From assembly GCF_963921235.1 (NCBI RefSeq), contig NC_086097.1, forward strand, positions 135,038,001 through 135,102,000: a DNA stretch of 64,000 nucleotides, written 5' to 3'. The translations under genes were made by a program, and so were the position numbers. How positions within the stretch are numbered: position 1 is the first letter of the stretch; every line of letters begins with the position of its first letter. The DNA comes from Mobula hypostoma. Lineage: Eukaryota. The notes under the pieces are model-generated. The model searched no databases, was not told the origin of the DNA, and worked only from the letters and a program-made list of their open reading frames with translations. This document shows positions 1-64,000 of this stretch, piece after piece.

Positions 1-155
1 TGGCTTTGCTGTTCAATAAATAATGAAACCTCAGGATACTTTGTTAGCAGCTAATGGCCGCCATGACCCTAAGTAGGACGGGTCCTTGTCCAAAAATTTG
101 GACGATCACTTTTGAGTGCAACATATATGCAACATTGTTAAAAGTTAGATCAACC

Positions 156-250
156 AACATACATCAAAGTTGCTGGTGAACGCAGCAGGCCAAGCAGCAT
201 CTATAGGAAGAGGAGCAGTCGACGTTTCAGGCCGAGACCCTTCGTCAGGA
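156..250 (-). mobile_element. Penelope-like element 3' terminal fragment with minimal hammerhead core
   Basis: Minus strand reads CTGACGA-A-GGGTCTCGGCCT-GAAA-CGTC-GACTG. Same repeat family as 6543, 37328 and 61680. Confidence 0.7.
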
Positions 251-507
251 TGTTTGGTTGCTTCAGTAGAATATATAACTGGGGTCTCCAGCTGCTCCCG
301 TGATTCAACCAATGCAAACAGATCGCTTGTCTTATTATGATGCCTTTGCAGGAGCTTGCTGTGTGTAAATTAGCTTTGTATACTGCAACAATGGCTACAC
401 TGCAAAGTACTTGATTAGTTGTAAAGTAATGGGAGATGCCTAACAGATATACCAAGTACTATAGCAATGCAGGTCAATAACAAGTTCCTTTCGTGCTTTG
501 CTTTCAG

Positions 508-597
508 GATACGAATCATCCTTGCACAGCCAATGACCCTGATGGCTCTTACACTTCTATTTCACCCCTCGAATTCATCAGCCTGTTCAAGTTCTGA
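508..597 (+). CDS. FBXO32: F-box only protein 32 (atrogin-1/MAFbx), last coding exon
   Basis: Acceptor tttgctttcag|GAT, phase 0. Translates DTNHPCTANDPDGSYTSISPLEFISLFKF*, matching the FBXO32 C-terminus (human ..[28 protein letters not shown]). Tail-to-tail with NTAQ1 as in human, which favours FBXO32 over its paralog FBXO25. Confidence 0.9.
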   Translation, partial: DTNHPCTANDPDGSYTSISPLEFISLFKF

Positions 598-3500
598 ACT
601 TGAAAAAATTCTGGAAGGTTCCAAGTGTGGAAGAGATTCTTGCTGTGCCTTGAGAACTGAGCTACCAATTTTGTATACTTGGCTTTTACCAATGTAAATA
701 CTGTACAATAATATTTATACTTTCCTTTTTACACTGAAGCTGTAATAGAAGTGGTTTAAGTTTATTTTATATATCCCAATAAAATTATGGTGTGTAAATA
801 TTGCTTGAGGTAATTCTGGGAGTTGAAATTACTGAGGCACTATCTCGAGGAGAGTCGAGATGTCAGATAGGAAGCAGTTGCTCCTGAAATGGGATTGATG
901 TGCATTGTGGTGGCAGTGTATAGGAAGAGTCCCATGTACCGTTTCTGGATAATCATGCAAATGGCTAATGGTATGTTTCTGCCATAGCAGAAACATCCTT
1001 TTGCACCGATTTGTGGATTTTAAAATGCACATGTTCCATAGCATGGATTAGGTTAGTCCCTTCCATACTTTCTTAATTAGTTGCTGAGATATTGTGGAAG
1101 TAATCTACACTGCCTTAAGTTGTTTTCTTCACCCATCTGATCTCAAGTTGTCAGTAACGTTGACTATAACCTTGAGCTGCAGAAGCTTCTGAACAAGTTT
1201 TTGAACGAAGTTATCAACTGATTTTTTTTTTCCCTCTCTCTAACCTGATAAAGCTACTGATTCAGTGCCTGAGTTCTCTACAAAGCCTCCTATCTCATTC
1301 TCACACAAGGTGTGATCCTTACATGGTAATGTGAAGGTTTTTTTGATGTCTGATGTAGCAGAGTGCAGCAGACTGTTTTGCACTTGACCATAGTTCTGTT
1401 GGACTAACTTTAGTTGCTGTTAATATAGCTATTATATTTGTACTTTTTTATGATACATTATCAATAAGTTGAAGGTAGAGTACTGTCTGGTGATCCTGCA
1501 TCTAACTGCTTTGATGGCTTTGAATTGAATATGAAGGAATCATGTTTATTTTTTTTATTTTGCAAGAGGCATGGGATTGGACAGTGATTGAACGGCATTG
1601 GTAATTTTTCAATTGTAATCAGCATTGAACTCCCAGTCACATCAATGATCTGGCATAGGGCAAATCTTTAGTACTGAAAGAAGTGAGAGAGGGTGGGTAT
1701 TGCCCAAAATCTATAGCTTCTCCACAAAGAAGGAATTCCCCTCAGAGATTTAGGGGTGGGGGGAGAGAACAGTCAGTGTAGGCAGGAATGGAGATGATAG
1801 GTCTGGTATTGGACTTGGAGATCTTAAGAGATTTTTGTGTAGGCCAGGGTTCATGTTCCACAGGCAGCACAGCAAACTGTCCACACTTCCTTGCAATTTT
1901 CCAATTTCAGAATTGTTCCAACCTACTGAAGAGGATGGAACTATATTGGGAGAAAGCACTTGGCTGTAGCTGTTTGGCAAGTGGGCTGATTTGGAGACCT
2001 ACTCCTGATTGGCCTTGGGTGGCCCTTGATATTACAGCTTTCAGTTCACCTTCTGTCTTAAATGCCCACTCTGCAGAAGTTGAGACTCGTATACTGCTCA
2101 CTGACGCTGGCAATTCTGGGAGGAAAAATTAAGGCTTTTAAAATAATTGTTTTGTCTCAACCCTTTTGGTTTTGTACTATAATCAATGGGTGGAGGTGAA
2201 TCTGATAAGCTATCAAGGTTGTTAAATCAAGTAACAGTAATTTCTTTTCTATTTGGTGGCATGTTAATGGGTTTGATAGGTGATTACTGGTTTGTGTAGG
2301 GTGTGTTGCAAAGTTGTGGAGAAAGTAATGGGAATATGAAAAGTTTCAGTAACCTTTTTACAAGAACTGGGTAGTGGATGGAGGAAAGTATCCCATTCCT
2401 ATGATAAATTTCATTCGGAAACCAACATGAGAAGCAAACTTTGGGCTGTTTCCATATAAGACAGTCACAGCCTAGGCAATAAACTGAGAACATGTGCTAT
2501 GGGAGATATTCAAAGCTTATACATTTTAAATGGCTGTAATTGGATCAGGAACAATGCTACTGCTAACAGTACTATTGGAATTCTATAAGGCTTTAAGTGT
2601 AGATGCTCCCAAATGTATAACTGCTTTCATTAAAAATATTTCCCCTCAATAAAAGTCTTTTGTTTGAAGTCTTATAGAAGCAACATAATATATGTAGTTT
2701 ATTTTCTTAGGTGATCTTGGAGCAATTAAGCTTCAGAATGAGCATTGGAAACAACCGTTTCATTTCAAAGCCAACCCGAGTTCTGCAGTACACACACAAT
2801 TGCAATCTTTTTGTCCATCTGAGTTCCCACAGCTGCCCTGACTGAGGTGCCAAGGCTTGATTGCTCAAGCTGTCATATGGTTAGAAATGAAAATTCTTAG
2901 TGTGAGGATGGAGATTGTAGGAGAGCTTGGCTTTTGCTTTCTCACAGATGGAAAGGAGTGTTAATTAATCCTTCAATCTCTGAAGCATGTGGGAAGGTTT
3001 CAATGTTGGGGATAAGGTTAGATTGTTGGCTTGCAAAGTAAAAATGGAGATATAAAACAAGATGTCTACTTGCTGTTGCAGGTTTTACATTATTGTGCAA
3101 AATCAATTCTACTTTAGTAGTTGCAGGACAGTTGACAGACTGAACTTTCTAAGGATTCATTCCATAGCAGAAGCTTCAGAAGCCATACCATTAGGTTACC
3201 CCTTAAGATGTGCACGAGATCCTCCAACATTTTACTGGGCACAGATGACAATACACCTCACAGAAGGTAACCTGCTAAAACTGCAATGGATTTTCAAAAT
3301 GTGTGTTGAGAAGGTGGGCAGGAACCCCAGTCACAGTGAAATGTCTAGAATTGTGTGATGAAACATCTATCTTTCCAGTAAAATCCTTTAAAATTCATTC
3401 TTAGCAAAATACAAGATTTGCTTTGGCTACTGCAACAGGTTGAAACTGTTTACATCAGCAATGATTTGTAAAAGACTCAGATAAGCTAGTTCGTGGATTT

Positions 3501-3903
3501 AAGTATAACCAGATTTGGTCACAGAAGGGAAACCAGTTCCTATTTCGAAACTGCAGTTTTCACCAAGATAATTTGGTTTCTACTTTTTCCTAGATGAAGT
3601 TTGTGCATTAGCACAAGAGGTCGACTTCTACATTGGCTTGAGTAGAAAGAAATAAGTGTGGAGAAATACTAGGTAGTTTTGGGACTTGTGATTAATCATT
3701 GCACTGTCTCATTTTCTACATTAATACTTGTTTCTGTGAAAGTTAGAAATTTTTGCATCATTATGCATCTGAAGTATTGCTTGTCTTCAGTATATAGTTA
3801 TTGACACAAACTTTTGTTGCATCTACGCAAAACTGAATATCTGTAACATTATTTTCTGATGTAAAATACTATGGCATTTTTTAATTGATATCTTTTTAAT
3901 AAA
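598..3903 (+). other. FBXO32: Probable long FBXO32 3'UTR with alternative poly(A) signals
   Basis: AT-rich, no recognisable TE for about 3.3 kb. AATAAA at 778, 2648 and 3898. Pumilio-type TGTAAATA at 693 and 793. The true 3' end is not determinable from sequence. Confidence 0.5.
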
Positions 3904-3989
3904 TGATATCTTTTGAAATTGGTTTGTGGCAGCATCTTGAATTTGCATGTATGAAAGCCCTGTCCTTTTAGATAGGTAATCATTTAGGG

Positions 3990-4069
3990 CAAGGCTTCCC
4001 AACCTTTTTGATGCCATGGACCAATACCATTAAGTAAGGTGTTTGTGGATACCAGGTTGTAAACTCCTG
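3990..4069. mobile_element. About 80-bp hAT-type MITE
   Basis: Degenerate TIR (caaggcttcccaacc...ggttgtaaactcctg). 8-bp flanks atttaggg/atttggag. Homologous to the copy at 31153. Confidence 0.6.
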
Positions 4070-5777
4070 ATTTGGAGCTTTGTCTACTTTAAACCCAATG
4101 TGCCAGAGTACACATTTCTTTAGTACAGCACATAGTTGTCAATGTCAGTAGATGACAATGGAGGGAAAAGGTTGTGATAGTGGGTGATTTTAACTTTCTA
4201 CATACAGTGTTGACTTGGACTCATACTGTAAAAGGACAGGATGGGAAAGAGTTTGTCAAATGTGTTCAGGAAGTTTTCTGAATCATATGTAGAAGTCCCA
4301 ACTAGAGGAAGTGTCACACTAGATCTCCTATTAGGGAGTGAGATAGGGCAGGTGACAGAAGCTTGTGTAGGGGAACACTTTGCATTCAGTGATCATGATT
4401 CCATTAGTTTCAAGGTTATTATGGAAAAGGATAGGTCTGTTTCTCTGGTTAAGATTCTAAATTGGAGAAAAGCCAATTTTGATGGTGTCAGAAAGGATCT
4501 GGAAAGTGTGGATTGGGACAGGTGGTTTTCTAGCAAAGGTGTCCTCGGTAACTGGGAAGCCTTCAAAAGAGATTTTGAGAGTTCAGAGTTTATGTTCCTG
4601 TCAGAATAAAAGGTAAAGATAACAGACCTAGGGAACCTTGGTTTGCAAGAGGTGGAGGCTGTGATTAAGACAAAGAAGGTGCGGAGCTGGAATATGTAGC
4701 TAGCAACGGATGAGGTGTTAAAGGAGTAAATGAAATGCAAGAAAACACAAGGAAATCAAGATGGCTAGAAGAAGACGGGAGGTTGCTTTAGTCATCAAGG
4801 TGAAGGAGAATCTGAAGGGCTTGTACAGATTAAGAGCAAAAGGATAACAAATTGGTCTCCTAGAAGATTAGTGGTAATCTATGCATGGAGCCAAAAGAGA
4901 TGGGAGGTTTTCTTTTGCATCTGTATTAACTCAGGAGATGGACACCATCTATAGACTTGAGGTAATGCAGCAATGTGGTCATGGGCCCTATGCAGATTAC
5001 AAAGGTAGAAGTATTTGATGTCTTGAGGCAAATTAGGGTGAATAAATCCCCAGGGTCTGACGAGGTGTTCCCTTGGACTCAGAGGCTAGTGCAGAAATTA
5101 CAGGGGCACCAGCAGAGAAATGTAAAACCCTAGCCATATGTAAAGTGCTGGACGATGGGAGGATAGCTAATATTCTGTTTAAGAAAGGCTCTAAGAATAA
5201 GCTAGGAAATTACAGCATAGGCCGGTGAGCCTGACTGCAGTAGCAGGGAAGTTACTGGAAGTGGGCTAAGTAACCAGATATATCAAGTATTCAGACAAGG
5301 ACTGATTAGGGATAGTCAAAAGGGCCTTGTGTGTGGTTGGTCGTGTCTAACCAATCTTACAGAGTTTTTTGAGGAAATTACCAGGAAAGTTGATAAAGGT
5401 AAGGCGGTGGATCTTGTCTATATGAATTTTAACAAGGCCCTTTAAGGGAGGTTGGTCAAGAGGGTTCAATCACTTGGCATTCAAGATGAGGTAGTAAATA
5501 GGATAAGACTTTGGCTTCGCCAGAGAGTAGTAGACAATTGTCTTTGACTGGAGGCCTGTGACTAGTGGTGTGCTGCAGGGATCAATGACCTGGATGATAA
5601 TGTGGTAACAGGATTAGCGAATCTGTGGATGACACCAAGATTGAGGGTATAGTTGACAGCAAGGTAAGACTATCAAAGCTTGCAGCAGGATCTGGATCAG
5701 CTGGGCTGAAAAATAGCAGATTGAATTTAATGCAGACAAGTGAGAGGTGTTGTACTTTTGGGGGACTGACCAGGGTA

Positions 5778-6043
5778 CAGTACTGTGCAACAGTCTTGGG
5801 TACATATATACAGCTCTGTATGTGTATGTGTGTGTGTATGTATATATATATATATATATATTCAGTACTTAAGACTTTTGGACGGTATTGAATTTGTCAA
5901 TGTGGAGCAGGACGCAAGTTTATAAATCTGGCAGGAGCAAAGCATGTTAGGAATGGCAAGGGTGGCGCACTGCAGGAGGGGTGCAGGACAGGTGGCAGAG
6001 GGAGGGCCAGGGGCGGGGGGTGGCACAAGTGCAGATACACCCT
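5778..6043. mobile_element. Truncated composite Tc1-type MITE element (palindromic unit 5778-5890 with TG/TA microsatellite, plus GC-rich cargo)
   Basis: TA|CAGTACTGTGCAACAGTCTT...AAGACTTTTGGACGGTATTG. The cargo is the reverse complement of about 28270-28425. Confidence 0.75.
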
Positions 6044-6542
6044 AGTACAGTCTGCAGGAGAACTGCAACTTGGGAGAAGATTTGTTTTCCAGCAAGACAA
6101 TAACACCTAGCATGAAGTCAAAGCTACAAACGAATGACTTAAAAACAACAAAATTAATGTCCTGGAGTGGCCAAGTCAGAGTCCATAATTGAGAAATTGT
6201 GGCTAGACCTGACCCAAAAAGGGCTGTTCACTCACGATCGCCATGCAATCTGACAGAGCTTGAACAGTTTTGTGAAGAAGAATGGGGAAAAGTTGTAGTG
6301 TCCAGATGTGCAAAGCTGATAGGGACCTATCCACACAAGGCTGTAATTGCTGCCAAAGGTGCTTCTACTAAATACTGACTTGAAGGGGGTGAATATCTAT
6401 GCAATCAATTATTTTGTGTTTTATACTTGTAATTAATTTACAAACGTTTGTAGATCACTTTGTAGAGATCTGTTTTCACTTTGACACAAAAGAGTCTTTT
6501 TCTGTTGATCAGTGCCAAAAAAGCCAAATTAAATCCACTGTG

Positions 6543-6636
6543 CAACACCCACAAAATGCTGGAGGAACTCAGCAGGCTAGGCAGCATCTATGGAAAAAAG
6601 TACAGTCGACGTTTCGGGCCAAAATCCTTCGGCAGG
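6543..6636 (-). mobile_element. Penelope-type terminal fragment with hammerhead-like motif
   Basis: Flanked by ACTGTG at 6537-6542 and 6637-6642. Minus strand reads ACAGTC-CTGCCGA-A-GGATTTTGGCCC-GAAA-CGTC-GACTGT. Confidence 0.7.
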
Positions 6637-6653
6637 ACTGTGATTCAATTTTG

Positions 6654-9600
6654 CTTGCTGCCAGTGCTACGTGACAGAAATGGTAAGAATTGGAGGAGAT
6701 GGCAGTTGAATGCATGGCTGAGGAGTTGGTGCAGGGAGCAGGGTTTTAGATTTTTAAATCATTGGGATCTCTTCTGGGGAAGGTGGAACCTGTACAGATT
6801 GGATGGGTTGCACCTGAACTCGAGGGGGAGCAATATCCTTGCAGGTAGGTTTGCTAGCATGGTTCAGGAGGGTTTAAACTAATTTGTGAGGGGGATGGGA
6901 CCCAGAGCGATAGAGAAGTGAAAGAAGTGCATGGAGTAAAGCCAGATCTAACATACAGAGAGGCTTTGAGGAAAGAGAAGCAGAATAAACGGTGTAAAGA
7001 CAGTAAGGTAGAAGGGCTGAAATGTGTGTACCTCAATGCAAGAAGCATCAGGAACAAAGGTGATGAACTGAGAGCTTGGATACATACATGGAATTATGAT
7101 GTAGTGGCCATTACAGAGACTTGGCTGGTACCAGGGCAGGAATGGATTCTCAATATTCCTGGATTTCAGTGCTTTAAAAGGGATAGAGAGGGCAGAAAAA
7201 GGGCAGGAGGGGTGGCATTACTGGTCAGGGATACTATTACAGCTACAGAAAGGGTGGGTAATGTAGCAGGATCCTCTTTTGAGTCAATATGAGTGGAAGT
7301 CAGGAACAAGAAGGGAGCAGTTACTCTACTGGGGGTATTCTATAGGCCCCCTGGTAGCAGCAGAGATACAGAGGAGCAGATTGGGAGGCAGATTTTGGAA
7401 AGGTGCAAAAATAACAGGGTTGTTATCATGGGTGACTTTAACTTCCCTAATATTGATTGGCACCTGATTAGTTCCAAGGGTTTAGATGGGGCAGAATTTG
7501 TTAAGTGTGTCCAGGATGGATTCCTGTCACAGTATGTGGACAGGCCAACCACGGGGAATGCCATACGAGATCTAGTACTAGGTAATGAACCGGGTCAGGT
7601 CACAGATCTGTCAGTGGGTGAGCATCTGGGGGACAGTGACCACCGCTCCCTGGCCTTTAGCATTATCATGGAAGAGGATAGAATCAAAGAGGACAGCAAA
7701 ATTCTTAATTGGGGAAAGGCAAATTATGAGGCTATAAGGCTAGAACTTGCAGGTGTGAATTGGGATGATGTTTTTGCAGGGAAATGTACTATGGACATGT
7801 GGTCGATGTTTAGAGATCTCTTGCGGGACATAAGGGATAAATTTGTCCCGGTGGGGAAGATAAAGAATGGTAGGGTGAAGGAACCATGGGTGACAAGTGA
7901 GGTGGAAAATCTAGTCAGGTGGAAGAAGGCAGCATACATGAGGTTTAGGAAGCAAGGATCAGATGGGTCTATTGAGGAATATAGGGAAGCAAGAAAGGAG
8001 CTTAAGAAGGGGCTGAGAAGAGCAAGAAGGGGGCATGAGAAGGCCTTGGTGAGCAGGGTAAAGGAAAACCCCAAGGCATTCTTCAATTATGTGAAGAACA
8101 AAAGAAGGACAGGAGTTAAGGTAGGACTGATTAGAGATAAAGGTGGGAAGATGTGCCTGGAGGCTCTGAAGTGAGCGAGGCCCTCAATGAGTACTTCTCT
8201 TCAGTATTTACCAATGAGGGGGAACTTGACGGTGAGGACAATATGAGTGAGGTTGATGTTCTGGAGCATGTTGATATTAAGGGAGAGGAGGTGTTGGATT
8301 TGTTAAAATACATTAGGACGGATAAGTCCCCAGGGCCTGACGGAATATTCCCCAGGCTGCTCCACAAGGCGGGGGAAGAGATTGCTGAGCCTCTGGCTAG
8401 GATGTTTATGTCCTCATTGTCCACGGGAATGGTACCGGAGGATTGGAGGGAGGCGAATGTTGTTCCCTTGTTCAAAAAAGGTAGTAGGGATAGTCCAGGT
8501 AATTATAGACCAGTGAGCCTTATGTCTGTGGTGGGAAAGCTGTTGGAAAAGATTCTTAGAGGTAGGATCTATAGGCATTTAGAGAATTATGGTCTGATCA
8601 GAGACAGTCAGCATGGCTTTGTGAAGGGCAGATCATGTCTAACAAGCCTGATAGAGTTCTTTGAGGAGGTGACCAGGCATATAGATGAGGGTAGTGCAGT
8701 GGATATGATCTATATGGATTTTAGTAAGGCATTTGACAAAGTTCCACACGGTAGGCTTATTCAGAAAGTTAGAAGGCATGGGATCCAGGGAAGTTTGGCC
8801 AGGTGGATTCAGAATTGGCTTGCCTGCAGAAGGCAGAGGGTGGTGGTGGAGGGAGTACATTCAGATTGGAGGATTGTGACTAGTGGTGTCCCACAAGGAT
8901 CTGTTCTGGGACCTCTGCTTTTCGTGATTTTTATTAACGACCTGGATGTAGGGGTAAAAGAGTGGGTTGGCAAGTTTGCAGATGACACAAAGGTTGGTGG
9001 TGTTGTAGATAGTGTAGAGGATTGTCAAAGATTGCACAGAGACATTGATGGGATGCAGAAGTGGGCTGAGAAGTGGCAGATGGAGTTCAACCCGGAGAAG
9101 TGTGAGGTGGTACACTTTGGAAGGACAAACTCCAAGGCAGAGTACAAAGTAAATGGCAGGATACTTGGTAGTGTGGAGGAGCAGAGGGATCTCGGGTATA
9201 TGTCCACAGATCCCTGAAAGTTGCCTCACAGGTCGATAGGGTAGTTAAGAAAGCTTATGGGGTGTTAGCTTTCATAAGTCGAGGGATAGAGTTTAAGAGT
9301 CGCGATGTAATGATGCAGCTCTATAAAACTCTGGTTAGGCCACACCTGGAGTACTGTGTCCAGTTCTGGTCACCTCACTATAGGAAGGATGTGGAAGCAT
9401 TGGAAAGGGTACAGAGGAGATTTACCAGGATGCTGCCTGGTTTAGAAAGTATGCATTATGATCAGAGATTAAGGGAGCTAGGGCTTTACTCTTTGGAGAG
9501 AAGGAGGATGAGAGGAGACATGATAGAGGTGTACAAGATAATAAGAGGAATAGATAGAGTGGATAGCCAGCGCCTCTTTCCCAGGGCACCACTGCTCAAT

Positions 9601-9867
9601 ACAAGAGGACATGGCTTTAAGGTAAGGGGTGGGAAGTTCAAGGGGGATATTAGAGGAAGGTTTTTTACTCAGAGAGTGGTTGGTGCGTGGAATGCACTGC
9701 CTGAGTCAGTGGTGGAGGCAGATATACTAGTGAAGTTTAAGAGACTACTAGACAGGTATATGGAGGAATCTAAGGTGGGGGCTTATATGGGAGGCAGGGT
9801 TTGAGGGTCGGCACAACATTGTGGGCCGAAGGGCCTGTACTGTGCTGTACTATTCTATGTTCTATGT
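6654..9867 (+). mobile_element. Young 5'-truncated CR1 LINE: ORF1 C-terminus (SGNH esterase) plus near-intact ORF2 (APE + RT)
   Basis: ORF1 ..DGLHLN..GLN*. ORF2 motifs YLNARS, ETW, GDFNFP, SDH, QGSVLGP, FADD. One premature stop (7290) and frameshifts near 8160 and 9195. (TTCTATG)n tail. Confidence 0.95.
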
Positions 9868-12361
9868 TAATAAAACATGAAAACTTCCAAGGGGGCGAAT
9901 ACCTTTTCTAGGCACTGTATTGAGTACATGAATTGGGATGTTACGTTGAAATTGTATAAGATGTTGGTGCAGCCTAATATGGAGTATTGTGTCACCTACC
10001 TACAGGAAAGATGCAAATAAGATTGAAAGCATGCAGACAAAATTTACAAGGATGTTGCTGGGACTTGAGGACCTGAATTATTGGGAAAAGTTGAGTAGGT
10101 TAAGACACTATTTCCTAGAACGTAGAAGATTAAAGGGAGATTTGAAAGAGGTATACAAAATGATGAAGATACGGAAAGGGTAAATGTAAGCAGGCTTTTT
10201 CCATTGAGTTTGGGTGAGACTACAACTAGAGGTCATGTGTTAGGGGTGAAAGGTGAAATGTTTAATGTGTACAATGAGGGAGAACTTTTTCACTCGGAAG
10301 GTGATGAAAGTGTGGAACAAGCTGCCAGTGCAAGGGTTTGATTTCAGTACTTAAGAGAAATTTGGATAGGTGTATGGATGGGAGGGATAAGGAGAGCTAT
10401 GATCTGGGTGCAGGTTTGTGGGACTGGCAGATTAATGGTTCAGCATAAACTAGATGGGCTAATGAGTCTGTTTCAGTGCTGTGGTGTTCTATAACGGTGG
10501 AACCTGGCTGTAGTTGAGTGGAACAGCAGTAACAGATTTAAGGGGAAAATGGTGTTGGATTGGGGTCCAAATCATTATATTGTATCTTTAGCTTTATGCT
10601 TGCTTGTACGTTTGTATAATCACCTGTTTGGCTCTATACTTATGCAGTTTCTTCATTTGTAAAACTGAAGTGTAACTCAGACAGCACCTTTTGTGTTAGA
10701 TTCCCTCATCTAACCACTTTAGATGGGTTTTCAGTCGAAAGGAAGAGCATGAGGTTCTTTGTTACTTCATTTTATATGCAAACTGGTATGAGTGACACTC
10801 CCTGACTTCCATTTTAATGAGCTCTAACAAAATGGTTGCAATTATAAGATTTGCACTTCATTCTTGACTTGCAAAGTGAATCTTCTGGACAACATTGTCT
10901 CTGGATCTAACAGGATAAACAATGATCTGAGGGGAAACTGGTGATGGGCCAAATGGCCTATTTTTCTGCTATTCACACAGTAAAGTTTGCACTTTCATGT
11001 CCTCACTTCCTGCAGAATGCCTGTCATTTCCTGCTCTTGCTTATTTATGTGATAGTCCATAACTTCACGGATTAAGGGTGATGTGTTTTGCATGTGTTTG
11101 GCTGCAGTGTAAAACCACATGATGGGTTATTTTGCCACCTTGAGTCAGACTTGATAGAACATTTGTTTAAATTTCATCTAAACAAACCCTAACAGTACTT
11201 GGAAAATGAAACTCCTGCCTTTAATTCTGGTGATGCATTATCTTGAAGAGGAAAACAAATTTTCATAAAATGCTGACGAGGAAAATAAACTTTCATAAAA
11301 TAAGCTCCATTATTCAACAGTTGCTATAGTTTCTGCCTGAAATAAACTACTAGTAAACTTGTTTTTGATTTTAATGAGGAAGGGAAGCCAGTTGCCAAAA
11401 GATTTCTTAGTGGAATACTATTGTGGCTGCCAAGGTTTAATATTAGCCATGGCAGTGAAAATTAGTTCCTTTCATACCTGATGAAGAATTTTTAAGAAGT
11501 ATGAAGGAACATCAGTACGTTAAATGCAGAATTCTGATCAACTGGTCTTGAACAATGCTGCTTGAATCCTAACTTGTAACAGTTTACCTTCTGTGTGTTT
11601 TGGCTCCGAGTCCAACAAGATCTCATCATGGTGTAGAGCTTCCTCTTTGCCTTGTCAATAAAACCAGCCAGGACCCCGACTGCAATTTCTACCTTCTGGG
11701 CTGCCCCAGGCTTCTAACACCAGGCCCATGGCAATTATAATTCAGCTTTCAAAACCCCTCTTAAAGCTTTTGCCCTTCTCCTTTGATATACACCTTATAT
11801 ATATACACAGACATGGAAAGATGAGGCACTAAAACAGTCTGTACCAATCACCAACATTTTTGCATGAATCCTACATCAATTCCCCCACTCCTACCCAGAT
11901 TCTACCACTCAACTATATACTAGGGGGTATTTACAGTGGTCAATTAGCCAAGTAACCCAAATGTCTTTCAGATGAGGGAAGAAACTGGAGAGACCATGCA
12001 AGCTCCACACGGCAAGGGAGGTCACAATTCAACCCAGACCTCAGTCACTATGAGGCAGTGGCTCTGACTAACTGTGTCATCTAACAATGATGAACCGTTT
12101 GTCCATTAACTGCATACACTTCCCACTGCTTCAGGAGGGCGGCTAACCTAATCAATGGCCCTCCTACCTGGCCATTCTCTCTTCCCTCCATCAAACAGAG
12201 GACACAAAAGCTTGAGAGCATGTTCTACCAGCTCAAGGATATCCTCTATCCCACTGTTATTGGACTCTTGAATAGTCCTTTCATATGATAAAGGTTGAAC
12301 TCTTTTATCTCCCAATCTACCTTGTCTTGGCTTTTATAATTTGTTTGTTTACCTTCACTGC

Positions 12362-15300
12362 ACATAAGACCATAAGTCGTTGGAGCAGAATTAGGCCATT
12401 TGGCCTATCAAATCTGCTCCATCATTCCATCATGGCTGATTGATTATTCCCCATCAACTTCATTCTCCTGCCTTCTTCCCATAACCTTTGACGCCCTATC
12501 TAATCAAGAACCTATCAACCTCTGCTTTAAATATACTCAATAATTTGGCCTCCATAGCCACCTGCAGTAATTAATTCCACAGAATCACTACCTCTGGCTG
12601 AAGAAATTCCTCCTCAACTCCATTCTAAATGAATGTCACGCTGTGCCCTCTGGTCCTACTCCCACCCAATATATAAAACATCTTCCCTACATCCAACTCT
12701 ATCCAGACCTTTCAATATTTGATTCAAATATTCTCCTAAACTCCAGGTGAGTACAGGCTCAGAACCATCAAATGCCCCTCATACGTTAACCCATTCATTC
12801 CTAGAATCATTCTCATAAACTTCCTCTGGACACTCTTCAACGCTAGCACATATTTTCTTAGATAAATGGCCCAAAACTGCTCACAATACTCCAAGTGCAA
12901 TCTGACAAATGCCTTATAAAGCCTCAGCATCACATCTTTGCCCTTATATTCTAGACCTCTTTAAATGAATGCATCTGCCTCTCTTTCCACTGCCTTAACC
13001 TGCAAGTTAACCTTTAGGGAATCCTACACAAGGTCTCCAAAGACACTTTGCACCTCTGATTTTTGTATTTTCTCTCCAATTAGAGAATTTTCCTCTATTT
13101 CTCTATTTAGAAAATAGTCTACACCTTTATTCCTTCCACTGAAGTGGAAGACCATACACTTTCCTACACTATAATCCATCTGCCACTTCTTTGACCGTTA
13201 TCACAGTCTGTCTAAGTCCTTCTCCCAACTTCCCACTTCCAGAACACTACTTGCTCCTCCACCTGTCTTCCTATCACCTGCAAGCTTTGCCACAATGCAA
13301 GCAATTCCATCATCCAAATCATTGATATAAAATGCGAAGAGACGTGGTCCCAACACCGATCCCTGCAGAACAACACTAGTCACTGGGAGCCAACCACTGC
13401 AGATCAGCCAATCTTCCGTCCACGTTCGTGTCTTTTCTGCAATACCATGGGCTCTTATCTTGTTAAGCAGCTTAATGTGTGGCACTTTCTCAAAGGCCTT
13501 CTAAAAATTCATGTAAATAACATCCTTTGTTTATTCTGCCTGTTATTTCCTCAAAGAATTGCAACAGATTTGTCAGGCAAGATATCCCCTCAAAGAAACC
13601 ATGCTGACTTTGGCCTATTTTATCACGTGCCTCCAAGAACCCCAAAACCTCATCCTTAACAATGCCCCCTAACATCTTTCCAACCACTGAAGTCAGGCTA
13701 ACTGGGTGATATTTTCCATTCTTCTGCCTCTTTCTCGTCTTACGTAGTGGAGTGACATTTGCAATTTTCCAGTCCTCTAGAACGATTCCAGAATCTAGTG
13801 ATTCTTGAAAGATCATTACTAATGTCTCCACAGTCTCTTCAGTTACCTCTTTCAGAACCCTGGGGTGTACTCCATCTGGTCCAGGTGATTTACAGTACCT
13901 ACCTTCAGACCTCTCATCTTCCCAGGCACCCTCTCTTATTAATAGCGACAACACTTACTTCTGCTTCCTGACACTCTTAAATTTCTGGCACACTGCTCGT
14001 GTCATCCATAGTGATGACTGACGCAAAATACTTATTAAGTTCCTCCACCATTTCTTTGTCCCCAATGACTCCCTCTCTAGTATCATTTTCCAGTGGTCTG
14101 ATATCCACTCCCGCCTCTCTTTTACTCTTTAAATACTTGAAAAAAAATCTTTTGGTGTTCTCTTTTATATTATTGGCTAGCTTCCCTTCCTATTTCATCT
14201 TTTCTCTCCTCACTTTTCAGTTGCCTTCTGTGGTTTAAAAAACTTCCTAATCCTCAAACTTCCCACTATATTGTACTCTTGCTTTTTTGCCGTCTTTGAC
14301 TTCCCTTGTCAGCCATAATTACCTCAACCTCCCTTTAGAATACATCTTCACCATTGAGATATATCTGTCCTATGCATTACGAATTGCCCCTGGAAAGTCC
14401 AACCATTGTTGTCCTGCTGTCATCCCTGCTAGTGTCCCCTTCCAAACACCTTTGGCCAGTTCCTCTCTCATGCCTCCCTTTACTTCACTGTAATATTGAT
14501 ACTGACTTTAGCTTCTCCCTCTCAAATTGCAGGGTGTAATCTATCAAATTATGATCACTGCCTCCTCAGCATTCATTTACCTTAAGCTCCCTAATCAAAT
14601 TTGGTTCATTACAAAACACCCAATCTAGAATTGCCTTTCACCTAGTGGACTCAACCACAGGCTGCTCTAAAAAGCCATCTCGTAGGCATTCTACAAATTC
14701 CATCTCTTGGGATCCAGCACCAACCTGATTTTCCTAATTTACCTGCACATTGAAAACCCCTATTACTATCATAACATTGCTCTTTTTACATGCATTTTCT
14801 ATCTGCTGTTATAATTTGTATCCCACATCCTGTGTACTATTTGAAGGCCTGTATATAACTCCCATCAGAGTCTTTTTACCACTGCCATTTCTTAACTCTA
14901 CCCACAAAGATTCTGCATCTTCCGGTCCTATCTTACTTCTTTCACAGGATTTGATTTCATTTTTTACCAATAGAACCTCCCCACCCCCTCTGCCTACCTG
15001 CCTGTCCTTTCAATACAAAGTGTATTCTCAGATGGTAAGCTCCCAACACAGATCTTCTTTCAGCCATGACTCAGTGTCACAATGTCATATCCGTCAATCT
15101 CTTAATTGCACTACAATATCATCTACCTTATTCCATATACTGCATGCATTCAAATATAACACCTTCAGTCCTATATTCATCACCCTTTTCAATTTTTCCC
15201 CCACGTTACAACTCATCCCACTGACTGCAATTTTGCCTATAATCTGTCTGTCCTTCCTCACAGCCTCACTACACACTACATGTACTTGTGTACCAATTGC

Positions 15301-16140
15301 TCCATTCTCTGCCCTGTTAGTCTGGTTCCCATCGCCCTGTCATATTAGTTTAAACCCTCCTCAATAGCTCTCACAAACTTGTCTGCAAGGATATTGGTTC
15401 CCCTCAGGTTCAGGTATAATCCATCCTTTTGTACAGGTCCTAACTTCCCCAGAAGAAATCCCAGTGATCCAGAAATCTGAAATCCTGCCCTCTGCACCAG
15501 TTCCTCAGCCACACATTCATCTGGCAAATCATCCTACTCTTACCCTCACTGGTGTGACGTACAGGCAGCAATCCAGAGATTACTACCTTGGAGGTCCTGC
15601 TTTTCAGCATTCTACCTAACTCCCTCTATTCTCTCTTCAGGACCTCCTTCCATTCTCCACCAATATCGTTGGTACCAATATGCACCACGACTTCCGGCTG
15701 CTCACCCACCTCCTTCAGAATGCTGCGAGACGTCCCTGACCCTGGCACCTGGGAAGCAAAATACCATCCAGGTGTCCTGTTGACATCCACAGAATCTCCT
15801 CTACGCTCTCTAACTATGGAATCCCCTATCACTACTGCACACTTCTTCTTCTCCCTTCTCCTTCTCCCTTCTCTTCCACAGGGCCGCATTCAGTGCCACA
15901 GACCTGTTTGCTGTGGCTTCTCCCTGGTAGGTCATTCCCCCCCCCAACAGTATCCAAAGTGATATACTTATTATTGAGGGGAAGGGCCACAGCACTGCTT
16001 ATTCTCTCTCCCTCTTCTGACAGTCACTCACGTACCTGCCTCCTGCAAATTAGGGGTGACTACTTTCCTGTAGCTCTTATCATCTCCTCATTGCCAAAGA
16101 TCATCAAGCTACGGCTCCATTTCCTTAACATGGTCTCTAA
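12362..16140 (-). mobile_element. Near-full-length degenerate CR1 LINE
   Basis: ORF1 SGNH motifs IGDSIV and HIGTND. ORF2 fragments KSPGPDG and QGSVLGP. TCTTATGG-type tail at the left end. Confidence 0.9.
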
Positions 16141-16785
16141 GGAGCCCTTCCTCTGTAACAACAGATTCAGCAATCTGTTTTCTTTTTTATCACCTTGATG
16201 TAATTATATATGACATTATCTGCCTGGATGGCATTCAGTCTTTCCCTGTATCTCACTACATGTGACGATGATAAATGAGTATCAAGTTAAAAGTATGAAT
16301 CCTCAGAACTGCAGTCTACCAGACTCCTGAGGGAAAGTGGGGGTTGCTGGACTGGAGGATTTCTTCAAAGAACTGGCACCGTTATGACTGGTTCAATAGC
16401 CTCCTTCTCTGTGGTAAGGTTTTCCAAAAAGCCGGAGGTGAAGCAAAATCAGAAAACACTTAAAAGATATTCGAAATTCCCAACTGCGACAGATGTGTTT
16501 GCTGGGCAGATCCCACCAGTTTGTGTCACGGGATCAATGGGATCGATCCCACCAGAATTATCTGGGGTGAAGCCAACAGCATTCATGCTGAGTTCCTGTC
16601 TGCATACCAAGCTGGCTATAGAGGAAAGAGAAAACTTAAAACCTGCTGCAGCTGTTTAAAGAGCTTTGGCAACTAAAAGGCTCAACCCTTCCATTTACAA
16701 AAGTCCATTTGATACACTTTATAACACAGGAGAAGGCCATTTAGTCCATCGGATCCATTCTGGCTCCTGGGGACTTATCCAAGTC

Positions 16786-17172
16786 AGGTCAAGTGGAGTT
16801 AATTGTCACGTACACAAGAACGATGAGAAACTTGCTCACCACAGCATCATTGGCACGTAGGCTCAGACAACACACAGAATATAAATTATACAAGGCAATT
16901 AAGAGAGAAAACAAAAGACCTTGGTACAAAAAATAAGACTCCACAGAGAACCATGTAGTGCACGAGGTGATCCATAATTTTCTGTTGCTGAGGCAAGGTT
17001 AGGGTTGTGCAGGATGGATCAGGAACCTGATGATTGTGGGAAGGTAGCTGTTCCTGAACCTGGTGGTGTGGGAATTCAGACTTCTGTATCCTCCTACCTG
17101 ACAGAAGCATTAAGAAGAGCACATGGCCTGGATGGTGGTAACCTTTGAATGATAGCCGCTGCCTTCTTGAGG
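16786..17172 (-). mobile_element. Rex1/Babar-type LINE 3' fragment
   Basis: Homologous to the 3' region of the 17940 and 46125 copies (LLSGRR..HHQVQEQL-type remnant). Confidence 0.55.
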
Positions 17173-17939
17173 GACCTCCCGGAGATGCTATCAGATCTAT
17201 TCCTCCTCTCCTTATTTTACTTCAGATCCTCTCCACAGACCCATCAATTTGCTTCAAATCTCCGATCACTCACGCACACCACAGGTAATTTATAGTGGCT
17301 AATTAAGACATTTTTTGGAATGTGAGCAGAAACCTATGATAGAAAGAATCTGTAAACTCTGCACAAACAGCGCCCAAGGTCAGGGTTGAATACAGGAGGA
17401 ACTATTCTAACTGCCCTTATCTATGGAAGGATTCTCAAATTCATTTGGATACAGTTTTATAACTTTTTTTTTAGTTGGACTAATAATCAAGAAGTTTAAT
17501 AGACCAGAGATACAGTAACTAATACCTAGAGTTTTTAGAGTCCTAATCTCACATTAAAGTTTGGATTGAATCCAGTTAATTTACATATGAATTAAAGAGC
17601 TAATATCGGCAATGACAGAATGAAACTAATGGAATTCTTTTAAAATCTGAAGAGTTTCACTGCACTTTTTTAGAGGAGGAAGCTTGCTCACCCTTGCCAG
17701 TCTGACTTCACACCGCAGCAACGTGGCCAATTCTTGAGTACATAAGATATAGGAGGAAGAATAGGTATTAAGCCTTTGAGTATGTTCAGTTGTTCAACAA
17801 GATTATGGCTAGTGTGATCATGACCTCAACACCACTTTTCAGTTTATTCACCAGGATTCTCAACTCCTTTTGGATCAAAAGGTAGTCTGCTTTAGTCCTG
17901 AATGCATTCACTGGCTCTGCTTTTACAGCTCTTTGAAGG

Positions 17940-18587
17940 AAGTGTGAGCAGTGTCAAGTTCCTGGGTGTCAACGTCTCTGAGGATCTATCATGAGCCCAA
18001 CACATTGATGCAATTACAAAGAAGGCATGACAGTGGCTATATTTCATTAGGCGTTTGAGGAGAATTGGTACATCACTAAAGACACTCGCAAATTTCTACA
18101 GTTGTACTGTGGAGAGCGTTCAAACTGATGCATCACCGTCTGGTATGTAAGGGCCACTGCACAGTATTGAAAAAAGCTGCAAAAAGTTGTGAAGTCAGCC
18201 ATTTTCATCATGGGCACTAACCTCTCCAGCATCCAGGACACCTTCAAAAGGCAATGCCCCAAAAAGGCAGTATCCATCATTAAGGACCCCCATCACCTAG
18301 GACATACCCTCTTCTCATTGCTACCATCAAGGAGGCGGCATAGGAGCCTGAAAATACACACTCAACATTTCAGGAACAACTTCTTCCCCTCTGCCATCAG
18401 ATTTCTAAATGGACAATGAACCCACGAAAACTTCCTTAGTATTTTTCCACCTCTTTTTGCACTACTTTTTAAATATATATATTTCTTATGGTAATTTACA
18501 GTTCTCATTACTGTGTATTACAATGTACTGCTGCTGCAAAACAACAAATTTCACAATATATGCCAGTGATATTAAATCTGATTCTGA
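17940..18587 (+). mobile_element. Rex1/Babar-type LINE 3' fragment
   Basis: KFLGVN.SEDL, FYSCTVES, HTLFSLLPSRRR, FFPSAIRFLN. Tail gtgatattaaatctgattctga. Confidence 0.75.
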
Positions 18588-20214
18588 AAGTCCCAAAAGT
18601 TCACAGCCCTCTGAAGGAAGAAATCCATCTACATCTCCGCACATGGTGAGTTTTGCAGGTTGTATCAACTGCTGCACAAACGTCTCTGCACTTTCTGCAG
18701 TGGCTCACTGCTCACTATCTTGAGGCAATCAGAGACAGGCTTGGTAGTAAAATTTATTTGAGAAAAAGTAATTAAAAATACCTGCAGCTGGGCAAAACTC
18801 TCCCTTTCTTAGCTGCCTTGATAAATCTCAGTCAGAATCAAATGCATAGAAGGGAAAGCTGTTGAACTGAAAAGAAAGTTTTTGCTTAGAGTGTATGTTA
18901 TGGAGGCCAGGAACTGCCAAGAACAGGGAAGGAACAAAAACATCAAATTTATCTCATTTTTGAAAGTAAAATCGAACATTCTGTAAGCCAACTATGGTGC
19001 AAGATTGTTTACAAAAGATGGGGGAAGCAGACGCTCGTCTTCTCTAAGGCTGTGCCCAAGAGTAGATCAGCAGTATAAACAAGGATTGATTGCAACGATG
19101 AGCGCACTAACTAGGAATCTGTGCCAGCAATGAGACATCTGCACTATATCTTGAGGAAGTAAGACTATCTCAGGCTTGGCAGTGTATATATGAAAATTTT
19201 TGTTGAGAGAATCTGTGGCATAAACTGCAGTTGAAACTTGGGTACTTCCTTGCCTGTAAAACATTTTGGAATATCCTGAATTAGGTGTGAAAAGGGGACA
19301 GAATTGCAAAATAAGGGACTAGTTATGTAACACAGAGGTGCTGAGAAATTTCTTTTCTCTAGGGGGTAGTGAATCTTTGCAATTATCTGCCCTTGAAGGT
19401 GATGGAAGCCAGATTTTTAGGTATATTTAAGGTGGAGACTGATAAATATTTGAAAGATCAAGGAACAGAGGGTTAAAAGGAACTGACACAGAAGAAAAGA
19501 TGAGGCCATCAGAGATCAGCCACGATCATATTGAATTGGGAGCAGGCTTGAGGGGCTTGGTGGCTGCTCCTGCTCTTACTTTCTTGTGTCCTTATTATTA
19601 ATGGCCTACCTTTCTCTTACATGCACTGGCACAACTCACCTCAACTACTCTCGTATACATGAGCATCAGTCACACCAGATGCCTCGACAGACTCCAAGAC
19701 ATGGACACTAATATATGCACATGTCTAATGTACATAATGTGCTGTACGTGCCTGTGATGCTGTTGCAATCAAGTTTTACACCGTACCTGTACATTGCCAA
19801 AATGGCGCAAATGACAATAAATTCAACTTGACTTGATAAGTACCTGCCACTGCCTTACAATAAGACGACCACTTTGCAGGAGCGAATTCCATGTTCTCAC
19901 TGTCCTCTAGCTAAAGAAGTTTCTCCTAAATTCAATGATGTCTTTTACATTGACCAAACACCCTCAAAAGTGGAAATATTTTTTTTCCAAACTTATCTTG
20001 TCAACTTTAAAGACTGTTTAACATTGCCACTTCGTTCTGGGATTATTCTTGGGAAATGTCTGTTTGCAACAGTGACTACTTTGGTCACTTTGCACTGCCA
20101 TGTCCTGCAGCCCTGTGTCAGCATAATAGTGTGGCAAGTAGTCATGGTGTCATAGCATGATCAAGGCCCTTCAGCCCAACCCATGCATGCTCCCAATATG
20201 ATCATCTAGTCCCA

Positions 20215-20530
20215 GAGATACAGCCACCGATTCACTGCCCCAGCAACTTAGATTTGATTCAGACTTCGGGTGCTGTCTGTGTGAAGTTTGCCCATTCTCC
20301 CTGTAACTGCATGGTTTCCCCCAGGAGCTCTTCTTTCCTCCCACATCCCAAAGATGAGCTGGTTGATAGGTTAATCAGCCATTGTCAATCATCCCTAGGG
20401 TGAATCAGTGGTAGTAGAATCAGCAAGGAGTTGATGAGGACATGAGTGAGAATAGGATGGTGGGCTATAAGAAGGAGAGAAGGACTAAAGGAAATGCCCC
20501 TTACAGCTGGCATAGACTCGATGGGCCTAA
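20215..20530 (+). mobile_element. HE1/V-domain SINE, degenerate
   Basis: V-SINE-like core gtgtgaagtttgcccattctccc...ttcctcccacatcccaaaga and a CR1-like tail. Confidence 0.6.
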
Positions 20531-20720
20531 TGTTTCATATGCAAGGTGATTGATTAAGTGCACTCAAAAAGGACACCAAACCACTGCACTTCAACAAGAG
20601 CACCAACTCCAATGTCACAAAAGCGATCAGGGCACATGGCAAAGGTCAGGTCTTGCCCATACCCTGAGAATTAGGACGTGATTGAAATATGTGAACATGT
20701 TAAGTAACATACTGGATGTT

Positions 20721-20845
20721 GAATAGACCCTTCTTGGGCTTCCAGCCAGGTACAGTTATCGATTACAACTGACGTTTCGATGACAAACTTTGCCATCTTC
20801 TTCTTCAGGGATGATGCCTAGATCCTAGCATTAGATCCTTTTTCC
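20721..20845 (-). mobile_element. 125-bp Penelope-type insert consisting mainly of a hammerhead motif
   Basis: Perfect 14-bp TSD ACATACTGGATGTT at 20707-20720 and 20846-20859. CTGAAGA..8-bp stem II..GAAACGTC on the - strand. Confidence 0.75.
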
Positions 20846-22355
20846 ACATACTGGATGTTATACCAGCTTCAGCGTTAAGTCATCAGCAAGCCAAACTGCT
20901 GAATTCACCTGACACCACAGGGTTCAAGAAGGTTTCTTGCCATCTTCTTTGCGACTCCAAAGGATATCAGCATTCCCAGCAACTCTCATTTTTCCTTAAA
21001 TAAGTACTAAGCAAAACGGTAATTTTACTATATTGATAGTGATTCCTGATTTACCACATTACAGAAAATCTCTGATTCAGGGGTTGTAGGTACTACTCCA
21101 AACACTTGAGGTCAACGCTCCATTAGACTACTGCATAGTCAGAGGTCCATGGCCCTGCCTGCTCTCACAGGTATCCTGGCAAAGGTCAGGGAAGTTGGTG
21201 CCAGAATGTGTGGAGACATGTGCAGGCTGCCTCCAGTATGTCCTTAGGGTATGTTAGCAAAAGACACATTTCGCTGTATGTTTTGATGTATGTGTGATAA
21301 ATAAATCTAAATCTGAATAGGAATCTGAATCTCAGTATCCTGTCTAATATTTATCCCCATACCAGCTTCACTTCAACAACGATCACATTTGTGAAGCTTG
21401 TTGTGTAGTTGGTTACCACCTTTCATGAATTATAAAAGTACAAAGATTTCCACCTGACAACATTCATTATACTTTAAAAGCAATGCACTTTCTGAAGAGC
21501 ACTTTATAACATCCTGAAGTGCAAAAGACACTGCGGACAAGCACACTCCTTGTTATTTCAGAGCAGCCAAAGTCAATTTGAATGTCCTATACACAAGTAC
21601 CAGACAGGTATGCATAGGTGCAATGGAAAAACTTATTTGCAGCCGCATTATAGGCACACAACATTCACAAGAAAAGCATTGGTTAAACATACATAACACA
21701 CAATTTTATCTGAAAGAATACAATTAGAACAAAAAAAATGTTTATTATGGTGCAAAGTTATCAAAGTGTTGCTCTACTGAAGTAGTGATTGGGGTTATCC
21801 AGACATAGTGAATAGAAGACCCACGCAGGCTGTTTTTATGGTACTGGGTACAGTTTTTATGTGCTGTTTACAAGAATGGGTTACAGTATGGCTAGCAACA
21901 AGTGAAATCTCTAGAAGGTGGAACAGATTCAAATAGCAGACAGCTGCACAGTCCAAAATTCTTTAATGCTATCTGATAATCAGAGAGTCGCTCCAAGTCC
22001 AGCTTCCTTCATTTTCACCTTACTTATTAGACTTGTGGTCAGAATAGGAGTTATGTAGGGGGAGGGGAGGGGAGAAGAGAAGCGAGCCATCCAAGGGGAC
22101 TCTGCTGCCCTCAGCAGGATACATAGTATTACTTTCTAGCTTTGTGTAGTGCATCATGCAATGTGAATTTTCAATCTCTGAATAGACTAGTCTTTCTACT
22201 CATACTTAATTCCAAGCACATAGAATTGTTAACAGTTCCAAAACCTCAGGGAAACATTCTTTAACATTTGATACCATATTTAACATGGCAATGATATCCT
22301 TCAAAGATTTGATCCACTTGTTTAAATTAATTTGAATTTGATAATCTCTGTTGCT

Positions 22356-22830
22356 TAGACCATAAATCAATACAGCAAAATCCGGCCATTCGGCCCAACA
22401 GGTATGCTCTACCATTTGATCATGGCTGATTTTACTATTCCTCTCAACCCCGTAACCTTTGATGCCCTTACTAATAAATAAACTTTCAACCTCTGCTTTA
22501 AATCTGCCCAGTAACTTGGCCTCCACAATCTTCTGTGGCAATGAATTCCACAGATTCACCACCCTCTGGCTAATGAAATTCCATCTCATTTCTGTTCTAA
22601 AGGCATGTCCTTGTATTCTGAGGCTGAGCCCTCTGGTCCGAGACTCCCCTTCTACTGGAGTCATCCTCTCCATGTCCTGTATCTAGTCTTCAATATTTGG
22701 TATGTTTCAATGAAATCCCTCCCTCATTCTTCTAAACTCCAGTGAATAAAGGCCCAGAGTCATCAAACACTCCCCATACGTTAACCTTTCCTTTCCCAGC
22801 ATTATTCACATGAACCTTCTCTGGGCCATC
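22356..22830 (-). mobile_element. CR1 3' fragment
   Basis: RTRGLSLR..FISQRVVNLWNSLP and CR1 tail. Confidence 0.8.
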
Positions 22831-24292
22831 TTCAAAGTTTAGTAATTCTTCTGTCTCTATTAATCAAAAGGGGGCATGGAGTACATGGAGTTGGAGGAAT
22901 ATGGGTGAAAGGGGAAATTGGACTGGGTAGAGAACGTGGTCAGCACGGGCACATTGGGCTTGTATCTGTGCTGTATTGCTTTATGACTTTTTGACTCTCT
23001 GACTTTACGCCCTGCACTGGGTTGACTGTGCATCAGTGAGGAGGTGGCAATTCAAGGAGGAAAATGTAGGAAATGCCTGACAGGAGAGGCAGCATATTAG
23101 AAACAAGAGACAGGGTCAATGTTTTCAGGTCAGCAACTTTCCATCAGAGCCAAGAAAAGTTCAAGATCAAGGGACAGGGGTGGAGAGAACAGAAAGAGTA
23201 TCTGTGACAGTGTGGAGAACAAAAGGGTGAGAGAGGGTGGCGAAAGCTTGTTAGTTGTGGATGATCTGTCCAGAGGAGAATGTGGATAAGAACAGAAAAG
23301 ATATATTAAAAAAATGCTGAATTTGATAGATACTAGAAATAGCATGTCAGACAGTAACTCTGGAAATTGAAATGCAGGGTGGTTGGTATCTCGAGCACTT
23401 TGTCAGAGACAGAGACAGTCACTATGTTTAAGAGGCATTTAGACCAGCAAGACAGAGAAGCGTATCCTAGTACAAGCAAATAGGATGAGTGTAGTTGGAC
23501 AAAGAGATTGGCATGGATGTGGTGGGTCAAAGGCAGCACCTCTGCGCTCTACAATTTCTATGAGAAAGGATTCGATAAGTGCGGGATACGGAATGGATGC
23601 ATTTGGGAGCCATGCCAAAGTTGGTGGAGGAAAGTTATAGGAAAAAGACATTGTGGAAATGCTGAGCTAAGATTTTCTCATCAGGACAGATACAACACCA
23701 CTAGGAAAATTGGGAGAATGGAAAAAGGTACCCTATACTGTAGTGGGACAAAATTACCATCCCTTCCCATTTCTATCAGATCTGATTAGGTTTGGTGACC
23801 GGTTAATCTAGGTTAATTCTATTTCTGTGTTTCTGCAGATACTGCCTGGGGTACATTTCCAGATTCTCTTTTATTTCAGATTTCTAGCAACTACATTAAA
23901 ATAATGTATGCAATAATTTGGAGGGGGAAAAACTTTCTGAAAGGTCTCTGTTGTAGTCACACAAAAAAAATCTCACAGGAGAGCACTAGCTCAAGGAAAT
24001 TCTTTGCTGAAATATTTGTAGATGACTCAGTGTTCTTGCCTTTAAGCCACTTAGATATGGATAAAATTGGTTAGATGTTTTGCAAAGATTGACCTGCTTC
24101 ACAAGCAACAAAGCAATCAATCTTATAAAGGCACTAAGAAATTGCTCACATCTTATCTGTCATGTACATATTCATTTGCTCTTTGAAGAATTCAGATTAT
24201 AACAATGTTAGTGTTCGTGTCAGTTTATTATTGTCACATTCTGACAATGCACTCAAAGGCTTTTGTTTGTGTGCCATCCGGACAGATCATAC

Positions 24293-27200
24293 CAGGGGAC
24301 CAATATCGTGGCAGGGAGGTTTGCTAAGGGTATTGGGGAGAGTTTAAACTAGAATTGCAGGGGGGTGAGAACCGAACTGAAGAGACGAAGGAAGGGGCGG
24401 TTGACTCACAAATAGAGAAAGCTTGGAGACAGTGTGACAGGGAGGATAGGCAGCTGATAAAGAAGGGATGCGCTCAGACTGATGGTTTGAGATGTGTCTA
24501 CTTTAATGCAAGAAGTATCATGAACAAAGCTGATGAGCGTAGAGCGTGGATCAGTACTTGGAGCTATGATATTGTGGCCGTTACAGAGACTTGGATGGCT
24601 CAGGGGCAGGAATAGTTACTTAGAGTGCCAGGCTTTAGATATTTCAGAAAAGACAGGGAGGGAGGCAAAAGAGGTGGGGGCGTGGCACTGCTGATCAGAG
24701 ATAGTGTCACGGCTGCAGAAGAGGAGGAAGTCATGGAGGGATTGTCTACTGAGACTCTGTGGATGGAAGTTAGGAACAAGAAGGGGTCAATAACTCTACT
24801 GGGTGTTTTTATAGACCACCCAACAGTAACAGGGACATCGAGGACCAGATAGGGAGACAGATTCTGGAAAGGTATAATAATAACAGGTTTATCATGGTGG
24901 GAGATTTTAATTTCCCAAATATTGATATCCCTAGATCAAGGGGTTCAGATGGGGTGGAGTTTGTTAGGTGTGTTCAGGAAGGTTTCCTGACGCAATATGT
25001 AGATAAGCCTACAAGAGGAGAGGCTATACTTGATCTGGTATTGGGAAATGAACCTGGTCAGGTGTCAGATCTCTCAGAGGGAGAGCATTTTGGAGACAGT
25101 GATCACAACTCTATCTCCTTTACCATAGCATTGGAGAGAGATAGGAACAGACAAATTAGGAAAGCGTTTAATTGGAGTAAGGGGAAATATGAAGCCATCA
25201 GGCAGGAACTTGGAAGCATTAATTGGGAACAGATGTTCTCAGGGAAATGTACGGCAAGAAATGTGGCAAATGTTCAGGGGATATTTGTGTGGCGTTCTGC
25301 ATAGGTACATTCCAATGAGACAGGGAAAGAATGGTAGGGTACAGGAACCGTGGTGTACAAAGGCTGTTGAAAATCAAGTCAAGAAGAAAAGCTTACGAAA
25401 GGTTCAAAAAAACTAGGTAATGATAGAGATCTGGAATATTATAAGCATAGCAGGAAGGAGCTTAAGAATGAAATTAGGAGAGCCAGAAGGGGCCATGAGA
25501 AGGGCTTGGCGAACAGGATTAAGGAAAACCCCAAGGCATTCTACAAGTATGTGAAGAGCAAGAGAATAAGATGTGAGAGAATAGGACCAATCAAGTGTGA
25601 CTGTGGAAAAGTGTGCATGGAATCGGAGGAGGTAGCATAGATACTTAATGAGTACTTTGCTTCAGTATTCACTATGGAAAAGGATCTTGATGATTGTAGG
25701 GATGACTGACAGTGGATTGAAAAGCTGGAGCATGTATACATTAAGAAAGAGGATGTGCTGAAGCTTTTGGAAAGCATCAAGTTGGGTAATTCTCCAGCAC
25801 CGGACGAGATGTACCCCAGGCTACTGTGAGAGGTGAGGGAGGAGATTGCTGAGCCTCTGGCAATGATCTTTGCATCATCAATGGGGACAGGAGAGGTTCC
25901 AGAGGATTGGAGGGTTGCAGATGTTGTTCCCTTATTCAAGAGTGTGTGCAGAGATAGCCCAGGAAATTATAGACCAGTGAGTCTTACTTCAGTGGTTAGT
26001 AAATTGATGGAGAAGATCCTGAGAGGCAGGATTTATGAACATGTGGAGAGGCGTAATATGATTAGGAGCAGTCAGCATGGCTTTGTCAAAGGCAGGTTAT
26101 GCCTTACAAGCCTGATTAAATTTTTTTGAGGATTTGACTAAACACATTGATCAAACTAGAGCAATAGATGTAGTGTATATGGATTTCAGCAAGGCAGTTG
26201 ATAAGGTATCCCATGCAAGGCTTATTGAGAAAGTAAGGAGGCATGGGATCCAAGGGGACCTTGCTTTATGAATCCAGAATTAGCTTACACACAGAAGGCA
26301 AAGAGTGGTTGTAGACAGGTCATATTCTGCATGGAGGTCTGTGACCAGTGGTGTGCCTCAGGGATCTGTTCTGGGACCCCTTCTCTTCTTGATCTTTATA
26401 AATGACCTGGATGAGGAAGTGGGGGGATGGATTAGTAAATTTGCTGATGACGCAAAGGTTAGGGGTGTTGTGGATAGCGTGGAGGACTGTCAGAGGTTAC
26501 AGTGGGACATTAATAGGATGCAAAACTGGGCAGATGGAGTTCAACCCAGATAAGTGTGAGGTGGTTCATCTTGGTAGGTCAAATATGATGGTAGTATATA
26601 GTATTAATGGTAAGACTCTTGGCAGTGTGGAGGATCAGAGGGATTTTGGGGTCTGAGTACATAGGACCCTCAAGGCTGCTGCGCATGTTGACTCTGTGGT
26701 TAAGAAAGCATACGGTGTATTGGCCTTCATCAATCATGGGATTGGGTTCAAGAGCCTAGAAGCAATGTTACAGCTTTATAGGACCCTGGTCAGACCCCAC
26801 TTGGAGTACTGTGCTCAGTTCTGGTCACCGCACTACAGGAAGGATGTGGAAAGTACAAAAAGGGTGCGGAGGGGTTTTACAAGGATGTTGCCTGGATTGG
26901 GGAGCATGCCTTATGAGGATAGGTTGAGTGAACTTCGCCTTTTCTGCTTGGAGCGGTGGAGGATGAGGGTTGACCTGACAGGGGTGTATAAGATGATGAC
27001 AGGCATTGATCATGTGGATAGTCAGAGGCTTTTTTTCCGGGGCTGAAATGCCTAAAAGAGGGCACAGTTTTAAGGTGCTTGGAAGCAGGTACAAAGGAGA
27101 TGTTAGACGTAAGTTGTTTTTTTTAAATGCAGAAGTGGTGAGTACGTGTGGAATGGGCTGCCAGCAATGGTGGTGGAGGTGGATACGATAGGGTCTTTTA

Positions 27201-27341
27201 AGAGACTCCTGGATAGGTACATGGAGCTTAGAAAAATAGAGGGCTATGGGTAACCCTAGGTAATTTCTAGGTAAGTATATGTTCGGCACAGCATTGTGGG
27301 CCGAAGGGCCTGTATTGTGCTGTAGGTTTTCTATGTTTCTA
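24293..27341 (+). mobile_element. 5'-truncated CR1 LINE inserted in a Rex-type 3' remnant (about 24220-24292 and 27342-27790)
   Basis: ORF1 end plus disrupted ORF2 (YFNARS, GDFNFP, FADD). (TTTCTATG)n tail. Possible TSD atcatacca/atcatgcta. Confidence 0.9.
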
Positions 27342-27963
27342 TCATGCTAGAAGTACAAAGAAAAATGGAATGCAGAATATAGTGTTACAGTTACAGAGAA
27401 AGTGTAGGGCAGGCAGACAACATACCATGACAAAGTAGTTTGGGAGATCAAAAGTTCACCCTTTCGTATACAAGAAGTCATTTTGATTATGGTTGGATGG
27501 CAGCTGTCCTTGAATCTGGCAGAACATGCTCTCAAGATTTTGTATCTTCTGTCCAATGGGAGATGGGAGAGAAGAGAACGGCTAGGATGGGAGGAGTTCT
27601 TGATTATGTCGGCAGCAGAAATGATGACAGAGTCAAATGAGGGGAGGTTGGTTTGGACAACGGACTGGGCGGTCGGTGTTCACAACTCTCTGCAATTTCT
27701 TACCATCTTGGGCAGAGCAGTTGCCACCTGGATAGGATGCTATCAATGCATCTGTAGAAATTGGCAAGAGTCATTGGGGGCATGAAGAAAACTGAGTGGC
27801 CACGTGGGATCTTTCCAGTCATCTGAGAGGACAGAGGGGCCTTGGTTTATAGCTCCATCAGAGAGACAGGACCAACAATATCAATAGTTCAGCACTGCAT
27901 CAAACTGTATGAGGAATATACAGCTAGTGCATTAACCACTATGTCACTATTGAGACAAGCCTA

Positions 27964-28493
27964 CAGTACTGTGCAAAAGTCTTAAGATATACACATACAT
28001 ACGCCTAAGACTTCTTCACAGTACTGTAGTAATATTGTATTGTACTGCTGCACACAACAAAAACAAATTTCATGACATATGTGAGTGATGATAAACCTGA
28101 ATCTGATATGGGTCTCTGTTGTGGACTGAGAGTAGGAAAAAGGCAGGAAGAGGGGAATCATGGTTGGGAAAAATGGAAGGGAGAGGGGAGGGAGCGGAAG
28201 ACAGAGAGACATTCTGTAATGATCAATAACCAATTGCTTGGAATCAAATGACCCTGCCTGGTGTCTCAGGGCTGGGTGTGTCTGCACTCACACCACTCCC
28301 AACCCTGGCACTCCTTCTCTGCCACCTGTCCCACACCCCTCCTGCAGCACTCCACTCTCGCCATTCACAATATCCTTGGCTGCCGCCAAATTTACAAACT
28401 CGCTCTCTGCTCCACATTGACAAATACAATACTGTGCAAAAGTCTTACACACCCTAGCTATATATATGTGCCTGATACTTTTGCACAATGCTA
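27964..28493. mobile_element. Composite non-autonomous Tc1-type element bounded by two complete palindromic MITEs
   Basis: Units 27964-28026 and 28427-28493 each carry CAGTACTGTGCAAAAGTCTT and its inverse, at TA sites. About 400 bp of cargo lies between them. Confidence 0.8.
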
Positions 28494-28980
28494 CATTTGT
28501 CTAGGTGTTGGCAATGAGGGAACCTTCAAAATCTTTGACTGATGAATATTGCCTAAACATGACTCTCACACTCAGCCAGAAATTCTGTTGGAAATGTAAA
28601 TATTGAGGGAAAATAGGATCCGATTCATCTGTGTTCATCTGCAAAAGAGAAGGCCTGATGACTCATCAGGCAGTCAAAAAAAAAAGGAACCGGAGGAATT
28701 AGATTCAAAAAATATCCAAAAGAGAAAGGAGCAACTACTGGAAGGAATTAAATTGGCAGCCTGAATCTCTCAGATGCTGGAGCTTTAGTGCTGTTGTCCT
28801 AACCATTCCATAAGATACAAGACACAGGAGCAGAATTAGACCATTTGGCCCATCAAGTCTGCTCCACCATTCCATTACAAGAGAGCACTGCATCTTAAAA
28901 TTGACTCTTTCCTCCTTCTTGTAATAGGTCCACTGAAACCCTGTGTATACTTTGCTTTAAAATGTAGTTCAAATGGTGTA

Positions 28981-30045
28981 CAGTGGATTCTGGTTAACTG
29001 AGACACATTGAGACCAGTACATTTTGGCTCAATGAAGTGGCTGCCCCAATTAGCCAAAGTTTCATGGAAATAGTTGAAAATGTATTAAAAAAAAAGACAA
29101 ACTGCTATTTAACTGAGAAACAAGTTAAGTATTTAAATGAAATACAGAACAAATTAGAACACTACCAATCCTACGGATTGGCCTTCATATCCAACGATGA
29201 CAGGAAATCTGTGCAAGTGAGATTTTAAAGTGAAAAAGTCATTGCACTGTGGCAGTTCCACTCTCTCGACTTCGGAAACCCAGGTCCAGTGGGACAGGTA
29301 GACGTCACAACTGGGGTGTTCCCTGGTTGCAGTGGATAACCACAACTTCTTCTGTGCCTTGTCATGCTCTTTGCTCTCGACGTAGGTTGTAGAACTTCCT
29401 TCCTGGCTGTTAAATCTCACTGCAGATCTCATCTGCTTAGTCTGCCAGAGCTGAGTTTGCATGCCCCTATCTCACCGGGGTATGAGACCCACCAGCTACC
29501 TCACCTGGTTTAGCCCTCCATCAAAGCAGTGTTCCAGTGTGTGGCTGCTGTCGCATGCAAACGGCTACTTGGCACCACTGGTGCGAGCTGACTGTCCAGT
29601 GGGGATCAAAGGTAACATTCAAGATGATTGTCGATTCCTTCAAATTCTTCGTAGTTCTTAATTTCATTTCATTTTCACTTCCGGCTGTTTCTGGCATTTC
29701 CAAGTCTGGATGCTTGAAACTGTAGTGAGCAAAACAGTTCTGAGTTGTCTTGCTGCTTATTTCTCGCCAACAATCAGTGACAAAAATCACTGCTGTTTGA
29801 ACACAAACACACGCAACTGTTTGCTCTAAGCATGTGTAGCGTCTAATGGGCACACAATGTGCATGCGATTGACACTCGTTGGAAACTGCTCGGCAATGCT
29901 CTTCTGTCCTAACTAAGCAGTATATTGTCCTAAATAAACAAAAGGAATGCCAGCTATTTTCTCAAATAGTGTTTGTTCTTTAAGAGTTGTCCCAAATAAG
30001 TGGCTGCCCCGATTAACCGATGATCCACTTAACAACAATCCACTG
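28981..30045. mobile_element. pogo/Tigger-type non-autonomous DNA transposon
   Basis: TA|CAGTGGATT...AATCCACTG|TA. Minus-strand remnant WREISSKTTQNCFAHYSF resembles a Tigger transposase C-terminus. Confidence 0.7.
29178..29613 (-). mobile_element. RTE-derived non-autonomous retroelement nested in the Tigger-like element
   Basis: Interrupts the DNA transposon and resembles an RTE-clade 5'UTR. Family assignment is from recall only. Confidence 0.4.
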
Positions 30046-30328
30046 TATTTCCCTAGCGTTAGGGAACTTTGCATTGATTTCCAATATACAGCATGGGCAA
30101 CTTCAGTCCGAGAATCACCAAATATTGATGATTAATCAATTGCCTATTAGCATAACAAAATAACACAATCACTGAGAGTTATCATGCAGGCTAATAACAT
30201 TCTCAAACCCCTTGAGTTTAAATAACTATGCCATATCAGTTATAACACAATGCAAAATCACATTCGCGTGACTATCTGAACATGACATACAAGACAAAAA
30301 GACAATTTCAAGTGTTAAAAGGTGACAT

Positions 30329-30334
30329 TTTATT
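30329..30334 (-). promoter_or_regulatory. Probable NTAQ1 polyadenylation signal
   Basis: AATAAA on - strand about 430 nt past the stop codon, followed by a GT/T-rich tract (tgtctttttgtcttgt). Confidence 0.55.
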
Positions 30335-30762
30335 GAGTTATTTTACACTGTGCAATAACGAGACTTGAGGTTTCCATACAGAACAGATAGAATTGGTCCT
30401 TTCCTTGTGATACCATTGCACTAAGGAACAGTCAGTACTCAGTTCAATGTGCAAAGGTATAGTAAATGAATGTAGGAACCAGTTTATCACCACGTCTTCA
30501 TATAATGCTTAGAGTTCATTCAGGAATATTTACAATTTGAGGGCCTCTTTGCAAATCACATTTCCAATGGCTATCGCTTGAATTAGATTTTTATAAACTG
30601 CTGTATTCCTACTGCCTCAGACATTTTTTTAAATGCCTATTTTTGTTCAGTACCCAAAATACTTCCTGCCAATTAATTAAAGCTCTCTTATTACATTTCC
30701 TTCAAATCTTGCAGACCAAGGGCTAAGACTGGACTACTGATTTTTTTTTGTTATTCCAAATA

Positions 30763-30872
30763 TCATTGCTTTGTACTTCCAAACTGTTGGACAAATTCTG
30801 TGAAGGTATAAACATCGCCCCATCCGACAGCAAGATTCATACTGATGAAGTCATCCAAGTTCATTTTTGCCT
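30763..30872 (-). CDS. NTAQ1: NTAQ1 coding exon 6 (last)
   Basis: aaatctag|AG. (E)[35 protein letters not shown]. The six exons sum to 630 nt (209 aa + stop) with consistent phases. Confidence 0.95.
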
Positions 30873-31152
30873 CTAGATTTCAATCAAAATCACAACAGGT
30901 TAGTAGAGCAAAGGAAACAATGCTTATTATCAATTCTCTCATTAACAGAAGCAGTTTTACCTCATTTACTCCAGCAATATCCTTCACAGTTTCATCTAAG
31001 ATAAGCATCAAAGTGTGACTTAATTTGTTTAGCCTTGCAAACACATCAGATACCATGTCTTGTGGACAAGCAACAACCACTTAGAAAGCTACTTCAAGAA
31101 TCTCAATAATTTTCAGGACAAAGTTGACTCTCACTGCATCATCACCTTAAAG

Positions 31153-31234
31153 TAGGGATTCCCAACCATTTTTTTGTGCCATGGGCCCCAACCATTAACC
31201 CAGAGGTCAGTGGATCCCAGGTTGGGAACCCCTG
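31153..31234. mobile_element. 82-bp hAT-type MITE in NTAQ1 intron 5
   Basis: TIR tagggattcccaacc / ggttgggaacccctg. Flanks ccttaaag/ccttaatc. Confidence 0.7.
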
Positions 31235-31707
31235 CCTTAATCACTTGATGCTATGCAACAGTTCATATAGGCTTCTTCAAAAGCACTTCCTGAGTCTGCA
31301 GTGTCTTTCGCCTAGAAAAACAAAGTGCAGGGAACACCTTTTGTAAGTGCTGTACCTCTCTGGTTCACACTACAATCTCAAGTTGGAAAAATATTATTGC
31401 TCCTTCATCAGTGCCTGAGTCCAAGTCCTGGAACTCCCTCACCAGCAGGACTGTGGGAGCATCTTTACTACCAGGACTTCAGTGGTTTAAAGTGGAATCT
31501 CACCACCGCCTCCTCAATAAACACAAGCTTTTCCAGCCATCATAAATTCTCAGAATAAACAAGCAAGGGCCACATTACACACAGCTATACAGCTCAAGAC
31601 CTTAACTTCACCAGTACATTCCAGGCGTCAGTTATGTTAGAAAGGGTACATTAACTGCTTTTGGAATAGAGTGACTTAGGAACACTAACAAGTTTTATTA
31701 CACATAC

Positions 31708-31832
31708 CCGCAGTCTGAATACATGGATATGGTGGAGGAGCCATGCGCCACATTCCGTGAGCATCTTTCATATGTGATCGATCCGAAGCAAATGTCTTTA
31801 GGTACAGATCTGCTCTGATTACTCTCATTTTC
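31708..31832 (-). CDS. NTAQ1: NTAQ1 coding exon 5
   Basis: tttgtgcag|G...G|gtatgt. (R)[41 protein letters not shown], with the conserved FASDRSHM motif. 125 nt. Confidence 0.96.
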
Positions 31833-31855
31833 CTGCACAAAAATCACAGGACAGT

Positions 31856-32730
31856 ATGTAACGGGTGGGTTAGTAAGTTTGCAGATGACACAAAGGTTGG
31901 TGGCTCTGTGGATAGTGTAGAAGATTGCCAAAAGAAAACAATCAATATGGGCATAGAAATAGGTGGAATTTAACCTGGCTAAATGTAAAGTGTTGTATTT
32001 GGGAGATTAGATGTAAAGAAACAGTACACTGTTAATTGCAAGACCCTCATCAGTCTTGATATGCAGAGCTCCCTGAAAGGCCATACAAGTCAATAGGGTT
32101 GTAAGGAAGGCGTAATACATGCCTGCCTTTATTTGTCTAGGCTCTGAGTTCAAAAGTCAGGAAGTTGTGTTGCAGCTTTATAAAACTCTGGTTAGGCTAC
32201 ATCTGGAGGATTCATTTCTGGTCGGCCCATTAGAGGAAGGAGGTGGAGGAGTCGAAAAAGGTGCAGAATTTTACCAGGATGCTGTCTGGATTAGAAGGTA
32301 CGTGTTATAATGGAAGGTTGGTCAAACTTGGGCTGTTTTCTCTGGAGTGGCGGAAACTGAATGCAGACCTGATCGAGGTTTATAAAATGATAAAAGGCAG
32401 AGATGATGTAGAGAGCCATAATCTCTTTCCCAGGGTGAAAATGTTTACTACAAGAGGGCATGCATTTAAGGTGAGAAGGAGAGAATTAAAAAGAGACACT
32501 GTATGTTGGGCAGGGAGTGGTGGGTGCCAAGAATGCATTGACAGAGGTGGGGGTGGAAGCAAATACAACAGAGGTGCTTAAGAGGCTCTTAGATACATAC
32601 ATGAATATGCAGAGAATGGAGGGATATGGACCCGGTGCACGCAGAAAGGATTAGGTGTCATTTGCCCAATTAGTTCAGCACCACATGGTGGGCTGAATTT
32701 GCCTGTTCCTGTACTGTACTATACTATGTT
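31856..32730 (+). mobile_element. CR1 3' fragment abutting the NTAQ1 exon 5 acceptor
   Basis: GWVSKFADDTKV, LQLYKTLVRLHLE, TRGHAFKV, and CR1 tail. Confidence 0.85.
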
Positions 32731-33057
32731 TTATATGCGATGTTACAAAAATGTGGTTTCTGTTTCATATCGCCCTATCATTCCTTTCCACGTTACAGCC
32801 CCAAGGAACTCGGCATAAAAAGAAACAAGCTGCTATTTTTGCATTGATTCACTGCAGACCTATTGGAGTGGTTGAGAACCAGTATCATGTTAGAATTCCT
32901 ATCAAACAATCACGTTAGGTCTCCAATCATGAACCAAATTCCCACATGGCAGGCTATTATGGTGGGTTGTATCACATGGGGAGCATTTTAAATCTTGCTT
33001 AAATCTTATTTTGCCGTTGTTAATAATAAAGCTGATGTTAACAAAGTTAGTCTGAGC

Positions 33058-33551
33058 TTAGTGAGTGAATGAGGTCTCCAATCAGGGTTAACCACGGATG
33101 TTACGTCCTAGCTGTCTAGATATGCAAACCTGGGCACTGCGATATGGAGAGCAAGCCTCTCCATGTATCTGATGAACCCAAAGGAATGGCAAAGACTGAT
33201 ACTCTTTGGTACCAGCAGCGTCACAGGAGTTGCCAATCAGCATAGAACTCAACGTAGGACTGCCTTAGGGACTCTAGCTCTGAATTTTACCTCAAGGTTT
33301 ACTCCTGAAGCCTCCCCATGAATGGGTATAGCCGCAAGGCAGTGGAAGTTTGAGATCAGAGTTTTCCTTCTCTGAGATGAGCTGCCAAACACGGCTGATG
33401 AGCCTCAGCTGACCAAAGCGATTGGTTTTAAGGCACGAGAAACCTGCCTTTGCCCCTTCTCCTGTCAGTAGAAACAGTTGTACTGGGATTAGTAGCTAAG
33501 CTACACTTGAAAGTCAGGAGCTGGACTTGGTTATCAGAGGCTATTTGAGGC
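33058..33551 (-). mobile_element. RTE-related short retroelement
   Basis: Minus strand has ggcagctcatctcagagaaggaaaactctgatctcaaac, typical of RTE 5' regions (from recall). Confidence 0.45.
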
Positions 33552-34530
33552 TAGTCAGAGCTTTCCTCAGGCTAATAATGATATTTTTTGAAACAGGAGG
33601 TTGTAAACACTATTGACAGCTTTAAAAAGGACATTGCTGCTAGTCCAGAGTGCATTTCTCTGAATAGGATTCACAAAATGGACATCAACATGTTAACTAG
33701 AAGAATTTCTTGTGTACTTTCTGTGGGTTTGATGTGGCAAAATTCCAGCTAGTGTCAAGAAAACTTGCCTGCAGCCTTGTAGTAGGCATCAAATCCACCC
33801 AAATGCTCGCTCGTATGTACAGGCTGTATATAAGCCTGTATTTATAGGCTGGAGAGGATCTGTACAGGGATCCTTGGATTTGGTTGTGGAGGGAAAGTAC
33901 AGTTATGCAGCAGGTAGCACTGCTGCCACAAAACATACAGCATCCTTATATGCTGTACATTCTCAGGATCAGGTTTCGACTTGATGTAATCAGTTGTCTG
34001 TTGTAATTTACCCCTCAGTGCTGGTGAATGGCAGAAGAGCCAGAAGCAGTTAATGGGCACCTGCTTTACAATGAAAATCTGGGGGAAAGGATTAACAAGA
34101 TTTCTCTGAGAAGTGGCATGGATCTCATGGGCCAAATGGCCTACAATATAGTAAGAAAATGGTCTATAGCACTTCTGCATTTCAGCTACAATCACTTTCT
34201 TGGAAAGAACAAAAAGAAAGCATTTTAGTAGAGATGGAGCAAGAAAGTGGAAAATTTCTGACAAATTTTCAAAGCTCAGGAAGGTGCCTGCTGAGATTCA
34301 ACCGAATGATAGCAGCCTGTTTCCTTTTATTGGAGGTTTTTGGGCACATGATCCACAATGGTAGCAACCAGTGGCCTGGTTCATGAATCTGGAAACACAT
34401 TCAAATCCAGCCGTGGCACCTAGGAAATTAAAATCCTGTTAATTAAAGAAATTGAAAATAAAGAGCTGGTGTCAAAAATGGTGCCAATGAAACCACTGGG
34501 TTGCCACATTGTCAAGAGTGTTGACTATGG

Positions 34531-35264
34531 CAGTGGTCCCCAACTACCGGGCCACAAAGCATGTGCTACCGGGCCGCGAGGAAACGATATCAGTCAGCTG
34601 TACCTTTCCTCATTCCCTGTCACGCACTGTTGAACTTGAACATAGGGTTGCCAACTGTCCCGTATTTGCTGGGACATCCCGTATACTGGGCTAAATTGGT
34701 TTGTCCCATATTTCCCCCGCTAAGGTAGAGCATTCCTATGAAACCTTTCGTGCCGAAATGGTGTGAAGCGAAGAAGCAATTACCATTAACTTATATGGGA
34801 AAAATTTTTGAGCATTCCCAGACCCAAAAAAACCTACCAAATCATACCAAATAACACAAAAAAACAAAAATAAATAACAACATATAGTAAAGGCAGGAAT
34901 GATATGATAAATACACAGCCTATGTAAAGTAGAAATATTGTATGTACAGTATAGTCGGGAAGATGAAGGCAAAACCGATTTGTGGGGAAAAAAATCGGCA
35001 CGTACGCACATGTGCACACAGGTACCCGTGCAAGGCTTCATGGTCACAGTAGTCTTTTCTGGGGTAAAGTGTCCCGGGATTTGACTGCTACTTTTGTCCC
35101 TTATTTGGGAGTGAGAAAGTTGGCAACCCTAACTGTAAAAGACATGTTGAGGTGAGTTTAACCCTACTTGAATCTACCCCCGCCCCCCACCTCCGGTCAG
35201 CCGGTCCGCAAGAATATTGTCAATATTAAACCAGTCTGCAGTGTAAAAAGGCTGGGGACCCCTG
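34531..35264. mobile_element. Non-autonomous hAT (Charlie/Buster-type) element with an internal second TIR pair
   Basis: Perfect 8-bp TSD GACTATGG at 34523-34530 and 35265-35272. Outer TIR cagtggtccccaac / gctggggacccctg. Inner TAGGGTTGCCAAC...GTTGGCAACCCTA spans 34643-35131. Confidence 0.9.
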
Positions 35265-35456
35265 GACTATGGTATGAAAATTACTGTCCTTCCCCAGCCT
35301 GGCCTCCATGAATCTCTACTTTGGTCTCTGAGTTAGTTCAGGAAGCCACTCAGTATACTGGGAGACTTGAGAGGGAGACGAGAGGCCACTAGATGGGTAG
35401 GGGTGGTCAGTGATACCCAAATCCTGAGAATCAATAAATTTTAAAAAATTGCTCAC

Positions 35457-35605
35457 CGTCTAAAAACTGGTCTGATGAGCTCTTCAGATCGAAAGGCTTC
35501 TTTCACATAAATATCAAAAGAACAAGGAAACGGTAGTGTTGAATCCAAATCATAGACCTCACAGTGTTGTCCTCCACAATCGTGGAGCAGGATGACATGG
35601 TAATC
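35457..35605 (-). CDS. NTAQ1: NTAQ1 coding exon 4
   Basis: atcag|GAT...CG|gtgagc. DYHVILLHDCGGQHCEVYDLDSTLPFPCSFDIYVKEAFRSEELIRPVFR. Completes the WDYHV signature and carries the catalytic His and Asp. 149 nt. Confidence 0.96.
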
Positions 35606-36303
35606 CTGATTTAAAATACACCATTGTAAAGATTGAATGAAATGTACCAAGTAATTGCCATCATTAATACAGTTAGAATTTTTGCTTACTTGTTCTTAGC
35701 CAGTGAATTCCCCAAAATACCTTGAGTTTTTGTACAGTTATTGTGTAAATTATTATTGGAAAGTACAGCCTCTATTCTGCCAAAGAGTACAAAGAGCTAC
35801 TAAATGATTAAAGAGAAAAACCACCTTTAGATGGTATCTGGTGCCTAAGTAGAACCAAATTCATTTCACCTGTCACTCCATTGATTGTTGAACTATTTTG
35901 GCACCTAGTCCAGCACTCTAATTCCTCCAAACCCTTATTCCTACTTCATCCAGTGCTAAAAGTCTCCAGCCTCTATTATCTCCTCCCTTTCCTACAATAA
36001 GATTCTCTTCAAGTCCTACCTCTTTGCTCCAGTTATTGCAGAGCCATTTCTTGGAAACCACAGTTTTGTTTTATTAATACTCTTTATAAGATGTGTACTT
36101 TTTAACACTCGTGTTTTTCACAGTATGTAGTGGTTCATCCCCACTCACTGGCAGAAAGCAGTATAGCAGTTAAACTAACGGTTTATCACCCTTCTCATTT
36201 TTCATTGACTAAGTATTAGCACATTACTCACGTGATGTAACTGTTTTAATTATGTAGCCTATTAATTAGTTTATCCTTCAAGGAGTTTCCCTTATCTCAC
36301 CTA

Positions 36304-36660
36304 TAAAGACTATAAGACATATGAGCAGAATTAGGCCATTTGGCCCATCGAGTCTGCTCCACCATTCAATCATGGATGATCCTGTTTTCCCCTCCTCAGC
36401 CCCACTCCCTGGCCTTCTCCCCATAACCTTTGATGCTGTGTCCAACCAAGAACCTACCAAGCTCTGTCTTAAATGCACCCAGTGATCTGGCCTCCATAGC
36501 TGCCTGTGGTAACAAATTCCACAAACTCACCACTCTCTAGTTAAAGAAGTTTCTCCACATCTCTGTTTTAGAAGGATGCCCCTCTATTCCGAGGCTGCAC
36601 CCTCTTGTCCTAGACTCCCCCACCATGGGAAACATCCTTTCTACATCTACTCTGTCTAGA
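36304..36660 (-). mobile_element. CR1 3' fragment
   Basis: CR1 3'UTR and TCTTAT tail on the - strand. Confidence 0.75.
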
Positions 36661-37327
36661 TGGTGGATTTTTCAGAGGTGCCATCTCTATTCCTTTGTCT
36701 TCGCATCCATAGACCTCTTAGCATCGTTTCTCAGCTATTTAGTTTGCTTCATATTTGTATATTTGTTTGTACTCTAAAATAACCTGAAATCTTAGAATTA
36801 AGACTGCTCATTATTCCTGACTCCCAGAACACATTCAAAGTTGGCACACTGCAGGACTAAGAACTGAAGACCTGGACCATTCGCCTACAGACACCAGTTC
36901 AACTTCCTGCTGGGGACAGCTGGGGTATTTTAATTCAAATAAATAAATAGATCTGGAATGGTAAATAAACAGCCTGGAGGACAATGTACTGTACATTATG
37001 TTGACTGATATTCTTCAGCAAAAAGCATGTGGTGTCCTTACCCAGTCTGATCCATGAATAACTCAGTCCAACTGCCTTCTGAATTGGCCCAACAAGCTGC
37101 TGAAGTTCGGGGCAGTTCAGGGAGGCCAATAAGTGCTTGATCAGCCAATAATACCATATGGCATGAATGAATAAAAAAGGATCACACAGACCATTGTTTA
37201 TTTCTTCAACTTGACAATAATTAATATCTCATTCCTCTTCTGAGAAGTAATTTGATAGACTCTCTAAATACATATTATTGTAGGTGTTTCTATACTAATT
37301 TGTGCCTTGAAAAAGTGTATCTGGAGC

Positions 37328-39730
37328 AGCACATACAAAATGCTGGAGGAACTCAGCAGGTTAGGCAGCATCTATATAAAGGAATAAACAGAGGATGTTT
37401 TGGGCTGAGACCCTTCATCAGGATTGGAAGAGAAGGACAAGGGATCCAGAAAGAGAAGGTGGGGGGGAGGGGTAAGAACACAAGCCATGTGGGTGGTGGA
37501 AGGGGAATGAAGTGAGAAACTAGGAGGTATTAGGTGGAAAAGGTCAAGGGCTCAAGAAGGAGGAATCTGATGGGACAGGAGAGTGGACCATGTAAGAAAG
37601 GGAAGGAGGGGCATCATGTGGAGGTAATAGACAATTAAGGAGAAAAGACGAGGTTAAGAGGGGAGCCAGAGTGGGGAACAGAAGAAGAGGGAAAAAGGAA
37701 AAAGAAAAAATTACCAGAAGGAGAAATCGATGTTTATGCCATCAGTTTGGAGACTACCCAGATGGAATATCAGGTGTTGCTCCTTCAACCTGAGAGTGGC
37801 CTCAATAAGGGCTGTAGAGTAGGCCACAAACCAACATGTCCGATCGGAGGCCTTCAGAAGGCCTTTGACAAGGTGCCACACAAGGCTGCTTAAGAAGCGA
37901 TGAGCTCTTAGTATTACAGGAAAGATCCTAGCATGAAAAGAGCAGTGGCTGACAAGCAGGAGGCAAAAAGTGGGAATAAAGGGAGCCTTTTCTGGTTGGC
38001 TGCCAGTGACTAGTGATTCTTTTTACATTATATGTTAATTATTTGGATGATGGAATTGATGGCTTTGTTGCAAAATTTGTGGATGACACAAAGATAGGTG
38101 GAGGAGCAGGTAGTCTTGAGGAAGGAGAGAGGCTGCAGAACAGCTTAGACAGATTAGGGGAATGGGCAAAGAAATGGCAGATGGAATAGTGTCGGTAAGT
38201 GTATGATCATGCACTTTGGCAGATGAAATGAAAGGGATGACTATTTTCTAAATAGAGAGAAAATACAAATAACTGAGGTCCAAAGGGACTTAGGAGTCCT
38301 TGTGCAGGATTCCCTAAAGGTTAATTTGCAGGTTGATCTGTGGTGAGGAAGGCAAGTGCAATGTTAGCATACATTTCAAAAAAAAGGATTAGAATATAAA
38401 AGCAAGGATGTAATGTTGAGATTTTATAAAGCACTGGTGAGGTCTCACTTGGAATATTGTGAGCAGTTTTGAGCCCCTTACTTTAGAATGTGCTGAAACT
38501 GGAGAGGGTTCAAAGGAGGTTCATGAAAACAATTCCAGGTTTGAACGGTTAGTCATATGAAGAGCATTTGACGGCTCTGGGACTGTATTCACCGGAACAG
38601 AAGAATGAGGGGTGACCTCATTGAAACCTATTGAATGGTGAAAGGCCTCAATAGAGTGGACATGGAGAGGAGGTTTCCTACGATGGGTGTGGCTAAGACC
38701 ATAGGACACAGCCTCAGAATAGAGGGGCGAACAGGGATGAGGACAAATTTCTTTAGCCAGAGAGTGGTGAATCTGTGGAATTTGTTGCCATAGATAGCTG
38801 TGAAGGCCAAGATTTTATGTATATTTAAGGTAGAGGTTGATAGGTTCTTGATTGGTTAGGGCATGAAGTGATACAGGGAGAAGGCAGGAGATTGGGGCTG
38901 AGAGGAAAATTGGATCAGCCATGATGAAGTGGCAGAACAGACTCAATGGGCCAAATGGCCTAATTCAGCTCCTATGTCTTATGGTCTTATAGTCTTATGG
39001 GAGTGAGATTGGAATTAAAATCATTGGTCACCAGGAAATTCTACTTGTTGCAGATGGAGCACAAGTGCTTGACAAAGCAGTTACACAAACATAGAAGAAA
39101 AACGTGCATTGGGACCACCGGATACATTTGACGACCTCAACAGATTTGCAATTGAAGTGTTGCCTCACTTGGAAAGACTCTTTGGGGCCACGAATAGAGG
39201 CAAGGGAGGGGGTGAATTGACAGGTTTAGCATTTCTTCTGCTTGCAGGGAAAGTGTCACAAGGGAGATTAGCGTGGAAGAACAAATATAGAGTTATGGAG
39301 AGAGCAATCCCTGCAGAAAGCAGAGAGGGTGGGGGGGAAGGAGTGATAAAACTGTGTTGGTGGTAGGATTCCACTGAAGATGCCGCAAGTTGTGGAGAAT
39401 GACGTGCTGGATGTGGAGGCTCATGGCAAAGAACACTATCCCTGTTAGGGTAGTAGGAAGATGGAAGATGGGGTGAGTACAGATGTCCGTGAGATAGAGG
39501 AGATGCAGGTGAGGGCAGCATCAATGGGTGGAGGAAGGGAAACCCCGTTATTTGAAGAACATCTCATGTTCTGGAAAGGAAAGCTTCATCCTGGGAACAG
39601 ATGTGGCAGAGACGAAGGAACTGAGAAAATGAAATGGCATTCTTACAGGTGACAAGGTGAGAAGTATAGTCAAGATGGCTGTGAAAGTCAATAGGTTTAT
39701 AAAAGACATCGTTAGACAGCTTTGCCTTCC
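37328..39730 (-). mobile_element. Degenerate Penelope-like element (RT thumb to 3' terminal repeat), split by a CR1
   Basis: Minus-strand remnants resembling FYKP.D.H..LDY.S, SQFLRL..IC and LSAFCRDCSL. The terminal repeat has a decayed hammerhead (CTGATGA..AAAA) at about 37391-37425. Confidence 0.75.
37846..38999 (+). mobile_element. CR1 3' half nested in the Penelope element
   Basis: FQKAFDKVPH-like and AKFVDDTKIG remnants. (TCTTATGG)n tail. Confidence 0.85.
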
Positions 39731-40907
39731 CACTTAAAATTGTGCAGCTAATTAGACTGCAAGGATGCCAGGGAATGTAATCGTCTTTTTCATTGTGTGA
39801 ACTAAGGAATTAAATGTCTCTGGTTGAATAACTGACACATTTTCAGTTCACTTGGACCTTCAACAAGAATACAATCTGTTGCAAAAAATAAACATTTGTT
39901 TAATCAAATGTATCCCAGATAAGATGCAGTGAGGATTATTTGATGGGCTTTTGAAAACTGTACCTATTTTCTCCTGATTCCAGACCATACTGAAGTGAAA
40001 TTCCAAGAAATGAATTGCCCAATTAATCTTGTCAAGGAACAACTATTCACCACAGAGTGATGGTTGATAAAGTTATCCAATAACTAATGTTATAGTCTTA
40101 ACTTCCTTGGTGCCTTATGAATATATTTAACAGACCCTGCAGCAGTTTGTAAGCCTTCACTGAGAAGGTTAGAAACTTGAGGACAAAAGCTTATGACTTA
40201 CCTCAGACAGAAAGCAAGCAAGGTAGTTCAATACTGTACAGCAAAAACTTGCATTGTATTAGAAGTTATTACAAAACTTCTAATAACTGTAGCATAAACC
40301 AGGGCAAGATGATAAGATGGTTAAGGAAATATGTGGGATGTGGCTTTCTATGTAATAATGGGACATTGTTTAGAGAGAAGTCACAAGAAACATATTTAAG
40401 AAACCTCAGTTGGTAAATGATATACAAGTACACACATTTCAGGAGGGAGGTCAAGACCTAGGAAACTGTCTTAAAAAGCTTCAACTATAAAGAATAACAA
40501 AATTCAGTAATGTGGAGAGCCTGGGGAAGTTGGATTTGCCCTCGTCAGAGCAGGAACTTAATAGGGATGATCTTGAAGGGTCTCGTTCTGAAACCTTGAC
40601 CATCCATTTCCCTCCACAGATGCTGCCTGACCCATAAAGTTCTGGGTTGGTTGCTGGGTTAAGGATGTCACTGTTGGCAATATTTTCACATGGAAAGCTA
40701 TTAGGGTCCAGAATGTGTCATACGGAAAGGCAATTGGAGATGTACTTGCGAGGACTAATTTACGGCATTACACAGAGGAAGTTCTCTGTTTGGACTTATT
40801 TTAGCTTTCTGCTTCCTGCTCAATTCCGACACTTGAATAAGCAAGAGAGATTTAAAAGATACTGGCAATACAAATATAAATTTTGTAAAAATAAAAGTAA
40901 TACTTAC

Positions 40908-40958
40908 CCAGATTACAGGCTGATCTTCATGGCAAGATCTCTGCCTCCATATAGGCAC
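40908..40958 (-). CDS. NTAQ1: NTAQ1 coding exon 3
   Basis: ctgtaaag|GTG...TGG|gtaagt. VPIWRQRSCHEDQPVIW. 51 nt. Confidence 0.93.
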
Positions 40959-43900
40959 CTTTACAGTTCAGGAATGAAAAAAGAAATCAGATTTATAAAC
41001 TATTTTGTAATGTGCTTAAATAGTTAATAGACCTGTTTATTTACTCTAATTACTGAATGATATTAAGTGATATGATGAGAACCATTCATTTAATGCAACC
41101 AATAGAGTACTGGTTAACACAGGAGCCCCTCTGCTAACTCAGTGCCAAACCCTACCAGGAGAGGGTGAGCCATTCAGAACATTAATGCCCCTTGTCAACT
41201 TTAAATCAGCCACTCTCAAATTGAACACCTATGAGCTCAGATTCTGAATGTTAATACTGACATGTTTCTTCATCTATCCCTAGGCTATTATCTGTTATTG
41301 ATATTGCTAACATACTATTTATAGTGGGCAAATAATATTTTTGTTGTCCTGTTCACCGCTGAGCATACAAGCTAATAAAATTTATTATAGGGGCTATTTG
41401 GAATGTCATGACTATAAGGCATTGCAAAGAACTCTTTAACAAGTTATTCTTCCCCAACAGCCCTGCCAGTAGTTCTTCCTATTCAGTATCCCTTAGAAAG
41501 TTCCTAGAGCACATTCTTTACAAACCATTGTCAGATCATAGCAACTCGTTGCTTTAAAAATGACTATATATTAACAACACTGAGCCTGCCAATGAGTTGG
41601 AGGTTTGGCAAGATGTACGACTTACAGCACACTACTTTCTGTACCACAAATTTACTTAGTTAGAACACATAGCCTGGTTAAATGGGAAGAGAACAGAAGC
41701 CACAGCACCATCTCCTAAGAGTAATTTATCCGAAAAATATGGTGACTGGAGGATGTGTCCACACAAGTTAATTCTCTGAGTTCCGACACAATAGTGCAGC
41801 GCTCAGCCTCATCGGTGGGAAATGCCCAAACACCATCTATCTGGCTGGCAGGAATGATGTCACAATATGAAGCAGAGAAGAAGAATCCTTCACCCTGGCT
41901 TCTCTGAGGAAATATTAAGTGACGGGCTCATGCATCAGACTCTAGGTCAAGCCTGAGAGCAGATTCCACCAATGAAGCAAATACCTGCTCCACGTAAAAT
42001 TCTGTGGCAGAGCATAGTCCGGATATCACTGGGGGAGCACACCTAACAAGATCAAGACCTCTGTTTCAGCACAGGAACCTTGAAGTGTGCTAACACTTTT
42101 AAGTTCATTACAGTTAAAGGCATTCATGCGCAGGATATAAATGTCATGAAAATTAGCATGTTGCAACACCATGGTACATTACAAGGATAAACACAAGTCA
42201 AAATAAATTTAAACTAACATAAATTATACATAACATGTGTGAAAAACAAACAAGATAGAACACAGTGACACTTGGACAAGATTGAGAGCGACAGAGAAGG
42301 AAAATAGTTTGATGCAGCATTAAGGATTTTCAGATCAGTTCAACAACCTGATGGCAGTGGGGAAGAAGCTGTCGTTGGAACTGGCCGAGATTAAAGAGGG
42401 CCAGTGGATCTGCATGTTACCCAGTGAAATATGGGTCTTTATGTTCATATTTACCTGTTGGTTATTTTTAATAAAACTAACAAAGATTGGCTAAATGGAA
42501 AAATTTGTCTTCCTTGTCAGTCCCTCAAAAGTAAAGATGATTTATTTTCACTCCAGATCCATAGATTCTGTGCCGACTAATCAGGCCAATGTGGAATTTA
42601 AATATATCTCACAGCACAGAAGGAAGCCTATGAGGCCCATCAGGTAGAAGCAAGATGCAAAAAGAACAATCTTATCCGTGCCATTCTCTGTATCCTTATT
42701 TCATGAAACCATGCAACATGTTCTCTCGCTCACATGCACATCAATTCTCTTTGATTCTTTCGTCACTGAGCTAGGTTAAGGACAAATTACTGTAGCCAAT
42801 TCACCTACCAGTATGTCTCTGGTGTATCATGAACAAAGTCAACACAGAGACACTGAAGCTTGTAGATACAGAAGTGTCTTCTTCAACAAAAATGAACAGC
42901 AAGCATCAGATTGAAACATTCTTGGAGGAAGAGGCATCCCAACCTAATATTATATGACATTTTTATATGCTAAAGATCAAAGGCAGGACAATTCTAGAGC
43001 TAAAGTGTATCTACAATGCTTCATTTGAATTACGTATAGTTTTCACACACCTCCTTCTTTACAGCCACAATGTAGACATCCAAAATGAATATTAATCAGC
43101 ATTGTCTGGTTTCCAATCAACTCCAGTCTACAGCTCCAGGAAACCTATTGGTCAGGGCTGCATTTTAAATTCAATCTACAATCCACGTTCCTGTCTGAAG
43201 ACCGGTTGTGGTTAAATTAATATTTGCTATATGCCTTAACATCTGGGATGTAGGAATTACCTGGGAAGGATCCATGTAGTTATGGGGAGCAAGTGCAAAC
43301 CTTGGACATTCAGCACCCAAGGAGGTCAGGATCGAATACGGATCTGTGCCACCATATCTATAGACTTCCACAGTGCAGCGGGAATTACCTGACTGATCAT
43401 TTGGCAAGCGATCACTCTTCCTGTAAGCCCCAGTCACACAAGCAAGGTTTGAAGTTCATTCCCAGATGTTCCTTTTCTACTCTAAGTGGTCATTCTCATG
43501 TGTTGGTGAGAATGTTACATTTTTCCTGGAAAAGCTTTGAGAACACCCTTGAATTTCCTTTGGTCCAGATGAAAATGTTCCTCCATCAGATTGCTAATCT
43601 GCAGGGAATGGTATTTTGTATCTCTCTCTTGGAAATCTGTTCTTATGACAGAGCTTGGGTAGGGTATTAATTTCAGGAGTCCTGTGTACAGCATGGACCT
43701 TTGGTTCATCAAGACAGTCCCGATTAACCACACATGTACAATAACACTACATTAATCCCATCTTAGTGTCCCCACATTCCCAGACCAGTGAGTAGTGTGG
43801 CCTTTGCATTAGAGCTGATCAAGTATAATTAGACCCTCAAGTAAGAACATTGACATTGATTCACTTATCCTTCTAGTAAATTTGGAGGATTTTGTGGAGC

Positions 43901-44019
43901 TGATGTTGATGGCCTATCTTAGGTGTTTTAAGATGCATGCTGTAATTATCATATGAGAAATTTACCATCAAAACTCTGTTTCCAACAGCCCTAGTCATCT
44001 CCAGACCATGGACACTTAC

Positions 44020-44119
44020 CATCTTTTGATCATTTGAAATGAAGATAGCATACCATTCTTCCAAAGAATGCTGCCTTTTGTTCTTTATATTTTCACACAG
44101 CTTCCATACATTTTCTTCA
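44020..44119 (-). CDS. NTAQ1: NTAQ1 coding exon 2
   Basis: tctttacag|T...ATG|gtaagt. (C)[33 protein letters not shown]. The catalytic Cys codon is split TG|T across intron 1. 100 nt. Confidence 0.95.
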
Positions 44120-44312
44120 CTGTAAAGACACAAACAATAGGTTAAAATGCTTGATTGCTTTTCCTTACAAGTCTGAAATTGAAATAGGTCATTAGAAAAG
44201 AGAGGCTGATGATGGGATGACAACTGGTTATCGATTTATTATTGTCACATGAACAATAAAATGTAAAAAAGCTTTTGTTTGTATGCCATCTAGACAGATC
44301 ATTCCATCTGTG

Positions 44313-44851
44313 CACTCAGTGGCCATTTTATTAGTTACAGGAGTGTACCTAATAAAGTGGCCACAGGAGTGGAACCCAGGGTGATCTGCTGCTGCAGCCC
44401 ATTGATGTGTTGTGCATTCAGTTATGCTCTTCTGCGCACCACTGTTGTAGTGTGTAGTATTTGAGTTACAACTGCTAGCCTGTCATTTTTAACCAGTCTG
44501 GCCATTCTCCTCTGACCTCTGGCATAATGAAGCATTTTTGCCCATAGAATAGTCACTCACTAGATGCTTGTCACCGTTCTCTATCAACTCTAGAGACTGT
44601 TGTGCATGAAAGCCCCAGGAGATGATCAGTTTCTAAGACAGCCACTCCATTTGGCACCAAAAATCTTTCCATGGTCAAAGTCACTTAGGCCACATTACGT
44701 TCCCCTCTCTGATATTCGATCAAACAATTATTGAAGCTCTTGACCATGCCTCCATGCTTTATGCATTGAGTTGCTGCCACACAGTTGGCTGATTAGATCA
44801 TTACATTAATGAGCAGCTGTACAGGTGTATCTAATAAATTGGAGCTGAATG
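44313..44851. mobile_element. Non-autonomous Tc1/mariner-type element inserted in a Rex-type 3' remnant
   Basis: TIR cactcagtggccattttattag / ctaataaattggagctgaatg|ta. Confidence 0.6.
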
Positions 44852-44999
44852 TAAGCACATTGAGGAAGTATTAAAGGAAAACAATAACAGAATTCAGAAA
44901 ATAGTGTTACAGTTAACAGAGAACCTGCAGAACAGGCAAACAAATAAATGCAAAGGACAGGACAAGGCAAGTTCAAATTTATTATCAAAGCACATGTAT

Positions 45000-46010
45000 G
45001 GTACGATAGCTCAAGATTCGTTTTCTTAAAGGCATTGACAGAAAAGAAGAAATACAATAGAATGTTATGAAAAACTATCCTTAAACAGACCAAGAGTGAC
45101 ATCCACCATTTTCTATAGCTTTTTCTGTCCCTGGGCATTGGTATTTTCATACCAGACCATGATGCAGCCAGCTTGGAAACTCTCTACTCTGCATCTATAG
45201 AAATCTATCAAAGTATTAGTGATGTATCACACAAACATCCAAGAAAGTAAAGGCGCTTTCATGCCTTGTGATGACATTCATGTGCTGGTCCCAAGACAGA
45301 TCTACTAATATGTTTATGCCAAGGAACTTAAAGCTACTGACCCTCTCCACCTGTGATCTTCTAACGAGGACTGGCTCATGGACCTCTGGTTTCTTCCTCT
45401 TGGAGTGGATTATTAGCTCTTTGGTTTTGCTGATGTTGAGCGAGAGGTTGTTGTTTTGGCATCACTCAAGCAGATTTCCAATCTCCCTCCTATGCGCCAA
45501 TTTGTCATCACCTTTGATTTGTTAATCAACAGTGGAGTCATCAGTAAATTTACACATGACATTGGAGCAGTACTTAGCCACACATTATAGGTATGAAGTG
45601 AGTAAAATGAGAGATAAAGAGTTCAGCTTTATCATACAAGAGGTCCTTTGAAGAGTCTTGTTACAGTGGGATAGATGTCCTTGAGGCTCTGGTAGGTGTT
45701 TTCAAACTTTTGTATCTTCTGCCCAGTGGAAGTGGGAAGGAGAATGCCCAGGGTGGGAGAGAGATGTTGAACTACTTTCCTGAGCAGCAAGAAGTGTGGA
45801 CAGTCACTGGAGAGAAGGCAAGTTAACGAGATGGACTGGGCTGCGTTCACCACCCTCTGCAATTTTTTGCGGTCTTGGGCAGAGGACCAAGCTGTGATGT
45901 ATCCAGATAGGATGCTTACTCTAGCGAATCTGTAAAAATTGCTGAGGTTAATTGGGGACATAATGACTTTCCTTACCTTCCTGAGGAAATAGAAGCACTG
46001 GTGCACCTAC
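45000..46010 (-). mobile_element. Two Rex1/Babar-type fragments
   Basis: Minus-strand NFYRFARVSILSGYITAW..DRKKLQRVV and a degenerate RT C-terminus. Confidence 0.6.
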
Positions 46011-47699
46011 TTGGCCATAGCAACCATGTGGCTAGAACAGGACAAGTTATAGGATGGAGGGGTATGGTGTTATTTTGAGGAATGGGATGGTGCCAGCAAA
46101 TCTGAATGGCACAGGAAAAGGCAGCCAAGAAATGTGAACTCCACACGGCTTTAGACCACCTGGACAACACAAACACCGACATCAGGATGCTGTTCATCGA
46201 CTATAGCTCAGCATTTAATATCATCATTCCCACAGTCCTGATTGAGAAGTTGCAGAACCTGAGCCTCTGTACCTCCCTCTGCAATTGGATCCTCGACTTC
46301 CTAACAGGAAGATCACAGTCTGTGCGGATTGGTGATAACATATCCTCCTCACTGACAATCAACACTGGTGCACCTCAAGGATGTGAGCTTAACCCACTGC
46401 TCTACTCTCTGTATACACAAGACTGTGTGGCTAGGCATAGCTCAAATACCATCTATAAATTTGCTGATGATACAACCATTGTTGGTAGAATCTCAGGTGG
46501 TGATGAGAGGGCGTACAGGAGTGAGATATGCCAACTAGTGGAGTGGTGTTGCAGCAACAACCTGGCACTCAGCATCAGTAAGACGAAAGAGCTGACTGTG
46601 GACTTCAGAAAGGGTAAGAAGAAGGAACACATACCAATCCTCATAGAGGGACCAGAAGTGGAGAGAGTGAGCAGCTTCAAGCTCCTCTGTGTCAAGACCT
46701 CTGAGGATCTAACCTAGTCCCAGCATATCGATGTAGTCATAAAGAAGGCAAGACAGCAGCTATACATTATTAGGAGTTTGAAGAGATTTGGCATGTCAAC
46801 AAATACACTCAAAAACTTCTATAGTTGTACCGTGTAGAGCATTCTGACAGGCTGCATCACTGTCTGGTATGGAGGGGCTACTGCACAGGACTGAAAGAAG
46901 CTGCAGAAGGTTATAAATCTAGTCAGCTCTATCTTGGGCACTAGCCTACAAAGTACCCAGGACATCTTTAGGGAGTAGTGTCTGAGAAAGGCAGCATCCA
47001 TTATTAAGGACCTCCAGCACCCAGGGCATGCCCTTTTCTCACTGTTACCATCAGGTAGGAGATACAGAAGCCTGAAGGCATACACTCAGCAATTCAGGAA
47101 CAACTTCTTCCTCTCTGCCATCCGATTCCTAAATGGACATTGAAACTTTGGACACTACCTCACTTTTTTCATATACAGTAATTCTGTTTTTGCACATTCT
47201 CTTAAATCTATTCAAGTTACGTAATCGATTAACTTGTTTATTTACTATGTTTTATTTTATTTTTTTTCTCTCTCTGCTAGACCCTCAGCTCAGAAGGGAA
47301 GGAGGGAAAAGAGGAGAGCAGTAGTGATAGGCGATTCGATAGTTAGGGGAACAGATAAGAGGTTCTGTGGAAGAGATTGAGAATCCCCGATGGTCTGTTG
47401 CCTCCTGGTGCCGAGGTCCGTGATATCGCGGATCGAGTTCTCAGTATTCTCAAGAGGGAGGGTGAGCAGCCGGATGTCGTGGTCCATGTAGGGACCAATG
47501 ACGTAGGTAGGAAGAGTGAGGAGGTCCTGAAAGGCAAGTTTAGGGAGTTAGGAGCCAAGTTAAAGGACAGGACATCCAGGATAGCAATCTCAGGATTGCT
47601 ACCAGTGCCACGTGCAGGCAGGATTAGAAATAGTAAGATAGCGCAGATCAACGCGTGGCTGAAGACATGGTGCAGGAGGGAGGGCTTCAGATTTATAGA

Positions 47700-48390
47700 T
47701 GTAAGGGGGTTTCATCTCTTATGTTACTGCGTAGGCTAATTAAAATGGCTTCTTTGTTATGTTATACTTGGGAATGCTTCTTTTGTTATGTAAAACACTA
47801 AGAAAGTTTTTGCGCTAGCAGCTTGTTTCGGGTTAGCCGGTGATAAGAAGATGTTACAAACCAATTGGGATAGTTGTTTTGATTTTGGTGTATCTGGAAG
47901 ATTTGTATGCATGGGGTTTTGGGGGCAGAAGGCGGGAGAGAGAGACAGAGGGTGGACCAGGTGCTGTGATGTCTGCTAGCGGGGTTGGACCCCGAGGAGG
48001 GCGTTCGGCGAGGAGACGGACTCGTGTGGAGTGTCTAGTCGACCACCATTGTTGGTCCCAGGCGGCCAGTCGAGGTGGTCAGAGGGGTCGCAGGGTGAAG
48101 AAGAAGGGTCCTGAGCTCCAACTGTTTGTGCATGAAGAGTTTGAACTTTGATAAGTGGGGTGCCTTTTATTTTCCTTTTATATTTTATTCTCTATTAATT
48201 ATATAGTTCCAGTAATATCTATAAACTGTAAATCATTTAATCGTATCTGGTGTATTGTCTGTTATTTGGGCAGGGTGAGGTACATCACACAGCATCCACA
48301 CAAACTATTTACCCAGTTTGGCGGGGCCGAGGGCTGTTTCCCTGGACGACAGCGAGCCAAGCGACCCTGAGGTTGGCCAGGGAGGCTACA
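47700..48390. mobile_element. Solo LTR (Gypsy-like), 691 bp, inserted in CR1 ORF1
   Basis: TGTA...TACA termini. 4-bp TSD TAGA at 47696-47699 and 48391-48394. CR1 ORF1 reads through when it is removed (GFRFID|NWAVF). Confidence 0.85.
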
Positions 48391-49453
48391 TAGATAATTG
48401 GGCAGTTTTCCAGGGAAGATGGGACCCGTTCCGGCGGGATGGTTTACATCTGAACTGGAGGGGGCTCCAGTGGATTTAAACTAGATACGGCGGGGAGGGG
48501 AACCAGAGTGTAGGAACAGATGTAAGGGAGAAGGAAGAAAAAGGAGATAGTAAAGTTGCTTGCACCATTAGTGATAAACAGAGAGTAAAAGGTGGAAAAT
48601 TTTTTAAATGCATCTATTTTAATGCTAGGAGCATTGTAAGAAAGGTGGATGAGCTTAGAGCATGGATTGATACCTGGAAATATGATGTTGTAGCTATTAG
48701 TGAAACATGGTTGCAGGAGGGGTGCGATTAGTATCCTGGATATTCGTTGCTTCAGGTGTGATAGAATCGAAGGGGCAAGACGGGGAGGTGTTGCATTGTT
48801 TGTCAGAGAAAATATTACAGCGGTGCTCTGGCAGGATGGATTAGAGGGCTCGTCTAGGGAGGCTATTTGGTGGAATTGAGGAATGGGAAAGGTACAGTAA
48901 CACTTATGGGGGTGTATTATAGACCACCAAATGGGGAGTGAGAATTGGAGGAGCAAATTTGTAAAGAGATAGCAGATATTTGTAGTAAGCACAAGGTTGT
49001 GATTGTGAGAGATTTTAATTTTCCACACATAGACTGGGGAAGCCCATACTGTAAAAGGGCTGGATGGTCTGGAGTTTGTAAAATGTGTGCAGGATAGTTT
49101 TTTGAAGCAATACATAGAGGTAACAACTAGAGAAGGGGTAGTGTTGGATCTCCTGTTAGGGAATGAGATAGGGCAGGTGACAGAGGTTTGTGTTGGGGAG
49201 CACTTTGGGTCCAGTGATCATAATGCCATTAGTTTCAATATAATTATGGGGAAGGATAGGTCTGGACCCAGGGTTGAGATTTTTGATTGAAAAAAGGTTA
49301 ACTTTAAGGAGACGCAAAAGGATTTAGAAGGAGTGGATTGGGACAATTTGTTTTATGGGAAGGATGTAATAGAGAAATGGTGGTCATTTAAAGGTGAAAT
49401 TTTGAGGGTACAGAATCTTTATGTTCCTTTTAGGTTGAAAGGAAAGGTTAAAA

Positions 49454-50506
49454 CCATAACCATATAACAATTACAGCACGGAAACAGGCCATCTCAGCCC
49501 TCCTAGTCCGTGCTGAACTCTTACCCTATCTTAGTCCCACCGACCTGCACTCAGCCCATAACCCTCCATTCCTTTCCTGTCCATATATCTATCCAGTTTA
49601 ACTTTAAACGACAACATAGAACCTGCCTCAACCACTTCTGCTGGAAGCTCGTTCCACACAGCTACCACTCTCTGAGTAAAGAAGTTCCCCCTCATGTTAC
49701 CCCTAAACTTTTATCCTCTAATTCTCAACCCATGTCCTCGTTTGAATCTTCCCTACTCTCAATGGAAAAAGTCTAACCACGTCAACTCTATCAATCCCCC
49801 TCATAATTTTAAACACCTCTATCAAGTCCCCCCTCAACCTTCTGCGCTCCAAAGAATAAAGACCTAACTTGTTCAACCTTTCTCTATAACTTAGGAGATG
49901 AAACCCAGGCAACATTTTAGTAAACCTCCTCTGTACTCTCTCAATTTTATTGACATCTTTCCTATAATCCGGTGACCAGAACTGTACACAACACTCCAGA
50001 TTTGGCCTTACTAATGCCTCATACAAATTCAACATTACATCTCAACTCCTATACTCAATGCTCTGATTAATAAAGGCCAGCAAACCAAAAGCTTTCTTCA
50101 CCACCCTATCCACGTGAGATTCCATCTTCAAGGAACTATGCACCATTCTTCCTAGATCCCTCTGTTCTAAAGCATTCTTTAATGCCCTACCATTTACCAT
50201 GTATGTCCTATTTTGATTAGTTCTACCAAAATGTAGCACCTCACATTTATCAGCATTAAACTCCATCTGCCATCTTTCAGCCCACTCTTCTAACTGTCCT
50301 AAATCTCTCTGCAAGCTTTGAAAACCTGCCTCATCATCCACAACACCACCTATCTTAGTATCATCTGCATACTTACTAATCCAATTTACCACCCCATCAT
50401 CCAGATCATTAATATATATTACAAACAACATTGGACCCAGTACAGATCCCTGAGGCACACCGCTACACACCGTCCTCCAATCTGACACACAGTTATCCAC
50501 CACTAC
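49454..50506 (-). mobile_element. Antisense CR1 3' end of the same subfamily, forming an inverted repeat with 50664-51719
   Basis: ORFs 50042-50503 and 49718-50035 (-) are near-identical to 50668-51564 (+). Confidence 0.93.
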
Positions 50507-53500
50507 TTGACGAGGGTAAAGCGGTGGATGTTGTCTGGATGGACTTCAGTAAGGCCTTTGACAAGGTTCCATATGGAAGGTTAGTTAGGAAGGTTCAATC
50601 ATTAGGTATTAATATTGAAGTAGTATAATGGATTCAGCAGTGGCTGGATGGGAGACACCAGAGAGTAGTGGTGGGTAACTGTTTGTCAGATTGGAGGCCG
50701 GTGTGTAGCGGTGTGCCTCAGGGATCTGTACTGGGTCCAATGTTGTTTGTAATATACATTAATGATCTGGATGATGGGGTGGTAAATTGGATTAGTAAGT
50801 ATGCAGATGATACTAAGATAGGTGGTGTTGTGGATGATGAGGCAGGTTTTCAAAGCTTGCAGAGAGATTTAGGACAGTTAGAAGAGTGGGCTGAAAGATG
50901 GCAGATGGAGTTTAATGCTGATAAATGTGAGGTGCTACATTTTGGTAAGACTAATCAAAATAGGTCATTCATGGTAAATGGTAGGGCATTGAAGAATGCA
51001 GTAGAACAGAGGGACCTAGGAATAATGGTACATAGTTCCCTGAGGGTGGAATCTCATGTGGATAGGGTGGTGAAGAAAGCTTTTTGTATGCTGGCCTTTA
51101 TAAATCAGAGCACTGAGTATAGAAGTTGGGATGTAATGTTGAAATTGTACAAGTCATTGGTGAGGCCAAATTTGGAGTATTGTGTACAGTTCTGGTCACC
51201 GAATTATAGGAAAGATGTCAACAAGATTGAGAGAGTACAGAGAAGATTTACTAGAATGTTACCTGGGTTTCATCTCCTAAGTTACAGAGAAAGGTTGAAC
51301 AAGTTGTGTCTTTATTCTTTGGAGCGTAGAAGGTTGAGGGGGGACTTGATAAAGGTATTTAAAATTATGAGGGGCGTAGACAGAGTTGACGTGGATAGGC
51401 TTTTTCCATTGAGAGAAGGGGAGATTCAAACAAGAGGACATGAGTTGAGATTTAAAGGGCAAAAGTTTAGGGGTAACATGAGGGGGAACTTCTTTACTCA
51501 GAGAGTGGTAGCTGTGTGGAACGAGCTTCCAGCAGAAGTGGTTGGGGCAGGTTCGATGTTGTGATTTAAAGTTAAATTGAACAGCTATATGGACAGGAAA
51601 GGAATGGAGGGTTATGGGCTGAAAGCAGGTCAGTGGGACTAGGTGAGAGTAAGAGTTCGGCACGGACTAGAAGGGCCGAGATGGCTTGTTTCTATGCTGT
51701 AATTGTTATATGGTTATATAGATTATGTATTGCATTGAACTGCTGCTGTTAAGTTAACAAATTTCACATCATATGCCGGTGATAATAAACCTGATTCTGA
51801 TTCTAATAAATAAAATCTGCTGGAAAGACAGGCAGTTTCCATAGAAGGAAATGAACAGTGAACTTTTTGCGTTGAGACCCTCCATCTTGGAGAAAAAGTT
51901 GGCAAGCTAAAAAAGGATGGATCCAGATGAGGAGAGGTAATACGCAAAAGGAGGAGGGGAAAATGGAAATAGCAACAGGTGATTGGTGGAGGCAACAAAG
52001 GGAAATAGATTATGGAATCTGATAAGTTAGAAGGTTGGAGTGAGCAGACGGGGACAATGGGTGGAGGGGCATGTAGTGATGGACAGCTGGACCGCTGGAC
52101 CAGGTGGAGGAGGGAAAAAGAACAGGATGATGTTGGAAATGCCGGCGGTATTGACATCCCATGAACAAATATTCAATAAAGCAGTTGTCAGAGATGCAAC
52201 TTGAGTTGATGACAGCAAAGTCACCAGTGAGATTGCAAAAGGCAGCGGGTGATCATGCAACAAATAATCAGCTGGAGGAACTCAGCGGGTCGCACAAATC
52301 TGCGAGGAAAAGCGAATTGTCAACGTTTTGCATTGAAACCCTACATCAGGTCTTGGATCTCTCAGTGACCATGCAGATGGGCTGTGATATTTGCAAGGGG
52401 AAGGCAGAGAGGAAGATGAAGTGAGTTGGGAGGCCCAAATTGCTGAGAATGAGGAACTGCTTGTGTAGAGAATGAGGGAATGGTGAGTGTTATATATTTA
52501 ATATATCAGTAATATTTTGAGTAATATTGTAAATACATTGCTTAAATTATTCTTTGTTCATTTAAATAATTCATTACAGATTATATGTAAAAGTATGTGA
52601 ATAGCATACATACGACAGAAATGCACACCTCGCTAGAAGTAAAACAGAACTCAGCTCGCACCCCTGTGCTTTTCTTTCAGTTAGTTTTGTTTTGCAGTTA
52701 CACAACACAGCAGTGAGGACAATCAGTTACAAATTCTGCTGTCCTGCTACTACTAGTTGTGAATGATGGTGGACAATTGAACAGCTAATGACAGGTGGAA
52801 GAGGCTCCCGGAATGTCTCCATCATTATTGAGGGAAGGGTGCAGAATGTGAGTGTTAAATAGAAGGCTGAAACATTCACCACCAGGCTCAAATGTTAAAT
52901 GGAGTATCCATCACAGTTTCCTCTGGAGAACCTCACCATCACAGAAGCCAATCTTCAACAAACCTGCGGGCACGAGGGATCGCAGATGCTGGAATCTGGA
53001 GCTACAAACTATCTGCTGGTTGAATTCTTGTTGCAGGGTTTAGACCTGAAACATCAACAATTTCTTTCTTCCTACAGAAGCTGCTCAACCCACTAGTTCA
53101 TCCATCAGATTGCTTGCTGCTTCAACAAGTATGATTCATTTGCATGATAATAAGAAAAGGCCGAGAGCACTGGATAACAGTGAAGGCTATGGGACCAGAC
53201 AATATCCCAGGCACAGTACGAATGGCTTGCATTCCTGAACTCTAACCAAGCTGTTCTTGTACAGGCAAGGCACTGAAGGCTATGCCTTAGTACAGGCAAA
53301 GGAGATTAACATCACTGGGCAAAAAGGTCAGATGCGGTGAGCTGAAAGGCTTGCTTCTGAGCTGTATGACTTCATTCCAGGACATAAGTGATGGTGGGGT
53401 GGGGTGGGGGGATCTCACAGAGTATAAAGTAATGAGGACCATAAGCAGGGTGAATGCACATAATCGTTCCTCCAGGATTGGGGATTCAAGAACTAAAGGC

Positions 53501-54038
53501 ATAGGTTTAAGGTGAAAGGGAAAAAAATTTATAGGAACCCAAGGGACAGCTTTTCCACACAGAGGGTGGAGTATGTATGGAACGAACTGCCTGAGAAAGT
53601 GGGAGAGTTACTTTAACATTATTTAAAGACATTAGGATAGGTAAACGAATAGGAAAGGTTTGGAGGGATATGAGGCAAACATGGTGAAATGACACCAGTT
53701 TAGATTGGCACTTTCTCTGTAACATCATATTCTACATTCTACTGTGTTTTTCTCTTGTACTACGTCAATGTACTTACGTTCAGAAATGATCTACATGGAT
53801 GGTTTGCAAAACAAAGATTTTCACCATATCTCGGGTACCTGCGACAATAATATCATTCCAATTCCGTTTCAGTTCTTTTTGGCATGAATGAGTTGAGTCG
53901 CAAAGCCTGTTGCCATGCTCTTTTACTCTAAATTACCGTGCTGGATTTAATACTCCTAAAGATACAGCAGGCTGAGTGTAAGTTAAAGCTACAATTATTG
54001 ACTTATCCACACAAGCACAGGTCAGGCCTGCACCTTAC

Positions 54039-54133
54039 CAGTAACAGCCGGTGTACACACAATCCTCCTTTAAAATAGCTGGCATTTGGCACGTATCGCC
54101 TGGGTCCAGCCCGGCGGGGTTTGGTAAACTCAT
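54039..54133 (-). CDS. NTAQ1: Protein N-terminal glutamine amidohydrolase, coding exon 1
   Basis: ATG at 54133, first in-frame ATG after an upstream TGA. Translates MSLPNPAGLDPGDTCQMPAILKEDCVYTGCY then TG|gtaag. Matches human ..DACVYSSCYC. 95 nt. Confidence 0.85.
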
Positions 54134-54400
54134 AGCACCTCCGGGAAAACGAAACTCTTCACACCGACTCTGATTTATTTTGTGCTCGGAGCCCCTTCAC
54201 CGTGACTCAGACCGGGAACCAGAATGATTCCAGCCGGAACCATGGGTCGAGCCAGCAATGCAGCCCGAATGACAATGGAGGGGGAAAGCAGCTGCACATC
54301 GACATTTCCCCGCCCACCCGATGACGTCGGCATGGTAACCGGCTGCGCGCGCACTCCACCCTGCTTCCAACGATTTCTTGTGTTTCGTGCTTCGACGACC
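54040..54400 (-). promoter_or_regulatory. CpG-rich promoter/first-exon region of NTAQ1
   Basis: Local CpG enrichment. GC box CCCCGCCC near 54308, CRE-like TGACGTC 54322-54328, X-box-like GTCGGCATGGTAAC 54326-54339, palindromic TGCGCGCGCA 54344-54353. Confidence 0.7.
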
Positions 54401-55949
54401 ACTGGTGGGACTTGGATTTTAGAACTTTTTTTTACATTTTATTGATACCTCTGCATTGCATAAGCACGGTGCACTTAAACCTTTTGGGGAATAATTGTAA
54501 CAGGTATCAACTATGGTGTTCTGAAGATGTGAAAAGTTCAGGAGATACAGGACTGCAGATGCCGGAATCTGGAGCAAAACACAAGTCTCTGGGGGTCGAG
54601 CAGCACCTGTCGGGGCAGGAGAAATTGCCGGGGTTTCGCACAGGCGCTTCTAGACCCGCTGAGTTCTTACAGCAGGTTGCTGCATGTGAAAAGTTAGCTC
54701 TGGTTTTCTCTTCGTGGTTGCTACCTGGCCAGCTGGGCATTTCCAGCGTCTGCAGTGTTTATTTTAGTGAGGACTAAGTGGATAATTTTAAGTGCGGCAT
54801 TCCTGACGGTGCAGTGTTGAGAATGTTGGGCTGTGGAAGTTGCAATGTTTCTGTTTATATCTCCTCAGATATTGCTCGGTATGCTGGATGCTTACAGCAT
54901 TTTCCGTTCTGAGGATTGATCCCTGAAATACTGACAAGACTCTTGAAACGACCTGCCATACGCTGAAGATGAATTCTCGATCTGCCAGTCTATACTGTTT
55001 CAGGCATTCCTTACCTACTCCTGCCCTGTAATTGAAGCACTGTATTCAGCATTCTGAGCTTTTTACCAGCTCAGTTTCATATAACATGATCTGCCCAGGT
55101 AGCATACAGAACGTGTTTTCTCTTTATCTTAATACACGTGACGTTAAACAATCAAATAGAAGGCAAAGTTAAATAACAAACAGATCAAGAGCAATTAAAT
55201 TAGGATGGATGTTGATATTTTAAAAAGCTGGGCTACCACTGTTGTAATTAGCTATGAATTTGTACAAGACAGATACAAATGCCCGAGACAGACCTAGCAA
55301 ACAATACCAGGTTAATTTGGAGACTGTGGCTGCAGATAAGGTGCAGAAGAGCTTGACCAGGATGCTGCCTGGATCAGAGGTTCTGAGCTCTCAGGAGAGG
55401 TTGGATTAACTTGGGTTGTTCTCCCTAAGACTGTGAGTGGGGACCTTGTAGAGATTTTTTAAATTATGAGAGGCAGAGATAGGATAAATAGAATCTTTTC
55501 CCCAGGGTTGAAATGTCAAACACTAGATGACATTATTTGAAGGTGGGGGAAGCTTACACAGAGAGTGGTGGGTTGACATTGAGCCCACGAACTTTTCCTC
55601 ACTTTTTAAAAAATATATATTTCTGTTTTCACACAATTTTTAATCTATTCAATGTACATATACTGTAATGGGTTTACTTCTTTATTTTTACTTTTTTTCT
55701 TTTATATTATGTATTGCATTGAACTGCTGCTGCTAGGTTAACAAATTTCATGACACATGCAGGTGATAATAAACTTGATTCTGGGGTACCTGGAATGTGT
55801 TACTGGGCTACCAGTGGAAGCAGAGAGATAGACATGAACACGAAGTGAATGGAGAAATATGGATGATATGCATGAGGAGGACAGTTGGTATAAATTGAAA
55901 TCAAGACTAGCAGAACATTGTGGGCCAAATGACTTGCCCAGTATTATAA

Positions 55950-58630
55950 TAGAAAACATAGAACATAGGAAACCTGCAGCACAATCCAGGCCTTTCAGCT
56001 CACAAAGCTGTGCCGAACATATCCTTACCTTAGAAATTACCTAGGGCTACCCATAGCCCTCTATTTCTCTAAGCTCCATCTACCTGTCCAGAAGTCTCTT
56101 AAAAGACCGTATCATATCCGCTTCCACCACCGTCGCTGGCAGCCCATTCCACGCACTCAGCACTCTGTGTAAAAAAAAACTTACCCCTGACATCTCCTCT
56201 GTACCTACTTCCAAGCACCTTAAAACTGTGCCCTCTCGTGCTAGCCATTTCAGCCCTGGGAAAAAGCCTCTGACTATCCACACAATCAATGCCTCTCATC
56301 ATCTTATACACCTCTATCAGGTCACCTCTCATTCTCCGTCGCTCCAAGATGAAAAGCCAGAGTTCACTCAACCTATTCTCATAAGACATGCCCCCCAATC
56401 CAGGCAACATCCTTGTAAATCTCCTCTGCACCCTTTCTATGTTTCCACATCCTTCCTGTAGTGAGGCGACCAGAACTGAGCACAGTACTCCAAGTGGGGT
56501 CTAATCAGGGTCCTATATAGCTGCAACATTACCTCTCGGCTCCTAAACTCAATCCCATGATTGATGAAGGCCAATGCACCATATGCCTTCTTAACCACAG
56601 AGTCAACCTGCGCAGCAGCTTTGAGTGTCCTATTGGCTTGGACCCCAAGATCCCTCTGGATCCTCCACACTGTCAAGTGTCTTACCATTAATACTATATT
56701 CTGACATCATATTTGACCTACCAAAATGAACCATCCCACACTTATCTGGGTTGAACTCCATCTGCCACTTCTCAGCCCAGTTTTGCATCCTATCAATGTC
56801 CCGCTGTAACCTCTGACAGCCCTCCATGCTATCCACAACACCCCCAACCTTTGTGTCATCAGCAAATTTACTAACCCATCCCTCCACTTCCTCATCCAGG
56901 TCATTTATAAAAATCACAAAGAGTAGGGGTCCCAGAACAGATCCCTGAGACACACCACTGGTCACCGACCTCCATGCAGAATATGACCCATCTACAATCA
57001 CTCTTTGCCTTCTGTGGGTAAGCCAGTTCTGGATCCATAAAGCAAGGTCCCCTTGGATCCCATGCCTCCTTACTTTCTCAATAAGCCTTGCATGGGGTAT
57101 CTTATCAACTGCTTTGCTGAAATCCATATACACTACATCTACTGCTCTACCTTCATCAATATGTTCAGTCACATCCTCAAAAAATTCAATCAGGCTCGTG
57201 AGGCATGATCTGCCTTTGACAAAGCCATGCTGACTGTTCCTAATCATATTATGCCTCTCCAAATGTTCATAAAACCTGCCTCTCAGGATCTTTTCCATCA
57301 ACTTACCAACCATGGAAGTAAGACTCACTGGTCTATAATTTCCTGGTCTATCTCTACTCCCCTTCTTGAACAAGGGAACAACATCTGCAACCCTCCAATC
57401 CTACCAAACCTCTCCCATCCCCATTGATGATGCAAAGATCATTGCCAGAGGCTCAGCAATCTCTTCCCTCGACTCCTACAGTAGCCTGGGATACATCTCA
57501 TCCAGTCCCGGAAACTTATCCAACTTGATGCTTTCCAAAAGCTTCAGCACATCTTTTTTGTTAATGTCTGTATGCTCAAGCTTTTCAATCCACTGTAAAT
57601 CAATCCCTACAGTCACCAAATCCTCTTTCATAGTGAATATTGCAGCAAAGTATTCTTTAAGTATCTCGGCTACCCCCTCCGGTTCCATACACACTTTTCC
57701 ATTGTCACACTTGATTGGTCCTATTCTCTCACATCTTATCCTCTTGCTCTTCACGTACTTGTAGAATGCCTTGGAGTTTTCCCGTAATCCTGTCTGCCAA
57801 GGCCATCTCATGGCCCCTTCCGGCTCTCCTAATTTCATTCTTAAGCTCCTTCCTGCTAACCTTATAATCTAGATCTCTATCATTACCTAGTTTTTTTGAA
57901 CCTTTCATAAGCTTTTCTCTTGACTTGATTTTCAACAGCCTTTGTACACTACGGTTCCTGTACCCTACCATCCTTTCCCTGTCTCATTGGAATGTACCTA
58001 TGCAGAACGCCACACAAATATCCCCTGAACATTTGCCACATTTCTGCTATATATTTACCTGAGAACATCTGTTACCAATTAATATTCCAAGTTCCCGCCT
58101 GATAGCTTCATATTTCCCCTTACTCCAATTAAACACTTTCCTAACTTGTCTGTTCCTATCCCTCTCCAATGCTATGGTAAAGGAGACAGAGTTGTGATCA
58201 CTATCTCCAAAATGCTCTCCCACTGAGAGACCTGACACCTGACCAGGTTCATTTCCCAATACCAGATCAAGTACAGCCTCTCCTCTTGTAGGCTTATCTA
58301 CATATTGTGTCAAGAAACCTTCCTGAACACACCGAACAAATTCCACCCCATCTGAACCCCTTGTTCTAGGGAGATGCCAATCAGTATTTGGGAAATTAAA
58401 ATCTCCCACCACAACAAGTCTGTTATTATTACACCTTTCCAGAATCTGTCTCTCTATCTCCTCCTCGATGTCCTTGTTACAACTGAGTGGTCTATAAAAA
58501 TCACCCGGTAGAGTTATTGACCCCTTCCTGTTCCTAACTCCCACCCACAGAGACTCCATAGACAATCCCTTCACGTCTTCCTCCTTTTCTACGGCCGTGA
58601 CAGAATCTCTGATCAATAGTGCCACGCCCC
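55950..58630 (-). mobile_element. 5'-truncated CR1 LINE, same subfamily as 24293-27341
   Basis: APE and RT fragments (GDFNFP, SDH, FADD). TTCTATG tail at the left end. Confidence 0.93.
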
Positions 58631-58968
58631 GTTGATCTGCGTTACTACCAAGGACCAGAAATAATTGTCAATTTATCATCTTTAAAGATCTCCAGATTCT
58701 TTGAACTACTTCAAAGGAGCAAGTTCAGGGTGAGGTCATCCCTTCCATCAAAGATAACCTGATAAAATGCTTGGGGAAGTGGTTTAATGTGTCATTGACA
58801 GACGGGGCCAATGTCACCAATGTTGTGAAGCAGACAGACGAATGGCTGAAGAAGATCAACAAATCTGGACTTCCAGGTAAATTCAAGACTTGGCTGTACC
58901 AATATGGCATTCTGCCCAGGCTTCTCTGGCTCTTCACACTTTATGAGTTCCCCATGACTGCCATAGAG

Positions 58969-60145
58969 CAGGGATCCCCAACCTTTTTTGCATCGCGGAC
59001 CGGTTTATTATTGACAATATTCTTGCGGACCGGCCGACCCGAGGGGGGGGGGTAGGGTTGCCAACGGACAAGAGGAGCAGTCAAATACGTTGTGTTTACC
59101 CCGAGAAAGACTACCATGACCATGAAGCCTTGCGCAGGCACCTGTGTGTGCATGCGTGTACGTGCCGATTTTTTTTACAAATCGTTTTTGGCAATTCTGT
59201 TCGGCGGGGGGTGTTAATCACAACCGGAATATAGGTGATAAGTGGCTAATACACTCAATTTCGTTTCTAAAAGGGTTTATCTAATGAATTTAATATTAAG
59301 CACAGTGCATTATTTTCCTCGCATTAATATAGTGATAAGTCAATTATCAGGGGAGGACAGGGGAACTTGAAGTAAGTGTTGAACGAACTTCCAGTAGAAG
59401 TGGTAGAGGCAGGTTCGATATTATCATTTAAAGAAAAATTGGATAGGTATATGGACCGGAAAGGGATGGAGCGTTATGGGCTGAGTACAGGTCGGTGGGA
59501 CTAGGTGAGAGTAGCGTTCGGCGCGGTCTAGAAGGGCCGAGATGCCTGTTTCCGTGCTGTAATTGTTATATGGTTATATAAGTCAATAGCATCAAAACAT
59601 TTTAAGTAATGTTTGGATATTAAACACACAGCACATATTTTCCCCGTATGAACATATAAAATCATTGTAACACACCAATATCGCTGAATCAGTGGGAGCT
59701 CTGGGCTTGTTTCCCTGCAACCAGACGGTGCCATCGAGGGGTGATAGGAGACAGTGATACTCGAAGGGGGTTCCTTATGTCCAGTCTATTCCACAATTTA
59801 ATTTTTGTTGCATTCATTGCAGAGATATGTTGGAAACAGAAGCAATGTTTTCAGTGCTTTCGTGGCTATCTCAGGATATTCAGCCTTGACTTTGATCCAG
59901 AATGCTGGCAGAGATGTTATGTCAAACATACTTTTCAGCCCACCATCATTTGCAAGCTCGAGGAATTGATCTCCTTCCCTCACTGACATGGATGACTCGC
60001 GGGTAATGACCTTGCGTGCATTCAAGCTCAGCAGTGCGCATGACAGGGAATGAGGAAAGGTGCAGCTGACTCATATCGCCAAATCATAGCATTTTCTCGC
60101 GGCCCAGTAGCACATGCTTTGCGGCCCGGTGGTTGGGGACTGCTG
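58969..60145 (-). mobile_element. Non-autonomous hAT (Charlie/Buster) element with transposase remnant and CR1 cargo
   Basis: TSD CCATAGAG/CCGTAGAG. TIR cagggatccccaacc / ggttggggactgctg. Remnant SLPAFWIKVKAEYPEIATKALKTLLLFPTYLC. CR1 3' end at about 59378-59580. Confidence 0.9.
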
Positions 60146-61443
60146 CCGTAGAGGGCATCGAGAGGAAAACCACCAAGCAGCTGTGGAGGTGGGTGGGAGT
60201 TCCCCCAAGCTTCTCTTCAGTGGGCCTCTACATTCGTTCTGGGCAACTGCAGCTTCCCCTGTCATCTGTTGTGGAGGAATTTAAGGTGGCAAAATGCAGA
60301 GTCTTACTAAGCTTGAGAGATTCCAATGACATCTTGGTAAAGCAAGCAGGTGTTACAACCAGATCTGGGCGCAAGCGGGCAGCCAACGCAGCTGTGGAGG
60401 AGGCAGTGTGTTCTCTGAAGCTGTGAGATATCATCGGCAACCCCTGCATTGGGCGGCAAGGCCTCGGCTCAGTTCACTTCCAGCAGTGGGGAAACGCAAG
60501 CATAAAGAACGGGCGAGACATGGTACAGGCAGAAGAAGGGATCCACAAGGAAGAGAAGCGGGTGTCAAAGGCAGTGGAACAAGGGTCCCAGGGTGCCTGG
60601 ACAAAATGGGATCTGCCTAAGCGCCAGATCTCATGGGCAGAGTTATGGAGACTGGAGCCCTTCCGTATTTCCTTCCTCTTGCAATCCGTGTATGACACTC
60701 TTCCTTCGCCATTACATCTGTACACATGGGGGATGAGAGAGGACACGAACTGTAAGCTCTGTGGTCAAAAGGGGACACTGGCTCATATATTGTCCAGGTG
60801 TAAAACAGCTCTAACTCAAGGACGGTATAGGTGGCGCCATGATAAGGTGCTTCTGGCTCTTGCTGACACACTTAGAGCAGGAGAGGTGCAAGAAGAGGAC
60901 GGCTGGCACTGATTTGAGGAAGGCCATCACCTTCATCAAAGAGGGAGCCAGGCCATTCGTAACCAAACAACCAAAATCCAATCTGCTGCTAACGGCCAGG
61001 TCTTGGGGAGATGGGGGTCGATGTGGGAAGGAGGTTGCAGTTCCCGGATGTGGTGCACACAACTCTACACCCTGACATTGTACTGTGGTCAACCGAAGAC
61101 AAGAAAATAATTCTGGTTGAGCTGACTGTGCTGTGAGAGAAGGGATAGGAAGAGGCCCATGAGAGAAAGGCCTTGAAGTACCAGCCCTTAGTGCAGGAGT
61201 GTAAGGACAAGGGATGGCAGACATGGTTGTTCCCTGTGGAGATCGGCTGCAGAGGTTTCCCACCCAAATCAACATGGCGATTGTTGTCAGATCTGGGCCT
61301 GGACGAAAGGAGCAAAAAACAAGCAGCTCGTAGGATGGGGGAAGAGGCAGAAAGAGCCTCTTGTTGGATTTGGAGTAGGCGAGAGGAGGGAAGCTAGAAG
61401 CCAGGAGCAGATGGGCAGTGATTTGGCCACAAATGCCGGCCCA

Positions 61444-61512
61444 CCAACTGGAGAGGGTCGTGGTTAAGGGTCGAAACACTCTGTGAAGGTTGGGAACCAC
61501 CTGATGACATCT
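61444..61512 (+). ncRNA. Putative non-circularly permuted hammerhead ribozyme with kink-turn in the HERO 3'UTR
   Basis: GUC site 61457-61459, GAAA 61473-61476, CUGAUGA 61501-61507. Stem I GUGGUU/AACCAC, stem III GAGGGU/ACACUC, k-turn and CCAACU/GGUUGG helix. Confidence 0.65.
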
Positions 61513-61679
61513 GCTTCGGCTGAAGGCTACGGTTACCTTATAAGGTAACTGGAGAATGCACCCTAAAAGGTATATGTAACAAGCTAGCTAATATACTTTA
61601 TATTTACAGGAGGTACAATGCCTAACTTGCATACAATATGAACAGTATGGTATGCAAAAAGCAACTCTGGTATTTAATC

Positions 61680-61803
61680 AACACACATAAAAGTTGCTGG
61701 TGAACGCAGCAGGCCAGGCAGCATCTCTAGGAAGAGGAACAGTCGACATTTCAGGCTGAGACCCTTCGCTTGAAATTCCAGCATCTGCAGATTTCCTCCT
61801 GTA
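61680..61803. mobile_element. Penelope terminal repeat fragment with internal inversion
   Basis: 61680-61769 is the same family as 156-250 (- strand). It is followed by a + strand cttgaaattccagcatctgcag segment. Confidence 0.6.
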
Positions 61804-62436
61804 TGATGTTTAATGAAAGCTTACATGGAATATTTTATCTCTTATCTGAAGGTGCAGACGTGGCCTCATACAAATTCCCATCTGATAGTATATCTTGTAA
61901 TGAAACAAATCATCTCAAGGGGTGGTAGAGAGAAATGTTTATTACATTTAATAAGTATCTGAATGGGTTTTGGGCAAAGAAAACAGCATCTTTCACCAAA
62001 TTGATGGTCTTCCAGCTGCCTTTGATGTCTGTCTCAGTGTGACCTTGGGACTAGCCCGTACAGTCAAGGACAGCTTTTAACCTGGTGGTATTATTCTATT
62101 GACTGGTCCTCTAGTAAGATAAATAAACTCCCAAGATCACAGTCTATCTCCTCAAAGCCTTGCACCTTCTTGTTTGCTTTGCACTGCACTTTCTTTGTAA
62201 CTGTCATACTCCTATTCTGCATTGTTATGGTTTTCCTTTGTACTACTTTAATGCACCTTGACAATCTGTATGGATGGCATGTAAAACGAAGTTTTTCACC
62301 ATCCCTTAGTCCATGTGACAATAACAAATTTAGATCAGAGAGTTCTCCGTTCCACAGCTCCCTTATAAACTGTGTCAAGAACTCTTCTGTTCATCCTGCC
62401 TCCACACTCTCTTTGCAAAGAGGAGGTAGACCATCT

Positions 62437-64000
62437 CAAGGTTCAAGATTGTTCGATGTCCTTTTCACAATACAAGTGTAAAGGAGAATGAAATAAATGT
62501 TGCTCCGGATGCAGCACAAAAAGAAAACACAAAAAGGTAAGGTCCATATATAAGATATGTCCATAAAGTGACACTAGGCACAGGAGTGTCTATCCATCAG
62601 GCGACTGACAGGAAATGATACAGTAGTGGTGGTTGGGGGCTGTGGAGGGGTGGGTTAGTGGATAGAAGAGTTGATCAGCTTTATTGCTTGGGAAAGTAAC
62701 CTTTTTTGCATCTGGTGGTCCTGGCACAGATGCTGTGCAGCTTCCTCCGTAATGGCAGTGGGACAAACAGTCCATGAGCAGTGTGGGTGGGATACTTCAT
62801 GATGTTACTGGGCACCTTTCTGTGTACTTACGCCCTTGATGGCAGTAGGCTGGTGCCTGTGATGTGTTGGGCAGTTTTGATGACCTAATGTAGGGCATTC
62901 CCATCCACTGCGGTGCTGTTTCTGTACCATGCACTGATGCAGTTCATTAGGATGCTCTCTAAGTGCTTCTGTAGAATGACTTGAGTGCACAGTCCAGCTG
63001 TCTTCAGCCTCCTCTGAAAGCAGAGGCGTTGGTGAGCTTTCCTGATTGTGTGAGACGTATACTGGGACCATGAGAGGTTGTGCAAGATGTGCACTCTCCA
63101 GTTTCAGACTAAATGTAGTTTCCACTGCTGTGCTGTCGATGTACTGTATATAGGGATGCGAGTTCTCCTGAAGTCGATAACCATCTCCTTTGTCTTACTG
63201 GCATTGCTGTTGTTTCTTTCCGCGTCGTCTCGTTGTGTCATTTCTTTAGCACTTTTGTCTGTCTTTTATGAGGCCGGGTTGCTAGCTTGACGTTCGACCC
63301 GATACGTATGGAAAATGTGCAAGGATTCGAACCTGGGACCACTTGCCTCAAAGTCCATTGGGGATGCCAGTTGTTTCTTGTTGACATTGAGGAAAGCGTC
63401 AGGTTGCTGGTGATGAGTCCCACTGCTGTTATGTCAGTGGTGAACTTGTCGATGTGTTCTCTCGGGTGTTTAGCTGTGCAGTCACTTGTGCACAGAGTGT
63501 ACCGCAATGGGCTGAGCACACAGTTCTGGATGGCGTCCGTGTTTAAGATGATGGGGAGAGAGGAGTGGTAATACATCCCGACTACTTGGGTCTGTTGGTT
63601 AGGAAGTCCAACATCCGGTTGCACAGCGATGTATTCAGGCTGAGAAATAAGAGTTTGTTCACTAAGGTCTGTGGGACTTGCCGAACTGAAATTCAGACAC
63701 TGCATTCAAACATAAGTGCCCTTGTTTGCCGGGTGTGTTAAGGCCAGGTGCTTGACAGACGCTAAGGCATTTCATAGAGAGGTTCTACCGGTAAGCATAT
63801 TGATGAATGTCCAGTGTGGCAGGAATATAGTTTTTGAGATGTGCCATTACCAGCTGTTCAAAGCATTTAATGATGATTGGCATCAGTGCCATCGAGCAAT
63901 AGTCATTTCGTTCTGAGGGCGTAGAGTTCTTTGGTACAGGGGTGATGGTGACTGATTTGAGGCACGAGGGGACAGCAGCCTGGGTGAGTAAACTGTTGAC
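62437..64000 (-). mobile_element. Degenerate Rex1/Babar-type LINE running off the window
   Basis: ILNTDAIQNCVLSPLRYTLCTSDCTA..KFTTD and KAHQRLCFQRRLK..ESILMNCISAWY. Confidence 0.75.
63205..63370 (-). mobile_element. tRNA-derived SINE inserted in the Rex-type LINE
   Basis: Minus-strand Pol III B box GGTTCGAATCC and an aac-type tail. Interrupts the RT remnant. Confidence 0.55.

Follow-up and report, generated by a model that had tools for sequence, protein, structure and literature searches.

Our analysis has shown that the RNA of a HERO-like retrotransposon copy in the genome of Mobula hypostoma contains, near its 3' end, what is almost certainly a conserved hammerhead fold, in which the catalytic strand is parted from stem II between A9 and G10.1. 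This split is a new permutation, outside the six named hammerhead types, and the likelihood that the RNA works in a hammerhead-like manner is not lowered by it. Within the window (the whole stretch of DNA that was analysed, 64,000 nucleotides), the ribozyme element spans about 61404-61517, beyond the 61444..61512 given in the initial annotation. Its parts and those of the host copy are as follows.

58720..58968, plus strand: 5' piece of the HERO-like copy, corresponding to the end of the reverse transcriptase (RT) region, 92-94% identical to family copies
60143..61583, plus strand: 3' piece of the copy, with zinc knuckle, restriction-like endonuclease and 3' UTR
61404..61413, plus strand: 5' strand of P0, formed by the last codons of the family ORF and pairing with 61508-61517
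61414..61437, plus strand: hairpin Pb, 61414-20 with 61431-37, 88% of cells paired
61438..61442, plus strand: 5' strand of stem II, with G10.1 at 61438, 95% paired with the strand before GAAA
61444..61452, plus strand: 5' strand of the kink-turn (k-turn) arm, with NC helix at 61444-49 and positions 3n, 2n and 1n at 61450-52, 86% paired
61453..61465, plus strand: block S, comprising the stem III 5' strand (61453-58), C17 (61459) and the stem I 5' strand (61460-65)
61468..61481, plus strand: block G, comprising the stem II 3' strand (61468-72), GAAA (61473-76) and the stem III 3' strand (61476-81)
61482..61493, plus strand: 3' strand of the k-turn arm, with the 3-nt bulge, GA-A and NC helix 61488-93
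61495..61507, plus strand: stem I 3' strand (61495-500) and CUGAUGA (61501-07), that is, block C minus its stem II strand
61508..61517, plus strand: 3' strand of P0, immediately after A9
61518..61583, plus strand: 3' tail of the element, which in tandem copies abuts the 5' UTR of the next unit

The window copy is 5'-truncated and decayed. Its two pieces run on uninterrupted in family copies, the endonuclease frame is interrupted by stops and shifts, and the zf-RVT match in the 3' piece (E 3e-5) falls under the Pfam cut-off; the initial annotation had correctly placed the site at the 3' end of a decayed LINE of the restriction-like endonuclease (RLE) type. The copy is interrupted at 58969-60142 by a DNA transposon, which we take to be hAT-like; its inverted ends are 16 nt long and its target duplication measures 8 bp. 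A decayed APE-type LINE on the minus strand (~56100-58667, with endonuclease and RT Pfam matches) adjoins the HERO piece upstream, and a long hairpin lies at 61515-61566, in the tail 3' of the ribozyme; HERO tails vary between families in length and sequence. For the repeat family in the M. hypostoma genome, a first look gave 1464 candidates; scoring covered 40 of them, and 30 copies were fetched. All 30 fetched copies share a 3' end at ~61583, and GUC, GAAA and CUGANGA are all preserved in 26 of them. The two C-to-A changes that weaken hairpin Pb are private to the window copy. One sub-pattern of the motif has a single occurrence in the window and is absent from all 100 shuffles; together with the covariation of the helices across 39 clusters, this sets the motif far above chance expectation. 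The Rfam hammerhead models gave no match in 54000-64000, up to E 5.

Full-length relatives contain an RT, a downstream Cys-His knuckle and a PD..E/D endonuclease motif in one ORF, and by these protein motifs the element is an RLE-type LINE; the nearest solved relatives are R2 proteins (E 2.5e-21). The family's C-terminal protein is 42% identical to a Tetraodon protein clustered with BAC82599, in a comparison with references not labelled HERO, and a Tetraodon RLE protein of the same cluster, AAN12398, is 71% identical to that of the ribozyme-bearing locus L078. We take BAC82599 to be HEROTn and the Tetraodon cluster to represent Zebulon and HEROTn. The HERO label used here depends on closeness to this cluster. 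Zebulon was reportedly described by Bouneau et al. in 2003 as a tandem-structured non-LTR element of Tetraodon, and we know of no ribozyme in that description. The Tetraodon elements resemble ours in their RLE protein, which is near that of L078, and, by the paper's title, in their tandem structure; the tandem habit of HERO/Zebulon is therefore probably already known. The relatives have a knuckle spacing of CX2CX7HX4C, for which PMC2790886 gives X8, and an N-terminal Cys-His motif is present in these proteins, unlike HERO as described in the same paper (PMC2790886).

Relatives were collected through their proteins. A 411-aa open frame from one family copy retrieved 363 proteins, among which the named matches came from fishes, amphioxus, bivalves and a crinoid. 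An alignment of 21 protein matches led to the best 80 of 364 confirmed loci, all from metagenome contigs; these were picked on protein alone and showed 43-82% identity over the endonuclease domain. The RNA motif was examined in these metagenome-contig loci and in the M. hypostoma copies. In 68 of the 80 loci, the sequence 3' of the ORF end gave a usable parse in which N-U-H is followed by GAAA and then by CUGANGA. The remaining 12, most of them cut by contig ends, comprised 10 without any parse and two that were mis-parsed (L058 and L092). Four of 69 loci with fewer than 10 nt after A9 were left out, L169 was removed from repeat comparisons as a duplicate of L168, and L036 and L066 were given a forced position 16.1. 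The main argument is based on 39 clusters at 85% identity, aligned by sequence only. A covariance model matched 77 of the 80 loci at E<0.02, on the sense strand every time, and two of the three unmatched loci retain just 1-2 bases on the contig. Three loci outside both the parse and the training sets (L092, L096 and L110) fit the entire structure; the L110 match sits in an upstream unit.

The catalytic core is strongly conserved in these relatives. GUC (61457-59), GAAA and CUGAUGA, as well as stem I, were found in the window exactly where the initial annotation had listed them. Among the 39 representatives, U4, G5, A6, A9, A13 and A14 are invariant and C3, G8 and G12 are each present in 38; GAAA is found in 38, CUGANGA in 37 and the pair U16.1-A15.1 in 38. 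N7 is free, with 13 changes on the tree. Position 17 shows 19 tree changes among C, U and A with avoidance of G, the sole G belonging to a decayed locus with forced register. Such a pattern of fixed and free letters is what hammerhead catalysis demands. Stems I, II and III abut the core and covary, stem II by way of an upstream strand. Based on this conservation, we consider it probable that the hammerhead is catalytically active in some members, with the cut predicted 3' of C17 (61459). A different reading is that the RNA is a non-cleaving scaffold, a recognition element in the 3' UTR for the HERO protein in which the A9/G10.1 junction disables catalysis. Structured 3' UTRs are recognised by R2-type proteins (PMC12222951), and the scaffold would agree with the lack of a direct sign of cutting and with a cut site that is intact in nearly all copies. 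However, a binding site would more likely fix N7 and position 17 than leave the one free and let the other avoid G over 19 changes, and a few junctions of copies fall exactly on position 1.1; we regard the scaffold as very unlikely.

Core conservation and covariation had been proposed at the outset as the check on the fold, and both were found across the 39 clusters. The six-helix model paired 86% of cells, against 62% in shuffled controls (none of 500 as high) and 35-48% in slid controls, and two-sided changes were seen at 32 of 36 pairs in the sequence-only alignment. With a tree-based null along the protein tree, the top 22 of 2346 column pairs all fell within the proposed helices and 20 of these 22 had E<0.05, a check that is not independent for P0, Pb and stem II, whose positions were set by pairing score in parsing and in the anchored alignment. 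The first three pairs of stem I covary strongly. Its last two scored poorly in the sequence-only alignment because of gap placement and covary in the anchored one. P0, of 10 bp in the window copy, has two-sided changes at 7 of 7 counted pairs, as does Pb at 7 of 7 pairs; the family stop codon (61419-21) lies inside Pb. Single-sequence folding recovered P0 in 28 of 39 representatives, Pb in 31, stem III in 13, stem II in 12 and stem I in one; this method is unable to form a pseudoknot and misfolds the decayed window copy.

The true stem II is formed by the strand before GAAA with 61438-42, approximately 20 nt upstream of the cut triplet. Its first pair, 10.1-11.1, is G-C in 31 and G-U in 4 of the 39 representatives, and the next four pairs show 22, 12, 14 and 5 two-sided changes. 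The partner initially proposed for 61468-72, namely 61508-12, was rejected: its cells are paired at 46%, which is chance level, its first pair fits only 5 of 39 representatives and its ensemble probability is 0.00 in 39 of 39, as compared with 95% of cells for the upstream partner. A9 is joined to P0 and not to 10.1, which lies ~70 nt upstream. Covariation thus places the exit of the RNA ends, in the predicted fold, at a four-way junction of P0, Pb, stem II and core, located between A9 and G10.1. The three junction pairs are canonical with zero spare bases in 32 of 39 representatives. The position following A9 varies freely, with 15 tree changes, and tracks its upstream P0 partner.

The stem III arm carries the second distinctive part of the fold. 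Stem III itself was found where first annotated, and its G-A mismatch proved to be private decay of the window copy, since U stands there in 29 of 30 family copies. The k-turn-like loop (61482-87 against 61450-52) and the adjoining helix (61444-49/61488-93) were likewise recovered. A kink-turn consists of a C helix, a 3-nt bulge, tandem G.A / A.G pairs and an NC helix. All four k-turn G/A letters together with the 3-nt bulge are present in 25 of 39 representatives, three of the four letters in 9 more, and 5 are weaker, each sequence being scored by the best of nine registers. Judged by these letters, the stem III arm has kept the k-turn consensus.

How does this fold relate to published hammerheads? 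Eckert et al. 2023 (PMC10085705) described the hammerhead as three blocks, S, G and C, taken as unbreakable and therefore giving six orders. Types SGC, CSG and GCS were validated in vitro, none of them in animals as far as that account extends: SGC was from metatranscriptomes only (HRIMA-1), CSG from metagenomes and GCS once from a bacterium, with slow cleavage by SGC ribozymes of 0.007-0.19 per min (PMC10085705). Non-circular permutations, mentioned in the initial annotation as a published kind, are indeed reported there in the S-G-C order of metatranscriptome RNAs. The order assigned to the HERO element was right in being non-circular and pseudoknotted, with all three of the stems (I, II and III) mutually crossing, but it is not plain S-G-C; it is really 10.x - S - G - (2.x-CUGANGA). 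In full, the strand order supported by covariation is P0 - Pb - 10.x - k-turn arm - (16.x N17 1.x) - (11.x GAAA 15.x) - k-turn arm - (2.x CUGANGA) - P0'. Relative to the SGC/CSG/GCS family, the fold is circularly permuted, with its opening inside block C; the S-to-G, G-to-C and 10.x-to-S links of that family are all present together. Two other assignments were rejected. Plain type SGC agrees in block order and crossing stems, but block C is split; for types I, II and III, the pseudoknot-free three-way junction is absent and there is no Rfam match.

The HERO form and the SGC/CSG/GCS types are alike in core, in three crossing stems, in a short link between stems I and II and in an additional helix between the strands that follow 10.x and precede 2.x (PMC10085705). 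They differ in that the published types have the stem II strand right after CUGANGA, while in HERO it has moved upstream with a four-way junction instead; furthermore, in HERO a k-turn closes the arm and the host is an animal retrotransposon. Judging by strand order, the k-turn NC helix would occupy the place of the SGC helix that bridges stems I and II. This bridging helix and the stem III tip can join directly though they are distant in the crystal structure (PMC10085705), and the k-turn would be a natural means to join them. In the predicted fold, the stem II tip is linked directly to the k-turn arm by 0-1 nt. As for the opening, an additional base is accepted by natural hammerheads at stem II's 5' end (PMC4209133), which means that the backbone can open at that position. 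In the open-access literature searched, no report of a HERO ribozyme or of a hammerhead with split block C was found. No match was found in viral contigs by protein or by pattern, and one pattern match in prokaryote genomes, lying inside a gene and without a model match, was rejected as chance.

Tandem copies provide the context for a possible use. When M. hypostoma copies bearing a 5' UTR were sought with a foreign 5' UTR (40 of 244 candidates scored), the family's own 3' end preceded 33 of the 40 across a near-constant junction. Of the 50 metagenome loci whose sequence continues for 450 bases or more beyond the core, 11 have a tail that leads directly into a HERO N-terminus. A target duplication of ~30 bp encloses partial repeat and full unit in 2 of 20 tested tandem loci (L163 and L175), so the two were inserted there as one event, which rules out that a second insertion at a 5' end gave rise to these two tandems; a clear target duplication is absent in the other 18. 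The copies thus show that the family inserts as the 3' part of one unit followed by a full unit in single events. Among contigs of 4 of 24 sequencing runs, which carry neither end nor strand information, one bridges the tail-5'UTR junction, in a run presumed to be RNA; this contig does not enter the argument. On another contig, two HERO families 69% alike in DNA (L034 and L033) stand head to tail, which could reflect template jumping, targeting across families or a join made in assembly.

The HERO 5' UTR is conserved as well. Its short hairpins, three or four in number, have loops resembling GAAAGA and each follow UGAC or UGGC; two-sided changes occur at 13 of 19 predicted pairs (L034:3096-3255, L181:4567-4726 and ten more loci, alignment A3). 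They possibly serve as a protein-binding array or translation-start element. Several ORFs downstream of these hairpins open without methionine.

Most copies were made from uncut RNA. Among exact copies, the cut site is intact in 220, one begins at it and none ends at it, counts that are at odds with the simple 3'-end self-cleavage first suggested. A lone 3' product is accordingly rejected as a common short element (1 match against 220), as is the 5' cleavage product as a template, its lone pattern match being an internal deletion. The 5' ends of copies spread continuously across the tail-5'UTR junction; of 33 upstream repeats, 20 extend far beyond the cut site and another 3 go beyond it by 4-7 bases, 2 break off at the site itself or one base after it, and 8 fall short of it. 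An unbiased search for junctions gave 13 matches, namely 9 truncations and 4 internal deletions; position 1.1 itself is the endpoint of two of the truncations, one of which has the next base mismatched. When pooled with the tandem set, 3 of 13 5' junctions lie exactly on 1.1 in a span of ~28 positions (P ~0.01), and a targeted search found one further copy starting at 1.1. This excess could be a weak footprint of cleavage; pausing of RT on structure is an alternative for the clusters at both 1.1 and A9. Four of the 33 upstream repeats (L159, L166, L176 and L179) begin within 4 bases of the A9/P0 boundary, likely reflecting an RT pause at the four-way junction. L200, L201 and L202 lack ~6 bases across the predicted cut site, which could be RT slippage over a nick or a single inherited event, and in L111 a HERO RT-like coding sequence is joined directly to position 1.1.

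Uncut templates would also be expected if the ribozyme were an attenuator or 3' end former, in which downstream cleavage removes the priming tail and limits copy number, the product being a translation-only RNA or a destroyed template. Copies would then arise from uncut RNA only, as observed. In 34 of 68 loci, moreover, the end of the stop codon lies no more than 22 nt from 10.1 and the junction overlaps the codon, and L208 resembles a lone copy of the 3' product. An attenuator, however, leaves the tandem structure unaccounted for, and one would expect a self-limiting feature to disappear more frequently than a motif found in nearly all loci suggests; we judge it decidedly unlikely.

We lean slightly towards a model in which a slow or gated hammerhead trims a longer-than-unit HERO precursor, with cleavage incomplete. 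Tandem HERO loci would be transcribed from upstream, and the ribozyme of the upstream repeat would cut the element from read-through RNA, as the HDV-like ribozyme of R2 does, leaving a 5' end at 1.1; reverse transcription would begin at the downstream tail. Cleavage would have to be incomplete, since the downstream ribozyme needs to escape cutting and in most copies the upstream one has been read through. The four-way junction may act as the gate: in half of the loci the stop codon lies inside it, so that it would be unfolded by the HERO protein or by a ribosome at termination; such a gate is not universal. The R2 ribozyme at the 5' end cuts an RLE-type LINE from its read-through transcript (PMC13580325), and the proposed role in HERO is alike. 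The R2 ribozyme is of another class, though, and that of HERO is at the unit's 3' end, so that it would act on a 5' end only through the tandem arrangement. Against the trimming model count the 220 intact sites with a single start and the 20 of 33 repeats that reach well past the site. Furthermore, a copy starting at 1.1 has no complete upstream ribozyme, and renewal of tandem masters is left unexplained.

Such renewal would follow if tandem RNA were cut to unit length and circularised, by RtcB or self-ligation, with rolling reverse transcription from the tail. Cut-and-rejoin rolling RT has been proposed for retrozymes and Penelope elements (PMC7229834, PMC4209133), and a circle would also account for intact cut sites, the constant tail-5'UTR junction and the spread of 5' ends. 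In 20 loci, rare variants common to the repeats of one locus numbered 19 against 9.7 +/- 2.8 by chance (P 0.002), as a circle would lead one to expect, and L181 crosses two junctions: beyond its full unit lie 101 bases of 5' UTR and, after them, the tail's final 20 bases, which would fit an RT that began at a tail and then jumped into a 5' UTR. A circle nevertheless predicts identical repeats at insertion, and the two repeats of a locus diverged by 4.3%, compared with 5.0% for repeats from different loci and 4.5% for downstream repeats among themselves. Eight upstream-only variants are common to L181 and L188, L173 and L179 share an upstream signature that is missing downstream, and L034/L033 combine two families. 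Since repeats with upstream-only signatures are not copies of one sequence, linear longer-than-unit templates are favoured over a unit circle; a strict unit circle is disfavoured, and we consider the circular route as a whole unlikely. The upstream repeat of L181, common to L188, also has G12 changed to A.

Returning to the trimming of a longer-than-unit precursor, Penelope-like elements (PMC4209133) and metazoan retrozymes (PMC7229834) likewise have a hammerhead within a terminal repeat and head-to-tail, more-than-unit copies. Their hammerheads are of type I, often minimal and dimeric, and reside in GIY-YIG elements or non-autonomous repeats. The HERO form, in contrast, is full, monomeric and pseudoknotted, lies in an autonomous RLE LINE and has unit circles disfavoured.

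A more far-reaching reading, put forward with some reserve and at rather less than even confidence, is an active hammerhead of a seventh topology with a switch at the A9-G10.1 junction, which would be read by a terminating ribosome or by the element's own protein; the ribozyme would drive a tandem or circular cycle of animal-wide HERO-type LINEs. If true, no earlier non-circularly permuted hammerhead would be known from an animal genome or a retrotransposon, nor any earlier natural form whose catalytic strand is detached from stem II. Descriptor and Rfam searches miss such a topology by construction, and further ribozymes may be hidden from them. Many natural variants with covarying stems would be on offer for biochemistry and structure, and A9/G10.1 would be a natural entry point for switch building. 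For the family itself, the finding would offer a testable account of why Zebulon/HERO elements are tandem, and would bear on how the template end is defined in RLE-type LINEs, which are now used for gene insertion.
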